Assembly: GCA_001442985.1 (NCBI GenBank)
Contig: LDYB01000015.1
Location: 1,266-65,265 of the forward strand
Direction of reading: 5' to 3'
DNA length: 64,000 nucleotides
From: Armatimonadetes bacterium DC
GTDB taxonomy: Bacteria; Armatimonadota; Fimbriimonadia; Fimbriimonadales; GBS-DC
Positions 1 through 64,000 of this stretch are shown piece after piece. The translations under genes and the position numbers were made by a program. The first letter of the stretch is position 1, and each line of letters starts with the position of its first letter. Under the pieces are notes generated by a model, which was not told the origin of the DNA, did not search any database, and saw nothing but the letters and a program-made list of their open reading frames with translations.

Positions 1-2
1 GC

Positions 3-245
3 GTAAGCCTCTATCGGGGCAGCGTCCTTCTGGGGGAGTTATCCCTCAACCCGCGCAGTTCAGGAGAGCGGACTTTTCCCTATCTGGAAACACGAGGGCA
101 TGTGAAGCGATATGCGTTTTACGCTCCCATCCAGAGCGGAATGAGCGCAAGGGTGTATAATGCCATGCTCACTCGCACATACTTAGTATTTTACGATGCC
201 GAAGGGAACTATGCGGGCTATTGGCTCATCGTCTGGGAAACTTGA
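3..245 (+). CDS. 3' end of a hypothetical protein running in from the left edge
   Basis: Open frame from base 3 to TGA at 243-245 (VSLYRGSVLLGELSLNP...YAGYWLIVWET*); no start inside the window; not in the ORF track. Confidence 0.5.
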   Translation, partial: VSLYRGSVLLGELSLNPRSSGERTFPYLETRGHVKRYAFYAPIQSGMSARVYNAMLTRTYLVFYDAEGNYAGYWLIVWET

Positions 246-603
246 GCGCCACTCGTGTGCTTTAGAAGCAGGGTTATGGGGGCTTGTGAGCGTAGGGGCT
301 GCCATTCTGCTACATCACGCGCCGATGGTGCATTGGTTTCTCGAGTCTCTCCTCCAGACCTTTCTGTGGCTATGGTGTTTTCGCGTTGCCCTGATTTTTT
401 TGGATTGTCCTGTTTGGCGTGTGTTGCGATATCTGGTGTTTGCACTTGCGCTGGTCAACTTTGTGTTTTACTCTACTTTTGTGTACTTATTAGTTCCTTT
501 AGAGTTATCAAATTACTTTTGTATTTTTCTATCTATTGTTTTGTATTTCGTTTTCGTGTTGTCGGTCAAAAAAGTGTTGCATTCCAAGTGGTCAACGAGA
601 TAG
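196..603 (+). CDS. Hypothetical small multi-pass membrane protein (true start uncertain)
   Basis: Hydrophobic F/L/V-rich stretches; AT-rich relative to flanking genes; no recognisable motif. Confidence 0.35.
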   Translation: MPKGTMRAIGSSSGKLERHSCALEAGLWGLVSVGAAILLHHAPMVHWFLESLLQTFLWLWCFRVALIFLDCPVWRVLRYLVFALALVNFVFYSTFVYLLVPLELSNYFCIFLSIVLYFVFVLSVKKVLHSKWSTR

Positions 604-907
604 TGTGGAATCGCAGTGGGAGGCTCGCGCACAGTGGGGGTACTTTGCTGATGAGGGGTTTATCTGCTCTGTTGCAGGGATACCTGAGTGTGTCGAAGCT
701 CCCCACACGCCGGAACGCCCTACCTCGACAGACAAAAAACTAACGATGCAGATTGTCAACCAACCCCTTTCACCGCCAATCCCGACGCGCAACCACCGCA
801 AACGGCTCTGGTGTCGCTCGTTTTCTTGGATAGCCTCTAACGGAAAGAACAGAGTCGCAATTGGGGCAAAAAATTGGCGGATTTTCGGGACTTGAGGCGT
901 TCAGGTC

Positions 908-937
908 TTGACAGGGGGGTAGAGTGGGGGGTATAAT
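908..937 (+). promoter_or_regulatory. Consensus sigma70-type promoter for the speD-metX unit
   Basis: TTGACA at 908-913, 18-bp spacer, TATAAT at 932-937. Confidence 0.85.
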
Positions 938-943
938 ACCCCC

Positions 944-1229
944 TGCTTGCAGAGCGTTGAACGCCCTGCAGAGAGACCACCCGAAAACGGGGGAGGCGAG
1001 ACGGGCGCTATGTCGCGGTCCAACTCGGTGGGCGAATACGCATCGGTTCGTTTACCGTTTTGGATCATCGCCATAGGCGCTTGCCCAGCGGGCATGTGAG
1101 AGCGTCTGAGTACCGAAACCGACCGCGCAAAAACACCCCAATCGCCTCCGAGTTCGGCGTAGCTGATGCTACCTCGCACTCGGTCGTAGCTCAAAGGCTA
1201 CGGGACTTTTGGGTCAGGAGGAACGAACG
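944..1229 (+). promoter_or_regulatory. Long structured 5' leader (candidate cis-regulatory RNA)
   Basis: About 285 nt between promoter and AGGAGG-preceded ATG at 1230; hairpins ccgagt/actcgg enclosing gtagc-tgat-gctac (1148-1183) and cgtagc-tcaaag-gctacg (1185-1202) followed by a short T run. Confidence 0.45.
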
Positions 1230-1787
1230 ATGAGTCAGGTTGGTTTGCTGGGGAGCCGACCTGCGCGGTCGGCGGGTGTCCGCGGCTGGTTGCAGTCGCT
1301 GGGACGCGCAGCGCGCGATTGGATTCTGCGCGCCGTTGCACCCTCCAGAGCGCAGGCTGTTGTCTATCCCGTTCCCCATCGGTTCGATTTCGAAATCGCG
1401 CCACAGCGACTCCAGCAGGACGACACCCGCTCGTTGGGAACCCATCTGCTGGTGGAACTGTACGGTTGCAACCCGGAACGGCTGAAGTATGTGCCCGAAG
1501 TGGAGCGCGCGCTGGTGGATGCCGCGCACCACTCCTACGCTCATATTGTCGGGCACTTCTTCCATGAGTTTCAGCCACACGGTGTGTCGGGTGTGGTCGT
1601 AATCGAAGAGTCGCACTACACCATCCACACCTGGCCCGAAGAGCGCTACGCGGCGGTAGACCTGTTTTTCTGCGCCGAGAGCGTGGACGCCGAGCGCGCA
1701 CTGGCGATTTTGCGCGAGGCGTTCGAGCCAGAGCGTGTGGATGTGATGCTGGTGCGACGCGGGATACGCGACCGCTCACCCGGTTGA
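1230..1787 (+). CDS. speD: S-adenosylmethionine decarboxylase proenzyme (class 1B, pyruvoyl) with about 65-aa N-terminal extension
   Basis: GTHLLVELYGC, GVSGVVVIEESHYTIHTWPE (E|SH self-cleavage site), VDLFFC; AGGAGG 8 nt upstream of ATG 1230. Confidence 0.9.
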   Translation: MSQVGLLGSRPARSAGVRGWLQSLGRAARDWILRAVAPSRAQAVVYPVPHRFDFEIAPQRLQQDDTRSLGTHLLVELYGCNPERLKYVPEVERALVDAAHHSYAHIVGHFFHEFQPHGVSGVVVIEESHYTIHTWPEERYAAVDLFFCAESVDAERALAILREAFEPERVDVMLVRRGIRDRSPG

Positions 1788-1828
1788 CTCACCAACTCGC
1801 TGGACGCATTTGCAGGGAGGTACGAGCC

Positions 1829-2989
1829 GTGGCGAACGAGACCGAACGCCAGCGCCTTAGCGCCTACGCGCTCTCCGAGCTGGCTTCCCCTGAAGAGGGC
1901 GAAGTCGGTCTTGTCGAGCCACAGCAGCTCATCCTCCCTGAAGGCTTAGAACTGGCGTGTGGGCAGCGGCTGGCGCCTGTGGAGGTCGCCTACGAGACCT
2001 ACGGTCAGCTCGCGCCCACACGCGATAATGTGATTCTGGTCTGCCACGCCCTCTCAGGTGGCTCCCATGCCGCGGGGCGCCACAACCCCACCGACCGCAA
2101 ACCGGGCTGGTGGGACCTCTATATCGGACCAGGCAAGGCACTGGACACCGAGCGATTTTTCGTTATCTGTATCAATGTGCTGGCAAGCCCCTACGGCACG
2201 ACCTCGCCGCTTTCTATCAACCCCGCCACGGGTCAGCCCTACCGCCTCGATTTTCCGCCGATTACCGTCACCGACTGGGTGGAGCTGGAACGCGCCGTGC
2301 TGGAACGGCTGGGCATTCACCACCTGCACGCGGTCGTGGGCGGCTCCACAGGGGGCATGCGCGCCTTTGAGTGGGCAGTGCGCTACCCCGATTGGATGGA
2401 TAAGGCGGTGGTAATTGCTTCGCCCGCACGCTCCAGCCCGATGGTGATTGCGCTCAATCACATCCAGCGCCAGACAATTCTGATGGGGCTGGAGCATGGC
2501 GGCGAGGCGGGGGCACAGCGCGGGCTGGCGCTGGCGCGCATGCTGGCGCACATCTCCTACCTCTCGGAAGACGCCCTCTGGCGCAAGTTCGCCCGTGAGA
2601 TGGTGGAAAACCCTGACCAGTGGGCTGTAGCCTATCAGATGGAGAGCTATCTGGAATACAAGGCGCACACTTTCCTGCAGCGGTTTGACCCCTACTGCTA
2701 CCTCTACATCACGCGGGCGATGGACCATTTTGACCTCGCACGCGACTACGGCGAGGGCGATTTAACCCGTGCGCTGGCGCGGGTGCAAGCCGAAATGCTC
2801 TTCATCAGCTTCACCTCCGACTGGCTGTTCCCGCCCAGTGGTCAGGAAGAGGCGGCGGAGACCCTGCGCCAACTGGGCAAACAGGTTCACCACGCGATTC
2901 TCGATAGCCCCTGGGGGCACGATTCGTTCCTGGTGGAGCGCGTAAAACCCCTGATGCGCCCCCTGCTCAAAGGCTTTCTGGAAGGCTGA
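1829..2989 (+). CDS. metX: Homoserine O-acetyltransferase (MetX family)
   Basis: AYETYG, LVCHALSG, PGWWD..IGPGKALDT, GGSTGG nucleophile motif, GHDSFL catalytic His; GGAGG upstream of GTG 1829 (track starts at TTG 1784). Confidence 0.9.
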   Translation: MANETERQRLSAYALSELASPEEGEVGLVEPQQLILPEGLELACGQRLAPVEVAYETYGQLAPTRDNVILVCHALSGGSHAAGRHNPTDRKPGWWDLYIGPGKALDTERFFVICINVLASPYGTTSPLSINPATGQPYRLDFPPITVTDWVELERAVLERLGIHHLHAVVGGSTGGMRAFEWAVRYPDWMDKAVVIASPARSSPMVIALNHIQRQTILMGLEHGGEAGAQRGLALARMLAHISYLSEDALWRKFAREMVENPDQWAVAYQMESYLEYKAHTFLQRFDPYCYLYITRAMDHFDLARDYGEGDLTRALARVQAEMLFISFTSDWLFPPSGQEEAAETLRQLGKQVHHAILDSPWGHDSFLVERVKPLMRPLLKGFLEG

Positions 2990-3742
2990 CTACCAGGGCG
3001 TCGGCACGCGGTTTGGATCCTGAATTGCCCGCATCTCCACCTTGATGCCGTGAGGCTGCAGGTCTTTGACCAGCATCTCGGCTTTGCGGCGCGGGAGATT
3101 GGTGAGAATCACAATCGGCGTGCTCTCCAGCAGCTTTTTGACATCGGGGCGGGTGAGGGTCAGCAACGACTCCAGATGCGCAATCGCCTGCTCCTCTTTG
3201 AGGCGCTCCACGCCCAGCAGCACCAGCTCGTAGGGGGTGGGGTCGTCCTGTGGGAGGGGCATGCTCACCTGCGTGCGTTTCCCTGTCGGGCTGAACTCGC
3301 GCTGGCACTGTTCACAGATCACCACCGTCGCCTTCACCGAGACCTGCTCGGTAGAGCCACAGTGGGGGCATCGCACCGCCACCACCTCCAATACCTGCCC
3401 GTTTTCAACGGGCACGCGGCGGTGGCAATAGTCGCAGGTGAAATCGGACTGTGGCGGCGCGGTGAACAGGTTCTCTTTGGAGCAGAAGGGGCAGATAACC
3501 GGGTAAGAAGGCACCTGTCGTGCCTTGTTCAGTGCCCAGCCTGCGTAGCCCCAGCTGCCCAGCCACGCCAGTCCAAAAATCCACGACAGGTGGGAAAACA
3601 TCCCCCCATACCGCCAGAAGAGCAGAGTCAGCAACAGGCTCACCAAACCGACAATCCCATAAATGACTGCCTGCGTATACTCTTTCTCCACGGCTTCCGA
3701 ACGCTTCATCGGTTCCATCGCCGTTCTCGCCTCCAGAGGCAA
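2990..3742 (-). CDS. Hypothetical membrane protein with four CxxC zinc-ribbon knuckles and a C-terminal L7/L12-CTD-like domain
   Basis: Two hydrophobic helices; CPFC, CDYC, CPHC, CEQC; tail DVKKLLESTPIVILTNLPRRKAEMLVKDLQPHGIKVE resembles the L7/L12 C-terminal pattern. Confidence 0.75.
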   Translation of the reverse strand: MPLEARTAMEPMKRSEAVEKEYTQAVIYGIVGLVSLLLTLLFWRYGGMFSHLSWIFGLAWLGSWGYAGWALNKARQVPSYPVICPFCSKENLFTAPPQSDFTCDYCHRRVPVENGQVLEVVAVRCPHCGSTEQVSVKATVVICEQCQREFSPTGKRTQVSMPLPQDDPTPYELVLLGVERLKEEQAIAHLESLLTLTRPDVKKLLESTPIVILTNLPRRKAEMLVKDLQPHGIKVEMRAIQDPNRVPTPW

Positions 3743-3770
3743 GATTCGTCAGAAAATTCGTGAATTCCTG

Positions 3771-5078
3771 CTATTTGCGGTTCGTTTCGCCGAACACGCG
3801 CCTGACAGTTTCCTCCAGATAGCGCAGGTGATGCTGGAGGTCAAAGCACTGGCGCAACTCCTGCTCGGAAAGCAGTGCGCTCACTTCGGGGTCATGGCGG
3901 AGTGCCTCTAAAAAGTCCACGCCTTCATCCCACACGCGACTGGCGTTGCGCTGAACCAGTTTGTAGGCGTGTTCACGGGAAAGCCCTTTCTGCACCAGCG
4001 CGAGCATCACATGCTCGCTGAAGGGTAAGCCCTTCAGCAGGTCTAAGTTGCGTTGCATGTTATGGGGTAGCACCACCAGCCCGCGCAGTATCTCGGTGAA
4101 CTTGCGCGTCATCCAGTGGATCAGGGTGCAGGTGTCGGGCAGGGCGATTCGTTCCACACTGGAGTTGGTCAGGTCGCGCTCGTGCCATGTGCAGATGGTT
4201 TCCAGCATCGCGAGCGTGTTGCCCCGCACGATTCGCGCCAGCCCGCTGATGGTCTCGCAGTTCCATGGGTTGCGCTTGTGGGGCATGGCGCTGGAGCCTG
4301 TTTGCCCGGTGGCGAATGCTTCCTGCACCTCCAGAATCTCGGTGCGCTGGAGGTTGCGAATCTCGGTGGCGAACTTTTCCAGCGAGCCAGCCAGCACGGC
4401 GAGGTGCGCCATCAGCGTGGCGTGGCGGTCGCGGGCGACAATCTGGGTGGAGGCAGGGTCAGGTGTTAGCCCCAATCGGGCGCACACATACTCCTCCACG
4501 CGCGGGTCTACATTCGCGTGAATACCGACCGCACCCGAAACTTTTCCGACGGCGATTTCGGCTTGTGCGCGCAGGAGGCGTTCGCGGTGGCGTGCCATCT
4601 CGGCATACCAGCCCATCAACTTAAAGCCGAAGGTGATGGGTTCCGCATGGATGCCGTGCGTGCGCCCGATCATGGGGGTTTGCAGGTGTTCCAGCGCGAG
4701 GCGCTTAATCTCGCTCATGAGCGCGTCGCACTCCGTCAGGATGAGGTCTATTGCGCGTTTGAGCCTCAGCGCGAGCGCGGTATCCACCACATCGTAGGAG
4801 GTGATGCCATAGTGAACCCAGCGCCCTGCCTCACCGATGTTCTCCGCGAGGTTGCGCACGAACGCCATCACATCGTGGCGGGTCTCACGCTCCAGTTCGG
4901 TGATCCGTTGGGGGTCAAAGCGGGCGCGGGCGCGAATCGTTTCCACTGCCTCTGCGGGGATGTAGCCGTAGTGGGCTAAGCCCTCACATACGGCAATCTC
5001 CACTTCCATCCATGTCTGATACTTATTCTCCTCGCTCCAGAGGTGGCGCATTTCGGGCGTTGTGTAGCGTTCAATCAT
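3771..5078 (-). CDS. purB: Adenylosuccinate lyase
   Basis: MIERY start, GRTHGIHAEP, GSSAMPHKRNP fumarate-lyase signature, WHERDLTNSSVER. Confidence 0.97.
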   Translation of the reverse strand: MIERYTTPEMRHLWSEENKYQTWMEVEIAVCEGLAHYGYIPAEAVETIRARARFDPQRITELERETRHDVMAFVRNLAENIGEAGRWVHYGITSYDVVDTALALRLKRAIDLILTECDALMSEIKRLALEHLQTPMIGRTHGIHAEPITFGFKLMGWYAEMARHRERLLRAQAEIAVGKVSGAVGIHANVDPRVEEYVCARLGLTPDPASTQIVARDRHATLMAHLAVLAGSLEKFATEIRNLQRTEILEVQEAFATGQTGSSAMPHKRNPWNCETISGLARIVRGNTLAMLETICTWHERDLTNSSVERIALPDTCTLIHWMTRKFTEILRGLVVLPHNMQRNLDLLKGLPFSEHVMLALVQKGLSREHAYKLVQRNASRVWDEGVDFLEALRHDPEVSALLSEQELRQCFDLQHHLRYLEETVRRVFGETNRK

Positions 5079-5170
5079 AGGCGGCTCCTGTGCTTGCAGT
5101 TGGGCACCCTATAGAATACCTGATGAGCGGGAATGGCTCCCTCTACGCGCTCTGGGAGAGAGAAATCATT

Positions 5171-5203
5171 AAGGCGCAGGGGCTGAAAAAGCCCCTGCGC
5201 CTT
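5171..5203 (-). terminator. 14-bp perfect hairpin downstream of the arsR/Cys-peptide unit
   Basis: aaggcgcaggggct-gaaaa-agcccctgcgcctt, 19 nt after the stop of 5222..5329. Confidence 0.7.
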
Positions 5204-5221
5204 CAGGGGTTGTTCACCCGA

Positions 5222-5329
5222 CTACTTCTTGCCGCAGCAGTCTTCGCAGCATGGGCTTGGGCAGCAGTCGGGGCATGGGCAGCACTGAGTGCCCATGACC
5301 GCCGGGTTCAGCTGTCGGTAGCGTCGCAT
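5222..5329 (-). CDS. 35-aa cysteine-rich, metallothionein-like peptide (not in ORF track)
   Basis: Manual translation MRRYRQLNPAVMGTQCCPCPDCCPSPCCEDCCGKK*; strong RBS AAGGAGGTG just upstream of the ATG; 9 Cys in the last 20 residues; start overlaps the arsR 3' end; hairpin follows. Confidence 0.7.
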   Translation of the reverse strand: MRRYRQLNPAVMGTQCCPCPDCCPSPCCEDCCGKK

Positions 5330-5736
5330 GAGCCATCACCTCCTTCTTTTCGGATTGGGGCAAATCGGAAACCCATCACACAGCACCCTCCCTGACGCAC
5401 CTGCAGGCAGTGCTGAAGGCGTGCAGAATCGCGCACCACTCGCGGCTCACCCTCCAGCTCGCGCTTCAGGGCTGTCAGGAGCAGATGTAATACGGAGGGA
5501 ATATCGGGATGGAGCCGATAGTAAATCCATTTGCCCTGTCGGCGCGTGGCAACCAGCTCCGCCTGACGCAGAGCTTGCAGGTGCGTGGAAAGGGTGGACT
5601 GTGCGAGTTCCAGGGCATAGCTCAGTTCACAGACGCACCATTCGCCCTGCTGCAGCGCCAGTAGAATGCGCAACCGATTAGCGTCGCTCAACGCCTTCAG
5701 TAATTGCTCTGTCTGAGCCAGGGTTTTTGTCATCAT
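5308..5736 (-). CDS. ArsR/SmtB-family metalloregulatory repressor
   Basis: LKALSDANRLRILLAL, WCVCELS (CxC metal site in alpha3), QSTLSTHL HTH, RRQGKWIYYRL wing; extra GGCC near the C-terminus. Confidence 0.92.
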   Translation of the reverse strand: MMTKTLAQTEQLLKALSDANRLRILLALQQGEWCVCELSYALELAQSTLSTHLQALRQAELVATRRQGKWIYYRLHPDIPSVLHLLLTALKRELEGEPRVVRDSARLQHCLQVRQGGCCVMGFRFAPIRKEGGDGSCDATDS

Positions 5737-5782
5737 ATCGGTACTTGCCGATATGATACCCTATCTTCAAAGCCTTTGTCAA
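5732..5782 (-). promoter_or_regulatory. Promoter and palindromic operator of the arsR unit
   Basis: Minus-strand TTGACA (5782-5777), 18 bp, TATCAT (5758-5753); perfect inverted repeat atcatatcgg-N6-ccgatatgat (5732-5757) covering the -10 box and start codon. Confidence 0.75.
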
Positions 5783-5807
5783 GGGGGAACGACCTCTCAA
5801 CTGGTGA

Positions 5808-5915
5808 TTATTTCTCCCCAATCGCGACGGGCATAGATCCCCTCGCAAGCAAGCGAATACAGAATAGCTCGTCGTCTACACCTTCCACTATCAGTGTGAA
5901 GCGCGAACTCCCCAT
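5808..5915 (-). pseudogene. Truncated TOPRIM-like partner gene (DUF4276/DUF4435/RloB-type) of the AAA ATPase
   Basis: ATG 2 nt after the ATPase stop; MGSSRFTLIVEGVDDELFCIRLL.. carries a VEGxxD TOPRIM-type start motif but stops after 35 codons. Confidence 0.55.
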
Positions 5916-5917
5916 CT

Positions 5918-7204
5918 TCACGCTCCAAGTAGATTCTGCACATAGATATCCTCAATCCCAATCTCATTTTCAAGGAAAATACGCACATCTTCGCGCTCGG
6001 CAGGGCGGGTGATGACGGAGAACCCTTCCGGGTCGCGCGAGATTAGCAGCAGATGCTCTACTCCTGCGTGTTTCACGAACTCTGGATTGTGAGTCGTCAC
6101 CAGCACCTGCTTGTGTTCAGAGGCGTCCTTCATCATCGCTACAACATGCGCCAGCAAGGAGGGGTGAATGTTGCGCTCTGGCTCCTCAAAAATCACCAGA
6201 GAGTTGCTTTCGAGGTAAAGTGCGATAATCATCGCCAGAACACCCACAGTGCCGTCCGAAATCATGGAAGCTGGCAGAAACCGCTTTTTGTGATACATCT
6301 CTCGCAGGGAAAAGATAACCGACTTGTCGGCAAACCGCTCCGCCCGTATGTCCTCTACAAACGGCAGGACGCTCCGCACGAATTTGAGTAGCCGCTCTTT
6401 GTGAGCAGGGTTCTCCGCGATGCGGTTCAGCACGATTGCCAGATTGCTCCCGTCGCGCTCCAATTCGCTTTTGCCCGTGATGGGCATCGCACGCTTCGGC
6501 AGCTTGGGGTCAAAATCGTAGATTCCCACATCCCCATAGAACCACCGCAGAACGGGCAGGAAGGGGATTTGAATAAGCAGTTCGCCCCGTGGCATACGCG
6601 GTTTCAGCCCCCGGCGGAACCAGAATAGCCCGTGAAACTCCTCGGGCAAGCTGCCGATGTTATATTCCACTCTCCCGTTGGTCTGCCGTATCAGCACTGA
6701 GCCACTTTGCACATGTTCATCAGCTTCGGGATTTGGCTCGTCGCTGGTAGCTCTTAAAATCTGGTAGGAGTATTCTATCGCTTCATGCACTGTTTTGTAG
6801 CGCATTCCCCGCCTGGCGAACTCCAGGCGAAACTCATAAGACATGACGGGGATGCGGATATATTCACGTGCGGCTCGCACGATGATGGGCACCAGATTCG
6901 TCTCCAGAACTACCTGTATTCTCAGGGGTTCGCGGGCGCCGAGGTGAATATTCCGCAGGTACTCGATACCCCCCTGAAGCGAGATAGCGTTTTCCAGCCC
7001 CTGCTGGGCAAGGTCGCGCAGGAACTCAAAAATCTGCACAAAGTTGGACTTACCAGAGGCATTTGCCCCAATCAGCACACCGAAACGGGGCATGTCATCA
7101 ACCCGCAACTCTTTGAAGCTTTTGAAGTTATTCACCTGGAGCCGTCGGATAGCCGGGGGGTGACGATACGCTTCCACCACACCTCGCATAATGACTTGTC
7201 GCAT
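5918..7204 (-). CDS. ABC-type AAA ATPase (AAA_15/AAA_21, AbiEii-like)
   Basis: VNNFKSF, Walker A GANASGKSN, signature ISDGT, Walker B LVIFEEPERNIHP, H-loop VTTHN. Confidence 0.9.
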   Translation of the reverse strand: MRQVIMRGVVEAYRHPPAIRRLQVNNFKSFKELRVDDMPRFGVLIGANASGKSNFVQIFEFLRDLAQQGLENAISLQGGIEYLRNIHLGAREPLRIQVVLETNLVPIIVRAAREYIRIPVMSYEFRLEFARRGMRYKTVHEAIEYSYQILRATSDEPNPEADEHVQSGSVLIRQTNGRVEYNIGSLPEEFHGLFWFRRGLKPRMPRGELLIQIPFLPVLRWFYGDVGIYDFDPKLPKRAMPITGKSELERDGSNLAIVLNRIAENPAHKERLLKFVRSVLPFVEDIRAERFADKSVIFSLREMYHKKRFLPASMISDGTVGVLAMIIALYLESNSLVIFEEPERNIHPSLLAHVVAMMKDASEHKQVLVTTHNPEFVKHAGVEHLLLISRDPEGFSVITRPAEREDVRIFLENEIGIEDIYVQNLLGA

Positions 7205-7249
7205 AGAGTTTGCCTCCGCTATTAGGGCGCTGACCTGTTACAGGATACC

Positions 7250-7984
7250 TCACCCCTCAAACCGGTAGCCCACGCCGCGCACGGTCTGGATGTAGCGCGG
7301 GTGGTCGGGGTCGGGTTCAATCTTGCTGCGGAGCCAGCGGATATGCACATCCACCGTGCGCGGGCTAACATAGGTGTCCACCCCCCAGATGTTGTCCAGC
7401 AGCTGGTCGCGGGTGAAAACTTTGCCGGGATTGCGCACCAGCAGCACCAGCAAGGCATACTCTTTCGGCGTGAGGGTGAGTGGCTCGCCCCCTTTGAAGA
7501 CCCGATGCGCCTTGAGGTCAATCTCCACATCCCCAAAGCGCAGGATGGTGGGCGTCGCAGGTTGGGTGCGACGCAACAGCGAGCGGATGCGGGCAATCAG
7601 CTCCACCATGCTGAAGGGTTTGACCAGATAGTCGTCGGCGCCCAGGTCGAAGCCGCGCAGTTTGTCCTCCTCCGAGGTGCGCGCGGTCAAAAACAAAATC
7701 GGCGTCTGGCTGTGTTCCCGAATCAGTCGGCAAAGCTCGAAGCCGCTGCGTCCGGGAAGCATCACATCCAGCACCACGAGGTCCGGGTTCTGCTGCTGAA
7801 ACATGCGGATGGCTTCCTCGGCGTTTTCGGCGCACAGCACCTGCATCCGCTCGCGCTGGAGGTTGTAGGTCAGGGTCTCCCGCAGGATGGGGTCGTCTTC
7901 CACGACCAGCACGCGGGCGCTGAAAGTCGTCTCACGCGCCGCGTCTGGCTCCGCGTGGCTCTGGGTTCGGCTGGGCGATGCCAT
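7250..7984 (-). CDS. OmpR/PhoB-family response regulator (no adjacent kinase)
   Basis: VLVVEDD, LVVLDVMLPG, GADDYLVKPF, LTPKEYALL, RTVDVHIRWLRSKIE, IQTVRGVGYRF. Confidence 0.93.
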   Translation of the reverse strand: MASPSRTQSHAEPDAARETTFSARVLVVEDDPILRETLTYNLQRERMQVLCAENAEEAIRMFQQQNPDLVVLDVMLPGRSGFELCRLIREHSQTPILFLTARTSEEDKLRGFDLGADDYLVKPFSMVELIARIRSLLRRTQPATPTILRFGDVEIDLKAHRVFKGGEPLTLTPKEYALLVLLVRNPGKVFTRDQLLDNIWGVDTYVSPRTVDVHIRWLRSKIEPDPDHPRYIQTVRGVGYRFEG

Positions 7985-7986
7985 CG

Positions 7987-9117
7987 CTATCCCTCCGCAA
8001 TAATCTCCACATTGGCGCGGGGCACAACCACCACCGAGCCGTCTTCCAGTTCCGCCTTGAGGACACGCGCGTGCGTGCCCGATTCAATTTCCACCAGTTC
8101 AGGCGGCAGTTCCACCACGCGCCCCAGCTTGCCGAAATAGGGTTCCCGAATGATTCGGATGGGCGCGCCAATCTCCAGCTGCTGGGTTTCGGCGGTGGGG
8201 GGCGTTTCGGGCAGTTGCGAGGGGTCCTGGATCGGCACAATGATTTCGGGGCGGATCACGCCTGCGCGAATCTGGGTCGCGCCGTTGATGGAAGCGAGTT
8301 TGCCCTCCAGCGACTGGAGCAGTCGGAAGGTGCGGTTCGCCATACGGATGGTGCCGAAGCCCTCCGTGAGGATAATTGTGAGCGGGATGTCTTCCGTGCC
8401 CGTGATGGCGACACCAATATCGTAGCCCAGATATTCAATCAGGTCGGTGTCGCGGATTCCGCCGACCACGATTCCCACGGCGCCCAGTTCGCCTGCTTTG
8501 AGGAAGGCGTCTTTTTCCACCGCCGCGCCGCCCACCAGAACCTTGCCTTTCACATCGCTGGTGATGTGGCGTGCGGTCAGCACCTCGTCGGGGCTTTGCA
8601 CCATCACTTTGAGTTCGCCGCGTCGCTCGCCGCCCACGCCAAAAATGCCCTGAATGAACGCGCCCTGCGTTTCAATCACGGCGCCTTCCTGCGGCAGCAC
8701 TTTGACCACGCGCCCCTGCACATAGGCGCGGACATCGATCACAGTTGGCGGCTCGCGCACGCCGATATGCCCCGTTACGGGCGAGATGAACTCCACCGTG
8801 CCCTTGACAGGCGCTTTGCAGACTCCTTTGAACAGCCCGAATAAGCCTTTGGTCTCTGCCAGAATCTGGTCTTTTTCTACGGCATCGCCCTCTTTGACTT
8901 TGACGACATCGGGCAGCTGTTTGGGTTCAATCCCCAGCAGTTGCGCGGCGCGCACAGTTTGCAGAATGCCTGGCAAAAGCGCGCGCGCCACCACCGTATC
9001 GGGTTCCACCGTGTCGCCTTCGTTCACCAGCACCTCGCCTTTGATGGGGAGCCGTCGCGTTTTCAGCACAATCGTGTTCGCGCTGACGGTCAAACCCGGT
9101 GTATATGCGGTTCCCAT
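7987..9117 (-). CDS. Conserved-looking hypothetical protein with barrel-sandwich-hybrid-like repeats and C-terminal KOW-like motif
   Basis: GEVLVNEGDTVEPDTVVA and VKVKEGDAVEKDQILA repeats; IGAPIRIIREPYFGKLGRVV KOW-like; typical codon usage. Confidence 0.8.
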   Translation of the reverse strand: MGTAYTPGLTVSANTIVLKTRRLPIKGEVLVNEGDTVEPDTVVARALLPGILQTVRAAQLLGIEPKQLPDVVKVKEGDAVEKDQILAETKGLFGLFKGVCKAPVKGTVEFISPVTGHIGVREPPTVIDVRAYVQGRVVKVLPQEGAVIETQGAFIQGIFGVGGERRGELKVMVQSPDEVLTARHITSDVKGKVLVGGAAVEKDAFLKAGELGAVGIVVGGIRDTDLIEYLGYDIGVAITGTEDIPLTIILTEGFGTIRMANRTFRLLQSLEGKLASINGATQIRAGVIRPEIIVPIQDPSQLPETPPTAETQQLEIGAPIRIIREPYFGKLGRVVELPPELVEIESGTHARVLKAELEDGSVVVVPRANVEIIAEG

Positions 9118-9147
9118 CGTCTAACCTCGCCCCTCATGATACCCGAA

Positions 9148-10521
9148 TCAGACCCGCACTTTCTTCCAGCCGCCGCGCTTGAAGAGATACATCATCAGCA
9201 ACCCGCTGAAGCCCGAGCTGAGCGCCATCGCGCCCCACGCACCGTAAGCGTCCCAGCCAAGCCAGAACGCCATCAGATACGCCAGCGGGATGCGCACCAC
9301 CCACTGGGTGATGAAGGTCGCCAGCATCGCCTTCAGCGAGTCGCCTGCGCCCTGCAACGCGCCCGCCAGCACCATCCCGAACGCCAGCAGCGGCTCGGTG
9401 AGCGCGTTGATTCGCAGGTACGCGACCGCCAGCTCAATCACCTTCGGGTCGCTGGTGAACAGGCGTGCGAAATACTCGGCGAACACGAAAAACACGATTG
9501 CCATCGTGGTCATCACGGCGCAGGCTTGCCATGCGGATGCCCAGCCGAATCGCTCCGCCAGCCGCTCGTTTTTCGCGCCCAGCGCCTGCCCCACCAGCGC
9601 CGAGGCGGCAATCGCAAACGCGAAGCCAGGCATAAACGCGATCGATTCGGCGGTCAGCCCAATCGGCAGGGCGGCAACCGCCGCCGTGCCCGCCGCCGTC
9701 GCCGAGAGGATTCCCGTGAACATCACCGAGCTGGTGGAATAGATGAAGGTTCGCGCGGAAGCGGGCAACCCGATGCGCATAATTCGCACCCACCATGCCC
9801 GAATGGGAAACGCAGGGATTGCCAGCTCGCGCTCAGAACGCACCCACTGCTGGACCCACAAGATGCCTGCGCCTACCCATGTGGAGAGCGCCATCGCGAT
9901 TCCAGCGCCCTGAATGCCCAGATTCGGGAAGCCGAGATTGCCGAAAATCAGCAGCCAGTCGCCGAGGATGTGCGCCAGTGTTGCGCCAATGCTCGCAATC
10001 ATTGGGGAGCGCGTGTCGCCCAGCCCGCGAAAAGTGCCGCTCAGCCCCATCAGCAAAAATGTGCCGGGCACGCCCAGCAGCGCCCAGCCCAGAAACTCAT
10101 GTGCCAGACGGTTCGCCCGCTCGTTCAGGCGATACCAGTCCAGCAGAAACGGCAGCAGCAGGTAGCCCAGCACGGTCAGCAGCACACCCAGCACAATCGC
10201 AATTCCCAGCGCCTGGCGCGCCGCTTCGCGCAACTGCGCCCGGTCGTTAGCGCCCACCATCCGCGCCACAATCGCCGTGGCGCCTGTGGAGACCGCCATC
10301 GCCAGCGCCATCGTCAGAAACACCATCTGACCGCCCACGCCCACCGCCGCCAGCGCCTCGGCGCCCAAACGCCCCACAAAAATCCGATCCAGAAAACTGT
10401 TGGCGCTCTGCACAATGGAGGCAATCATCGTGGGCAACGCCAGACTCCAGACCGTTCTCGCAACATGCTCTTCCGATAACAGATTCCGTTCCGTAAGCGA
10501 GTTCAAACGCGCGGTTTTCAT
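9148..10521 (-). CDS. MATE-family efflux transporter
   Basis: About 12 TM segments; LALP..IA, DRIFVGRLG, FRGLGDTRSP, LVGQALGA, ALQGAGDS motifs. Confidence 0.93.
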   Translation of the reverse strand: MKTARLNSLTERNLLSEEHVARTVWSLALPTMIASIVQSANSFLDRIFVGRLGAEALAAVGVGGQMVFLTMALAMAVSTGATAIVARMVGANDRAQLREAARQALGIAIVLGVLLTVLGYLLLPFLLDWYRLNERANRLAHEFLGWALLGVPGTFLLMGLSGTFRGLGDTRSPMIASIGATLAHILGDWLLIFGNLGFPNLGIQGAGIAMALSTWVGAGILWVQQWVRSERELAIPAFPIRAWWVRIMRIGLPASARTFIYSTSSVMFTGILSATAAGTAAVAALPIGLTAESIAFMPGFAFAIAASALVGQALGAKNERLAERFGWASAWQACAVMTTMAIVFFVFAEYFARLFTSDPKVIELAVAYLRINALTEPLLAFGMVLAGALQGAGDSLKAMLATFITQWVVRIPLAYLMAFWLGWDAYGAWGAMALSSGFSGLLMMYLFKRGGWKKVRV

Positions 10522-10640
10522 AGTCGCTATAGGATTGTACCCGTCTTGGAAGGAGCCAGAACGAGTGGCAGTGCATCAGAGTCGGTGAACCCGTTCCGCT
10601 TTCCTACATGGTTGCCCCTGACAGTCCGTCCCTGTAGCAC

Positions 10641-10898
10641 CTATCTTTTTCGCGTCCAGTATGCACCTGGATTGTGGTTGCGGTATCTATCGTTCCTACC
10701 CCTACAGTAGTTCTCAGACACGGTTCGCCTGTCTCTCTCCACCCATCTACAACTCTGACCGCCGCCGCAATCTCGCTGACTACCTATCAAGTTCCGGGGA
10801 CAGCTGTATTCTGGTATCTAACACGCGTCTGCCCAAGTGAGCAGAGGCGTCGACAAGAATGCACCGATTAGCACTGTTGTCCACCGTTTTACCAGCAT
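10641..10898 (-). pseudogene. Small secreted Cys-containing protein interrupted by an in-frame TAG
   Basis: MLVKRWTTVLIGAFLSTPLLTWADAC*IPEYSCPRN...; TAG at 10820-10818 aligns with CAG (Q) of the paralogous ORF 11596..11745; frame stays open to TAG at 10643-10641. Confidence 0.45.
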
Positions 10899-11599
10899 CC
10901 TGAACCACCTCCTTGCTGAATTGCTCGCTCTAATTCGTTTACTTCTTCGCGTGTCGACAGCCTACCGCCCCGACTCGCGCCAGGGTTGTAACCGGAGCGA
11001 CAAGTCCATTCAAGAGTAATAATCTGGAGCAACAATACATCATTATAATAACCTACACATCCATAAAAGTTCACACCAAGAAAGCGGCGATCCTTTATCT
11101 TGACCTCGTTGGAAAATATTGGGTATCGGTACCTTCCACTCCATCCATGTTCCACCACCTTGCCGCTCAGCTTCGGGTCATAACAATGCTCACACTGTAG
11201 CATTGGATGATATCGATGGCTTTTCAGGAGGTTAGTGATAAACACCTTCCACTCACGGCGTAGCTGAGGGGTGTCAGGCAAGGGGGTGCCATCTGCACCA
11301 TAAGGAGCCATGAAGGCGGCATAGTATTGGTACGGCTCCCCATTGAAGGGACATCTGGGTTCAACCCCTGCCCGCCTGGCGAGCGCCTCAAACTCCTCCT
11401 CCGTGATGGGTAGCGAACCTGTCCGGCTATATTCCTGAACCAACCAGGCGCCCAGCGTCGCTATTCGGGTCTTACAATCCGCTCGTTTCACCGCCGTCCG
11501 CACCCGAAGCCCTATCGGCAAAAGCAGCGCCACCAACGCTACCATAATCGCCACTGCAATCAACAACTCTTTCAAACTCCAGCCCCTGCTCACCATCAC
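10889..11599 (-). CDS. Prepilin-type (class III signal peptide) protein, copy 1
   Basis: SRG|WSLKELLIAVAIMVALVALLLP: Gly(-1), Glu(+5), hydrophobic helix; 236 aa; several Cys. Confidence 0.8.
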   Translation of the reverse strand: MMVSRGWSLKELLIAVAIMVALVALLLPIGLRVRTAVKRADCKTRIATLGAWLVQEYSRTGSLPITEEEFEALARRAGVEPRCPFNGEPYQYYAAFMAPYGADGTPLPDTPQLRREWKVFITNLLKSHRYHPMLQCEHCYDPKLSGKVVEHGWSGRYRYPIFSNEVKIKDRRFLGVNFYGCVGYYNDVLLLQIITLEWTCRSGYNPGASRGGRLSTREEVNELERAIQQGGGSGCW

Positions 11600-11745
11600 C
11601 GCTTCGCCTCCTTCCCCAAGAGAAGCTCCTTTCGCGGGCTTTCAGGACAATTAGGCGTTGGTTTCTGACACTCGTGAGCCCAGACGAGCAACGCTGTCAA
11701 CAGAAGTGAACCCGTTGCCACCACTATCCACCGCTTCACCAGCAT
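11596..11745 (-). CDS. Small signal-peptide-bearing ORF, probably truncated at the duplication junction
   Basis: MLVKRWIVVATGSLLLTALLVWAHECQKPTPNCP then the junction sequence KELLLGKEAKR*; ATG overlaps the upstream stop. Confidence 0.5.
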   Translation of the reverse strand: MLVKRWIVVATGSLLLTALLVWAHECQKPTPNCPESPRKELLLGKEAKR

Positions 11746-12446
11746 CCTGAACCACCTCCTTGCTGAATCGCTCGTTCCTGATTCTCTATTTCTTCGCGTG
11801 AGGGCAGAGTACCACCCCATTTCGCAAACGGATTGTAACCAGAACGGCAACTCCATTCAAGGGTAATAATGCTACCTAACAAATTGTCATTATAATAACC
11901 TACACATCCGTAAAAGTTTACACCAAGAAAGCGACGATCCTTGCCCGCAACCTCGTCCGAGAATACAGGATACCAGTATGCGCCGTCCCACTCCTGCCCC
12001 ACCACTTTGCTGCTTAGTTTTGGGTCATAACAATAATCACACTGCAGTATTGGATGATATCGGCGGCTTTTCAGGAGGTTAGTGATAAACACCTTCCACT
12101 CATGGCGCAACTGAGGGGTGTCGGGGAGAAGAGAGCCGTCTGCACGATAAGGAGGCTTGAAGACGGCATAGTACTGGTATGGTTCTCCGTTCAGGGGGCA
12201 TCGCGGTTCAACACCTGCCCTCTTTGCAAGCGCCTCAAACTCCTCCTCCGTGATGGGTAGCGAACCTGTCCGGCTATATTCCTGAACCAACCAGGCGCCC
12301 AGCGTCGCTATTCGGGTCTTACAATCCGCCCGTTTCACCGCCGTCCGCACCCGAAGCCCTATCGGCAAAAGCAGCGCCACCAGCGCTACCATAATCGCCA
12401 CTGCAATCAACAACTCTTTCAAACTCCAGCCCCTGCTCACCATCAC
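11736..12446 (-). CDS. Prepilin-type protein, copy 2
   Basis: Same N-terminus as copy 1; AGGAGG upstream of GTG 12446/ATG 12443 (track start 12539 overlaps the upstream ORF). Confidence 0.8.
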   Translation of the reverse strand: MMVSRGWSLKELLIAVAIMVALVALLLPIGLRVRTAVKRADCKTRIATLGAWLVQEYSRTGSLPITEEEFEALAKRAGVEPRCPLNGEPYQYYAVFKPPYRADGSLLPDTPQLRHEWKVFITNLLKSRRYHPILQCDYCYDPKLSSKVVGQEWDGAYWYPVFSDEVAGKDRRFLGVNFYGCVGYYNDNLLGSIITLEWSCRSGYNPFAKWGGTLPSREEIENQERAIQQGGGSGCW

Positions 12447-12721
12447 CGCTCCGCCTCCTTCCCCAAGAGAAGCTCCTTGTTGCGCTGAAGCGCTGCTCTC
12501 ACTGCCTCTTCCGAAAGCACGCCCCCTTCCTGCTGACAACCCGCCTCTTGAATAGACACAATGGAAGGTTTGCTACCCCAGCGGAGCCAGAACGGCGAGT
12601 AGAGACGCACTTCGGGCAGCGACCAGAGCCATATGAGCAAGACCCCATAGAGGCTTGCTATCAGCCCCAACACCATCACTCGCTTCAGCGTCCACCCAGA
12701 GCGCTGCTGTAGCTTTGTCAT
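12443..12721 (-). CDS. Small protein with degenerate pilin-like N-terminus
   Basis: QRSG|WTLKRVMVLGLIASLYGVLLIWLW; ends in the same KELLLGKEA(E/K)R junction sequence. Confidence 0.5.
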   Translation of the reverse strand: MTKLQQRSGWTLKRVMVLGLIASLYGVLLIWLWSLPEVRLYSPFWLRWGSKPSIVSIQEAGCQQEGGVLSEEAVRAALQRNKELLLGKEAER

Positions 12722-12766
12722 CGCTTACATTATGGCACACCGTTCCCCTGCATGTCAAGTCCAAAA

Positions 12767-12973
12767 GAGGGTGTTCGAAAAAATCGCCTCTCTCCTTGAC
12801 GGCTGAAGCCGTTCCTATAAGACGAAGCCGACCTGCGTCGGCTCCAGTAGCACGCGCATCCTGCGCGCAGACAGGGGCAGGATGCACCTGCTGTGGGAGC
12901 CAGCGAAGGCTGGCTTTGTCTATTAGGAACGGGTTCACCCGTCCTGTTCAGCGGTGATTTTTCGAACACTCTC
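12767..12973. mobile_element. About 207-bp MITE-like element with terminal inverted repeats and an internal REP-like doublet
   Basis: Left gagggtgttcgaaaaaatc vs right gatttttcgaacactctc; internal inverted pair 12809-12843 / 12898-12932, each with its own hairpin; non-coding. Confidence 0.55.
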
Positions 12974-13075
12974 AGGAGTCTGCTCTAAATGCTGCTACAC
13001 AGGGATACCCTCCGTTCCTGTTCCAAAAATCGTACCGTGCAGGGAACCCTGTAGAACCGACGAATCAAAGCGTTT

Positions 13076-13831
13076 ATGTTCCGACGACGGCAGCAGGCGA
13101 AGGACCCGTATCATCCGTTTCAGATGGGGATTCAGAGCTACTCGTTGCGGGGTTTCGGCTTTGAGGAGGCGCTGAAGCGCACGCGCCAGCTGGGGCTGGA
13201 GTGGGTGGAGGCGTTCCCGATGCATTTCCCCTACTTCGCCCCGCGCGAGCAGTGGGCGAGTATGAAGGAGATGGTCGCGCGCACGCAGACTCAGGTGGTC
13301 GCCTACGGCGTTGTGGGGTTCGGCGCCGATGAGAAGGCGGCGCGTGGCGTCTTCGAGTTCGCAAAGGCGATGGGCATCAAAGTCATCACCGCCGACCCGG
13401 AGCCAGAAAGCTTCCGCTACCTCGCCCGGCTCTGTGAAGAGTTCCGCATCCCGATTGCCATTCACAATCACGGACCCAACACGCGCTACGACACCATTCG
13501 CTCGGTGGTAGAGGCGATGCGCGGTCAGCCCGACTGGATTGGCGCGTGCATCGACACGGGGCACTACCTGCGCTCTGGCGAAGACCCCGTAGAGGCGGTG
13601 CGCCGCTTCGGCAAGCGCGTGTACGGCGTTCACCTGAAGGATGTCAAAAACCGCACACAGTTCACGGTGCTGGGCAAGGGCGATCTGGATACCGTCGGAT
13701 TCCTGCGGGCGCTCAAGCAGATTGACTTCAAATATTGCCTCGCGCTGGAGTATGAGGAAAACCCCAAAGACCCCATCCCCGATATTCAGGCGTGTCTGGA
13801 CTACCTGAAAAGCGTGATGGGCAAGGTCTAA
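13076..13831 (+). CDS. Sugar phosphate isomerase/epimerase (xylose isomerase-like TIM barrel)
   Basis: GIQSYSLR, IAIHNHG, GACIDTGH, YGVHLKD, LALEYE. Confidence 0.88.
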   Translation: MFRRRQQAKDPYHPFQMGIQSYSLRGFGFEEALKRTRQLGLEWVEAFPMHFPYFAPREQWASMKEMVARTQTQVVAYGVVGFGADEKAARGVFEFAKAMGIKVITADPEPESFRYLARLCEEFRIPIAIHNHGPNTRYDTIRSVVEAMRGQPDWIGACIDTGHYLRSGEDPVEAVRRFGKRVYGVHLKDVKNRTQFTVLGKGDLDTVGFLRALKQIDFKYCLALEYEENPKDPIPDIQACLDYLKSVMGKV

Positions 13832-14862
13832 ACGCGCCCGAAGCGGAAAAGGGTCGTGGCGTGGAAGGGGACGCCCGGGCGTAGCACAGGCGAGGGGAAG
13901 TGGAGCTGATTGGGCGCATCGGGCGGGTAGTGGGTTTCGATGCAGAAGCCGCTCCAGCGCGTGTAGGCGTGCCCGGAACGCCCACGAATGGAGCCGTCCA
14001 GAAAGTTGCCCGTGTAAAACTGGAAGCCGGGCAGGGTGGTCCACACTTCCAGGGTGCGCCCGGTTTCGGGTTCGGTGATTTTGCAGGCGCGGCGCAGGCG
14101 TCCCCAGCCCTTGCGGAGCAGAAAAGTGTGGTCATAGCCCCCTGCCCGCTGAATCTGCTCATCGGGCGCCTGAATGCCCGCGCCAATCGGTCGGGTGCGG
14201 CGGAAGTCAAACGGCGTGCCCGCCACCGAGCGCACCTCACCTGTGGGGATTAACTCGGAATCAACAGGCAGAAACGCATCAGCAGGCGTCTGGAACCGAT
14301 GCCCCAGCACATCGCCCGCCCCGCGCAGGTTGAAGTAGGCGTGATTGGTGAGGTTCACAATCGTGGGGCGGTCGGTGAGCGCCCAGTAGTCTATTTGCAG
14401 GGTGGCGTCGCGCAGGGTATACACCACATTCACCACCAGATTGCCAGGGTAGCCCTCGTCGCCGTCGGGGCTGAAGAGGCTGAAGGCGATGGCGTTCGCG
14501 CCGCGCACTTCGGCGTGCCAGAGCCGCCACGCGAAGCCGTTCGGTCCCCCATGCAGATGGTGGCGCCCGTCGTTCGCAGGGAGGGTGTAAGTTGTGCCGT
14601 CGAGGGTGAAGCGGGCGTTCGCGATGCGGTTCGCATATCGCCCCACGATAGAGCCGAAGTAGGGGTTCGCCGTGAGGTAGCCTTCCAGCGTGTCGTGCCC
14701 CAGCGTGAGCTCGCCCCATGCGCCGTTTCGGTCGGGCGCCTGCACCGAGATGAGCGACGCGCCCAGCGTCATCAGGCGCACGCGCAGGCTTGGGCTGGCG
14801 AGGATAAACGCCTCCACCTTGCGCCCGTCGGGTAAGACGCCGAAAGTCTCTCTGGCGAGCAT
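13828..14862 (-). CDS. galM: Aldose 1-epimerase (galactose mutarotase)
   Basis: YFGSIVGRYANRI, HLHGG, DEGYPGNL, NLTNHAYFNL, GYDH, GFCIET; ATG at 14862 in frame with the track ORF. Confidence 0.95.
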   Translation of the reverse strand: MLARETFGVLPDGRKVEAFILASPSLRVRLMTLGASLISVQAPDRNGAWGELTLGHDTLEGYLTANPYFGSIVGRYANRIANARFTLDGTTYTLPANDGRHHLHGGPNGFAWRLWHAEVRGANAIAFSLFSPDGDEGYPGNLVVNVVYTLRDATLQIDYWALTDRPTIVNLTNHAYFNLRGAGDVLGHRFQTPADAFLPVDSELIPTGEVRSVAGTPFDFRRTRPIGAGIQAPDEQIQRAGGYDHTFLLRKGWGRLRRACKITEPETGRTLEVWTTLPGFQFYTGNFLDGSIRGRSGHAYTRWSGFCIETHYPPDAPNQLHFPSPVLRPGVPFHATTLFRFGRV

Positions 14863-14866
14863 AGCT

Positions 14867-15769
14867 TCACTCCAGCGGTGCGCTCGCACGCACAATCTGC
14901 CCCTCGCGGCGCGTGAGGAAATGCACCTCCCGAACGCCGTTTTGCAGCAGATAGGCGCGCGCTTCCTGCAGCCCGAACCCCACCTGGCGCGTGTTGTGGC
15001 TATCGTCGCCGATGCAGAAGGGAATCCCCATCCGCGCGCCCATCGCCACAATCCACGAGTCGGGGTAGGGCGTGGGCAAGCCTTTGCGCCAGCCTGCCGT
15101 GTTGATTTCCACGAGGCTCCCCACCTCACGAATCACCTCCAGCGTGCGCTCCACCTCGCGCTGAACGGCAGGCGTGGCGACCTGCTCCACAAAGCCCAGC
15201 CGATGCGCCGCGAGCCGAATCAGGTCTAAATGCGCCACCACTTCGGGGCGAATCTTCTGCACCATCTCCGCCACTTTGCGATAATAGGCGATTGCCGCCG
15301 CCTCCATGCCCCCATAGCCTTCCACCAGCTGCCGAAACACACCCAGCGACTCGCTGCTCATGTCCACCTCTTCAAGGTGGTGAACCGAGCCGACGCAGTA
15401 GTCAAAGCCGTAGGTCTGGCGATAGCGGGCAACCCACTCGGCATACGAATCGGGCGGCACCACTTCGGTTTCGAAGCCACACAACACGGTAAGTCTGTCG
15501 GCGTACTCTTCCGCGAGGGGGCGGATGGTGCGGGCGTATTCGTCAAAAAGTTGCTGGAGGGTTTCTACAGTCCACCCCTTCTCCACTTCGCCGTTGTAGA
15601 GGTACTGGGGCTTGTGGCGCGGCATGTGTTCTGAAACGCCGAACACAACATAGCCCGCCTGCACGGCGGCGTCCAGCATCTCGCGCAGGCGGCTCTCGGC
15701 GTGTTCACAGAAATCGGCGCTGTGTCCTCCGTGAAGCGAAATCTTCCACGATGCGGTGTGAGGCTCCAT
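14867..15769 (-). CDS. PHP-family histidinol-phosphatase (HisJ/HisK type)
   Basis: SLHGGHS, GVSEHMP, GFETE, VGSVHH, VAHLDLI, EINTAG, GDDSHN. Confidence 0.85.
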   Translation of the reverse strand: MEPHTASWKISLHGGHSADFCEHAESRLREMLDAAVQAGYVVFGVSEHMPRHKPQYLYNGEVEKGWTVETLQQLFDEYARTIRPLAEEYADRLTVLCGFETEVVPPDSYAEWVARYRQTYGFDYCVGSVHHLEEVDMSSESLGVFRQLVEGYGGMEAAAIAYYRKVAEMVQKIRPEVVAHLDLIRLAAHRLGFVEQVATPAVQREVERTLEVIREVGSLVEINTAGWRKGLPTPYPDSWIVAMGARMGIPFCIGDDSHNTRQVGFGLQEARAYLLQNGVREVHFLTRREGQIVRASAPLE

Positions 15770-15858
15770 AGCGAGAACATCGAATACGCCGCAGGGGGTG
15801 GGGGTTCCTGCCAGAGCGATTGCCATCAGGTATACTCCCCTGCGGAGGCACGAGTTGG

Positions 15859-18138
15859 ATGCTAATTCGAAAACCGAACCGATTAATCAACGAGCGCAGT
15901 CCCTATCTGCTCCAGCATGCGTATAACCCTGTGGAGTGGTATCCGTGGGGGGCGGAGGCGTTTCTGACCGCGCGGATGGAAGACAAGCCGATTTTCCTCT
16001 CGATTGGCTATTCCACCTGCCACTGGTGCCATGTGATGGCGCACGAGTCGTTTGAACACCCTCAGATTGCGGAGATTCTGAACCGCTATTATGTGCCCGT
16101 GAAGGTGGATCGCGAGGAGCGCCCCGATGTGGACGAGATTTACATCACGGCGGTGCAGCTGATGACGGGGCGCGCGGGCTGGCCGCTTTCGGTGTTCCTC
16201 ACGCCCGATGGCACGCCCTTCTATGGGGGCACCTACTACCCTCCGCAGGCGTTCGCTGATCTGCTTCAGCGGATTGCGATAGTGTGGCAGCAAAGCCGTG
16301 AACAGGTGCTGACAGGCGCCCAGCAGATTAAAGAGGCTCTGGAGCAGGTGGTGACTCTGCGCCATAAGGAGCTGCGCGGCGAGCGCTCGCCCGAAATCTT
16401 TCGCGCGTACAAGGCGCAGCTGATCAGCCTGTTTGACCCCCAGTATGGCGGCTTTGGGGGCGCGCCCAAGTTCCCGCCCAGCACTGCCCTGCCGCTGATG
16501 CTCTCGCTGGCGGCGCTCTGGGACGACGAAGAGCTGGGGCTGATGGCGCTCACCACGCTTAATTTTATGGCGCAGGGCGGCGTGTTTGACCACCTCGCAG
16601 GAGGCTTCCACCGCTACGCGACCGACGCCCGCTGGTTCCTGCCCCACTTTGAGAAGATGCTTTACGATAACGCCCAGCTGGCGCAAGCTTATGCGCAGGC
16701 GTATCGGCTCACGGGCGATTCCACCTACGCCGGGGTAGCGCGCCGCACTTTTGACTGGATGCTCACCGAGATGCGCCTGCCCGAAGGCGGCTTCGCCAGC
16801 GCGCTGGACGCCGACACCCCCGAAGGCGAGGGCTACTACTACACCTGGACCGAGCGCGAAATCTATCAGATACTGGGCGAGGAGGACGCGCCGCTCTTCT
16901 GCGCCGTCTATGGGGTTCAGCCCGAAGGCAACTATCGCGAAGAAGCCACCCAGCGCCTCACGGGCAGGAATGTACTGGCGATGACGGGCAACTGGCAGGA
17001 GATTGCCCAGAAGCTGGGCATGGACGCCGACACACTCCAGCAGCGCATCGCGCCAATGCGTGCGAAACTGCTGGAGGCGCGCCGCCAGCGTCAGGCGCCC
17101 GCCCGCGACGATAAGGTGCTGACCGACTGGAACGCTTTAGCGATTAGCGCGTTCGCCTTCGCCAGCGAGCCGCTGAACGCGCCCGAATATCTGGAAGTCG
17201 CCGAGGAGACCGCCGAGTTCCTCTGGAGCCAGCTCTATCAGGGCGACGGCGGGCTGATGCACTGCTACCGCGACGGGCGCGCCTATACCCCTGGCTACCT
17301 GAGCGATTACGCCCTGCTGGGACTGGCGCTGATGAACCTCTACGAAGCCACAGGCGACCTCAAATGGCAGGAGCGCGCTCAGACCCTCGCCGATGCGATG
17401 ATTGACCGCTTCCACGACGCTGAGCTGGGCGGCTTTTACGACACCCACGCCCAGCACGACTGGCTGATCGTGCCTGTCAAGTCGTTTCAGGATCGGGCGA
17501 CGCCTTCGGGGAATGGCGCCGCGTGCCAGTTTCTGGCGCTTCTGGGCAACACCGTCTCCCTGCTGGGGGCGAATCCCGACCGAGACTATTCCACCCTCGC
17601 TGGCGAGACGCTGAACGCCTTCTGGAAACTGCTGGAACAGAACCCCTATGTGGGCAGCAGCCTGCTGATGGGCTACCTCATGCTGGAAGGCTTCACGATG
17701 CCCAAACCCGACCTCCGCATGCCCGTCCCTGTGGAACCCGAAGAGGCGGAGCAGGAGGGTCCTGTGCGCGTCTATCTGGTGCCGCAGCCTGAAGGGCTGG
17801 TGGTGGTGTTTGAGATAGAAGAGGGCTGGCACATCAACTCGCCTGAGCCTGCGCCGAATCGGGTGCCGACACAGGTGGAGGTCTCCAGCGATTTGCCGCT
17901 GGCGTTTGGGGCGCCCATCTGGCTTCAGCCGCAGGTGGTCTCGCTGGGCGGCGAGGAGGTCGCCATCTACACCGAGCGCGCCGCCGCGTTAATCCCCGTG
18001 AGCGTCACCAACGAAGAGGAGCTGGGCGAGGGCTACCTTCGAGTGCGGGTTGTCTATCAACCCTGTACCGAGCGGGAGTGTGGTCTGCCCGTTACGCGCG
18101 AGTTCCTGCTTCCCGTAAACCTGCAGGAGGAGGCGTAG
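15859..18138 (+). CDS. YyaL/SPATA20-type thioredoxin-domain protein with (alpha/alpha) barrel and C-terminal DsbD-N-like domain
   Basis: [66 protein letters not shown]; C-terminal GWHINS..QPC..REC; GGAGG before ATG 15859. Confidence 0.92.
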
Positions 18139-18142
18139 GGGG

Positions 18143-19036
18143 CTACGCAAAGGGCGCGTCGGCACAGAGCGGGCGCGCCCCCGCCTCTATCAGGGCTTGA
18201 TGGGCAGGAGAGCGCTCCAGATTGCCTGCGTAGACAGCGAGAGGACGCCCCTTCTGGAGCAGCTCCATCCCCAGCGTTTGCATAAAGCCGCCTGCCCGCG
18301 CCTCCACGATTACGGGGCAGTCGGCGAGGTAGGCAATCAGGCGGTCGCGATACCTGCCGTTGGCGTTCACCCAGCCATCGTGTGGGCGGAACGGGCTGAG
18401 CGCCAGCGCCCGCTGGGGGTCAAACTCCGCCTGCCAGATTCGCGCCAGCGCCACAGGCTCCCGACGCAAGTCCTCTCCGAACGCCTGCAACAAGCCCCGA
18501 TCCAGCACCAGAATCAGTGGCGCTCCTTCCCGCGCCGCGCACAGCGCCAGCCGCTGATAGGCGGGCTGATTCACGCTCGCAATCGGCACCCAGCCCTGCT
18601 CCAGAAACCCCTGCGCAAGCGACTCCAGCACCGCCAATCCCTGCTTTGACACCGTGTGGGACGCCAGCAACGCAAAAGTGGGCTGGTTCAACAGTTCCCA
18701 GTTGCCGTAAGCGAACAGGATTGCGGGCGGGTCGTCCATCGCTTCCAGCGCATTCGGGTAGATGGCGTGCTGAAAGCTAATCCAGCGTACGCCACAGCGC
18801 GTGAGGTGCGCCTCCAGCTGCTCGGTCTGCTCCAGCCAGCGGGGCAGCTCCGCTTTGAGCGCATGAATGGCTCGCGACGGCAGGCGATACTCCTCCGCGA
18901 GGAGCTCTACGGGAATTTCCAGCACCTCGCGCGGGCTGAGCCGATGCACCTGCTGACGCTCCAGCACATGGCGCATCGTCTTACGCCCCACATCAGGCAA
19001 CAGGCTCAACAGCAGTAGCCACTGATGTTCGGACAT
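18143..19036 (-). CDS. dprA: DprA/Smf-like DNA-processing protein (divergent)
   Basis: YPNALEAMDDPPAILFAYGN, F..RDRLIAYL...VIVEA..GG..T pattern; N-terminal SAM-like region. Confidence 0.7.
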   Translation of the reverse strand: MSEHQWLLLLSLLPDVGRKTMRHVLERQQVHRLSPREVLEIPVELLAEEYRLPSRAIHALKAELPRWLEQTEQLEAHLTRCGVRWISFQHAIYPNALEAMDDPPAILFAYGNWELLNQPTFALLASHTVSKQGLAVLESLAQGFLEQGWVPIASVNQPAYQRLALCAAREGAPLILVLDRGLLQAFGEDLRREPVALARIWQAEFDPQRALALSPFRPHDGWVNANGRYRDRLIAYLADCPVIVEARAGGFMQTLGMELLQKGRPLAVYAGNLERSPAHQALIEAGARPLCADAPFA

Positions 19037-19048
19037 AAGGTGTTGCCT

Positions 19049-21226
19049 CTACTCCTCCTGAATAAGCCTGTGATAAATCCCCATCCAGTAGGGGAGCAGG
19101 AACGCCGTGCCATCGTCTTCTTCTCTGCCCAGCGGGTCTCCCCCGTCCAGCCGGTAGGGGTTGCCGTTCCAGCGCATGACAGGGCGTTCACTGTAGGGCA
19201 ACACCTCTACCGACTGCCACTCCCCGAAGCGTCCCTTGCGGGTGTCCAGCGTGATGTCCAGCCGATGGCTGTTGCGGCACTCCCAGTTGCGCAGGTCAAG
19301 GGGCCACTCCTGCAGGGTTCGCACCGCGTTTTCCACATCGCACGGCTTGCCCGTAATCGCGCCATAAATAAAGTTGAACAGCGGACTGCGTTCGGGGCGC
19401 TCAATCTGCCAGCTGCGCTCTAAACTCATCAGCCACATGCGCCGATAGGTCGGGTCCTGCTCGTACAGCAGGAACGGGTAATAGCACAGAAACGCCAGCT
19501 CATCATCGGAGTGATTGATTTCAAACGGCGCGAGCATCTTCTGGATAATTGCGTTAATCAGGTAGTGGTGCTTCTGAATCAGCGACTCGTAGGCTTGCTG
19601 ATACTTCGCGTCGCCTGTGATGTGGTAGGCAACTTTGAGATGCGAGAGGATGGAGAGCGCGTTCAGCCCGCGCTCCTCTTCCCATATGGGGTCGTCGTTA
19701 ATCGCCTCAGGGTTGAAGATCGCCCAGCGCGTGGGTTTGCCGTCTTTGTCAATCAGGCGCCAGTTGTTTTGCATCAGGTGGTCGGTCACGCGGCGCACCA
19801 CGCCCCGAATCGCCTCTTTTTCTGCCTCGTCTGCCACAAGGTCGTAGTAAATCGCCCAGATGAAGTAGTGCCCGTCCAGTTCATCGGAGCTGGTGTCGCC
19901 TTTCCAGATGTAGTTGGGGTCTACGGGCGATTCGTGCCACTCGCCGAGCGACTGGATGTAGCGGGTTTCGCTCTTGTGAATGATGCTCCGTGCTGGAAAA
20001 CCGGGAATGCCCGTGAGCGCCTCCAGCTTGAGAAGCGCCTGCATCGACTGGCGGGCGCGCTGGCGGGCGCTGGGGTCTTTCGTCGCGGCGTACTGGAAGC
20101 ACTGCGCGGCGCAGTAGAGCGCAGTCCACAACCCGTCGTTATCGCTCGCCTCGATTTTCCACTCGTCGGGCTTGCTGGGGTCTTCCCATACGCAGCTGAA
20201 CACGAAGCCGTTGCGGTTGTGGCGCAGAGCGATCAGTTTTTCGTAGTGTTCTGCTTTCTGGCGCAGGGTCATCGGCACCGACTCGATGCAGGCGACACCG
20301 CCTTCAGTGGCGATCCATGCGCGGTTCTGGGAGTCCACGGCAATCGCGTGGATGCGGTTATCGGGCAGCCAGCGTTTGCCCCAGAAGTAACTCCAGCGTC
20401 CGTCGCGCAGTCGGCATGCGCCTTCGGGCGTGCCCGCCCACAGGTCGCCGTTCGGGGCGAACGCCAGACAGCGAATCATCCCGTAGGGGGGTATCAGCTC
20501 CGCGATCGGGTTGGCGGGCGCTTCGCCGTACACCTCGCGCGAGAGATACCAGCCCTCGCCGTCGTTGAGAATCAGCCCCGAACGCCCGCCAATCCACAGG
20601 TGCCCCACCGCATCACTTGTGGCGCAGAGCCAGTAGTCGTCATAAAACCGCCCACGGTTATCTTTAATGGGCACAATTCGCCACTCGCCGTCCTGCCATC
20701 GGTAGAATCGGCGCTCCAGTTCGCCCTCGGCATAGGCGTAGAGCCGTCCGCGCGTGTCTTCGTGCATCCAGCGGAACACACGGCGTTCGGGCGCGACGAG
20801 CGTGCGCTTGATGCCCTCCTGCCAGTGGTGGAGCGCCGTTTCTGTCAGCACCCACACGCCGCCGCCCCGTGCAGGAGCAATCCCGATAACCCCCTCGCCC
20901 TGCCACAGCACGCCGCGCGTGGAGTGCCCCAGCATTTGCGGGTTCGCCCAGAAGACCGTGCCCTGTCCATCGGGAACCAGCCAGCGCACGGGGGTTTCGC
21001 CGACTCGCTCCCAGCGCTGGGGGTTGTTCAGCGGCGCGCGCGCCAAGCCCTTCGGCGTGCCCGCCCACACCCACTCGCCCGACACCGCAATTGCGTAGAC
21101 CGTATTGTCAGGCAAGCCGTGTTCGGTTGTGTAGAAATGCGTGCGGTCCTGAAGAAACGGTGCGACTTTGTAGGTCGCTGGTGCGGATTGCATCAGTGCG
21201 CCCATCGCCACAACCTCAAGAAGCAT
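19049..21226 (-). CDS. Hypothetical protein: beta-propeller (regulator-propeller-like) repeats plus C-terminal (alpha/alpha)-barrel-like domain
   Basis: GLPDNTVYAIA, GDLWAGTPEG, WLPDNRIHAIAVDSQNRAWIATEGG repeats; SDNDGLWT, GDTSSDELDGH motifs. Confidence 0.75.
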   Translation of the reverse strand: MLLEVVAMGALMQSAPATYKVAPFLQDRTHFYTTEHGLPDNTVYAIAVSGEWVWAGTPKGLARAPLNNPQRWERVGETPVRWLVPDGQGTVFWANPQMLGHSTRGVLWQGEGVIGIAPARGGGVWVLTETALHHWQEGIKRTLVAPERRVFRWMHEDTRGRLYAYAEGELERRFYRWQDGEWRIVPIKDNRGRFYDDYWLCATSDAVGHLWIGGRSGLILNDGEGWYLSREVYGEAPANPIAELIPPYGMIRCLAFAPNGDLWAGTPEGACRLRDGRWSYFWGKRWLPDNRIHAIAVDSQNRAWIATEGGVACIESVPMTLRQKAEHYEKLIALRHNRNGFVFSCVWEDPSKPDEWKIEASDNDGLWTALYCAAQCFQYAATKDPSARQRARQSMQALLKLEALTGIPGFPARSIIHKSETRYIQSLGEWHESPVDPNYIWKGDTSSDELDGHYFIWAIYYDLVADEAEKEAIRGVVRRVTDHLMQNNWRLIDKDGKPTRWAIFNPEAINDDPIWEEERGLNALSILSHLKVAYHITGDAKYQQAYESLIQKHHYLINAIIQKMLAPFEINHSDDELAFLCYYPFLLYEQDPTYRRMWLMSLERSWQIERPERSPLFNFIYGAITGKPCDVENAVRTLQEWPLDLRNWECRNSHRLDITLDTRKGRFGEWQSVEVLPYSERPVMRWNGNPYRLDGGDPLGREEDDGTAFLLPYWMGIYHRLIQEE

Positions 21227-21266
21227 AGGGTTCTGTTCGGCGTGGGCGCGAGGGTTCCTGCGAGGG

Positions 21267-21800
21267 TTAGCCCCCATCCCGCTCGCATACCAGCAGGATT
21301 ACATCCCGATACGCGCCGCGTTTCCAGTAACGGCGCGGGATACGCCCCACCTCGCGATACCCTGCCTTCAACAGCATTTTCAGCGATGCGTGATTTTCGA
21401 CCAGCACCTCAGAAAGCAACATGCGCAACCCCAGCACCTCGAATGCATAGCGTGTGCGCACCCGAACGGCGTCCGTACCGTAACCTTTCCCCCAGTAGTC
21501 TTTGCGTCCAATCAGGGTGCCTGTGATACCTGTGCCATGTCGCCAGCTAATCTGGTGAATGCCGGTGAACCCGATGTGTTCGTCCTCCAGAGTCTCGATG
21601 GCGAAAGCGACATCTCTGTCGGGGTGGCGCATCATGCGGTCAAACCATTCCTCTTCCGCCAATCGGGTCAGAGGGAAGTCGCCTCCCAGAGTCCACTGGG
21701 TTACTTCGGGGTCGTTGAGCCAGCGCAGGGCATTTTCCAGATGGCGCTCCTTTTCCAGCGGAACCAGCTTTACCTTCTCTCCAGTCCATCCGGGTAGCAT
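21267..21800 (-). CDS. GNAT N-acetyltransferase (RimJ/RimL-like)
   Basis: HIGFTGI, YWGKGYGTDA, NHASLKMLLKAGYREVG; AGGAGG before ATG 21800. Confidence 0.9.
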   Translation of the reverse strand: MLPGWTGEKVKLVPLEKERHLENALRWLNDPEVTQWTLGGDFPLTRLAEEEWFDRMMRHPDRDVAFAIETLEDEHIGFTGIHQISWRHGTGITGTLIGRKDYWGKGYGTDAVRVRTRYAFEVLGLRMLLSEVLVENHASLKMLLKAGYREVGRIPRRYWKRGAYRDVILLVCERDGG

Positions 21801-21864
21801 AGAGCCTCCTTCTGAAATCAGAGTCGCCCGCGCGTTTGCACGGGCGACTCCGCAGAGCGCACGC

Positions 21865-24495
21865 TTAGCCCACCGAGCCTTCCATCTCCAGCTCAATCAG
21901 GCGGTTCAGCTCAACGGCGTACTCCATCGGCAACTGCTTGGCGAGCGGCTCGATGAAGCCCGACACAATCAGCGTGAGCGCCTCGTCCTTCTTCAGCCCG
22001 CGCGATTGCAGGTAGAAGAGCTGCTCCTCGCTGACCTTGCTCACGCGCGCCTCGTGCCCAATCGTGACCTCTTTTTCGTTAATCTCGATGTAGGGGTAGG
22101 TGTCGGTCTTGGCTTCCTCATCGAGCAGGAGGGCGTCGCACTCCACATTGCACTTGCTGTGGTGGGCGCCTTCCAGCACCTGCACCAGCCCGCGGTAAGA
22201 GGCGCGCCCCGTGCCTTTGGAGATGGACTTGGAGGTGATGCGGCTGCTGGTGAACGGCGCGGCGTGGATTACCTTGCCGCCCGTGTCCTGATGCTGCCCA
22301 TCGCCTGCGAACGCGACGGAGAGGATTTCCCCGCGCGCCCCCGGCTCCATCAGGTAGACGGAGGGGTACTTCATCGTGACGCGGCTGTTATGCACCAGCA
22401 CGCCGTTCACCACAAACGAGTGCGCCTCTGCCACCTCAAGGTCATAGGTGGGCGCGACGACAGAGGGGGTAATCGCCTCAATTCGTGCGACACCCATCTC
22501 AGAAGTCAGCAGGTTTGCCGCGCGGAAGCCACGCAGATAACGATGGCGACACGCTTTTTGAGGCGTGTTCAGCCGCTCACGCAGCGTGGGCGTCAGGTGC
22601 GGGAGCAACGGCTCCACATTCGTCAAGTCCAGACGGTACGCCGTGTATCGCTTCACGCGCCCCGCGCAGTTGATGTCTGCCTCAACGGTGCTGGTGTAGA
22701 TAGCGCTTGCGTGGAGACCGCACTGCAAGGCGAGCTGCTGCACATCCTGTAGCAGGGCGCGGTTCGCCGACTTGAGAGAGAGCTGATTGCGCCGAGCGTA
22801 ACCGTCGCCGTCGATGTAGCCTGCAAGGAACGCCGCCTGCATGCGAGTCGGTAGCGTGAACACCCATGCGGGGATGCGCTTTTCCTTCGCGCCCGACACG
22901 AAGCCGTTCGCCTCGAGCCACAGCGCGAACTCCAGCGAATTGACGCGCAGGTAGCGCTCGTCCTTGCGGAGCTCAATTGCGTGGTTGCCGAAGTAGCGGG
23001 TCAGGAGCGAAATCAGGCGCGGGTAGGCGCGGTCGGCTGTCGGCACGCTGAACCCCACACGCCCGTAGCGATGACCGTTGCGCCCGTCTTGAATCGTGTA
23101 ATCGCCTTCCGCAATCCACAGCCCCAGCAGCCAGCAGATGTCTTCATCCGCGTATTCGGGCAGCTGGACTGCCTGACGCGAGTGCGAGGCAATCGGGTAC
23201 TCCGCGCCGTACTGATTGCGCCCCGTGAACTGTTCGGGTAGCTCAGGACGCGCGAAGCGATACGGCTGTCCCTCGTCGCGCAGGGCGGTCGGGAAGACAA
23301 TCAGGTCGCCCGTTGTGAGCGCCTCGACGGGCTTCCAGCGCAGGCTGTAGCGTCCCAGTTTCTTCGGGCGCGTCGGGTCATACTGTACGGTCAGCAGCGG
23401 ATGGTTCGCGGTCAGGCGAAGCGTGCGTCCATTGGAGAGCGCAATCTCGTACACTTGCTGCATGCCGCTCGCCTTGCGTGCCACCACAGGGCGCAACACC
23501 CAGAGCCGACGCGACTCATCGAAGCTCCACACGCGCGTGCCTGGCTCTACCTGCTCAATCGGCACAGGACCGCGCTCTGTGTAGACCAGCTCCCCCGCGC
23601 ACACGCAGCCGAGATTGCCATCCACCCACTCCATCACAGCATCGCGATAGGCGACGGCGCGCTTGGTCACGAGGTTATACACATCCTTGGACCAGTTCTG
23701 GATGGTCGTGTAGCGCACGCGCGCGCCGGGCTTGACAATAATCTCCACCACCGCGCTGTGCAGGGCGGATTCGGCGTAAACCGGAGCTGTGCAACCTTCG
23801 ACGTAATGCACAAACGAGCCTTCCTCGGCGATAATCAGCGTGCGCTCGAACTGACCTGCGTTCTTGGCGTTGATTCGGAAGTACGCCTGAAGCGGAATCT
23901 CCACACGCACGCCCGCCGGCACATACACGAATGAACCGCCCGACCACACCGCCGAGTTCAGCGCCGCGAACTTGTTATCGTCGGGTGGAATGACCGTGCC
24001 GAAATACTCCTGCACAAGATCAGGATACTCGCGCACGGCGGTGTCGGTGTCCACGAAAATCACGCCCTGCTTCTCGAGGTCTTCGCGCAGGCGATGGTAG
24101 ATGACCTCGCTATCATACTGAGCTCCAACCCCCGCAAGGAACTTACGCTCCCACTCAGGAATGCCCAGCCGATCAAAGGTGCGCTTAATCTCTTCGGGCA
24201 CCTCGTCCCAGCTGCGCCCCTGACGCTCCGTCGGCTTGATGTAGTAGACAATTTCGTCAAAGTTCAAGCCCGACAGGTCGGGTCCCCAGCTCGGCATGGG
24301 CTTGGTGAGGAAAATCTCATAGGCGCGCAGGCGGAAATCACGCATCCACTTCGGCTCGTTCTTCTGATACGAGATTTCCTCCACCACGCGGCGGCTGAGA
24401 CCCTTGCCCGTCTCAAACACAGGCTTGATATTGTCGTAGAAACCGTACTTGCTGATATAGTCTTCATCCAGACGCAGAATGTCTTGCTGTGCCAT
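21865..24495 (-). CDS. sufB: Fe-S cluster assembly protein SufB, interrupted by an intein
   Basis: GQFERTLII, VHYVEGCTAP, LHSAVVE, TIQNWS, WVDGNLG|intein|SRVTMKYPS, QLFYLQSRG; 469-aa extein plus 407-aa intein. Confidence 0.97.
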   Translation of the reverse strand: MAQQDILRLDEDYISKYGFYDNIKPVFETGKGLSRRVVEEISYQKNEPKWMRDFRLRAYEIFLTKPMPSWGPDLSGLNFDEIVYYIKPTERQGRSWDEVPEEIKRTFDRLGIPEWERKFLAGVGAQYDSEVIYHRLREDLEKQGVIFVDTDTAVREYPDLVQEYFGTVIPPDDNKFAALNSAVWSGGSFVYVPAGVRVEIPLQAYFRINAKNAGQFERTLIIAEEGSFVHYVEGCTAPVYAESALHSAVVEIIVKPGARVRYTTIQNWSKDVYNLVTKRAVAYRDAVMEWVDGNLGCVCAGELVYTERGPVPIEQVEPGTRVWSFDESRRLWVLRPVVARKASGMQQVYEIALSNGRTLRLTANHPLLTVQYDPTRPKKLGRYSLRWKPVEALTTGDLIVFPTALRDEGQPYRFARPELPEQFTGRNQYGAEYPIASHSRQAVQLPEYADEDICWLLGLWIAEGDYTIQDGRNGHRYGRVGFSVPTADRAYPRLISLLTRYFGNHAIELRKDERYLRVNSLEFALWLEANGFVSGAKEKRIPAWVFTLPTRMQAAFLAGYIDGDGYARRNQLSLKSANRALLQDVQQLALQCGLHASAIYTSTVEADINCAGRVKRYTAYRLDLTNVEPLLPHLTPTLRERLNTPQKACRHRYLRGFRAANLLTSEMGVARIEAITPSVVAPTYDLEVAEAHSFVVNGVLVHNSRVTMKYPSVYLMEPGARGEILSVAFAGDGQHQDTGGKVIHAAPFTSSRITSKSISKGTGRASYRGLVQVLEGAHHSKCNVECDALLLDEEAKTDTYPYIEINEKEVTIGHEARVSKVSEEQLFYLQSRGLKKDEALTLIVSGFIEPLAKQLPMEYAVELNRLIELEMEGSVG
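22387..23607 (-). mobile_element. Intein with LAGLIDADG homing endonuclease in SufB
   Basis: Starts CVCAGELVYTERG after Gly296; block B TANHPLL; LAGLIDADG blocks WLLGLWIAEGD and FLAGYIDGDG; block F TYDLEV; ends VLVHN followed by Ser. Confidence 0.95.
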
Positions 24496-24514
24496 GTTGG
24501 CTCACCTCCAGAGT

Positions 24515-25288
<774 letters not shown>

Positions 25289-25419
25289 GGTAGACCTCCT
25301 TGATGTTTAGCGTGGCTAAATTTTACCTGAGCCGCGTCGCGAAAGTCAAGGGGTGTGGAGAGGGTTCGAAAAATCGCTGCCCAGCAAGATGAGCGAACCT
25401 GCTCCTGGAAGAGCTTTTC

Positions 25420-25449
25420 GGAGTGCGGAAGCGCGCGCTTCCGCACTCC
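25420..25449. repeat. 13-bp perfect palindrome (REP-like or terminator)
   Basis: ggagtgcggaagc-gcgc-gcttccgcactcc; upstream 25358-25377 resembles the left end of the 12767 element. Confidence 0.6.
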
Positions 25450-25462
25450 ACAGAGGCAACGC

Positions 25463-26539
25463 TCAGCACCCTGCCCCGAAGTTGAACAGCACCGTCAGCA
25501 AGTCGGCGTCGTCCACCACGCCGTCGGCGTTCACATCCTCTGGCAAGCCCGAACCGGTCTGTCCAAAGGCAAATAGCACTGCCAGCAGGTCGGCGTCGTC
25601 CACGCAGCCGTCGCCGTTCACATCGCCTTCAGGTCCAGCGGGGCACGGCTCTACTGACACATACTGCTGACCGGGCACATAGTCCTCGTTGCTGAAGTCG
25701 AAGGGGAACATATCAAACGGCGGGTTCGGGCAACGCGACCATGCGGCATTCGGGAACTGCCGACTGGGGTCTCCCACATTCAGCGCGGGCAGGGTCTGAT
25801 TGGACATATAAGTGGCTACCTGCCCATCGCCGCAGGCTTGATCCCATGCGCCCCCTGTCAGCACCGCCAGAATCTTGATCGTGCCCGTGGGGTTGCCCAG
25901 CGCGCTGAGCGGAATGGCTACCTCCAGCCCGGTGGTGGCGGTCGCGGGATCGCCAATGTTGCCGGGGTCGCTCGTCACACCCAGCACATTCGAGTTGTCA
26001 AACGCGGCGAGCAGGTTGATGCTGTTATCGCCGCCCTGCGGCGTGTTCGCACCCGTACCCACAGCCACCGCGCCAATATAAGTGGACTGATTGTTCACGA
26101 GGTCGTGGAAGTCAATATAGATGTTGTCGTTGCCCTGACCATCATCGTAGCGGTTGATACCAATTGCCCAGTCGGGTCTATGCTCGAAGATCACACCGCT
26201 CATGCCCTGCACCGAGCAGTTGATACACCCGGTGGTCAGGCTGAAGGTGTTGCTGGTGTTGCGCCCCGTGTCAATATAAAGATGAATCGCGTTCCCGTTG
26301 CCCTCCAGGTTGCCCGTGATGCCGATATACAGCACGCCGTTCACACAGCGGATGAAGAGCTGGTTCAGCTCCGAGCCATAGTTCACGCCTTCCACATGGT
26401 CGCCGAAGCCCGTGTAGTTGGTCTGCGAGGCGAGGGGTGTGCCAAACTCCTGCGGGATATTGCGTCCATCGATGGTCTGCGCCAGTGCCGTCGCAGCCAT
26501 CAGCACCCAAACAGCTGCCATCATCGTTGAGCGTCTCAT
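25463..26539 (-). CDS. Secreted protein with C-terminal dockerin-like double EF-hand tail
   Basis: Signal peptide MRRSTMMAAVWVLMAATALA; tail GDVNGDGCVDDADLLAVLFAFG..EDVNADGVVDDADLLTVLFNFG; AAGGAGG RBS. Confidence 0.88.
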   Translation of the reverse strand: MRRSTMMAAVWVLMAATALAQTIDGRNIPQEFGTPLASQTNYTGFGDHVEGVNYGSELNQLFIRCVNGVLYIGITGNLEGNGNAIHLYIDTGRNTSNTFSLTTGCINCSVQGMSGVIFEHRPDWAIGINRYDDGQGNDNIYIDFHDLVNNQSTYIGAVAVGTGANTPQGGDNSINLLAAFDNSNVLGVTSDPGNIGDPATATTGLEVAIPLSALGNPTGTIKILAVLTGGAWDQACGDGQVATYMSNQTLPALNVGDPSRQFPNAAWSRCPNPPFDMFPFDFSNEDYVPGQQYVSVEPCPAGPEGDVNGDGCVDDADLLAVLFAFGQTGSGLPEDVNADGVVDDADLLTVLFNFGAGC

Positions 26540-26664
26540 CGTTGATTACCTCCTTTCCCCCAAGGGGGCGTTTATATTATAGCACATTCCGAGAAATCGT
26601 ATTCTCAGGAAAATGGCTGCCGAGACTGGCAGGAATTACAGGTTCTGCAGGGAATGGGGAAAGC

Positions 26665-29502
26665 ATGCTACAGTGGCGAGCGCGCTGGATCTGGTCGCAG
26701 GGCGAGCCTGCGCCGCGCAACTTCTACTGGTGTGTGCGTAAGGAGTTTGAACTCCCGCGAGGCTTTCGCAAGGTACAGATTGCCATCAGCGCCGACACGC
26801 GCTATCTGCTATGGTTCAACGGGCGGTTTATTGGGCACGGTCCCGTGCGTGCGTTTCACGGGCACTGGTATTATGACCTGCACGATGTTACCGAGCATGC
26901 CCATGCGGGCTTGAACGCGATAGCGGTGCTGGTGCATCACTATGGGGTGGGCACTTTTCAGTATGATTTCGTGCGTGGGAGGGGACGTGGGGGGCTGATT
27001 GCGCAGGTGGATTGCGACGGCAAAACGGTGGCGGCGAGCGATTCCTCGTGGCTGAATGTGCCCCATCCTGCATTTGAGCGCAGGACCGTGCGGATGTCGT
27101 GCCAGCTGGGGTTTGATGAGCATTACGATGCCCGGCGCTCGCTGGGCGACTGGACGATGCCCCGCTTTGACGACTACGAGTGGAACGAGGCGGTGGAAAT
27201 CGGCGAGGCAGGATGCCCCCCGTGGGGAGAGCTGCAGCCGCGCCCCATCCCATTCCTGACGCTGGAGCCCGTTTATCCCCAGCGGATTCTCCGCGCGCGC
27301 GTGGTGCGACCGCCCCAGAGCGCGTGGGCGTTTGACCTCAAGCCCCTGCTGGCAGAAGGCGACCTGACGGCGAACCCGCGCACACTGGTGGGCATGATTG
27401 CGACCGTCCTCCGCGCCGAGACGCCTGCGACCGTGCGCCTCTGGAGCGTGCATCACGGCTTGCGTCCCAACGATGTGCGCCTGAATGGGCAACCGATTCC
27501 TGTAGAAGGGGGGCGCGCTACTTTCACCCTCACGCCAGGCGAACACCTGCTCACCCTCAATGTGTCGCGCTGGTATCACGACTGGTATTACTATCCCGTG
27601 CTGGACTGGGACGACGGCGCGAAGCTCCAGCTCGTCAACCCCCTGATGGAGCGAGCGGACTACCCGTGGGTAGTGCTGGGTCCCTTTGAGAGCGAGCAGG
27701 ACCCGGAGTTTCAGTCGCTCTGGAGCGCCACAACCCCTGATGCCCTGCACCGGCACAGGGCAGTTCAGGCGGTAGACCCCTTCTACAGCGCTCAGGCGAA
27801 TGTGTTTGGCTTGACCACGCTCGCCACACCCTTGCCTGAGACGCCCCGTATAGAAGACTCTTTTGCGGGCATTCGGGGCGTGGACGATGCGACGGTCATC
27901 CATCCCCCCGAAACAGGGGATGTGGAGCTGTGGCTTGACTTCGGGCGCGAAGTGGTTGGCTTTGTGGAGCTGGAGCTGGAAGCGCCCGAGGGCACGGTGT
28001 TCGACTTCAACGGCTTTGAATATTTAGACCCCACGAATCCTGACCGCGTGCAGTGGACGAACGGGCTGAACAACACTTTTCGGTATGTGGCGCGGCGGGG
28101 CTGGCAGTGGTTCCGCTCCACCGTGCGGCGCGGGTTCCGCTATGCCACGCTCACCATTCGCTTTCCTGAAGGCGCGAGAGACCCCGTGCTGTTGCGTGCC
28201 GTCCACTGCGTGATGAATGTGTACCCCTACGAGTCGCGAGGCGCGTTTGAATGCTCCGATCCGCTGCTGAACCGAATCTACGAGATTTCGCGCGAGACGG
28301 TGCGGCTCTGCTCCGAAGACACTTTTGTGGACTGCCCGACCTACGAGCAGACCTTCTGGGTGGGCGATTCGCGCAATGAGGCGCTCTTTGCCTATGCAGG
28401 GTTTGGCGAGTACGCGCTGGCGCGCCGATGCCTGCTGCTGGCAGCGCAGTCGCTGGAGCGGTCGCCCCTTGTGGAGAGCCAGGTGCCCAGCGCGTGGGAA
28501 AACATTCTCACGGCATGGGCGCTGTTGTGGGCTATCGCCTGCCATGAGCATTATCTGTTCACGGGCGACCGCGCCTTCGTGGAGGCGATTTTCCCCGCCA
28601 TCCGCCAGCAAAACGAGAACCTGCACACGCGCTACATCAACAGCGCCGGCTTGCTGGAGATTCGCGCGTGGAACATGCTGGACTGGGCAGATATGGACAC
28701 CCCCAGCGAGGGCGTGGTGAGTCATCAGAACATGTGGCTGGTGAAGGTCTGGGAGGATACGGCGAAGCTGGCGGAGGTGGTGGGCGAAACCCTGCTGGCG
28801 CAAGCGTGGCGTCAGTGGGCGCAGGAGCTGCGTCAGGCGATTAATCGGCACCTCTGGGTGGAGTCGCAGCGTGCTTATACCGACTGCCTGCGCCCCGATG
28901 GGCAACCCAGCCCCGTGTTCAGCCAGCAGACCCAGATTGTCGCCTACCTGTGCGACATCCCCACCCCAGAGCGCAAGCCAATTATTGAGGGCTACCTCCA
29001 TCAGGCTCCCGACCACTTTGTGAAGATAGGTAGCCCCTTTATGATGGCGTTCCTGCTGGAGTCGCTGATTCGGGCGGGGCATCGGCGCGAGGCGGTGGCG
29101 CGGATGCGCGACGCCTGGGGGATGATGGTGGAGATGGGCGCCGTTACATGCTGGGAGGTATTCCCCCGCACGCGCCCCCGAACGCCCCTGCAGGCGCATG
29201 AAGTCGGCTGGTTCACCCGAAGCCACTGCCATGCGTGGAGCGCCGCGCCCGTGTATGCCCTCCCCGCATGCCTGCTGGGCATCGAGCCGCTGGAACCGGG
29301 CTTCTCGCGATTCCGACTGGCGCCCGACCTCTGCGGACTGGAATGGGCATATGGGGCGTTCCCCACCCCGCATGGAATAATCACTTATGCGATGGAGCAG
29401 CGTGATGCGCGACTCTATCTCAAACTCACTATCCCTGAGGGCACGCGCGCCATTATCGGCGACACCGAGTATGCCGCAGGGGCACACGAACTTTTGCTAT
29501 AA
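26665..29502 (+). CDS. Alpha-L-rhamnosidase-like glycoside hydrolase (GH78)
   Basis: ISADTRYLLWFNG..IGHGP, LDFGREVVG, GFRYA, FECSDPLLNRI, DCPTYEQTFWVGD, TCWE, SHCHAWSAAP. Confidence 0.88.
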   Translation: MLQWRARWIWSQGEPAPRNFYWCVRKEFELPRGFRKVQIAISADTRYLLWFNGRFIGHGPVRAFHGHWYYDLHDVTEHAHAGLNAIAVLVHHYGVGTFQYDFVRGRGRGGLIAQVDCDGKTVAASDSSWLNVPHPAFERRTVRMSCQLGFDEHYDARRSLGDWTMPRFDDYEWNEAVEIGEAGCPPWGELQPRPIPFLTLEPVYPQRILRARVVRPPQSAWAFDLKPLLAEGDLTANPRTLVGMIATVLRAETPATVRLWSVHHGLRPNDVRLNGQPIPVEGGRATFTLTPGEHLLTLNVSRWYHDWYYYPVLDWDDGAKLQLVNPLMERADYPWVVLGPFESEQDPEFQSLWSATTPDALHRHRAVQAVDPFYSAQANVFGLTTLATPLPETPRIEDSFAGIRGVDDATVIHPPETGDVELWLDFGREVVGFVELELEAPEGTVFDFNGFEYLDPTNPDRVQWTNGLNNTFRYVARRGWQWFRSTVRRGFRYATLTIRFPEGARDPVLLRAVHCVMNVYPYESRGAFECSDPLLNRIYEISRETVRLCSEDTFVDCPTYEQTFWVGDSRNEALFAYAGFGEYALARRCLLLAAQSLERSPLVESQVPSAWENILTAWALLWAIACHEHYLFTGDRAFVEAIFPAIRQQNENLHTRYINSAGLLEIRAWNMLDWADMDTPSEGVVSHQNMWLVKVWEDTAKLAEVVGETLLAQAWRQWAQELRQAINRHLWVESQRAYTDCLRPDGQPSPVFSQQTQIVAYLCDIPTPERKPIIEGYLHQAPDHFVKIGSPFMMAFLLESLIRAGHRREAVARMRDAWGMMVEMGAVTCWEVFPRTRPRTPLQAHEVGWFTRSHCHAWSAAPVYALPACLLGIEPLEPGFSRFRLAPDLCGLEWAYGAFPTPHGIITYAMEQRDARLYLKLTIPEGTRAIIGDTEYAAGAHELLL

Positions 29503-29514
29503 GGAACCTTCGCG

Positions 29515-30453
29515 ATGTTTTGGCGTCCAAAACAACAGAGAGGTGAAAGGTCTGTGATGGCTATGCGCCTTGTTGCGGTGCAGATGCGTATCGAGACGCA
29601 CGACTATCGCTCGGTCGAGGCGTTTCGTGAGCGCGTGTTTGGGGTGATGCGTGCTATCCGCCAGCGCGTGCCGAAAGACCCCGTGCTGGTGGTGTTCCCC
29701 GAAGATGTAGGGTTAGGGCTGGTGTTCACGCAGGACTACGAGCGCGTGCGCACCAGCAAAACGATGGTGGAGGCAGGCTTCCGCCTGATGGAGAAGTACC
29801 GTCCCCAGCCCCCCGATTCGGAGGAGACGGTCTCGTTCCCGATGATGGTGCGCCGTCTGCTCATTACACTCAGTCCCTTTGTGGAGCGGGTGTATCATCA
29901 AGTGTTTTCGGAGGCGGCGAAGCAGTTCCAGGCGTGGGTGGTGGGGGGTAGCGCGCCGATTGCACAGGGGGAATGTGTGTATAATGTGTGCTATACCTAC
30001 AACCCTGCCGGGGAGCGCGTGTTAATTCAGCGTAAAATCAACCTGGTGCCGCTGGAGCAGGAGCTGGGTTTGAATTTATGCTCTGCACCGCGTGAACTGC
30101 CTGTAGTCGAGACGCCTGCAGGCAAGCTGGGCGTGCTAATCTGTCTGGACGGCTTTCAGCACGACCTGCTGGCACAGTTAGTGCGTCAGGGTGCAAGACT
30201 GGTGGCGATGCCCTCGTTCAACCCGCTCCCCTGGACGCCAGAGCAGGCGCAGGGCTGGGAAGCAGGGCTATGGGAAGGGGTGCAGAAACATCGGGGGGTG
30301 ATTGGCATCAACCCGATGGGCGTGGGGCAGTTGTTCGATGTGATGGCGGAGGGGCGCTCCTCCATCGTGGCGCACAAGAGCGAAACGCCCGATAAAAGCG
30401 GCTATCTCTGTCGCGCCCAGACCAAGGATCAAGAGGAGATTCTGGTCTGGTGA
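29515..30453 (+). CDS. Carbon-nitrogen hydrolase (nitrilase superfamily)
   Basis: E-K-C triad in VFPED, QRKINL, LICLDG; start may be a downstream ATG. Confidence 0.85.
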   Translation: MFWRPKQQRGERSVMAMRLVAVQMRIETHDYRSVEAFRERVFGVMRAIRQRVPKDPVLVVFPEDVGLGLVFTQDYERVRTSKTMVEAGFRLMEKYRPQPPDSEETVSFPMMVRRLLITLSPFVERVYHQVFSEAAKQFQAWVVGGSAPIAQGECVYNVCYTYNPAGERVLIQRKINLVPLEQELGLNLCSAPRELPVVETPAGKLGVLICLDGFQHDLLAQLVRQGARLVAMPSFNPLPWTPEQAQGWEAGLWEGVQKHRGVIGINPMGVGQLFDVMAEGRSSIVAHKSETPDKSGYLCRAQTKDQEEILVW

Positions 30454-30467
30454 AATGGGGCAACCCC

Positions 30468-30497
30468 TTGACAGGCGGGCGTTCGGTTGGGTATACT
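30468..30497 (+). promoter_or_regulatory. sigma70-type promoter of the tRNA pair
   Basis: TTGACA 30468-30473, 18 bp, TATACT 30492-30497. Confidence 0.8.
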
Positions 30498-30509
30498 ATA
30501 GGTGTTCGT

Positions 30510-30596
30510 GCGGGCGTGGTGGAATTGGTAGACACGCTAGATTCAGGTTCTAGTGGGCGAAAGCCCGTGGGGGTTCGAGTCCCTCCGCCCGCACCA
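30510..30596 (+). tRNA. tRNA-Leu (CAG)
   Basis: 87 nt; acceptor GCGGGCG/CGCCCGC, anticodon arm CTAGA-TTCAGGT-TCTAG, long variable arm, GTTCGAG, encoded CCA. Confidence 0.96.
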
Positions 30597-30600
30597 GGAA

Positions 30601-30677
30601 GGCGGCGTAGCTCAGTTGGTGAGAGCGACCGGCTCATACCCGGTAGGTCGGCGGTTCGAGTCCGCCCGCCGCTACCA
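30601..30677 (+). tRNA. tRNA-Met (CAT), elongator type
   Basis: 77 nt; D-arm GCTC/GAGC, anticodon arm ACCGG-CTCATAC-CCGGT, G1-U72 pair, encoded CCA; no initiator features (Ile2 identity not fully excluded). Confidence 0.93.
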
Positions 30678-30825
30678 GCTCTTCTCTGAACGCGCTCGCT
30701 GCTGTTCGCTCCCTTCTTAGCGCGCCCTCCCGGCGGGTCAAAAATTGCCCTTTACACCCTGCCCATCGGCAGGAGATGGGCAGGCGGGCGCGAATTGGGA
30801 GGGTACAGGAGGAGGATAGCAAACG

Positions 30826-32118
30826 ATGACATGGCGCAAATGGCTCTTATGGCTGATAGCGGTTGCGATAATAATGACGCTGAGCGCCTGCACCAGCCGT
30901 TCTGGCGGCTCTGCTGGAGGCGCAGCAGGTGGTTCAGGAACGGTGAATCCCTCTGCGCGGCTGGCAAAACGCAACGCCGCGAAGGTGGAGCAGTCCGCGC
31001 CCGAACCCGACCAGGATCGAATCGTGATCGGCGTCTATGCCGACCTCACGGGCGATAACTCCACCTTCGGGGAGGAGACCCGCAATGGCGTCACGCTGGC
31101 AGTGGAAGAGGTCAATCGCGCGGGCGGCGTGCTGGGCAAGCAAGTGGTGGTTCGGTTCGAAGACACCCGCTCCGACCCCCAGCAGGCGCGCAATGTGGTC
31201 ACCAAGCTCATCCAGCAGGAGCGCGTGTTAGCCGTTATTGGCGAGGTCGCCAGCACCATGAGCCTGGCAGGCGGACCCATCTGCCAGCAGTACGGCGTGC
31301 CGATGATCTCGCCCTCATCCACCAACCCCGCCGTAACCGATCAGGGCAACTACATCTTCCGCGTGTGCTTCACCGACCCGTTTCAGAGCTATGTGATGGC
31401 GAAGTTCCTTGCCGAGCATCTGAAGGTCAAGCGGGTCGCCATTCTGTATGACAACTCCAGCGACTACAGCAAGGGGCTGGCAGAGTTCTTCCAGGAGAGC
31501 TTCCGCAAGATGGGCGGCGAGATCACCGATGTGCTGAGCTACAAGCCGCAGGACACCGACTTCCGCTCGCAATTGACCACCATTCGGGCAAAGAACCCCG
31601 ACGCCATCTATATTCCGGGCTATTACAAGTCGGTGGGGCTGATTGCGCGTCAGGCGCGGGAACTGGGCATTAAGGTGCCGCTGGCGGGGGGTGACGGCTG
31701 GAGTTCGCCGAAGCTGGTGGAAGGCGCAGGCGGTCCCGGCAAAGCCATCGAAGGCTGCTACTTCAGCGACCATTATGCACCCGATGACCCCGCACCACAG
31801 ATTCAGGAGTTTGTGAAGAAGTATCGCCAGCGGTTCGGGCAGACACCGGGCGGGCTGGCGGCGCTGGCGTATGACGCCGCGCGGGTGCTGTTCGCCGCCA
31901 TCGAAAAAGCGGGCAAACTCGATCGTGCCGCCATCCGCAACGCGATTGCCAATACCAGAAACTTCCCTGGCGTCACGGGCGTGATCACCATCAACGAGTT
32001 TGGCGATGCGGACAAGTCGGCGGTCGTGCTGCAGGTGAGAGGCAACCGATTCGTGTTCGTCACGCGCATCACGCCTGAAACCGCCACCACCGCTGCGAGC
32101 GCACGACAGGTAAAATAG
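30826..32118 (+). CDS. livK: Branched-chain amino acid ABC transporter substrate-binding lipoprotein
   Basis: Lipobox LSAC; IGVYADLTG, ISPSSTNP..T, FRVCFTD..Q, GDGW, ALAYDA, FPGVTG.I. Confidence 0.92.
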   Translation: MTWRKWLLWLIAVAIIMTLSACTSRSGGSAGGAAGGSGTVNPSARLAKRNAAKVEQSAPEPDQDRIVIGVYADLTGDNSTFGEETRNGVTLAVEEVNRAGGVLGKQVVVRFEDTRSDPQQARNVVTKLIQQERVLAVIGEVASTMSLAGGPICQQYGVPMISPSSTNPAVTDQGNYIFRVCFTDPFQSYVMAKFLAEHLKVKRVAILYDNSSDYSKGLAEFFQESFRKMGGEITDVLSYKPQDTDFRSQLTTIRAKNPDAIYIPGYYKSVGLIARQARELGIKVPLAGGDGWSSPKLVEGAGGPGKAIEGCYFSDHYAPDDPAPQIQEFVKKYRQRFGQTPGGLAALAYDAARVLFAAIEKAGKLDRAAIRNAIANTRNFPGVTGVITINEFGDADKSAVVLQVRGNRFVFVTRITPETATTAASARQVK

Positions 32119-32133
32119 AAGCTTGGCTATACG

Positions 32134-33045
32134 ATGGAACTGTCGACGATTGCACAGCAGCTGGTGAACGGCATTCAGAGCGGTGCGATCTATGCGCTGA
32201 TTGCCGTCGGCTACACGATGGTCTACGGCATTCTGCGCATGATCAATTTTGCGCACGGCGAGGTTTACATGGTGGGCGCGCTGGTCGCCTGGCTGGGCAC
32301 CTCGCGCGACTGGTACGGCGTGGTGTCGCACTCCAGCACGGGCGGGCTGGTGCTGCTGATTGCGACGGCGATGCTGGTTTGCATGACGCTGGGCGTGCTG
32401 ATCGAACGCCTGGCTTACCGCCCTCTGCGCCATGCGCCGCGCCTGATCGTGCTGATCACCGCGATAGGGATGTCGTTCCTGCTGCAGAACCTCGCACTGA
32501 TTTTATTTGGCGCCGACCCCAAGACGGTGCCACTCACCTGGCGCACGGTACAGCTGGGGGGCATCAGCGTCAGTTTGGGGCAGCTGGTGCTGTTGATTGC
32601 TTCGCTCTCGTTTATGGCGGGTCTGCAGCTGCTGGTGAAGCGCACGCAGTTCGGGCGGGCGATGCGCGCGGTGTCGGAAGATTTTCAGGCGGCGGCGCTG
32701 ATGGGCGTGCCGTACGATCGGGTGATTGTCGGCACCTTTGCAATTGGGGCGGCGCTGGCGGGCGCAGGCGGCGCGATGACCGCCATCTTCGTCGGCGCGC
32801 CCGTCACGCCCACCTTCGGCTTTATGCCAGGCGTGAAAGCGTTCGTGTCGGCGGTGCTGGGCGGCATTGGGAACATTCCGGGCGCGGTGCTGGGCGGGCT
32901 TCTGCTGGGCGTGATTGAGGCACTGGTGGGTGGTCATCCGACCCTCAGCCCGTTCCGTGATGCCATCGCCTTCTGCTTGCTGATCGCAGTGCTGCTGTTC
33001 CGACCTGCAGGACTATTGGGACGCGCGGTTCAGGAGAAGGTGTGA
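32134..33045 (+). CDS. livH: Branched-chain amino acid ABC transporter permease
   Basis: GAIYALIAVGYTMVYGILRMINFAHGE, GRAMRAVSED, KAFVSAVLGGIGNIPGA. Confidence 0.95.
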   Translation: MELSTIAQQLVNGIQSGAIYALIAVGYTMVYGILRMINFAHGEVYMVGALVAWLGTSRDWYGVVSHSSTGGLVLLIATAMLVCMTLGVLIERLAYRPLRHAPRLIVLITAIGMSFLLQNLALILFGADPKTVPLTWRTVQLGGISVSLGQLVLLIASLSFMAGLQLLVKRTQFGRAMRAVSEDFQAAALMGVPYDRVIVGTFAIGAALAGAGGAMTAIFVGAPVTPTFGFMPGVKAFVSAVLGGIGNIPGAVLGGLLLGVIEALVGGHPTLSPFRDAIAFCLLIAVLLFRPAGLLGRAVQEKV

Positions 33046-33046
33046 G

Positions 33047-34162
33047 ATGGTGCGACAGATTTTCTGGTGTGGGGTTGCGATTGCCATCTGCTGGGCGCTG
33101 GATCGCTTGCTGCAGGCGGCGGTCTACGGGCAATGGTTTGGCTGGCTCACCGATTACACCTATCGCGCGTTTATTCTGGTGCCGTTGCTGTTCATCACGC
33201 TGGCGGTGAGCCTCAACTTGATTAATGGTATTACGGGTCAGTTCTCGCTGGGGCACGCGGGCTTTTTTGCGGTGGGCGCCTATCTTTCGGCGGGCTTCTC
33301 GGTTTATTTTGCATCGGGCTGGCTGGCGCAGGTGCCGCCCGCGTGGCAGGGTGTGGCGCAGTTCGGCTTGTTGCTGATGGCGGCGCTGATTGGTGCGGGC
33401 GCGGCGGCGTTGTTCGGCTTAATCGTGGGCATCCCGACATTGCGCCTGCGTGGGGACTATCTGGCGATTGCCACGCTCGGCTTCGGCGAGATTGTGCGCG
33501 TGCTGTTTGAGAACCTCGATCTGTTTGGCGCTCAGCGCGGCTTCACGGGCATCCCGACATGGGTGGGCTTCGGATTTTTCTGGTACGCGCTGCTGGCGAT
33601 GGGCTGTATCGCCGTCTCGCGCAACCTGCTCAAAAGCACGCACGGGCTGGCATTTCTCTCAGTACGCGAGGATGAGACCGCTGCCGAAGTGATGGGTGTA
33701 CCCACCACCTACTACAAAGTTGCCGCCTTTGTGATTGGTGCGATGTTTGCGGGCGCGGCGGGTGCGCTGCTGGCTCATCGCGAAGGCTCCATCTATCCCG
33801 TCGATTTCAAGCTGGACATCTCAATTGTTGTGGTGACGATGGTGGTGCTGGGTGGTCAGGGTAGCATCACAGGTTCGGTGCTGGCGGGCGCGGGGCTGAA
33901 GATGCTGGAGGAGCTGTTGCGCCTGCTGCCCGTGGTCACGCTGTTCGGGCGCGAGTTCCAGCCGAGCGATTTCCGCATGCTGGCGTTCGCGCTGGTGCTC
34001 ATCCTCATGATGATTTTCCGTCCGCAGGGGCTGCTGGGTCATCGGGAGCTGAGCTGGGCGACCCTGCGCCGCTGGTTGTCGCGCTCGCCGAAGCGGGCAA
34101 GCGTGCCGCCCGCTGAAACCCCATCGCTCAGCAGCGAAGGGGAACAGATGAGACAGCCATGA
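33047..34162 (+). CDS. livM: Branched-chain amino acid ABC transporter permease
   Basis: GITGQFSLGHAGFFAVGAY, LRLRGDYLAIATLGFGEI, VLGGQGSITG, FRPQGLLG. Confidence 0.95.
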   Translation: MVRQIFWCGVAIAICWALDRLLQAAVYGQWFGWLTDYTYRAFILVPLLFITLAVSLNLINGITGQFSLGHAGFFAVGAYLSAGFSVYFASGWLAQVPPAWQGVAQFGLLLMAALIGAGAAALFGLIVGIPTLRLRGDYLAIATLGFGEIVRVLFENLDLFGAQRGFTGIPTWVGFGFFWYALLAMGCIAVSRNLLKSTHGLAFLSVREDETAAEVMGVPTTYYKVAAFVIGAMFAGAAGALLAHREGSIYPVDFKLDISIVVVTMVVLGGQGSITGSVLAGAGLKMLEELLRLLPVVTLFGREFQPSDFRMLAFALVLILMMIFRPQGLLGHRELSWATLRRWLSRSPKRASVPPAETPSLSSEGEQMRQP

Positions 34163-34929
34163 AGACGCCGCTACTCCAGCTGCAACAGGTGACGATGCGT
34201 TTCGGAGGGCTGATCGCCGTGCGCAGCCTCTCGCTCGAAGTGGATGCGGGCGAGCTGGTGGGGCTAATCGGTCCCAACGGCGCGGGCAAGACCACCGTGT
34301 TCAATGTGATCACAGGAATCTATCGCCCGACGGAGGGCGACATCCGTTTTCAGGGTCGCTCGCTGGTGGGGCTGAAACCGCATCAGATCACGCGGCTGGG
34401 CATCGCCCGCACCTTCCAGAACATTCGGCTCTTTCGCGGGCTGACCGTGCTGGAGAATGTGCGTATCGGCGCGTTCGTGCGCCATCGCACGCGCCTGTGG
34501 CAGGCGGCATTACGCTTTAAAGCGGTGGAAAAAGAGGACGCCGAGCTGGAGGCACGCGCCCGCCACTGGCTGGAGGTGCTGGAGCTGAGCGCGGTCGCCG
34601 ATGTGCGTGCCTCCGCCCTGCCCTACGGACTGCAGCGCCGCGTGGAAATCGCCCGCGCACTCGCCACCCACCCCCAGCTGATTCTGCTGGACGAACCCGC
34701 CGCGGGCATGAACCCGAACGAGAGCGAGGAGCTGATGCACCTTATCCGTCGCCTGCGCGACGAGTTCGGCGTCACCATCCTGTTGATCGAACACGATATG
34801 CGCGTGGTGATGGGCGTCTGCGAGCGCGTGCTGGTGCTGGACTACGGCGAACTGATTGCCGAGGGTCCGCCCGAAGCGATTCGCAACGACCCGCGCGTGA
34901 TTGAAGCCTATCTGGGGGAACCGGTATGA
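34159..34929 (+). CDS. livG: Branched-chain amino acid ABC transporter ATPase
   Basis: GLIGPNGAGKTT, ARTFQNIRLF, LPYG.QRRVEIARAL, LLDEPAAG, VIEAYLG. Confidence 0.96.
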   Translation: MKTPLLQLQQVTMRFGGLIAVRSLSLEVDAGELVGLIGPNGAGKTTVFNVITGIYRPTEGDIRFQGRSLVGLKPHQITRLGIARTFQNIRLFRGLTVLENVRIGAFVRHRTRLWQAALRFKAVEKEDAELEARARHWLEVLELSAVADVRASALPYGLQRRVEIARALATHPQLILLDEPAAGMNPNESEELMHLIRRLRDEFGVTILLIEHDMRVVMGVCERVLVLDYGELIAEGPPEAIRNDPRVIEAYLGEPV

Positions 34930-35639
34930 GCGAGACGATTCTGGAGGTGCGCGACCTGCATGTGGCGTACGGGGCGATTCAGGCGTTGAAGGGCGTGTCG
35001 CTCACCGTTCAGCGCGGCGAGATCACCACGATTATCGGGGCGAACGGCGCGGGCAAAAGCACGCTGCTGCGGGCAATCTCCGCGCTGGTGCGCCCGACGC
35101 GGGGCGTAATCCGCTACGAAACCAGCGACATCACGCGCCTGCCGCCGCACCGCATCGTGCAGATGGGCATCATCCATGTGCCGGAGGGGCGGCGCATCTT
35201 CGCCGAGATGAGCGTGTACGAGAATCTGCTGCTGGGCGCGTACAGCCAGTGGGGTCGCGACCTGGATGAGCGACTGGAGCGCGTGTTCGCCATCTTCCCG
35301 CGCCTCAAGGAGCGGCTCAATCAGCGGGCGGGCACGCTTTCAGGCGGCGAGCAGCAGATGCTGGCGATTGGACGCGCCTTAATGGCGCGACCCCGCCTGC
35401 TGATGCTGGATGAACCCTCGCTGGGGCTGGCGCCCTTCCTCGTGCGCGAAATCTTTCAGATTATCCGCCAGATCAACCAGCAGGGCGTGCCGATCCTGCT
35501 GGTGGAGCAGAACGCGCACATGGCGCTGGAGATTGCCCATCGGGGCTATGTGCTGGAGACGGGGCGCATGGTGCTGACCGACACGGCGGCGAACCTGCTG
35601 CGCAACCCCGCCGTGCGCGAAGCCTACCTCGGCGGCTGA
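34926..35639 (+). CDS. livF: Branched-chain amino acid ABC transporter ATPase
   Basis: GANGAGKSTL, VPEGRRIF, AGTLSGGEQQMLAIGRALM, LDEPSLGLAP, VREAYLG. Confidence 0.96.
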   Translation: MSETILEVRDLHVAYGAIQALKGVSLTVQRGEITTIIGANGAGKSTLLRAISALVRPTRGVIRYETSDITRLPPHRIVQMGIIHVPEGRRIFAEMSVYENLLLGAYSQWGRDLDERLERVFAIFPRLKERLNQRAGTLSGGEQQMLAIGRALMARPRLLMLDEPSLGLAPFLVREIFQIIRQINQQGVPILLVEQNAHMALEIAHRGYVLETGRMVLTDTAANLLRNPAVREAYLGG

Positions 35640-35644
35640 CGCGC

Positions 35645-36000
35645 TCACCCAACCTTGCCAAACACCGCGCCATAGCCCTGAATCTGCTCCGGCAAAGGGC
35701 GTTCTGTGTTCAGGGCAATCACTTCATAGCCCTGCTGACGCAATTGCTCACGAATTGCCCGATCGCGCTGCTGCACTTCTGGGTCGGCGTGTACTGCCCC
35801 ATCACAAAACACGCAGGTGCGCGGCGCGTAGAAAAAGTCCACCACACAATCAGGCGATTCAATCCGATATTGCGCCGCGTCGGGCAACCGCAGCTGGTGG
35901 TTTGCCAGAGTTTCCAGAAACGCACGCTCTAAGTCAGAGCGCGGGTCTACCTGCTGCTGGAGCCACGCCAGCTGTTCGTGCCAGTCGCGTTCCCCATAGC
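35645..36000 (-). pseudogene. Isolated C-terminal DUF559/Vsr-like nuclease domain fragment
   Basis: ..VDPRSDLERAFLETLANHQLRLPDAAQY..VVDFFY..CVFCDGAVHADP..QRDRAIREQLRQQGYEVI; no convincing start/RBS; 5' boundary approximate. Confidence 0.55.
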
Positions 36001-36278
36001 AGGCAGGAATCGCGTGCGGTAGGTGGTATAATGAAAGCGCCAGCGCGGTGCGTGGACACCCGCTGGCGTGGCGTATCGCGGTGGTGGCGCGACACGCAGG
36101 GAGAGTATACCTCAGAGCGCCTCTGAATCCTGCTGAAGTGCCCCCCAGCGATATGCCCTGAAAAATCGGGGAGCCTGACCCCTGAACAACAGGCAGGAGC
36201 GTCGGGGTGTTTCAGACCCACCGGGCAGGAATGGGCAATTTGGGGTATAATCGAACTCGGAGTCGGGTACAATTGAGC

Positions 36279-36341
36279 GTTGGTGAGAGCGACCGGCTCA
36301 TACCCGGTAGGTCGGCGGTTCAAGTCCGCCCGCCGCTACCA
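36279..36341 (+). repeat. 63-bp direct repeat of the 3' part of tRNA-Met (att-like remnant / tRNA pseudogene)
   Basis: Matches 30615-30677 with one mismatch (TTCAAG vs TTCGAG), including CCA; the 5' acceptor and D-stem strand are absent. Confidence 0.9.
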
Positions 36342-36352
36342 GCATAAATATT

Positions 36353-37408
36353 ATGCGTCGCACCCAGAAACTCGCGCTACCGCCTGTTCGGCTCACGCAT
36401 CTGGCTCGTCTCACCACTCCGCTCGGCATCTGGCAACACACGCGCTACGCCGAGCCGTGGGTGGAACACGGCTTCTCCATAGACGACCAGGCACGCGGGC
36501 TGATCGTCGGCGTGTGGCTCTATCAGCTGCTCCCCAAGCAGCCTGACTGGCTCATTTGCGACGACCCCACCTTCCCTGAGCAGCTGATTGAGATTTGTTT
36601 GCGCTATATCGAGCAAGCCCAGTTGCCCAGCGGGCGCTTCCACAACTTTCGCGACGCCGAGGGGCGCTGGATTGATGAGGTGGGCAGCGACGACTCGTTC
36701 GGGCGCACGGTGTGGGCGCTCCAGACCCTGCGCAAAGCGCTCCCCCATACCGAATGGGCATCCCGCGCCCAGAAACTGCTGGAACTCGCCCTGCCCCACG
36801 CGCTCACCATCCAGCCCACGCGCTCTATTGCCTTCTTGCTGATGGAGGAAGAAGACCCGCACCGCCTGCACGCGCTGGGACGCATCCTTGCCGAACGCTA
36901 TCAGCACACTCGCGAACCCGACTGGCGCTGGTTCGAGCCGTTTTTGACCTACGACAACCCCCGCATCCCGCAGGCGCTGTTGCTGGCAGGATTGCGCCTC
37001 CAAAACCCACAGTGGATTCGAATCGCCCGTGAAGCGTTCGAGTTCCTCGCCGAGACCACCTTCTCCGAGGTGGGCTACTTTAACCCCATCGGCAGCGACG
37101 GCTGGTACTTCCGCGGCAGGATTCGGGCGATGTTTGACCAGCAGCCCATTTGTGCGGGCGCCACCGTGGAGGCGTTTTTAGATGCGTGGCAGGGCTTTGA
37201 GCGCTACAAGCCGTTCCTGCGCTACGCCCAGCGCGCCCTGATGTGGTATCACGGCGATAATATCCACCAAATTGCGCTCTATGACCCCGAAACAGGCGTG
37301 GTCTACGACGGCTTGACCCCTGTGGGGGTGAACCTCAATCGCGGCGCGGAATCGGTCATCAGCTATCTGATGGCGCGCATCCGCTGGGAGGTCTACACCC
37401 GCTTCTGA
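36353..37408 (+). CDS. Hypothetical (alpha/alpha)-barrel protein resembling the glycosidase-like C-terminal domain of bifunctional glycosyltransferases
   Basis: GIWQH, GFSIDDQARGL, SDDSFGRT, LTYDN.RIPQAL, FDQQPI, NLNRGAES motifs. Confidence 0.75.
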   Translation: MRRTQKLALPPVRLTHLARLTTPLGIWQHTRYAEPWVEHGFSIDDQARGLIVGVWLYQLLPKQPDWLICDDPTFPEQLIEICLRYIEQAQLPSGRFHNFRDAEGRWIDEVGSDDSFGRTVWALQTLRKALPHTEWASRAQKLLELALPHALTIQPTRSIAFLLMEEEDPHRLHALGRILAERYQHTREPDWRWFEPFLTYDNPRIPQALLLAGLRLQNPQWIRIAREAFEFLAETTFSEVGYFNPIGSDGWYFRGRIRAMFDQQPICAGATVEAFLDAWQGFERYKPFLRYAQRALMWYHGDNIHQIALYDPETGVVYDGLTPVGVNLNRGAESVISYLMARIRWEVYTRF

Positions 37409-37524
37409 AGCTCACGGAGCTTTTTCTGCAGGTTCGCTATCCGCGCCTTCTGCCACAGGAGATACCCTGAGATTCCAACCCACACGATACCGATCACCAC
37501 TGCCAGAACGCTCTGCCAGTTCAC
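37393..37524 (-). CDS. ccmD: CcmD-like small membrane protein
   Basis: GTG 37524 with GGAG upstream; MNWQSVLAVVIGIVWVGISGYLLWQKARIANLQKKLREL: one TM plus basic amphipathic tail, directly after ccmC. Confidence 0.65.
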   Translation of the reverse strand: MNWQSVLAVVIGIVWVGISGYLLWQKARIANLQKKLRELQKRV

Positions 37525-38176
37525 GAATTTGCTCCTCCAGCGCAAACACCTGCAGTCGCAGGCGGTACATCCCAAACGCCATCAGCGCATACACCAGCAC
37601 ACCGAAGTAAAACGCCGTGCGATAATGAAAGTCCAGCGCCCCCTTCTGCGCCACCACATTGCTGGGGTGGAGCGACATCTCGGCAATCGCAGGGATGCGC
37701 GGGATGATGAAAATCAACAGGGGCACGGTCAGCGCCGCGAACACGGTGTAGCCCGCGCTCCGCAGCGCGCGCTGCGACTCATCTTCAATCGAAGCCCGCA
37801 AGGCAAAATAGGCGGCGTAAATCAGCAGCTGAATCACAATCGTGGTCTGACGGGGGTCCCAGTGCCACGCCTTGCCCCACTGCTGCTGGGCGAACACCAT
37901 GCCCGTCACGGTGGTGAGAACGCCGAACAGCAAACCGACCTCGTTGCAGGCACAGGAGCGGGCATCGTCCATCGGGTCGCGCCGTCGCAGGTAGCGCCAC
38001 CCGAAGAAGCCCCCCAGCAGAAAGCAGCCGACCGAAATAAACGCCGCAGGCACATGGAACACGATGATGCGGGCGGTTTCGGGTTCTTTGAACGCCTGCG
38101 CGGGAGGAACCCACAGGTACGCCAGCCCCACCAGAGCCAGCATGCCCAGCCAGGCAAGCCATAGCGCAACGCGCAT
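37412..38176 (-). CDS. ccmC: Cytochrome c biogenesis heme chaperone CcmC
   Basis: IVFHVPAA, WGKAWHWDPRQT (WWD domain), LHPS; ATG 38176. Confidence 0.9.
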   Translation of the reverse strand: MRVALWLAWLGMLALVGLAYLWVPPAQAFKEPETARIIVFHVPAAFISVGCFLLGGFFGWRYLRRRDPMDDARSCACNEVGLLFGVLTTVTGMVFAQQQWGKAWHWDPRQTTIVIQLLIYAAYFALRASIEDESQRALRSAGYTVFAALTVPLLIFIIPRIPAIAEMSLHPSNVVAQKGALDFHYRTAFYFGVLVYALMAFGMYRLRLQVFALEEQIRELAERSGSGDRYRVGWNLRVSPVAEGADSEPAEKAP

Positions 38177-38193
38177 AACAGCCGAATTGTACC

Positions 38194-39129
38194 CTATCGC
38201 AGCCACTCCAGAATGCGGGGGAAGGGGTTCTCCGCGCCGGTGAGGATTTTTTCCAGCGTCTGGGCGTCAAACAGCTGGCGGGTGAGCGTTTTCGCCTGGC
38301 GCTCCAGTGCATCGTGAATGAGCGATTGGAGTTCCCATTCCAGCTGCTCGCGCCGCCGCTGATGCCAGCCTCCTGACTCCTGCTGATAGCGGCGATGTTC
38401 CAACATGTGGGCAACCACTTCGTCGATTCCCTTCCCGTTGACCGCTTCGGTGAGCAGGATGGGCGGGTTCCAGCCTTTGGGGCGCCCACCCAGCTCCAGC
38501 GCGTTGCGCAGTTCCATCCGCATACGCCCTGCGCCCTCGCGGTCGGCTTTGTTAATCACATACACATCGGCAATCTCAATAATGCCCGCCTTCATCGCCT
38601 GAACCACATCGCCCGCTTCGGGCACCAGCACCAGCAGCACCGTGTCGGCGACATAGCGCACATCCACCTGCAGTTGCCCCGCGCCAACGGTTTCAATCAG
38701 AATCAGGTCATAGCCCGCCGCTTCCAGCACGCGCACCGCTGGCGGCACGCCCCGCGATAAGCCCCCCAGACTACCCCGACTGGCAAGAGAGCGAATATAG
38801 ACCTCCCTGAACTCTTCGTCGAAGCGGATGCGATCACCCAGAATTGCGCCCCCGCTGAACGGGCTGGTCGGGTCTACCGCCAGCACCGCCACACGGAACC
38901 CCTGCTGGGTCAGGCGCGGAATCAATTGATAGGTGAGCGTGCTTTTGCCTGCGCCGGGAGCGCCTGTGATGCCCACTTTGTAGGCATGCCCGGTGTGAGG
39001 AAACAGCTGCGTTAGCAGCTCCAGGCGCATAGGACTGGAATCTTCCACCAGCGAAATCGCGCGGGCAATCGCGCGGGTCTCCCGACGACGCACGCCCTCC
39101 ACAAGCGAGTCCAACGAAACACGCGGCAT
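38194..39129 (-). CDS. meaB: MeaB/ArgK-family GTPase (methylmalonyl-CoA mutase chaperone)
   Basis: GITGAPGAGKST, AVDPTSPFSGGAILGDRIR, YIRSLASRG, IETVGAGQ, QAMKAGIIEIAD, INKAD. Confidence 0.92.
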   Translation of the reverse strand: MPRVSLDSLVEGVRRRETRAIARAISLVEDSSPMRLELLTQLFPHTGHAYKVGITGAPGAGKSTLTYQLIPRLTQQGFRVAVLAVDPTSPFSGGAILGDRIRFDEEFREVYIRSLASRGSLGGLSRGVPPAVRVLEAAGYDLILIETVGAGQLQVDVRYVADTVLLVLVPEAGDVVQAMKAGIIEIADVYVINKADREGAGRMRMELRNALELGGRPKGWNPPILLTEAVNGKGIDEVVAHMLEHRRYQQESGGWHQRRREQLEWELQSLIHDALERQAKTLTRQLFDAQTLEKILTGAENPFPRILEWLR

Positions 39130-39217
39130 CAACACAGGATTATACCTTGCCCCAAAACTCGCACCGTTCCCAGCCCCGAAAGCGAAAAACTGGTGTATAA
39201 TAAAGCGGAGGTCCTCC

Positions 39218-40849
39218 ATGCGAAAGGGATGGTTTGTAATTGTTCTGGCAGGTCTGCTTGTGAGTTTGTTTGGGCAGGAACCCTCGCGAACACTCACGCC
39301 CAACTACGCGCCGGGGCAACTGATAGTGCAGTTTCGTCCTGAACTCACACCGGGCGAACGCGCGATGCTCCGTACGCTGGTGAATGCGCAACTCTTTGGC
39401 TATAACGACTGGCTCGATTTTGAATACTGGCAGGTCAGCCCCTATGCCGATGTGCCCGCGCTCTGCGAGCAGCTCAAGCGCACAGGTTGGGTATTACAGG
39501 CAGACCCCAACTACCAGCTGGAGCTGGCGTGGGAGCCGAACGACCCACGCTGGAGCCAGCAGGACGCCCTGCGTGTGATCCGCTGCCCGCTGGGATGGGA
39601 CTACTGGCGCGGCGGCCCCAACTTCATCGCAGGCATTCTGGATACGGGCGTACTACACACCCACCCGGACCTGCAAGCGCGCCTGCTGAGCGGCTGGGAC
39701 TTCGGTAATGACGACGACGACCCCAGCGACCCCTTTGGGCACGGCACTTTTGTTACGGGAATCGCCGGTGCTGTTACCAATAACGGCGTGGGGATTGCAG
39801 CCGTGTCGCCCGAGGGCAAAATTCTGCCCGTTAAAGTATTCACCGACGCGGGGCAGGGGTTCCTGACCGATATTCTGGATGCAATCGCCTACGCTGTAGA
39901 CCAGGGCGTGCATGTGATCAATTTGAGCTTAGGGAGTAATAATCCCCTTCCCGAGATGAACACCGCACTCCAGGCGGCGTGGAACGCAGGGGTTGTGGTG
40001 GTCGCCGCAGCGGGGAACAACAATAACACGAGCCCTTTCTACCCTGCGTACTACCCAGTGTGTATTGCGGTGGCAGCGTCAAATCTGGACGATACGAAAA
40101 GCAGCGTTTCCACCTACGGCTCGTGGGTGGATGTAACAGCACCCAGTGGGGATGTAACCAGCACCAACAGAAGCGGGGGGTACTCGCGCAACACGAATGG
40201 CTACACCTCGTACGCCGCGCCGTTCGTCACCGCGCAGGCGTTGCTGCTGTACCCTCTGGTTGCCGATTCGCCCACGGATCGCTCCGTTGCACGGGCGCAG
40301 GCAGTGCGCGAGCTGATTGAAAGCACCGCTGTGCCTGTGCCGGGCAACTATGTAGCGTATGGGCGCATCGATGTGGGCGCCTCGGTTCTGAAAGCGCTGA
40401 CCGTGCCCGTGCGGGGGCGCATCACGATTGCAGGCTATGTCGGCTCGTATGCTGGCAAAAGCGTGGAGGTGTTTGTCCGCCCGCTGAACGGCAGCACAAC
40501 GCTGGCTTCTGCAACGGGCAACGCCGACAGCACGGGCAACTTCGATATCGGCGTCTTTCTGGAGCCGAACCAGCTGGGCTATCGCGATCTGGCAATTCGG
40601 GCGCAAGGCACGCTCACAAAGCGCGTGCCGAATGTGCGCATGCGCTACCCCGGCGTGAGCGGAGTGAATCTCACCCTGATTCCGGGCGACATCAACGGCG
40701 ATAATGCAATCGACGATGCCGACTTGCTTGCCGTGCTGTTCGCCTTCGGGCAAACGAGTACGCGCCCCGAAGACATAAACGGCGACGGTGCGGTGGACGA
40801 CGCCGACCTGCTAACTGTGCTGTTTAACTTCGGGCAGACAGGCGAATGA
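39218..40849 (+). CDS. Secreted subtilisin/thermitase-like S8 protease with C-terminal dockerin-like tail
   Basis: ILDTG (D), GHGT (H), AAAGN, YTSYAAP (S); WEPNDP junction; tail GDINGDNAIDDADLLAVLFAFG..DINGDGAVDDADLLTVLFNFG. Confidence 0.92.
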   Translation: MRKGWFVIVLAGLLVSLFGQEPSRTLTPNYAPGQLIVQFRPELTPGERAMLRTLVNAQLFGYNDWLDFEYWQVSPYADVPALCEQLKRTGWVLQADPNYQLELAWEPNDPRWSQQDALRVIRCPLGWDYWRGGPNFIAGILDTGVLHTHPDLQARLLSGWDFGNDDDDPSDPFGHGTFVTGIAGAVTNNGVGIAAVSPEGKILPVKVFTDAGQGFLTDILDAIAYAVDQGVHVINLSLGSNNPLPEMNTALQAAWNAGVVVVAAAGNNNNTSPFYPAYYPVCIAVAASNLDDTKSSVSTYGSWVDVTAPSGDVTSTNRSGGYSRNTNGYTSYAAPFVTAQALLLYPLVADSPTDRSVARAQAVRELIESTAVPVPGNYVAYGRIDVGASVLKALTVPVRGRITIAGYVGSYAGKSVEVFVRPLNGSTTLASATGNADSTGNFDIGVFLEPNQLGYRDLAIRAQGTLTKRVPNVRMRYPGVSGVNLTLIPGDINGDNAIDDADLLAVLFAFGQTSTRPEDINGDGAVDDADLLTVLFNFGQTGE

Positions 40850-41208
40850 GGCGCCATCAACTGGGACGCTGGGGCGAGGAACGCGCGCGGGAATATCTTC
40901 AGGCGCAGGGCTACCGCATTCTGGAGCGCAACTGGCGCAAACGCGAGGGCGAGATTGATCTGATTGCCCAGAAAGAGGGGCTGCTGGTGTTTGTGGAGGT
41001 TAAAACGCGCCGCTCACGCCAGTTCGGCGAAGCGGAAGAAAGCATCGACGCCCGCAAGCAAGCGCAGCTCGCTGCCCTCGCCCAGCGCTATCTCGACGAA
41101 CACCCGGCGCTCCCCTTCACCGCCTGCCGATTCGATGTGGTGGTGATAGACCTCACCCACTCGCCCCCTCAGGTGCGACACTACGAAAACGCTTTCTACC
41201 CGCCTTAG
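40846..41208 (+). CDS. yraN: YraN/UPF0102 family protein
   Basis: GRWGEERA..YL..QGYRILERNWR..EGEIDLIA, VFVEVKTR, RFDVV. Confidence 0.92.
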   Translation: MRRHQLGRWGEERAREYLQAQGYRILERNWRKREGEIDLIAQKEGLLVFVEVKTRRSRQFGEAEESIDARKQAQLAALAQRYLDEHPALPFTACRFDVVVIDLTHSPPQVRHYENAFYPP

Positions 41209-41600
41209 CCTTCCTCGTCCAGCCGCTCGTAGCGAATCAACAGCGTGTTGGGGTCTACAGGCAGGTTATACTCTTCAATCAGTTGCAGAATGCGGGCGTT
41301 CGTTTGCTCGATAATCTCTTCCACTTCGCGGTTGATTTGCTCGATGCGTTCCAGCAGGCGCAGGATGATATCCACGCCTGCCAGGTTAACGCCCAGCTCC
41401 TGCGTGAAGTGCTGAATGCGGCGCAGGCGTTCAATATCTGCCTCCGAGTAGAGGCGCTTGCTTCTGCCGACGCGGTGGGGTTTAATCAGCCCCAGCCGCT
41501 CGTAGAGGCGCAGGGTTTGCGGGTGGAGTCCTGACATGCGCGCGGCGACGCTAATCAGATAGACAGGTTCCGTGGAAGGGGTAGTTTTACGGTTTTTCAC
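41205..41600 (-). CDS. hspR: MerR-family heat-shock repressor HspR
   Basis: [52 protein letters not shown]-like motif; last gene of the dnaK-dnaJ unit. Confidence 0.88.
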
Positions 41601-42682
41601 GCTTTCACCTCCTGTTGACGCAGCTGGCGCAGTTGCTCCAGCAGTTCGCGTTCGCGCGGGGTGAGCGAGCGCGGCACCACGATTCGGGCGCGGGCATACA
41701 AATCGCCCCGTTTGCCCTGCCCCAGCGGAATCCCCTTGCCAGCGAGGCGGAAGCGCGTGCCGCTCTGCGTGCCAGGGGGCACTTTCATCGTAACCGTGCC
41801 GTGGGGCGTGGGCACACTGACCTCGCCGCCCAGAATCGCGGTCAGGTAATCCACATCCACATCCACATAGAGATCGTTGCCTTTGCGTTCGAAACGGGCG
41901 TCGGGCTTGATTTTGATGCGCAAATAAAGATCGCCGCGCTGTCCGTTGCTCCCTGGCAGCCCCTCGCCCGCGAGTCGCAGGCGCTGCCCTTCGGCGACGC
42001 CCGGCGGGATTTTCACGGTGATCGTGCGCGTGCGCCGCACGACTCCACTCCCACCGCAGGTGGGGCAGAGCGCACTCACACGCCCTGTGCCCTCACACTC
42101 ATCGCAGGGCATCTCCACGCCCAGCAGGCTGAACCGCTTGCGCCCGCGCCCGCCACAAGCAGGGCAGGTCTGCTGGTGGTCGCGCAGCTCGCCCAAGCCG
42201 CCGCACCGCGGGCAGACCTCTTCCAGATTGAGCTGCAGGGTGCGTGTGGCGCCATGAATCGCGTCCTGCAGGTCAATTTCTATGGTCTGTTCAATATCGC
42301 GGGGCGGGGCGTGGAAGCCAGTGGCGCGGAAGCCCCCGCCCCCGCGGAGCAGCTGCTCAATAAAATCGGCGAAGCTTTCGAACCCGAAGGGCATGCCGCC
42401 GAAACCACCTTCTGGCTGGAAGCCCTCGCCGTACTGCTCGCGCATGCGCTGATAGGCTTGCCATTGCTCACCATAGCGGTCGTAGGCGGCGCGCTTTTCG
42501 GGGTCCGAAAGCACCTGGTACGCCTCGTTGATTTCTTTGAACTTCTCTTCGGCTTCCTTATCCCCCGGGTTCACATCGGGGTGATACTGGCGTGCGAGCT
42601 TGCGATACGCCGCCTTAATCTCTTTTTCGGTGGCGTTGCGCGGAACCCCCAGGATGGCGTAGTAGTCCTTGTAGTCTCGCAC
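41597..42682 (-). CDS. dnaJ: DnaJ chaperone
   Basis: J-domain with HPD, four CxxCxGxG repeats, C-terminal substrate-binding domain. Confidence 0.95.
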
Positions 42683-42699
42683 GCCGTCTCACCTCCTCC

Positions 42700-44592
42700 T
42701 TAGCGCTCCTCGCGGTACTCCGCGTCGATCACATCGTCTCCGCCGGGCGGGGGTGTGTTCGTGCTGGTGGTGCTGCCCGCTTCGGAGGAGACGCGCTGAT
42801 AGAGCTGCTCGGTGATGCGATAGGAGAGGCTCTCCAGTTCGCTCATGAGGCTGGCGACACGCTCGTGGTCCTGCGTCTGAATCGCCGAGCGCAGGTCGCG
42901 AATGAGAGTCTCGGCGCGTTCGCGGTCGCCTGCAGAGACCTTATCCTGATGCTCTTTGAGGAGCCGCTCCACATCGTAGGTGAGTTTGTCGGCGCGGTTG
43001 AGCATCTCAGCGCGTTCGCGGGCACGGCGGTCTTCCTCGGCGTGCGCCTCCGCCTCACGAATCATGCGCTCCACCTCTTCGCGCGTGAGGTTGGTGGAAC
43101 CCGTGATGCGGATGCTCTGCTGGCGCCCCGTGCCGAGGTCTTTCGCCGACACCTGCAGGATGCCGTTCGCGTCAATATCAAAAGTTACCTCAATTTGCGG
43201 GATTCCAGCAGGCGCGGGCGGGATGCCATCCAGATGGAACACGCCGAGCAGCTTGTTGTCGCGCGCCATCGGGCGCTCGCCCTGATAGACCCGCACCTCC
43301 ACGCTGGTCTGACCGTCCGCCGCGGTGGTGAAAATCTCCGACTTGCGCGTCGGGATCGTGGTGTTGCGCGGGATCAGCACGGTGAAGATGCCACCTTTGG
43401 TCTCGATCCCCAGCGAGAGCGGAGTCACATCGAGCAGCACGATATCTTTGACCTCGCCCGACAGCACGCCCGCCTGAATCGCCGCGCCAATCGCCACTAC
43501 CTCGTCGGGGTTGACCCCCTTGTGCGGCTCTTTGCCTGTAATCTGGCGCACCATTTCCTGCACCTTCGGGATGCGTGTGGAGCCGCCCACCAGCACCACC
43601 TCGTCGATGTCGGTGGGTTTCAGCCCTGCATCCTCCAGCGCACGGAACATCGGTCCCTTGAGGCGCTCGAACAGGTCGGCACAGAGTTCTTCAAACTTGG
43701 CGCGGGTGAGCGTCATGTCAAGGTGTTTGGGACCGCTGGCGTCGGCAGTGATGAACGGCAGGTTGATGGTGGTGGTCGTTACGCTGGAAAGCTCAATCTT
43801 GGCGCGCTCGGCGGCTTCTTTGAGGCGCTGCAACGCCTGACGGTCCTGGCGCAGGTCAATCCCATGCTCGCGCTTGAACTCGTCGGCGAGATAGTCGACA
43901 ATACGCTGGTCGAAATCATCGCCGCCGAGGTGGGTGTCGCCTGCCGTCGCTTTGACTTCGAACACACCGTCGCCCACTTCCAGAATCGACACATCGAAGG
44001 TGCCGCCGCCCAGGTCAAACACCAGAATCGTCTCGTTGGACTTTTTGTCCAGCCCATAGGCGAGCGCAGCAGCCGTCGGCTCGTTGATGATGCGCAACAC
44101 TTTCAGCCCCGCAATCTCGCCTGCGTTCTTGGTGGCGGTACGCTGGGCGTCGTTGAAGTAGGCAGGCACGGTAATCACTGCCGCCGTAACGGGTTCGCCC
44201 AGATAGGCTTCGGCGTCCGCCTTGAGCTTTTGCAGAATCATCGCCGAAATTTCTTCGGGACGGTAGGTCTTATCCACCGCGGGGATATACACGGCGGCGT
44301 CCCCTTTGCTGTCGGCGACCACTTTGTAGGGCACGCGCTTGCGCTCTTCCTCTACCTCATCATAGCGTCGCCCCATAAAACGCTTGATAGAGAAGATGGT
44401 GTTTTCGGGGTTTACAATTGCCTGACGCTTGGCGGGTGCGCCCACCAGACGCTCGCCCGTTTTGGTGAACCCCACCACCGAAGGGCACAGGCGTCCGCCC
44501 TCCGCGGTCGGAATCACCACAGGCTCGCCGCCTTCCAGCACGGCAATTACCGAGTTGGTCGTTCCCAGATCAATACCCACAACTTTACCCAT
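42700..44592 (-). CDS. dnaK: Hsp70 chaperone DnaK
   Basis: [52 protein letters not shown]. Confidence 0.98.
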
Positions 44593-44704
44593 AGGTTGTT
44601 CCCTCCGTCGTCTTATTTTCGGTTACACAGGATGCTTCTGTGCAGAGTATACCCGATTTGCGGGCAAAAAGTTCCCGTTTGCTGAGCCTCAGGCTAATAT
44701 TTGT

Positions 44705-44725
44705 CTTGAGTGTCTCATTATCAAG
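44705..44725. promoter_or_regulatory. HAIR-like operator (HspR-associated inverted repeat)
   Basis: CTTGAGT-N7-TATCAAG versus consensus CTTGAGT-N7-ACTCAAG, about 110 nt upstream of the dnaK start. Confidence 0.7.
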
Positions 44726-44858
44726 GCTCATAAGGGTTGATACCGTCTTGCCGAACAACCCACCTTTTTGCGCCCAGATACGAGCCTCCAGCAGGTACTC
44801 ATACGGAAAATGGTGTATAATTTCTCCCAGCAATACCACCTTAGAAAGGAGGCATACG

Positions 44859-46292
44859 ATGCGACCTTTGAAGAGTCTATGGGTTTTAGGCGCAGTTGGT
44901 AGTCTTGCGCTCAGTGCGCACGCCCAGGTGCTGTATACCACGAGCTGGGAGCCACCCGATTTCACGGCAGGGAGCTCTGCCGTCGGCGCGCAGGGTTGGA
45001 CGGCTGGCTCTGGCACGGGTTCCAGCCAGACGATATCTGCAGAGCAAGCGCGCACGGGTTCTCAAAGTCTCAAGTGGGACAATTCGGGCACCCTCAGCTC
45101 GTTTTACTCGATTCGCCGCGATCTCAACTGGGGGGCAGGTAACGACCTGTTAATCGTTACGACCTATGTGTGGATCAGCGCCAGCACGCAAGCGAACCGC
45201 CTCTATGGGCTGTATCTGTCTACAGGTACCTTGTCGAGTACGGTGCTGGGTATCACCATCAGCGGCAACGGCACGGTGCGTGCGGGCACCTCGTGGAGTG
45301 CCACCTACAGCGGCGCGGGCATCGGTCAGGCGCCTGCTGGGCAATACACCGAGCGGTGGATTAAGCTGGAGCTTACTTATGACCGCAGTTCGGGTCAGGG
45401 AACCGCGAAAGCGGAGGATCCGGGCAACTGGAGCGTTTCCGCCACCTTTAGCCAGTCCACCACGCCCACGAATGTGAATCTGGGTACTGACTATGTTACC
45501 ACCGCGGACCGCGCGGGTGTCGCCTACTTCGACGATCTGGAAATTCGCGCGGAACCAGCCCCCCCGTTTGACGGCTGGGATGAGACCGATAACGGCGGCG
45601 GCGACGCGGGTGATCTGGTGGGCACAGCCCAGAAGATTACCGCCTCAGACGCCGAACCGTGCCACACGCCAGTGGCTCGCGTGCGGGGGCTGATGGGTGC
45701 CAACGACGCCGACCTGTATGTCATCTGCATTACTGATCCCGCGCAGTTCTCCGCTTCCACCGTCGGCGTAACGGGATTCGACACGCAGCTGTGGCTGTTT
45801 GACTGCGCAGGGAAAGGCGTCGTGCATAACGACGATGACCCGGATGCCACCACAGGGCTACAGTCGCGGATTGATAATCGCACGAACTGCATTACCCAAC
45901 CGGGGATCTACCTGCTGGGCATTACGCGCTATAACCGCTACCCCATCGATGACAGAGGTCAACCCATCTGGGCGCCGGGCACTAGCGCTACCTTCCGCCA
46001 GGTGCGCTGTGCGGATGGCGTGTCCGAGAGCAAGGTGCTGGCAGGTTGGTCCGGCACAACCTCAGAAGCGGGCAGGTACATCATCGAGCTGCAAGGCGCG
46101 CACTTCGTCGATGCGAACGGCACCAGCGGCGGCGACATCAACGGCGACGGCTGCGTGGACGACGCCGACCTGCTTGCCGTGCTGTTCGCCTTTGGCGAAA
46201 CCGGACCGCGCGCTGAAGACCTCAACTGCGACGGCGTGGTAGACGATGCGGACCTGCTGACCGTGCTGTTCAACTTCGGAAACGGCTGCTGA
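44859..46292 (+). CDS. Secreted protein with beta-sandwich N-domain, one DVUA0089/PPC-like domain and dockerin-like tail
   Basis: AAGGAGG before ATG 44859; signal peptide ..ALSAHA; GWDETDNGGGDAGDL, FDTQLWLFD; tail GDINGDGCVDDADLLAVLFAFG. Confidence 0.88.
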   Translation: MRPLKSLWVLGAVGSLALSAHAQVLYTTSWEPPDFTAGSSAVGAQGWTAGSGTGSSQTISAEQARTGSQSLKWDNSGTLSSFYSIRRDLNWGAGNDLLIVTTYVWISASTQANRLYGLYLSTGTLSSTVLGITISGNGTVRAGTSWSATYSGAGIGQAPAGQYTERWIKLELTYDRSSGQGTAKAEDPGNWSVSATFSQSTTPTNVNLGTDYVTTADRAGVAYFDDLEIRAEPAPPFDGWDETDNGGGDAGDLVGTAQKITASDAEPCHTPVARVRGLMGANDADLYVICITDPAQFSASTVGVTGFDTQLWLFDCAGKGVVHNDDDPDATTGLQSRIDNRTNCITQPGIYLLGITRYNRYPIDDRGQPIWAPGTSATFRQVRCADGVSESKVLAGWSGTTSEAGRYIIELQGAHFVDANGTSGGDINGDGCVDDADLLAVLFAFGETGPRAEDLNCDGVVDDADLLTVLFNFGNGC

Positions 46293-46319
46293 ACCCCTTG
46301 AAAATCTGGCTCTGCAATA

Positions 46320-46346
46320 CCCCACCCGAAAGCGTTTCGGGTGGGG
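46320..46346 (+). terminator. Hairpin after 44859..46292, abutting a TATACT -10 box
   Basis: ccccacccgaaa-gcg-tttcgggtgggg; TATACT at 46347-46352. Confidence 0.6.
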
Positions 46347-46379
46347 TATACTTTACTTCGGATAAAGTGGAGAGTGGCG

Positions 46380-46598
46380 ATGGATACCCGAGAAACCGCG
46401 CAGTGGACCGTGCCTGACATGGAATGCGAAGGCTGTGTGCGAACGCTCCAGCGCGTCTTGCTGGATCTGCCGGGCGTGTTTCAGGTAGAAGCGGATTTAC
46501 TCACCAAACGCCTGCAGGTTCAGTATAACCCCCAGCAGACAACCCCCACCGCTCTCTACGATGCGATTGTATCGGCAGGCTTCACGCCTCAAGAGTAG
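46380..46598 (+). CDS. Heavy-metal-associated (CopZ-like) metallochaperone
   Basis: DMECEGC (MxCxxC), LPGV..VEADL, AIVSAGF. Confidence 0.88.
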   Translation: MDTRETAQWTVPDMECEGCVRTLQRVLLDLPGVFQVEADLLTKRLQVQYNPQQTTPTALYDAIVSAGFTPQE

Positions 46599-47771
46599 GT
46601 GGAAGCGTTGAAGCGGGATGGGGCGGAACAGGAGCGATTCTCGCGTGTTAGTGGTGTTGTCTGGCTGATTGTTCTGGGAGCAATCGGCTGGGGTGTGTTG
46701 CGCCACCTGCAGGGTGCGTTTGAAATCGGCTGGGGCGGAATCTTGCTGCTCTCCGCGCTGGGGATTGTCTCGGCGGGCGCCCGCACATGGGTGGGGCTAC
46801 GCGACCCGCGCACGATGTTCTCCTTCACCATGCCGCTGGTGATGTACGATATTGGGGTCATCACTCTGGCGGTACGCCTCACGGGAGGGATCGAGAGCGA
46901 GGCGTGGTTGCTCTATTTTGCCCTGCTGGTCTCAGAAGCAGCGGTCATGTCCACGGTGGTGCTGTTGATGATGCTGGCACTGACAGGGGTGGGCTACGGC
47001 TTTGCGGTGGCGCCCATCTCGGATTCATCCGTATGGGTTGATTTTGGATATCGCCTGCTGGCGCTCAGCCTGACCACATGGCTGGTCCATCTGGTGCTGC
47101 GGGCACACAAAGAGTATCAACTGGAGCTGGCACAGCTCCGTCAGGAGCGCCAGCTGGCGCAGGAGCGCGAGCGCATCGCACAGGAGTTTCACGACGGACT
47201 GGGCGCGACCCTCTCACGCGTGGTGATGGCGCTGGAAGCTTTCTGCCTGCAAAGTCAGCGTATTCATGCGCTGAGCGATGAGCAACTTCAGTACCTTCAA
47301 GAGCAGATTAGCCAGTTGCGCGAAGCGAACTACGAGACGCGCCTGATCATCCGTCAGCTGGAGCCAAAGCATGGATTGAACGCTTTCGAGCAGGTACGAT
47401 TGATTGCCCAGCGCACTGCCCGGCAACTGGGGGCGACGCTTCATTTCGAGGCACCCGAGGCGATGCCTGCTCTCACCCCTCTGCAGGCGCTTATGCTAAC
47501 GCGCGTCATGCAGGAAGCACTCACAAACACGCTCAAACATGCCCCCAACACACGCACCCTCTGGGTATGCTTTAAACGCGAGGGAAACACTCTGTGGGGA
47601 TGTGTTCAGGATGACGGCGACGGTTTTGAACCCGACATCGCGGTGGGCGGGTTCGGTCTGCAGCATATGCGCGAGCGCATCGAGTCGCTGGGCGGAGTCC
47701 TGCAAATCTCCAGTCAGCCGGGTGCAGGCACGCGCGTGGAGTTCCGAATCCCTATAGGAGGTGAAAAATGA
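46599..47771 (+). CDS. Membrane sensor histidine kinase (HisKA_3, NarX/LiaS type)
   Basis: Multiple TM segments; ERERIAQEFHDGLG, QEALTNTLKHA, DDGDGF, GFGLQHMRERI. Confidence 0.92.
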   Translation: MEALKRDGAEQERFSRVSGVVWLIVLGAIGWGVLRHLQGAFEIGWGGILLLSALGIVSAGARTWVGLRDPRTMFSFTMPLVMYDIGVITLAVRLTGGIESEAWLLYFALLVSEAAVMSTVVLLMMLALTGVGYGFAVAPISDSSVWVDFGYRLLALSLTTWLVHLVLRAHKEYQLELAQLRQERQLAQERERIAQEFHDGLGATLSRVVMALEAFCLQSQRIHALSDEQLQYLQEQISQLREANYETRLIIRQLEPKHGLNAFEQVRLIAQRTARQLGATLHFEAPEAMPALTPLQALMLTRVMQEALTNTLKHAPNTRTLWVCFKREGNTLWGCVQDDGDGFEPDIAVGGFGLQHMRERIESLGGVLQISSQPGAGTRVEFRIPIGGEK

Positions 47772-48421
47772 TGGATCGAGTGCGTCTGGTCATCGCGGAG
47801 GACGACCCCACCATGTGTCGTTCTCTGAAGATGATTCTTCAAACCGAGGAGCAGATTGACCTGCTTGGATGCGCTGGCGATGGGGAGCAAGCCCTGCAAC
47901 TGACGATGCAGTTTGAGCCCCATGTGTTGCTCACTGATATTCAAATGCCCCGCCTGAACGGGATTGAAGTCACGCGGCGCATCGCGCGTTCTGCCCCCCA
48001 TGTGCGCGTGGTCATCTGGACAGTGATGGGGGACGATCAGACGCTCTTTGAAGCCATCAAAGCAGGCGCGATTGGCTACCTGCTCAAAGATAGCCCTCCG
48101 CAGGAGATTATTGAGAGCATTCTGGCGGCGGCGCGCGGCGAATCGATTCTCCATCCCGCGATGGCAATCCGCATTCTAAAAGAGTTCAATCGCCTCCGCG
48201 AGACGGAGGTGCAGAAAAGCGACCTCATTCTGGATCTCACGCCGCGCGAACTGGAAATTTTGAAACTCATCGCGCAGGGGAAACGCAATCAGGAAATCGC
48301 AGACGAGCTCTGCCTTGCCCGCGCTACCGTGCGCAACTATATCTCGAACATCTTGTTCAAGCTCCATGCAAACTCGCGCACCGAAGCGGCAATGATTGCC
48401 GTCAAAAAAGGGCTTATTTAA
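47768..48421 (+). CDS. NarL/LuxR-family response regulator
   Basis: IAEDD, TDIQMP..NG, GYLLKD, LTPRELEILKLIAQG..NQEIA. Confidence 0.94.
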   Translation: MMDRVRLVIAEDDPTMCRSLKMILQTEEQIDLLGCAGDGEQALQLTMQFEPHVLLTDIQMPRLNGIEVTRRIARSAPHVRVVIWTVMGDDQTLFEAIKAGAIGYLLKDSPPQEIIESILAAARGESILHPAMAIRILKEFNRLRETEVQKSDLILDLTPRELEILKLIAQGKRNQEIADELCLARATVRNYISNILFKLHANSRTEAAMIAVKKGLI

Positions 48422-48424
48422 CCG

Positions 48425-49348
48425 ATGCGCGCTGTCTATCGTTCGCTGAGACCGCTGGTGTTGTGGCGCGTCCACCCGCGCCCGATTAACTGGGAACACC
48501 TTTTTGGCAATAACGCCCCCGTCACGATGGAGATCGGCATCGGCAACGGGGACTATCTGGTGGCACAGGCGCTTCAACATCCCGAGCGCAACTTTGTGGG
48601 CGTGGAGATGGAATGGGAAGGCGTGCAGCGGGCGTTGCGTCGCTGTGCGGCGGCGAATGTGCCGAATGTGCGCCTCATGTTCGGGGATGTGCGCCCTATT
48701 CTTAAACGCGCCGTCGCCCCCAGGAGCCTTCAACGGATCTACACCCTCTTCCCGTGTCCATGGCCCAAAGAGCGCCATCAGAAACACCGCCTGTTCAGCC
48801 AGTCGTTTTTGCAGCTGGTCAACAGTCGCCTCGTTGACGGGGGGGAAGCCTATCTTCTCACCGACCACGAAGAGTACTTCGGCTGGGTGCTGAGCCAGCT
48901 GACCGACACCGGATTTGAGGCTTACGCTCGCACGGTTCCCCCGGGCGTCAACACAAAATATGAGCGCAAGTGGGTCAGCGCAGGACAGACCCGATTCTAC
49001 GAACTCCACCTGCGCAAAAAGGAACACTGCCCCATACCCCTTCTGGAGGATGTGCCGATGGAAACCTATCGTGTCGCCCGCTTTGACCCAGAGCATTTTC
49101 ACCCTGAAGATGCCCACGACGAGCCTTATGTCTTTTTCAAGGAGGTACGCTATGACCCCGAACGCGCGATTGGGATGGTGCGTGTGGTGGTGGTGGAAGA
49201 CGACCTCACGCAACACTTCTGGATAGAGATTGTGTCCACCCCTCAGGGTTGGCACATCCGCCCGATGGTGGGGTGCGGGATTGTGCCCACCGTGGGGGTT
49301 CAGCGTGCGCTGGATCGGGTCCGAATGGCGTGCGAATCACTCTCCTAA
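48425..49348 (+). CDS. trmB: tRNA (guanine-N7)-methyltransferase-like protein with C-terminal extension
   Basis: MEIGIGNG, NFVGVE, NVRLMFGD, FPCPWPKERHQKHRL, TDHEEY, TKYERKW. Confidence 0.85.
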   Translation: MRAVYRSLRPLVLWRVHPRPINWEHLFGNNAPVTMEIGIGNGDYLVAQALQHPERNFVGVEMEWEGVQRALRRCAAANVPNVRLMFGDVRPILKRAVAPRSLQRIYTLFPCPWPKERHQKHRLFSQSFLQLVNSRLVDGGEAYLLTDHEEYFGWVLSQLTDTGFEAYARTVPPGVNTKYERKWVSAGQTRFYELHLRKKEHCPIPLLEDVPMETYRVARFDPEHFHPEDAHDEPYVFFKEVRYDPERAIGMVRVVVVEDDLTQHFWIEIVSTPQGWHIRPMVGCGIVPTVGVQRALDRVRMACESLS

Positions 49349-50398
49349 GCGACACCATTCCTGAAGAATCCATGCCTCGCCTTTTTCGCGTCGCAGGGTC
49401 TGCAGTTGCACGGCTTCGGGGTCGCTGGGGTCGTGGTAGCGCAGGGCAGCCTGAATGGCACGCCAGAACGGCTCGGCGTCTTCGCCGTGCGTTTTCAGGA
49501 GGCGATAGGCGCCCACGAGGCGGTCCTCAGGGCGCAATTTGCGCAACGGTTCTCGCGCCACCCGTGCAATCGGGTCATCCAGGCGGGGGTCTTCAATCCG
49601 CGCGCGTACATCGGCAATCATTTCGCGGTGTTCCTGAGGGTCAAAGGTGAACGCTTTGAGGAAAGCGCGTTCCAGTGCCTCCGCGCCGCGTAAGTAGAGC
49701 TGCTTGATTTCGGGGTCGCTGAGTGCCTGCTGGATGGTGGCGTAGCCCTTCTCTGCGCCCAGATACGCAATCAGCGCATGCAAGCCGTTATGCACATAGA
49801 GCTTGCGCTGGAAGTAGACTTCAAACGGGCGCACAGGCTGAAGTCCTTCAATAGGCGGCAGGTCGCCTACCAGCGCGTCGGCGTCTACGGGAAGCTTGCT
49901 GTAGGAATCGGCACGCACGCCGGGCGGGTCGCCTGGGATTTCTGCCACCACCTGACGCCCGATGATGCACCGCACCAGCCCGAACTCAGCTTCTAAGGGA
50001 GGCAACGCCTCGCGCAGAATCCGGTCGGCATGCAGGTCGTTCTCGCCCAGAAGGATGTTGAGAGGGGGCTTGCGCGCCTCCGCACGCGCCCGGAGTCCAA
50101 AGGCTATCAGCGGGGCAATTGTGGGCAGCCGATTCACCCCCACCGCAGTGGAGACAACGACTGCCTCACAGAAAGCCTGAGCGAGTGCCTCGCATGGTTC
50201 GGGCAGCAGGGCGGAAACAGGGGCGCAGTGGGTGCGCGTGCCATCCAGCCATTCCACCCAGCAGAAGCGGTGCCGATTCAGACTCTGCACCAGCTCGGGG
50301 CGCGCCTCCACAAACACCACTTCCAGCCCGGAGCGGGTGTAGCGCTCGGCAAAAAAGCCACGCCCGATTTTGCCCGCTCCGAACTGAAGCGCCCGCAT
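49337..50398 (-). CDS. mtlD: Mannitol-1-phosphate 5-dehydrogenase family protein
   Basis: ALQFGAGKIGRGF, STAVG, NILLGEN, RKLYVHNG.HA..AYLG, RVAREPLRKL..DRL. Confidence 0.85.
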   Translation of the reverse strand: MRALQFGAGKIGRGFFAERYTRSGLEVVFVEARPELVQSLNRHRFCWVEWLDGTRTHCAPVSALLPEPCEALAQAFCEAVVVSTAVGVNRLPTIAPLIAFGLRARAEARKPPLNILLGENDLHADRILREALPPLEAEFGLVRCIIGRQVVAEIPGDPPGVRADSYSKLPVDADALVGDLPPIEGLQPVRPFEVYFQRKLYVHNGLHALIAYLGAEKGYATIQQALSDPEIKQLYLRGAEALERAFLKAFTFDPQEHREMIADVRARIEDPRLDDPIARVAREPLRKLRPEDRLVGAYRLLKTHGEDAEPFWRAIQAALRYHDPSDPEAVQLQTLRREKGEAWILQEWCRLGE

Positions 50399-50400
50399 GC

Positions 50401-51735
50401 TCAGTCGCCCGTGATGCCGAAGTTAAACAGCACCGTGAGCAGGTCGGCGTCGTCCACCACGCCGTCGCCGTTCAGGTCGGCTTCGTGGGCGCCTGTTTGC
50501 CCGAAGGCGAACAGAACAGCAAGCAGGTCGGCGTCGTCAATCACATTGTCGGCGTTGATGTCGCCATTAACAAGGTTGAACACCAGTCCCGACACATCGG
50601 TATTCAGGGACACATTGCGCACTTTACGCACGAGGCTGGTGGGCGCCCGCACCGCAATATCCACTGTGCCGGAACGAATATTGGTGTAAGTCGTGAACGC
50701 GCCTGTGCTGTTGGTGAAGAAAGTGCGTGTGTAGAGCAGGGTCGTACTGCCAGCTTCGAGGATTTGCATCTCGAAAGGCACGGTTTGCAGGTTCTGGCGA
50801 TCGAAGTTGATTTGCCCGGAGATGTTGCGCCGCACGGGGGTATAGTCGGTAATCAGCACATCGTACCAGCCTCCTGCGCGCCCGCCAGAATAACTGAACC
50901 CTTCCACCCGAATGTAATAAACTCCTGCAGGCAGGTTCGTTAGCGCTACTCTTGAGGTGAAGGGGTTAAAGGGGTCATGAGGGTCATCATCGTTGTTCTC
51001 GAGAGGGTTGAAAGCGGCGTTATACACCGTAACGATGGTGTCTGTTGCGCCATAGGTGCGCACGGTGAGGTTTCCTGCGCCGATCTCGATACGGTAGTAA
51101 TCCAGATCGGTCTGGCGATAGGTCAGAAAAGCATTGGGTATCAAAGTGAAATCGTCAGCAAGGGCGCCCACCTCTGTCGCTGTCGCGAAGGTGTCGTTGG
51201 AGCCATCGACCTCATAGGGGTCGTAGTCGGGGGCGGTACTGCCATCAAACACGCGCAGTGTATAACGCAGGCGCGCCAGATCCCCTGACCCTACGATGCT
51301 CCGCACCTGAATCAGGTAAGTACCTGCACTTAGCGTGCGCGTAATCCCCGAATCTGCGTTGGTGAAGGAGGTGTCGCGATTACCCAGGTTATTGTTGTTA
51401 GGCACATCGTCGTCGTTTTCCTGAATCAGCGTGCCAGAAGCGGTGTAGATACCCACAACGGAGTCGAAGGTGGTGTCGACACGCACGGTGTAGGTCCCCG
51501 ATTGAGGCACCGTAAACTGGTACCAGTCCACATCGTTGTCGGGGTTAATCAGGGCGCGCACCACGACTATGCGGCGGGTTCCCGATTGAATCCCCACTGC
51601 TCCGATATCGTTGGCGAGACTGATGATATCGTTACTTTCCTGCTCGTTGAGAATCGCAATCTGCGGCGGCTGCGCGATAACCGCACCCCAAAACAGTCCC
51701 AAACAGCCCAAGAGAACCGCTCGTCTCCACATCAT
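50401..51735 (-). CDS. Secreted protein with two PPC-like domains and dockerin-like tail
   Basis: Signal peptide; DVDWYQF..GTY, DLDYYRI..GVYYIRV; tail GDINADNVIDDADLLAVLFAFG..DLNGDGVVDDADLLTVLFNFG. Confidence 0.88.
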   Translation of the reverse strand: MMWRRAVLLGCLGLFWGAVIAQPPQIAILNEQESNDIISLANDIGAVGIQSGTRRIVVVRALINPDNDVDWYQFTVPQSGTYTVRVDTTFDSVVGIYTASGTLIQENDDDVPNNNNLGNRDTSFTNADSGITRTLSAGTYLIQVRSIVGSGDLARLRYTLRVFDGSTAPDYDPYEVDGSNDTFATATEVGALADDFTLIPNAFLTYRQTDLDYYRIEIGAGNLTVRTYGATDTIVTVYNAAFNPLENNDDDPHDPFNPFTSRVALTNLPAGVYYIRVEGFSYSGGRAGGWYDVLITDYTPVRRNISGQINFDRQNLQTVPFEMQILEAGSTTLLYTRTFFTNSTGAFTTYTNIRSGTVDIAVRAPTSLVRKVRNVSLNTDVSGLVFNLVNGDINADNVIDDADLLAVLFAFGQTGAHEADLNGDGVVDDADLLTVLFNFGITGD

Positions 51736-51776
51736 TCTGGCTCCTTTCCGTATCCATATTATAGCACACTCCCTAC

Positions 51777-52466
51777 CTAAAGTAGACCGCGTTCTCGAAA
51801 ACTGGTAAAAACGCCGTCGCCGATGATGATATGGTCTAACAACTCAATCCCCAGCAGCTGCCCTGCCTCCTGAAGGCGTCTTGTCACGGCGATGTCTTCC
51901 GGGCTGGGGGTGGCATCGCCGCTGGGATGGTTATGCACGGCAATCCAGCACGCGGCGCCCTCACGAATAAGGACGCGATAGACTTCGCGCGGATGCACCA
52001 GACTGCTGTCCAGCGTGCCGATGGAGATGGTCTCGAGGCGCATCACGCGGTTTTTGATGTCCAGCAGGAGCGCCATAAAATGCTCGCGACGCTCGGCAAT
52101 CAGGCTCAGGCGTAGCAGGTTATACACATCTTCGGGGGAACGAATTTGCGGGCGCTCCTGATAGGCGCTCAGTGCGACGCGCCGTCCCAGCTCCATCGCG
52201 GCGGCAATCTGGGTGGCTTTGGCTAACCCCATGCCCTTGATCTGGGCTAACTCGTGGACACTTGCATGCATCACGCCGCGCAGGCCGTTGAACTCATTGA
52301 GCAGGCGCTGGGCGAGCTGCAAAGCCGACTGTTGCGCGGTGCCCGTGCGCAACAGGATTGCCAGCAGCTCGTGTTCGCGCAGGGCGTGTGCGCCCCAGTG
52401 CGCCAGCTTCTCGCGCGGGCGCTCGTCGGGGGGTAACTCCCGAATCGTCTTGTAGAACTCGCTCAT
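51777..52466 (-). CDS. radC: RadC/UPF0758 JAB-domain protein
   Basis: ERPREKL, ELLAILLRTG, VHPREV, HNHPSGD..PSPED, LLDHIIIG; ATG 52466. Confidence 0.95.
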   Translation of the reverse strand: MSEFYKTIRELPPDERPREKLAHWGAHALREHELLAILLRTGTAQQSALQLAQRLLNEFNGLRGVMHASVHELAQIKGMGLAKATQIAAAMELGRRVALSAYQERPQIRSPEDVYNLLRLSLIAERREHFMALLLDIKNRVMRLETISIGTLDSSLVHPREVYRVLIREGAACWIAVHNHPSGDATPSPEDIAVTRRLQEAGQLLGIELLDHIIIGDGVFTSFRERGLL

Positions 52467-52975
52467 CAGAACCACCTTTTGAAACGGGTATGGAGCATAT
52501 CCAGCAGCGAGTGCGCCGCACCCCCTGCAACCAGCCCCACAGTGAGCGCCATCACCTCTTTGTGATAAGTGAGCGCCCAGTCTGAGGCGCGTAGAAGCCA
52601 GCTCCGCGAGTCTACCTCCAGCGCAATCCCAATCTGGCGCAGGGCAAGTTGCACCCCCCAGAACAGAAGCCACAGCATCCCCAGCAGATAGGCGACGCGC
52701 AGGAGGGGTCCCACGCCCAGCCCATGCGAAATCCAGCTGCGATGGGGCACCAGCTTCTGGTAGGGCCACCAGAGCCATCGTAAAGGACCCCAGCGCCGAT
52801 ACGCTGAAGAGTCCACATCCAGATCGCTGGAGAGCCAGATTCCTGAAAAGGTGTAGCTGGCAATCATCAGCCACGCCAGCGGGCGCGTTTCCGGGGGCAG
52901 ATACCACCCGCAGAGCGGAATTGCGCCCAGCGCGGTGGCAACCGTAAAGCCGTCATGCACTTTCCCCGAAGGCAT
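52466..52975 (-). CDS. Putative metal-binding membrane protein (DUF2227-like)
   Basis: MPSGKVHD, LSSDLD, WGPLRWLWWPYQK..HRS..SHG..G...R..YL, H...D. Confidence 0.8.
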   Translation of the reverse strand: MPSGKVHDGFTVATALGAIPLCGWYLPPETRPLAWLMIASYTFSGIWLSSDLDVDSSAYRRWGPLRWLWWPYQKLVPHRSWISHGLGVGPLLRVAYLLGMLWLLFWGVQLALRQIGIALEVDSRSWLLRASDWALTYHKEVMALTVGLVAGGAAHSLLDMLHTRFKRWF

Positions 52976-52976
52976 C

Positions 52977-54017
52977 TTATTTCTGCACTGCGTCCTGCAG
53001 CTTGCGGATAGCGCGCGATTCCAGCTGGCGCACGCGCTCTTTACTCAAGCCCAGCCGCCTGCCTACCTCTTCCAGGCTCAGGCTGCCCTCGTCGGTCAGC
53101 CCGAAACGGAGCGCCAGCACCATGCGCTCTTTCTCGTTCAGAACGCGCTCCATCAGGGTTTGCAGATCCAGCTGCTCCTCCCATTCGGCAAGTTCCTGGG
53201 CGGCAATCAGGTCCGCCAGTACCGTTTCTTCGCCGTCGTGGATGGGCATCTCCAGCGAGATAGGGTTCGCCACTGAATGCATCAGGTCGCGCACCTGATC
53301 GGGGGAGAGTCCGGTGCGCTCCGCGACTTCATGGACAGTAGGTTCCCGCCCCAATTCTTGTTGCAGGAGGGCGCTTGCCTGTCGCACCTGATGCAGGGCG
53401 CGGGTCAGGTAAAGGGGCACGCGGATAAGCGCCGCCTGTTCTTGCAACGCGCGGGCAATCGCGCGGCGGATCCACCAGCTGGCATAGGTGCTGAAGCGTC
53501 TGCCCCGTTCAGGGTCAAACAGCTGCGCTGCTCGCAATAGCCCCAGATTCCCTTCCTGAATCAGGTCTGAGAAAGGCAAGCCGCGCCCCACATAGTGCTT
53601 GGCGATGGAAAGCACCAGTCGCAGGTTGGACTGGATCAGCCGCTCGCGCGCCTGCTCATCGCCTTGCCGCGCCCGCCGTGCCAGCTCCATCTCCTCTTCA
53701 GGGGTCAATAACGGGTAGCGTGCGGCGGTGGTCGCCCACCAGTGAACCGTGTCTTCCAGCATCTCCTTGTCTAACTCTTCAATCTCGCGGTCCGCCTGCT
53801 GGGTGATGCGACGAAACTCCGTCTCCGCGGCTTCCGCCTCCGAGACCACTTTCACCCCTGCCGATTCCAGCATCGCAAACATGGTCTCCAGCTGATCAGG
53901 CTCCAACCACTCGTCGGGCAAGTGAGTCAACAGTTCATCTACCGTGATGTAGCCCTGGTCTCTGGCTCGGATAATCAGCTCTTGAAGGCTCTCGTCAAAA
54001 AAGCGGTCGTCCATCAT
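52977..54017 (-). CDS. RpoD/SigA-family sigma factor, divergent, directly downstream of dnaG
   Basis: Region 1.1 (RARDQGYITVDEL), LLTPEEE, SNLRLVLSIAKHY, DLIQEGN, FSTYASWWIRRAI, region 4 LEEVG..LGLSKERVRQLE. Confidence 0.88.
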   Translation of the reverse strand: MMDDRFFDESLQELIIRARDQGYITVDELLTHLPDEWLEPDQLETMFAMLESAGVKVVSEAEAAETEFRRITQQADREIEELDKEMLEDTVHWWATTAARYPLLTPEEEMELARRARQGDEQARERLIQSNLRLVLSIAKHYVGRGLPFSDLIQEGNLGLLRAAQLFDPERGRRFSTYASWWIRRAIARALQEQAALIRVPLYLTRALHQVRQASALLQQELGREPTVHEVAERTGLSPDQVRDLMHSVANPISLEMPIHDGEETVLADLIAAQELAEWEEQLDLQTLMERVLNEKERMVLALRFGLTDEGSLSLEEVGRRLGLSKERVRQLESRAIRKLQDAVQK

Positions 54018-54038
54018 TGCAATCCATGCCTCCCTGAG

Positions 54039-55856
54039 TTACGAATTAGATTCGTGGCTCAGCTCGGAATTCCTGCTCTGGAGGGGCTGTTTCAGTTCTT
54101 TGAGGAGGCGCCAGTACTCTTCGTTATACTCGCCTGCCCGCTTGAGTTCTTCAAGGCGTAGTTTTTTGGCATACTGTTCCATGCGCTGAAGGCATCCTTC
54201 CACCCCTTCGCCAGAGAGCGCGGGGGTTTCCTGGATGAGCAGAGCCGTGAGCCGCTGCTTCATGTCTTCAGATTCTGCCGATTCAATCAGGGCGCGCGCC
54301 TCCAGAGGGGTTTCGCCCTCTATTCGGGTCTGGAGCCATGCTGCCAGCCGGGCGTGCTCCGGGTCTGCCCAGCGCAGGCGCGGCAGATGCGCGGCGATTG
54401 TCTTCTGGTAACGCGGGTGAAGCAGGGCACGCAGGACAGTACGCTCTGCTTCCTGTAAGCCCCTGGGGACACGGATTTCAGGGCGTGGGCGCGTCTCGGG
54501 AGGCGCATTCCCGGAGGGCGTCGAGCGGGTAGCGCGTTGCATGCGGCGCTGGATCTGGCGTACCTGATTCTGGAGAGTCTCCAGCACTAAGGGCGTGCCC
54601 AAAGTGGTCGTGGGGTTGAACGGCACAAGGCGCTCCAGACACGCCAGTCGCTCCACCTCGCTGGGGACACGCGCAACCCACTGGAGCGCCTCCTCCAGAA
54701 GCTGGGTGCGGGCGGCGACATCCAGCGCGGCAGGCGAGGCGGCGTTCGCTTCCCTGAGGCGGTTCTGCACAATCTGCTCCAGCCCAAATAGCGCCAGCGT
54801 GCTGGCACGCTGCAAACACTGATTGAGCGCTTCTGCTCCGTGCTGGCGAAGCAGGCTATCGGGGTCTTCGCCTTCGGGCAGGGAGACCACAAAGGTGGGA
54901 ATCCCTGCCTCCATCAGCACTTCACCCGCGCGCAGGGTGGCTCGAATACCTGCGGAGTCCGAATCGTACATCAGGTAGACCCGATCCACCAGGCGCTTGA
55001 GCCGCTGCGCATGCGATTCGGTAAACGCCGTGCCCAGCGTCGCAATCGCGTGGGTGAAGCCGAACTGGTGGAGCATAATGAGGTCTAAATAGCCTTCCAC
55101 GATTAGCGCGGCGCGTTGCTTCAGGATGTCTCCCCGCGCCAGATGCCAGCCATAGAAAAGGTTGCGCTTTTCAAACAGGGGCGTTTCGGGGCTATTGAGG
55201 TATTTGGGTTCGTCGTTGCCCATCGTGCGCGCCCCAAACGCCACAACCCGCCCCCCTGCGTCGTGAATGGGGAAGGTGATGCGGTTGCGGAAGCGGTCAT
55301 AGTAGCCGTGGCGTCCTTCTTCCACCAATCCAGCGGTGCGCGCCTCCTCCAGCGACATCTGGTGTTTCTGCAGGAAGCGCACCAGATAGTCCCATCCATC
55401 GGGCGCGAAACCGAGTTCGAAGCGTTCTATGGTTTCGGGGGTCAGCCCGCGCGTTTGCAGATACTGGAGCGCTTCGGGGGTGCGTCGAAGGCACTGACGG
55501 TAGTAGAAATGAGCGGCGTAAACAATTCGGTAAAGGCGCTCACGCGAATCGTCGGATTCGGGGCGCGAAGTGTCTCGCTCTATCTCGATACCGACGCGTT
55601 CAGCGAGACGACGCAGCGCATCGCGATAGCTGAGCCCCTCGATGCGCATCAGAAAACTAATCGCGTCGCCCGAGGCGCCACAGCCAAAGCAGTGGAAGCG
55701 GTTCAGCGCAGGACTGACAAAAAACGAAGGGGTTTTTTCCGTGTGGAACGGGCAGAGCGCCTTGAAGTTTCTGCCTGCCCGTTCCAGAGTTACATACTCC
55801 GAGACCAGTTCTACAAGGTCAATCTGGTTGAGGATTTCCTCGCGCAGGTTGCGCAT
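54039..55856 (-). CDS. dnaG: DNA primase
   Basis: CPFHTEKTPSF, HCFGC zinc finger, DRFRNRITFPI, KYLNSPET, VEGYLD, YDSDSAG, GEDPD. Confidence 0.97.
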   Translation of the reverse strand: MRNLREEILNQIDLVELVSEYVTLERAGRNFKALCPFHTEKTPSFFVSPALNRFHCFGCGASGDAISFLMRIEGLSYRDALRRLAERVGIEIERDTSRPESDDSRERLYRIVYAAHFYYRQCLRRTPEALQYLQTRGLTPETIERFELGFAPDGWDYLVRFLQKHQMSLEEARTAGLVEEGRHGYYDRFRNRITFPIHDAGGRVVAFGARTMGNDEPKYLNSPETPLFEKRNLFYGWHLARGDILKQRAALIVEGYLDLIMLHQFGFTHAIATLGTAFTESHAQRLKRLVDRVYLMYDSDSAGIRATLRAGEVLMEAGIPTFVVSLPEGEDPDSLLRQHGAEALNQCLQRASTLALFGLEQIVQNRLREANAASPAALDVAARTQLLEEALQWVARVPSEVERLACLERLVPFNPTTTLGTPLVLETLQNQVRQIQRRMQRATRSTPSGNAPPETRPRPEIRVPRGLQEAERTVLRALLHPRYQKTIAAHLPRLRWADPEHARLAAWLQTRIEGETPLEARALIESAESEDMKQRLTALLIQETPALSGEGVEGCLQRMEQYAKKLRLEELKRAGEYNEEYWRLLKELKQPLQSRNSELSHESNS

Positions 55857-55874
55857 GGGCGGCGACCGCCTCCA

Positions 55875-56705
55875 TCAGATGGCGGGACCAGCCGCACCGC
55901 CACCCCATTTACCGCCGCCACCGCCACCCGGTGCGCCGGGCATGCCAGGCGCCGAGGGAGGCGGAGGCGCGCCGCCGGGCTGACCCCCAAACATGCCAGG
56001 ACCCTGTTGACCGCCTTGCTGCCCGCCAAGTCCCACAAAGCCCGGACCTGTATTGGGGATCCCCGCTGCCACAAAGATGCCTGTTACCTTGTTGGTCTTT
56101 GTGTCAAACTGGAAAGCAATCCCCATGCGGTTGTAGCGGATGACCGCTACATTGCCCGACATCGCGTGTTCGTCGGGATAGCCGTATGCCAGCACCACCG
56201 ATTGATAGGTAGACCCCAGCCCGATACCGCGGGCGGTGCGCACATTTTTGTCGGGTTTGATACCGTAGGCGCTGATTTGCACCACGCGCCCGTCGCGGTT
56301 CACCTGGAAGAGGTAGGTAGAACCGCCCTTCACCCGGTAGACATACACCATTTCGGTTTCGATACGGGTCTGGGTGTTGCCTGTGCCCCCGCCCGTCTGG
56401 GGACCGCCAGGACCGCCGAACCCGGGTGGACCGCCCGATGGACCCGGCAAGCCGCCGTCGCCGAATTCACCCCCGCGCCCGCCCGTCTGACCGGACGGCT
56501 GACCCGCGCCGAACTCCTGAATCTGCATCTGGGTCGACGCAATCATCGTGGGATTGCCAAACTTTTTCAGCACCGCCGAGATGGGGCTGAACACCCGAAT
56601 CCCCAGCAGCGACACCTCAGGACGCGGGCGCGTTTGCGCCGTTAAAGCGAGGCTGAGCGCCACGACGCCCGTCGCCACAATTGCCAAACTCCATGTTTTT
56701 CGCAT
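55875..56705 (-). CDS. Secreted hypothetical protein with Gly/Pro-rich low-complexity segments
   Basis: Signal peptide; RTARGIGLGST motif; GGPPGFGGPGG and GAPPPPSAPGMPGAPGGGGGG tracts. Confidence 0.8.
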   Translation of the reverse strand: MRKTWSLAIVATGVVALSLALTAQTRPRPEVSLLGIRVFSPISAVLKKFGNPTMIASTQMQIQEFGAGQPSGQTGGRGGEFGDGGLPGPSGGPPGFGGPGGPQTGGGTGNTQTRIETEMVYVYRVKGGSTYLFQVNRDGRVVQISAYGIKPDKNVRTARGIGLGSTYQSVVLAYGYPDEHAMSGNVAVIRYNRMGIAFQFDTKTNKVTGIFVAAGIPNTGPGFVGLGGQQGGQQGPGMFGGQPGGAPPPPSAPGMPGAPGGGGGGKWGGGAAGPAI

Positions 56706-56792
56706 AGCGTTTGCCTCCGATACGGTATAGTAATTCGGCAGGGCGCAGGTCTTTCCTGCTGTTTCGGAGCGCCCTTCCCTTAATTATAGACG

Positions 56793-56927
56793 ATGAGAAC
56801 GCGAAAAGGTGCCCTCTACTGGGGCGTGCGGATTCTGTTCTGGATTCTGGCGCTGGTCGGGCTGATTTATGGGTTCTGGTATCTCCCGACGCGCCCGGAA
56901 TCGGTCTCTATCGAGTTTGTGCCATGA
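56793..56927 (+). CDS. 44-aa single-TM membrane protein (not in ORF track)
   Basis: MRTRKGALYWGVRILFWILALVGLIYGFWYLPTRPESVSIEFVP*; stop overlaps the next ATG (ATGA at 56924-56927). Confidence 0.65.
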   Translation: MRTRKGALYWGVRILFWILALVGLIYGFWYLPTRPESVSIEFVP

Positions 56928-57967
56928 AAGTCGGATTGCTCGGTTTTCCACAAAGTGGCTGTACCACTCTGTTTGAGGCGCTTTCGGGTGGTCAGGCGCG
57001 TGAGGGTGTCGCCAGCGTGCCGATTCCCGACCCCCGTCTGGACGCGCTGGCGCGGCTGGCAGGGGCGAAAAAAGTTGTGCCCGCCGCGCTGGAATGGCAC
57101 GATGACCTGCCCCCGTGGTACCCCGACAAGCCCGAAACGGTGCGCCAGACGCTCAGCGTCGCCCGCCAGATGGACGCCCTCGTGCTGGTGCTACGCGCCT
57201 TTGAGAGCCCCTACGCGCCTTACCACGCGCCCGTAGACCCCATACGCGACCTGCGGTTCTGGCTTGATGAATTTGCTCTGAGCGACCTGCAGGTGATTGA
57301 AAACCGTCTGGAGCGCCTGAAGAAACTGTTTCAGTCGCACAAGGAGAGCGCACTGGATAAGGCTGAAGCGGTGGTCCTGGAGCGCATGGCAGCCCAGCTC
57401 CACGAAAGGGGCACGCTTGAGGGTGTGGAAATCCCCAGAGAGCTGGAAGGGCGCATGCGGGGCTACGGGCTGCTGACACGCAAACCGCGGGTGATTGTGC
57501 TGAACCTCAACGAGAGCGCGCTGGGCAACGAGGCGGCTCTGCTCGAACCGCTTCAGAAACTCACCGACCTGCCAATCGCGCCCCTCTCCGCGACCTTTGA
57601 GCGCGACCTGATCCCACTTCCAGAAAACGAACGCGCCGAGTTTCTGCAGATGGTGGGACTGGACGCACCCCGCCTGCCCACGCTGGTACAGACCGTCTAT
57701 CAACAGCTTCATGTGCAGGTGTTCTATACGGTGGGCGCCGACACGCGGGCATGGCTTTTGCCGGTCGGCGGCACGGCGCTGGACGCGGCGGGCGTGATTC
57801 ACTCGGACATTGCGCGGGGCTTTATCCGCGCCGAAGTGTGCCACGCCGATGAAGTGATTGCCGCCGGCGGCTGGCAAAATGCCCACAAAGCCCACAAAGT
57901 GCGCATGGAAGGCAAAGATTACTGTATGCGCGACGGGGATGTGATCCATGTGCGGTTTAACATCTGA
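56924..57967 (+). CDS. YchF/Ola1-like P-loop protein with degenerate Walker A
   Basis: GFPQSGCTTLFEAL, VPIPDPRLD.L, DLQVIENRLERL, LLTRKP, FYTVG, AAGVIHSDIARGFIRAEV, EGKDY.MRDGDV. Confidence 0.85.
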   Translation: MKVGLLGFPQSGCTTLFEALSGGQAREGVASVPIPDPRLDALARLAGAKKVVPAALEWHDDLPPWYPDKPETVRQTLSVARQMDALVLVLRAFESPYAPYHAPVDPIRDLRFWLDEFALSDLQVIENRLERLKKLFQSHKESALDKAEAVVLERMAAQLHERGTLEGVEIPRELEGRMRGYGLLTRKPRVIVLNLNESALGNEAALLEPLQKLTDLPIAPLSATFERDLIPLPENERAEFLQMVGLDAPRLPTLVQTVYQQLHVQVFYTVGADTRAWLLPVGGTALDAAGVIHSDIARGFIRAEVCHADEVIAAGGWQNAHKAHKVRMEGKDYCMRDGDVIHVRFNI

Positions 57968-58032
57968 GAGGCTGTCTCGGAAAGCGAGCAAGCAACAGAA
58001 TTGCACCGCGTTGACGCCAGACGGCTGAGGTT

Positions 58033-58294
58033 CCGTTCCCATAAGACGAAGCCGACCAGCGTCGGCTCAGCCCCCCAACCCCCCGTAAACAGGGGGCTAT
58101 AGCCAGCGGAGGCTGGCTTTGTTTCCTAGGAACGGCTTTAGCTGCTCTGTTGCAAGGATAGGAGCGTAAGCCTTCCCAGACCCCCTCCGTGAGGTTCCCC
58201 CTGCTTCGCAAGGGGAACCGAACCCTGCCTCGTGCTGACCGAGACAGGCACACGGAAGCCCTCGCCCCGGTTCCCCTCGCTTGCGGGGGGAACC
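58033..58294. repeat. Composite intergenic palindrome cluster (BIME/REPIN-like)
   Basis: 58033-58135 repeats the inverted doublet at 12809-12932; two further hairpins ggttcccc..ggggaacc at 58193-58219 and 58269-58294. Confidence 0.75.
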
Positions 58295-58430
58295 TGAAGG
58301 AGGGGGGCATCGTGGGTTCCAGAAAGTATCTTTGCCACAGAGCAGGTTCACCCGTCTGGATTCAAACACGGAATTGAATCAGCAAGTGGGGTATAATGGA
58401 AAAGGCGAGCAACTCGCCGAAAGGAGGCTG

Positions 58431-60275
58431 ATGGTTATGCGATACAAGGCATTACTGGCTTTTACGGCGGCATGTGCCCTCTTTGCAGGCGCGCAGGCAC
58501 AAACATGGTACGAACAAGGAGACGCAGGCGATCTGCCTGAAACCGCCCAGTCAACGGGAAGCGGTGCCCTCAGCGATATTCAAGGCACCCTCGACACGAA
58601 CGATGTGGATATGTACGCCATCTACATCACCGACCCCGCGAGCTTCAGCGCCAGCACGGTTGGCGGCGCGACATGGGACACGCAACTCTTCCTGTTCGAT
58701 GCCGACGGCAGGGGCATCGTTGCCGAAGACGACACAGGTGGGCTACAATCCACCATCAACAACGCGAACAATTGTATTCCTGGTCCCGGAGTTTACTACC
58801 TCGCGATTACGCGCTATAACAAAGACCCGCTGGGATGCAACGACGGTGGGCTGTGGTCGAGCAACGATAACAACTGCCCCAACGGACCTGAAAGCACTTC
58901 ACGGGTCGCGAGCTGGACGACCAGCACCACTGCAGCGGGTACTTATACTATCTTTCTGACGGGCGTGGCAGGCGCAAACGCAGGCGATCCTGCGGATTGC
59001 CCCGCCTTTGAGGGTTGGGATGAAACCGCAAACGGCGGTGGCGACGCGGGCGACCTGCCCGAAACGGCGCAAAGCACCAGCAACCTCGTTGCCAACGGCA
59101 TTCGCGGCGCGATTGACTCGGCTAACGATGTGGATGTGTACGCGATTTACATCAGCGACCCCGCGAACTTCAGCGCCACCACGGTGGGCGGTACCTCGCT
59201 GGACACCGCGCTCTGGCTCTTTGACGCCAACGGCAAAGGCGTGGTCTTCAACGAAGACGACCCCGACGCCACGACAGGCTTCCAGTCGCGCATCGACAAC
59301 CGCGCGTTCTGCATCACGCAGCCGGGAGTTTACTATCTGGCAATTAGCCTGTTCGGGCGACGCGCCGCAGGGTGCGACGGGGGATTAATCTGGCAGGCGA
59401 GTCCTTATCGCTCGGTACGCTGTCCCGACGGACCGGAGTCAACCTCGCGCGTTGCAGGTTGGAGCGGCAGCACTTCTGCAACAGGCAGATACCGCATCTT
59501 CCTCACAGGTGTGAGCGGCGCCTCTGCAGGCGACCCTGCCGATTGTCCGCCGCCTGCTCCCTGGGATGAAAGCTATCACGGCGGCGGCGATGCGGGCGAC
59601 CTGCCCGGCACAGCCCAGATCGTCACTCTGCCCGACCAAACGCCATGCCAGTCGCCCGTGAACCGCATTCGCGGCGATCTGGAAGCCGACGGCGTGGATA
59701 TGTATGTCATCTGCATCACCGACCCTGCCAGCTTTGTCGCCAGCACGGTGGGCAGCGCAGGGTTTGACACCCAGCTCTGGCTGTTCAACTGCGACGGCAC
59801 AGGCGTGGCGTTCAACGATGACTCCACAGGAACCCAGTCCACGCTTGATAACTCCTCTGGGTGCATTACGCAGTCGGGCACTTATCTGCTGGCAATCAGT
59901 CGCTACAACCGCGACGCGGTGGATGCAAACGGTAGCCTGATCTGGAACAACTCGCCATTCACAGGCGTCCGCTGTCCCGATGGTCCGGGCGCGACGAACC
60001 CGATTGCGGGCTGGACAGGCACAACAAGTGCAGGCGGAACCTACCAGATCCAACTGCAGGGCGCCTACTTCGTGAGCGCGCAGGGCTGCGAAGGAGGCGG
60101 CGGCTGCGAAGGCGATGTGAACAACGACGGGCGCGTCGATGACGCCGACCTGCTGGAAGTGCTGTTCAACTTCGGCTGCTTCGGCTTCTGCGGTCCGTCG
60201 GATGTGAACGAGGACGGGATTGTGGACGACGCCGACCTGTTGATTGTGCTGTTCAACTTCGGCTGCGGCGCGTAA
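58431..60275 (+). CDS. Secreted protein with three tandem DVUA0089/PPC-like domains and dockerin-like tail
   Basis: AAGGAGG before ATG 58431; three repeats of W.E...GDAGDLP.TAQ...D.Y.I.I.DP..F.A.TVG...DTQL.LF; tail GDVNNDGRVDDADLLEVLFNFG..DVNEDGIVDDADLLIVLFNFG. Confidence 0.9.
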   Translation: MVMRYKALLAFTAACALFAGAQAQTWYEQGDAGDLPETAQSTGSGALSDIQGTLDTNDVDMYAIYITDPASFSASTVGGATWDTQLFLFDADGRGIVAEDDTGGLQSTINNANNCIPGPGVYYLAITRYNKDPLGCNDGGLWSSNDNNCPNGPESTSRVASWTTSTTAAGTYTIFLTGVAGANAGDPADCPAFEGWDETANGGGDAGDLPETAQSTSNLVANGIRGAIDSANDVDVYAIYISDPANFSATTVGGTSLDTALWLFDANGKGVVFNEDDPDATTGFQSRIDNRAFCITQPGVYYLAISLFGRRAAGCDGGLIWQASPYRSVRCPDGPESTSRVAGWSGSTSATGRYRIFLTGVSGASAGDPADCPPPAPWDESYHGGGDAGDLPGTAQIVTLPDQTPCQSPVNRIRGDLEADGVDMYVICITDPASFVASTVGSAGFDTQLWLFNCDGTGVAFNDDSTGTQSTLDNSSGCITQSGTYLLAISRYNRDAVDANGSLIWNNSPFTGVRCPDGPGATNPIAGWTGTTSAGGTYQIQLQGAYFVSAQGCEGGGGCEGDVNNDGRVDDADLLEVLFNFGCFGFCGPSDVNEDGIVDDADLLIVLFNFGCGA

Positions 60276-60295
60276 GCCCGAAGCCTTTCTCTACC

Positions 60296-60326
60296 CGCAG
60301 AACCCCCCAGCTTGGGGGGTTCTGCG
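60296..60326 (+). terminator. Rho-independent terminator
   Basis: cgcagaacccccca-gct-tggggggttctgcg then TTT, 20 nt after the stop. Confidence 0.7.
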
Positions 60327-60362
60327 TTTCGAGGGTATCCTGAGATTCGGGAGGAATCAAAA

Positions 60363-60671
60363 ATGCGCCTTTACTATATCACCTTCTCCAAACCCGAAGA
60401 GGCGGAAGCGGTCGGACGCGCCCTGCTGGAGCAACGCCTCGCGGTGTGTGTGAACTGGTTCCCCATCACCTGCGCCTACCTGTGGAAGGGCGAAATTGTG
60501 CAGGAGCCTGAAACCGTGCTGATTGTCAAAACACGCGAGGGGATGTTTGACGCGATCGAGCAGGTCGTGAAGAGCCATATCGACTACGAAAACTTTATCG
60601 GCGAGTGGGAACCGACTCAGGTGAACCCCGGCTTCCTGAACTGGCTCCATCGGGAGATTCCCGCGACATAA
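60363..60671 (+). CDS. cutA: Divalent-cation tolerance protein CutA
   Basis: EAEAVGRALLEQRLAVCVN, YLWKGEIVQEPE.VLIVKT. Confidence 0.88.
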   Translation: MRLYYITFSKPEEAEAVGRALLEQRLAVCVNWFPITCAYLWKGEIVQEPETVLIVKTREGMFDAIEQVVKSHIDYENFIGEWEPTQVNPGFLNWLHREIPAT

Positions 60672-60698
60672 AAAAGCCCCCTGTGGAAGGGGGCTTTT
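60672..60698. terminator. Bidirectional terminator between convergent genes
   Basis: aaaagccccc-tgtggaa-gggggctttt. Confidence 0.8.
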
Positions 60699-60719
60699 GG
60701 CGGATGGTTCCGCTAAGCT

Positions 60720-61391
60720 TCACTTGCGGCGTCGGCGGAGCGCCAGCCCAGCCAGCCCGACACCCAGTGCGAGCATGCTGGCAGGTTCCGGCACCCAGTC
60801 CTGCTCCACCAGCAGCAGCGCCGCAGTGGTCTGCCCATAGCCGGGGTCGCCGTTGGTAGTCAGCGTGAAGTTTTCCGTGACGAACACGCTGTTGTAACTG
60901 CCACCCAGCGGGACAAAGATGTTCACGGTGTGCGCGCCGTCGGAGCCACCAATCGCGCTACCCTTGAAGCTGCCGCTGCCACTCCAGAGGACATTGCCCG
61001 CCGCGTCGCGCACAGTCTTCTGCCAGTCTATCTGCCCTCTGCCCCACACAAAGGCAGAGACAATAAAGGTAAATCCGTTCACCGATTTCCCCGAGATGTC
61101 ATACGCTGCATCGAAAGTGGCACCAATATGCCCAGAACCATCGCCAACAATCACGGGCGGAGTGCTGGCGTTGGTCAGGAAGGTAATCTGGGGAAATGTG
61201 TTGACGGTGACCGACACAATCGGCGGGAAGTAATAGGTCGTGTTGATGGTCACGGGCACCTGAAATGCAGTTCCCGGGTTGACGAATCCATCACTCTGGG
61301 TGATGTTTACATTCCAGCCTGAAGCCATCACAGCTGTGATCAAGCAGACGCTTGCGAGCGTCATTCCAAAGATTCTATAGCGCATCATCAT
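60720..61391 (-). CDS. PEP-CTERM sorting-domain protein
   Basis: Signal peptide; C-terminal VPEPASMLALGVGLAGLALRRRRK. Confidence 0.93.
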   Translation of the reverse strand: MMMRYRIFGMTLASVCLITAVMASGWNVNITQSDGFVNPGTAFQVPVTINTTYYFPPIVSVTVNTFPQITFLTNASTPPVIVGDGSGHIGATFDAAYDISGKSVNGFTFIVSAFVWGRGQIDWQKTVRDAAGNVLWSGSGSFKGSAIGGSDGAHTVNIFVPLGGSYNSVFVTENFTLTTNGDPGYGQTTAALLLVEQDWVPEPASMLALGVGLAGLALRRRRK

Positions 61392-61456
61392 CTCACTCCT
61401 TTCGGGTTGTTTTGGCGGGTCTCTTACCCACCACTTTATTATACCCCATTTTTGCG

Positions 61457-62635
61457 CTAATTCCTGCCCTTACGGAGCCACAGGCACTTTAAATAGAGGC
61501 TTTCAGGGAACTGAAGCAGAAACGGATGGTCGGGCGCTTGAAACGAGACATCTTCCAGAAACAGGGGACAGCCCCTGTCCGTCGCCGCGAGCCGTACCAC
61601 TTCTATCATATCGCTGAGGTCCAGCTGATAGGCGCAGGAGCAGACCAGCAGGCATCCATTTTCCGCAAGCAGAGGGAGCGCGTGATAGACCAGTTTCCAG
61701 ATTGCCCAGCGCAGGGAGTCTTTCTGACCGCGTTTTTTGGCGATGGCGGGGGGGTCCAGGATAATCCAGTCGTAGGGCGCTTCGTGAGCGGCGGCATGAG
61801 CGAGCCATTCAAAGGCGTTGGCGACCTCCCATTCGGCAGGGAGTTCGTTGCGTTCGGCGTGGTGGCGCGCCAGTTCAATCGCTTCGGGCAGAATATCCAC
61901 CCCCTTGACGCGGGCGCCTGCCCTGCTGGCATAGAGCGCGAATGCCCCCGTATAGCAGAAGAGATCCAGCACGCGCATGCCCGGCTGAATCTGGCGTGCC
62001 AGCTGGCGTCGGTTCTCGCGCTGATCCAGATAAAACCCCGTTTTCAGTCCTGTGCGCGTGGGCACGAGGAACTCCAGCCCGCTCTCGTGGATGAGAATCT
62101 GCTCCGGCACCTCCCCTGCCAGCACGGCAATAAAGGGCGTCAGCCCCTCTTCACGGCGCGATTCCATTTCACTGCGCTCCAGAATCCCCCTGGGGGCGCA
62201 CACCGCCTGCAACGCCTCCAGCCATATCGGTTTGAGGCGCTCCATGCCCGCAGTGCGCACCTGCACCACCAGATAATCGGCGAACCGGTCTACAATAAGC
62301 CCTGGCACACCGTCCGCCTCGCTGAAGAGCAGCCGGTAGGCATTCGTCTCGTTCACCACCGTTTGCCGAAGGCGGAGCGCCTGCTCAAGACGCCGAACGA
62401 AGAAGGCAGTGTCGATAGGTTCCTCGATGGTGGTGAGAATCCGCACAGGGAACCGGCTCAGAGGGTTGTAGGAGCCAATCCCGAGCCAGCGGTTCTGCGC
62501 ATCATAAACCGCCACCAGGGTCCCCACTTCGGGGGCGCCTTCCACAGCGAGAATCTCGCCCTTCTGCACCCACGGGTATCCATGCTGGATTTTTTTCTCG
62601 CGCCCCGCTTTGAGCCGCACTTTCGCCTGAATCAC
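61457..62635 (-). CDS. rlmI: RlmI-family rRNA methyltransferase (PUA + class I SAM domain)
   Basis: GYPWV, RLLFSEADGVPGLIVDRF, KTGFYLDQRENR, VLDLFCYTGAF, ILDPPA; likely GTG start at 62635 (the 675-aa track ORF is over-extended). Confidence 0.9.
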   Translation of the reverse strand: MIQAKVRLKAGREKKIQHGYPWVQKGEILAVEGAPEVGTLVAVYDAQNRWLGIGSYNPLSRFPVRILTTIEEPIDTAFFVRRLEQALRLRQTVVNETNAYRLLFSEADGVPGLIVDRFADYLVVQVRTAGMERLKPIWLEALQAVCAPRGILERSEMESRREEGLTPFIAVLAGEVPEQILIHESGLEFLVPTRTGLKTGFYLDQRENRRQLARQIQPGMRVLDLFCYTGAFALYASRAGARVKGVDILPEAIELARHHAERNELPAEWEVANAFEWLAHAAAHEAPYDWIILDPPAIAKKRGQKDSLRWAIWKLVYHALPLLAENGCLLVCSCAYQLDLSDMIEVVRLAATDRGCPLFLEDVSFQAPDHPFLLQFPESLYLKCLWLRKGRN

Positions 62636-62713
62636 GGCAGGAAGGATACCCGAAGTGTGGTATACTTTATTACGCCTCTCGTGAAGGGTGCAGGTGTGGA
62701 GGCGCGTCCGATT

Positions 62714-63445
62714 ATGTCCAAGCAACTGGAGACGAAGCGGTCCTCTCGGAAGGCGAAATCGCCCTTTGAGAAGCTGCGCATAGGGGGTTCCAGCGCATAT
62801 CGCCTCTATGCACTGATGGCGTTCTACGCGCGCGAGCGTAAGCCCCTTTTTGATGAGAAAGTAAGCCAGGTCTTCTGTGAAGTCATCCCCGAAGTGTGTA
62901 AAACCTACAACTACGAACTGATTGCCTTTCGGTTGACAAAGGAGCAGGTGCATCTGCTCATCGGTTTCAAGCCCGTGGACGCGCTGGCGGATGTGGTCAG
63001 CAACATTAAGCGCAGCACCTCGCATCGCATCTTCGAGGCGGTGCCCGAACTGGAGGCGCGAATCGGGCGACGCAACTTCTGGGCAGAGGGTTATCTTGTG
63101 GAAACGATGGGCTACGAGCAGATAGAGCCGTTCCTGCGCCAGTGGGAGCGACGCTATAAAAACGACTCGTCCCTCGTGCGGATTCTGTACGATATAGAGA
63201 TCCCCATTTCCCCCAAAGCGTGGGCGCGGGCGATGGAAATTCTGCTCCCCGTGGAGCGCATGGTGGTCAAAATGCTCTACGGGCTGGAAGGCGAGACCCC
63301 CAAGAAGCCGGAGGAAGTCGCCGAGATTCTCTCGCTCAAGCCGGAAGATGTCGAGCAGATACGCAAGGACACTGTAGAGCGTGTGCGCGCATTTCTGCGT
63401 CAGCAGCGCCACGAGCGCACGCAAGGAGGGAAGGCGCATGGCTGA
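62714..63445 (+). CDS. Fusion of an apparently inactive IS200/IS605 TnpA (Y1 HUH) domain and a sigma-70 region-4-like HTH
   Basis: GGAGG before ATG 62714 and TGnTATACT at 62658-62666; EQVHLLI (HUH), KRSTSHRI, FWAEGYLVETMG; C-terminal LLPVERMVVKMLYGLEGETPKKPEEVAEILSL; 243 aa. Confidence 0.85.
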   Translation: MSKQLETKRSSRKAKSPFEKLRIGGSSAYRLYALMAFYARERKPLFDEKVSQVFCEVIPEVCKTYNYELIAFRLTKEQVHLLIGFKPVDALADVVSNIKRSTSHRIFEAVPELEARIGRRNFWAEGYLVETMGYEQIEPFLRQWERRYKNDSSLVRILYDIEIPISPKAWARAMEILLPVERMVVKMLYGLEGETPKKPEEVAEILSLKPEDVEQIRKDTVERVRAFLRQQRHERTQGGKAHG

Positions 63446-63782
63446 GTGCCTGTTCTGCAAATTCGTGCAGCGGGAAATTCCCACACAGGTGGTTTACGAG
63501 GACGAACATGCGTTCGCGTTTCGCGATATTAACCCTCAGGCGCCCGTGCATATTCTGGTCATTCCGCGCGTTCATGTGGCGAATCTCGCGGAAGCCACGC
63601 CCGAACAGAGCGCCCTGCTGGGGCACCTGCTCTGGGTCTGTGCCGAAATTGCCCGCAAAGAGGGGATTGAATCCAGCGGTTACCGTGTGGTGCTGAACAC
63701 CAATCGCGACGCAGGGCAGTCGGTGTATCATTTACACTTTCATCTTTTAGGTGGTCGGCATCTTACCTGGCCGCCCGGGTAG
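63438..63782 (+). CDS. hinT: HIT-family nucleotide-binding protein
   Basis: CLFCK, AFRDINPQAPVHILVIP, GQSVYHLHFHLLGGR; start overlaps the upstream gene by 8 nt. Confidence 0.95.
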   Translation: MAECLFCKFVQREIPTQVVYEDEHAFAFRDINPQAPVHILVIPRVHVANLAEATPEQSALLGHLLWVCAEIARKEGIESSGYRVVLNTNRDAGQSVYHLHFHLLGGRHLTWPPG

Positions 63783-63788
63783 GTCGCA

Positions 63789-64000
63789 ATGCGTGGCGAG
63801 TTGGAGCGCAGTCTTGCCCACACTTACGGGCGTCTCACGCTCGTGAGCGCGGTGCTGATGGCGGTGGGTTGGGTGTGGCATCTGATGCGTGGCGACGCCA
63901 CCAACTGGCTCCTGAACGCAGGGATTGGCGTTTTGCTCCTGACCCCTGTGCTGGCGCTGTTGCATCTGGCATGGCTGGTTCGCGAGCAGGATCGGCTGTC
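63789..64000 (+). CDS. Membrane protein (DUF1634-like), truncated by the window edge
   Basis: MRGELERSLAHTYGRLTLVSAVLMAVG..GIGVLLLTPVLAL; open to the right edge. Confidence 0.6.
   Translation, partial: MRGELERSLAHTYGRLTLVSAVLMAVGWVWHLMRGDATNWLLNAGIGVLLLTPVLALLHLAWLVREQDRL

Follow-up and report, generated by a model that had tools for sequence, protein, structure and literature searches.

A TnpA-like protein that lacks catalytic residues and carries a sigma-70 region 4-like domain is conserved in one family of Fimbriimonadales bacteria

The analysis of a 64,000-nt stretch of DNA (the window) showed that it contains a gene for a protein, P0001, in which an IS200-like Y1 transposase fold is followed by a domain resembling region 4 of sigma-70. 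As judged from its sequence, P0001 is a Y1 TnpA stripped of its catalytic residues, and its gene is a vertically inherited, single-copy gene under purifying selection. It is very probable that this gene was domesticated from a transposase with the loss of catalysis. The best overall explanation is that the TnpA–sigma-4 fusion is a domesticated host protein, which would serve as an adaptor or transcriptional regulator with structure specificity, and we consider the chances of this explanation to be about even. To our knowledge only a few bacterial transposases have been turned into host proteins, which are RAYTs, the TnpB-derived TldR, and dead Cas12f with sigma-E. RAYTs, which are the Y1 precedent, keep their catalytic center, while in the fusion family the center is dispensable and the fold is strongly constrained. 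Additionally, the Y1 fold is here built into one protein with a component of the transcription machinery.

RESULTS

The N-terminal part of the fusion protein is a Y1 fold without catalytic residues

The span 62658–63782, which the first-pass annotation had treated as one feature, consists of the fusion gene together with a promoter-like box and the hinT gene (Table 1). The TnpA/Y1 pattern that had been noticed at residues 25–145 of the protein was borne out by comparisons of sequence and structure. The Pfam Y1_Tnp model matched P0001 with an E-value of 6.7e-20 and set the limits of the domain at residues 29–138, the NCBIfam model transpos_IS200 gave 75.8 bits (cut-off 55), and the predicted structure of the N-terminal domain matched ISDra2 TnpA in Foldseek (E = 7e-8), as well as the TnpA proteins of IS608 and Sulfolobus. 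The family motifs known as the K-R-S-T-x-H helix and the F-W-A-E-G-Y strand are retained in P0001. In the basic tail that precedes the core, R22, G25, and S27 are invariant among homologues, and the 84 nt coding for this tail do not differ between genomes G000 and G003, while the dS value for the whole gene is 0.62. On the C-terminal side of the Y1 core there are about 100 extra residues, which form the sigma-4 fold. The AlphaFold2 (AF2) model of the whole protein had a pLDDT of 81. The fusion protein had no match among the anti-phage defence models of PADLOC.

Table 1. Positions of the fusion gene, its parts, and neighboring features in the window
Feature	Position	Strand	Description
rlmI-like rRNA methyltransferase gene	61457..62635	-	PUA + SAM methyltransferase; Pfam PUA_3, Methyltrans_SAM; GTG start at 62635 read from sequence
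GGCAGGAA motif	62636..62643	+	-35 position; 17 nt upstream of TATACT hexamer
TGgTATACT box	62658..62666	+	Extended -10-like box with GGTATACT core; read from sequence
GGAGG ribosome-binding site	62698..62702	+	11 nt before ATG; conserved at homologous loci
Fusion-gene CDS	ATG 62714 to stop 63443-63445	+	243-aa protein P0001, predicted catalytically dead TnpA/sigma-4
Basic N-terminal tail, residues 1-28	62714..62797	+	Net charge +6; predicted disordered; pLDDT <60
Y1_Tnp (IS200-like HUH fold) domain, residues 29-138	62798..63127	+	Pfam, NCBIfam, Foldseek
Degenerate HUH motif Q78-V-H80	62945..62953	+	Codons cag gtg cat, read directly
Helix alpha-D, residues 134-147	63113..63154	+	Tyr helix of active TnpA; helix in AF2 model; no conserved Tyr
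Sigma-70 region 4-like domain, residues 171-232 (about)	63224..63409	+	Profile and structure matches; net acidic
hinT (HIT-family hydrolase, 114 aa)	63438..63782	+	Pfam HIT, E = 3.7e-30

The earlier reading of the HUH motif as Q78-V-H80 agrees with the codons. Q78 is invariant in the family, while residue 80 is H, N, Y, I/T, or Q depending on the lineage, and it has been substituted independently in at least four lineages. In the same columns the nearest canonical relatives contain the sequence D/E-H-V-H. The helix that normally bears the nucleophile, which had been given as I-E-P-F140-L-R-Q, indeed has no conserved tyrosine; however, the profile alignment placed the column of ISDra2 Y132 at Q143 of P0001 instead of F140. 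This column is occupied by Q, M, L, I, N, or A in the family, and the column of the metal-binding glutamine, four residues past the tyrosine, corresponds to R147. In the canonical relatives closest to the fusion family all four of the HUH, Tyr, and Gln residues are present (Y..xQ motif). The caveat that Y134 or Y148 could substitute for the nucleophile did not hold, because neither tyrosine is conserved among homologues. Another candidate, Y72, which faced the old active site according to a strand-pairing argument, was also rejected; this residue is phenylalanine in the genus of the window. Overall, the family alignment shows that both HUH histidines are dispensable, and that the tyrosine nucleophile and the metal-binding glutamine are gone.

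The fusion gene is inherited vertically and evolves under purifying selection

The fusion occurs beyond this assembly; it was found in 23 of the 25 genomes surveyed from one family of uncultured Fimbriimonadales bacteria, in six genera and in one copy per genome, and it was not found in 16 genomes of sister families. In the genome of the window it is the only gene of the Y1 family. The full-length frame of 223–268 amino acids is present in 45 protein clusters in addition to the 23 genomes, and among 1.84 billion representative sequences the fusion was limited to five clusters. The search of representatives also returned matches of about 285 amino acids in two stretches, but these consist of Y1 domains in tandem, lack sigma-4, and were therefore not counted as more distant members of the fusion family.

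The gene tree follows the genera, each of which was recovered, and the dN/dS values of 0.03–0.2, which are alike in the Y1 and sigma-4 parts, indicate purifying selection on both domains. The first-pass annotation had also reported the absence of tnpB and of insertion sequence ends, in agreement with which there is no tnpB beside the fusion gene and a search of positions 62300–64000 returned no inverted repeats. Unlike an active element, whose homologues would keep the HUH and Tyr residues and move with IS ends, the family shows lost residues and a vertical tree.

The C-terminal domain resembles sigma-70 region 4 but lacks the -35-reading arginines

In sigma factors region 4 normally contacts -35 DNA, the beta flap of RNA polymerase, and anti-sigma factors. 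The proposed similarity of residues 175–228 to this region was confirmed by the family profile, by the Pfam scores of homologues, and by Foldseek, so that both domains of the protein were found by profile searches. The Pfam Sigma70_r4 model aligned with residues 173–225 of P0001 with 18.3 bits, which is under the cut-off of 24.1, but it matched 19 of 20 homologues with the best E-value of 6.3e-8, and the score of homologue P0048 (27.7 bits) was above this cut-off. The family profile matched PDB chains of SigA region 4 (E = 1.8e-8), the model of the C-terminal domain was superimposed by Foldseek on SigA region 4 (6onu_H) with a TM score of 0.77 and an rmsd of 2.3, and the alignment of the C-terminal 60–70 residues to SigA regions 4.1–4.2 was gapless. 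Sigma70_r4 was the sole HTH model matched by the fusion protein. There was no match to Sigma70_r2 in P0001, of which the N-terminal two thirds form the Y1 fold, and because region 2 or 3 is missing the protein cannot be a sigma factor.

The alignment also upheld the claim that the basic recognition helix is replaced by the acidic PEDVEQ, as this helix reads K-P-E-D-V-E-Q in P0001 and T-R-E-R-I-R-Q in sigma factors. The equivalents of R584, R586, and R588 (E. coli numbering), with which region 4.2 reads the -35 element, are P210, D/E212, and the variable residue 214, while those of E585 and Q589 are retained. The net charge of the domain ranges from -1 to -6 across the family, compared to +3 for region 4 of the sigma factor from the same genome. 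Because the domain is acidic and the -35-contacting arginines are missing, its sequence favors contact with a protein over binding to the -35 element in the classic manner. The conserved residues include K209, Q215, and R225, as well as a basic C-terminal helix, and the domain might still bind double-stranded DNA via K209, Q215, and this helix.

Promoter-like elements upstream of the fusion gene

The first-pass annotation had assigned to the gene its own extended -10 promoter and ribosome-binding site. The corresponding sequences, TGgTATACT and GGAGG, are present, although a generic promoter scan made no call at the TGgTATACT box. In 19 loci from four genera the GGTATACT core is conserved at a distance of 38–60 nt before the start codon, and this type of box is the usual GG-TAnAnT of the lineage. 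Upstream of the fusion gene the GGCAGGAA motif, with its spacing of 17 nt to the hexamer, is conserved in genera g1, g2, and g4. Genome-wide, GCAGGAA showed a sharp peak of 17-nt spacing before TATAMT, and the GCAGGAA-N17-TATAMT pattern occurred in 24 of 25 genomes of the family and in 1 of 16 outgroups. The pattern was nevertheless rejected as a family-specific regulon, because the control pattern CTTGAC-N19-TATAMT was also about tenfold rarer in the outgroups, and therefore the distribution says nothing specific. A hairpin at the -35 position of the GCAGGAA class was also rejected. In genus g4 there is an inverted arm, TTCCTG...CAGGAA, upstream of the fusion gene, but such an arm was not enriched at the sites of the class in the genome (2 of 13 sites versus 8.7% in controls), and in g4 it probably belongs to the terminal part of the dinG-like gene located upstream.

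These data bear on the possibility that the protein is an ordinary dimeric HTH transcription factor, in which the dead Y1 fold would be a dimerization or sensor scaffold, and the HTH of sigma-4/LuxR type would bind an operator in double-stranded DNA, such as one at the promoter of its own operon, like regulators of the NarL/LuxR type. The fusion protein shares the usual plan of LuxR/GerE-type regulators, in which a four-helix HTH at the C-terminus comes after an N-terminal module. The conservation of K209, Q215, R225, and the basic last helix, and the GGCAGGAA-N17-GGTATACT arrangement at the operon promoter, which is kept in three genera, are also consistent with such a factor. On the other hand, the HTH is net acidic throughout the family and has lost three DNA-contacting arginines of region 4.2, no conserved dyad operator was found upstream of the fusion gene, and the Y1 core is constrained as strongly as the HTH, a level of constraint that would seem excessive for a simple scaffold. 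Hence, we regard this explanation as rather doubtful.

The fusion gene is coupled to hinT in four genera

As previously annotated, the fusion gene is divergent from the rlmI-like gene and overlaps hinT. The overlap between the fusion-gene stop and the hinT start is 8 nt, and the Shine–Dalgarno sequence of hinT lies within the last codons of the fusion gene. An overlap of 4 or 8 nt was found in all 19 linked loci from four genera, in which the remaining neighbors all differ. On sequence grounds these observations show that the two genes form a translationally coupled unit in four genera. The expected conservation of synteny thus applied to hinT across genera, but to rlmI only within the genus; the rlmI-like gene adjoins the fusion gene in genome G003 of the same genus, the contig of G001 begins just upstream of the fusion gene, and in genera g2–g6 an rlmI-like gene was not found at this position.

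Because translational coupling often marks interacting proteins, the fusion protein could be synthesized together with HinT and act as its partner, perhaps by tethering it to nucleic acid, or by being held or released by it in response to the levels of adenylated nucleotides. This is unlikely, as deep-branching members in g3 and g6 have the fusion gene unlinked to hinT, which has other neighbors there, and there was no structural or sequence hint of contact between the proteins. Additionally, hinT of the sister families shows the same kind of coupling, but with mtaB, and therefore the linkage may just reflect hinT borrowing an upstream promoter. The sigma-4 part was likewise ruled out as a derivative of a gene once located upstream of hinT, because in the sister families this place is taken by mtaB.

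REPIN-like repeats are not linked to the fusion gene

The genome of the window contains about 80 copies of a REPIN-like element with the arms GAAGCCGACCTGCGTCGGCT and AGCCAGCGGAGGCTGGCT, which is its commonest repeat after CRISPR. The hairpin core gave at least three hits in 13 of 25 genomes of the family, as compared to 0 to 3 near-chance hits per genome in the sister families (n = 16). The confinement of the core to the same bacterial family, and the absence of any Y1-family gene other than the fusion gene from a genome that has so many copies, could suggest a RAYT-like working enzyme with non-canonical residues, which mobilizes REPs and maintains the REPIN-like family. Such activity would be consistent with the ability of glutamine to act as a metal ligand, and with the existence of some Rep proteins that are active as HUQ variants. 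However, the alpha-D helix and its surroundings contain no conserved tyrosine, and the second histidine is freely replaced. The nearest copy in the window (58033–58151) is 4.6 kb from the fusion gene instead of flanking it, the distance in other genomes is 7–9 kb, and nine genomes with the fusion gene have zero hits to the hairpin. Moreover, the NCBIfam model REP_Tyr_transpos (NF047646) gave 30.6 bits against a cut-off of 80, which places the protein nearer to IS200 than to RAYT models. A RAYT-like activity is therefore very unlikely.

No evidence was found for a link between the fusion protein and the repeats at 12809 and 58193. The repeat hairpin is mostly missing in lineages without H80, but the retention of H80 was dropped as a marker of REP maintenance, because genome G014 has Q-V-N together with 49 repeat hits.

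Finally, the labels "IS200/IS605 family transposase", "RayT", or "hypothetical" in public records could suggest a decaying relic or an annotation or assembly artefact without function, which is refuted by the conserved frame, the low dN/dS, and the genus-congruent tree, and has almost no probability; the first two labels are rather misleading for censuses of mobile elements.

DISCUSSION

Proposed role of the fusion protein

We return to the domesticated TnpA–sigma-4 host protein as the best explanation. In the ancestor of one Fimbriimonadales family a TnpA of the IS200/IS605 type very probably lost its catalytic residues, and this dead TnpA, carrying a fused sigma-70 region 4 domain, has since been inherited vertically in single copy. 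The protein would act without cutting DNA. Its Y1 fold may retain dimerization and the grip on a hairpin of single-stranded DNA, or RNA; hairpin binding by the dead fold is assumed here. The sigma-4 copy, in which the -35-reading arginines are missing, would have become a protein-contact module, docking where sigma region 4 normally sits, either on the beta flap of RNA polymerase or on a regulator that binds sigma-4. Hairpin binding combined with contact to RNA polymerase, or with action as an anti-sigma decoy, is a reasonable hypothesis. The particular mechanism, in which a dead Y1 fold grips hairpins and sigma-4 docks on a protein, is put forward tentatively, as a possibility with less than an even chance. 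Our best guess at function, which we only infer, is a non-catalytic hairpin-binding adaptor or regulator. If this role were true, it would also offer a way to find out how hairpins in DNA are recognized in vivo.

A more far-reaching and improbable reading is that the fusion corresponds to the RNA-guided transcription factors made from dead nucleases but works as protein alone. In this reading the catalytically dead TnpA dimer would read hairpins or cruciforms, such as REPIN-like elements or single-stranded promoter DNA, and would recruit or block RNA polymerase. The sigma-4 copy would then replace sigma region 4 on the beta flap, with structured DNA taking the place of the -35 hexamer, and the GCAGGAA-N17-TATAAT promoters, including that of the fusion gene itself, could be the regulon.

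Comparison with known systems

The structures of IS608 and ISDra2 TnpA are those of obligate dimers, in which DNA hairpins are bound away from the active site. The fusion protein is homologous in fold and sequence to IS200/IS605 TnpA proteins (ISDra2, IS608, S. solfataricus/S. tokodaii), which were its best PDB and Foldseek matches, but it lacks the full HUH motif, the catalytic tyrosine, and the metal-binding glutamine. Unlike mobile IS200/IS605 elements, its gene is single-copy and vertically inherited, has no IS ends and no tnpB, and encodes the sigma-4 extension. With region 4 of SigA (group 1–3 sigma factors) it shares a fold and a gapless alignment, while it differs from sigma factors by the lack of region 2 or 3, the replacement of the -35-reading arginines, and the acidic surface. 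The sigma-like domain of PhyR is another sigma module outside a sigma factor, and the fusion protein resembles it in this respect, but does not have a receiver domain.

RAYTs (TnpA-REP) have an intact HUH and Tyr center, and their own REPs flank the genes (PMC5581495, PMC8266576). The fusion gene is similarly a single-copy, vertical, housekeeping-like Y1 relative in a host with REPIN-like repeats, while it differs in that the protein has no HUH/Tyr center and the gene is not flanked by repeats. In subclass 2.1 of TnpA-Y1 (Quentin et al. 2018; PMC6006769) the Y1 core is followed by a C-terminal HTH, as in the fusion protein, but this HTH is Bac_DnaA_C, HTH_23, or HTH_28, and the cores, which belong to class 2 and are not REP-associated, keep HuH and Y...NP. 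In contrast, the fusion core is IS200-like (class 1-like), dead as judged from its residues, and without Y...NP, and its HTH is Sigma70_r4. Hence, the statement that no family with this architecture had been described stands for the combination of a dead IS200-type core with Sigma70_r4, which was not found in the literature searched, but not for Y1 relatives with a C-terminal HTH as such, which were already described with HUH and Tyr intact (PMC6006769).

The TnpB-derived TldR and the dCas12f that acts with sigma-E are nuclease-dead, RNA-guided TnpB/Cas12 derivatives with experimental support (PMC12259090). Like them, the fusion protein is of the IS200/IS605 type, has lost its catalytic function, has been retained by its host, and is linked to sigma or RNA polymerase, although this likeness is an analogy only; unlike them, it derives from TnpA, is protein-only, carries its sigma module in cis, and is known from sequence and models. 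If the proposed role is true, parts of IS200/IS605 elements would have come to control RNA polymerase in a second way, in addition to RNA guidance.

Domain composition and loss of the catalytic residues

Very probably, the fusion gene encodes a domesticated Y1 fold that is no longer catalytic and is linked to a sigma-4 fold, and the gene is vertically inherited, constrained and coupled to hinT. Besides the open reading frame, the span originally reported for the gene, 62658-63782, covers a promoter-like box and, downstream, hinT. The TnpA-like domain proposed in the first-pass annotation was recovered in the product, P0001, by Pfam Y1_Tnp (residues 29-138, E 6.7e-20) and by the NCBIfam IS200 transposase model (75.8 bits, cut-off 55), while the NCBIfam RAYT model scored 30.6 bits, below its cut-off of 80. 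The best solved-structure matches by sequence were ISDra2 TnpA of Deinococcus and its relatives. The proposed likeness of the C terminus to sigma region 4 was also borne out. The Sigma70_r4 model gave 18.3 bits for P0001, under the cut-off of 24.1, but it matched 19 of 20 homologues (best E 6.3e-8), and the distant fusion member P0048 scored 27.7 bits. The fusion-family profile aligned to region 4 of Bacillus subtilis SigA over 70 residues without gaps (E 1.8e-8), and it also matched dozens of further primary sigma factors. An AlphaFold2 model of P0001, built from an alignment of 20 homologues, had a mean pLDDT of 81 and a pTM of 0.70. In Foldseek searches with this predicted model the N-domain superposed on TnpA of ISDra2, IS608 and Sulfolobus (E 7e-8 to 1e-5), and the C-domain on SigA region 4 (6onu_H; TM 0.77, rmsd 2.3 Å, 64 columns). 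Profiles and predicted structure both indicate that the two domains are real. Ahead of the Y1 domain lies a 28-residue tail, basic (+5/+6 in most genera) and predicted to be disordered.

The catalytic columns of the fusion family were compared with those of its nearest canonical relatives from a library of 1.84 billion proteins (P0056-P0088, 144-177 aa), all of which contain D/E-H-V-H and a Y-x-x-x-Q helix. The degenerate QVH motif noted earlier was confirmed, as Gln78 is invariant in the fusion family where these relatives have the first HUH histidine. The second histidine column, position 80, holds His in the genus of P0001, Asn in two g2 genomes, Tyr in a g4 subclade, Ile or Thr in g3, and Gln in g6 (g1-g6 being the six genera with the gene, g1 the source genus). 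Because His80 was replaced repeatedly and independently, the old metal site is evidently not under selection. The catalytic tyrosine is absent, as had been proposed, although its column corresponds to Q143 (Q, M, L, I, N or A in other members) rather than to F140. The ISDra2 profile alignment agrees, placing Y132 opposite position 143, and the conclusion is unaffected by this shift. The metal-binding Gln column holds Arg147, and neither Y134 nor Y148, suggested as substitute tyrosines, is conserved in the family. On this alignment, the canonical HUH/Tyr chemistry is regarded as lost.

Two sets of public metagenome proteins contain one of the two domains in tandem. P0051-P0055, P0058, P0060-P0064, P0071, P0111 and P0119 (113 to 1722 aa) have 2 to 10 sigma-70 region-4 domains, some with one N-terminal region 2, and their copies often show the x-E-E-V-x-x-I helix variant of the fusion family. 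P0050, P0076, P0078, P0079, P0087, P0097, P0098 and P0122 (about 280-295 aa) have a pair of Y1_Tnp domains, and would place in one chain what is normally a TnpA dimer.

Surface of the sigma-4 domain and possible function

The reported change of the recognition helix from basic to acidic holds across the family: the SigA helix T-R-E-R-I-R-Q-I-E corresponds to K-P-E-(E/D)-V-x-Q-I-(A/R), and the arginines with which region 4.2 touches the -35 element, namely R584, R586 and R588 (E. coli numbering), are all replaced. The net charge of the domain is -1 to -6 in 21 of 22 orthologues and 0 in the g3 member; the matching stretch of the sigma factor encoded in the window has a charge of +3. The replaced arginines and the acidic domain make classic -35 reading unlikely. 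Region 4 also binds the beta-flap tip and is itself bound by regulators, and the fusion domain could possibly do either.

TnpA of IS608 and ISDra2 dimerizes and binds hairpins. By analogy, the Y1 part of the fusion protein may retain both abilities, while the acidic sigma-4 part would contact RNA polymerase or a sigma-4-binding factor. This functional reading is plausible, but the joint proposal of a hairpin-binding dimer and a sigma-4 protein contact is tentative. That the protein is a plain dimeric HTH regulator is rather unlikely.

Gene neighborhood and control region

In g1, g2, g4 and g5 hinT lies immediately downstream of the fusion gene, and the fusion stop codon overlaps the hinT ATG by 4 or 8 nt in 19/19 hinT-linked loci. 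At these loci the GGAGG of hinT lies within the final codons of the fusion gene, which explains the conserved Gly-rich tail of the protein. Of the synteny proposed earlier, the hinT part was thus upheld and the rlmI part was not, as the other neighbors vary by genus (rlmI in the window, a DinG-like helicase gene in g4). The two deepest members lie elsewhere, the g3 copy between pyrB and a VKOR/DsbA-like gene, and the g6 copy next to nrdR. The fusion protein could be a partner of HinT, as the tight overlaps might suggest, yet with these copies located away from hinT this is improbable.

In the sister families an mtaB/miaB-like radical-SAM methylthiotransferase gene lies upstream of hinT (loci L050-L056), with start/end overlap in most, and is probably the ancestral hinT partner in the order. 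Since mtaB and hinT are coupled there likewise, an origin of the sigma-4 part from a resident gene upstream of hinT was ruled out.

A GGTATACT box lies 38-60 nt 5′ of the start codon at all hinT-linked loci with sufficient upstream sequence, and GGCAGGAA is found a further 17-18 nt upstream at most g1, g2 and g4 loci. The usual -10 box of the lineage is GG-TAnAnT. Between the source genome and G003, of the same genus, the intergenic DNA and the opening 84 nt of the fusion gene are near-identical (L002:1400-1600 versus L003), while the remainder of the gene has a synonymous divergence of 0.62. This pattern suggests that the divergent control region or the 5′ mRNA is constrained at the nucleotide level. 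The apparent GTG start of rlmI has no SD, and a GGGTATCCT box ends 7 nt upstream, so that the arrangement seems leaderless; this box shares bases with the GGCAGGAA motif of the promoter on the other strand.

Beside the ordinary cTTGAC class, a second -35-like promoter class, G(G)CAGGAA(TCG), precedes a GGTATAAT-type box with a strict 17-nt spacer. GCAGGAA exactly 17 nt ahead of TATAMT occurs at about 10-13 sites in the source genome and at 1-16 per genome across the family; cspA and gmk are among the genes 3′ of such sites, as are genes for a pilin-like and a PEP-CTERM protein. No enrichment of a hairpin arm was found upstream of GCAGGAA. The pattern is present in 24/25 family genomes and 1/16 outgroups, but a TTGAC control is equally depleted in the outgroups, which makes the match to the fusion-gene distribution uninformative, and this link was dropped.

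Features of the window (coordinates and strand where reported)
Feature	Position	Strand	Remarks
Fusion-gene ORF (P0001, 243 aa)	62714 (ATG) to stop 63443-63445	+	ORF reading
rlmI-like methyltransferase gene	5′ of fusion gene	divergent	Pfam: PUA_3 + SAM-dependent methyltransferase
rlmI start region	62635-62651	-	GTG at 62635
hinT	3′ of fusion gene, 8-nt overlap		Pfam HIT domain, E 3.7e-30
Near-identical segment	62620-62800		
GCAGGAA-class site	62636-62666		fusion-gene upstream region
GCAGGAA-class site	61438	-	upstream of PEP-CTERM gene 60720-61391
GCAGGAA-class site	about 36003-36032		
Sigma factor gene	52977-54017		
REPIN-like copy	12802-12950		
REPIN-like copy	58033-58151		
REPIN-like copy	25358-25406		partial
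84-87-nt repeat units	25476-25630, 40650-40850, 46096-46283, 50416-50568, 60076-60266		

Repeats and the fusion gene

A REPIN/BIME-like mosaic element occurs in about 80 copies genome-wide and supplies the commonest 14-mers after a CRISPR-like repeat, GTTTCAATCCCTCACAGGTAGGCTACAAAC, which is present outside the window in about 150 copies. The element has two inverted arms, GACGGCTGAAGCCGTTCC..GAAGCCGACCTGCGTCGGCT and AGCCAGCGGAGGCTGGCTTTG..GGAACGGCTTTAGCCGTC, with optional inserted modules; each arm bears one hairpin with a 7-bp stem, and as ssDNA the element folds into a long hairpin (z = -10.4). At least three hits of the hairpin core were found in 13/25 family genomes (maximum 145), compared with 0 to 3, near chance, in each of 16 outgroups. 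The core is common to g1, g2 and g4 and is not in the sister families; the clade with the core is the clade with the fusion gene, a comparison that spans one clade and hence offers no independent contrasts. This shared distribution could point to a still-active REP mobilizer, and the Y1 model search found no canonical Y1 transposase able to move the element in the source genome. However, the repeats never flank the fusion gene, in nine genomes the gene is retained although the hairpin is missing, and the catalytic set is gone, so that mobilization by the fusion protein is very unlikely. A trend linking His80 to the presence of repeats was broken by G014, a family genome with a Q-V-N motif.

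Separately, several genes for secreted proteins, located on either strand, contain repeated units of 84-87 nt that encode D-x-N-x-D-G-x-x-D-x-x-D-L-L-x-V-L-x-x-F-G and look like dockerin or EF-hand-type repeats.

Distribution and inheritance

Close homologues carry public names that assign the source organism to Fimbriimonadales (Armatimonadota). The Y1 model search of the 2.85-Mb assembly detected one copy. The fusion is not unique to this assembly, as full-length, single-copy orthologues are present in 23 of 25 same-family genomes from six genera, and the two that lack one are 87% complete. The gene was found in 0/16 genomes from four sister families of the order. Public collections contain 45 homologue clusters at 90% identity, with only five representatives of the two-domain form at 50% identity in the 1.84-billion-protein library. 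The gene's range is limited to a single uncultured family of bacteria. In the maximum-likelihood gene tree every genus forms one group, with label changes at the minimum possible, and pairwise dN/dS is 0.03-0.2, alike in the Y1 and sigma-4 parts. Consistent with the first-pass annotation, the flanks contain no inverted repeat and the locus no tnpB. The fusion gene is thus a host gene and not a mobile element, and its evolutionary reading is supported. That it is a relic is barely credible at such dN/dS values.

Comparison with known systems

Public records label the fusion proteins as transposases, RayT or hypothetical. Our literature search, which was partial in coverage, found no report of a dead IS200-type core or of a Sigma70_r4 fusion. 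In the TnpA-Y1 classification of Quentin et al. (PMC6006769), where the word "sigma" is absent from the text, HuH and Tyr are retained in every class, including subclass 2.1 with C-terminal Bac_DnaA_C, HTH_23 or HTH_28 domains, while the fusion family joins Sigma70_r4 to a dead core. RAYTs are domesticated, yet they keep the IS200 catalytic center (Bertels et al., PMC5581495), in contrast to the fusion family, which is without the HUH/Tyr set. The fusion protein therefore adds to the known Y1 relatives with extra HTH domains and to the domesticated transposases.
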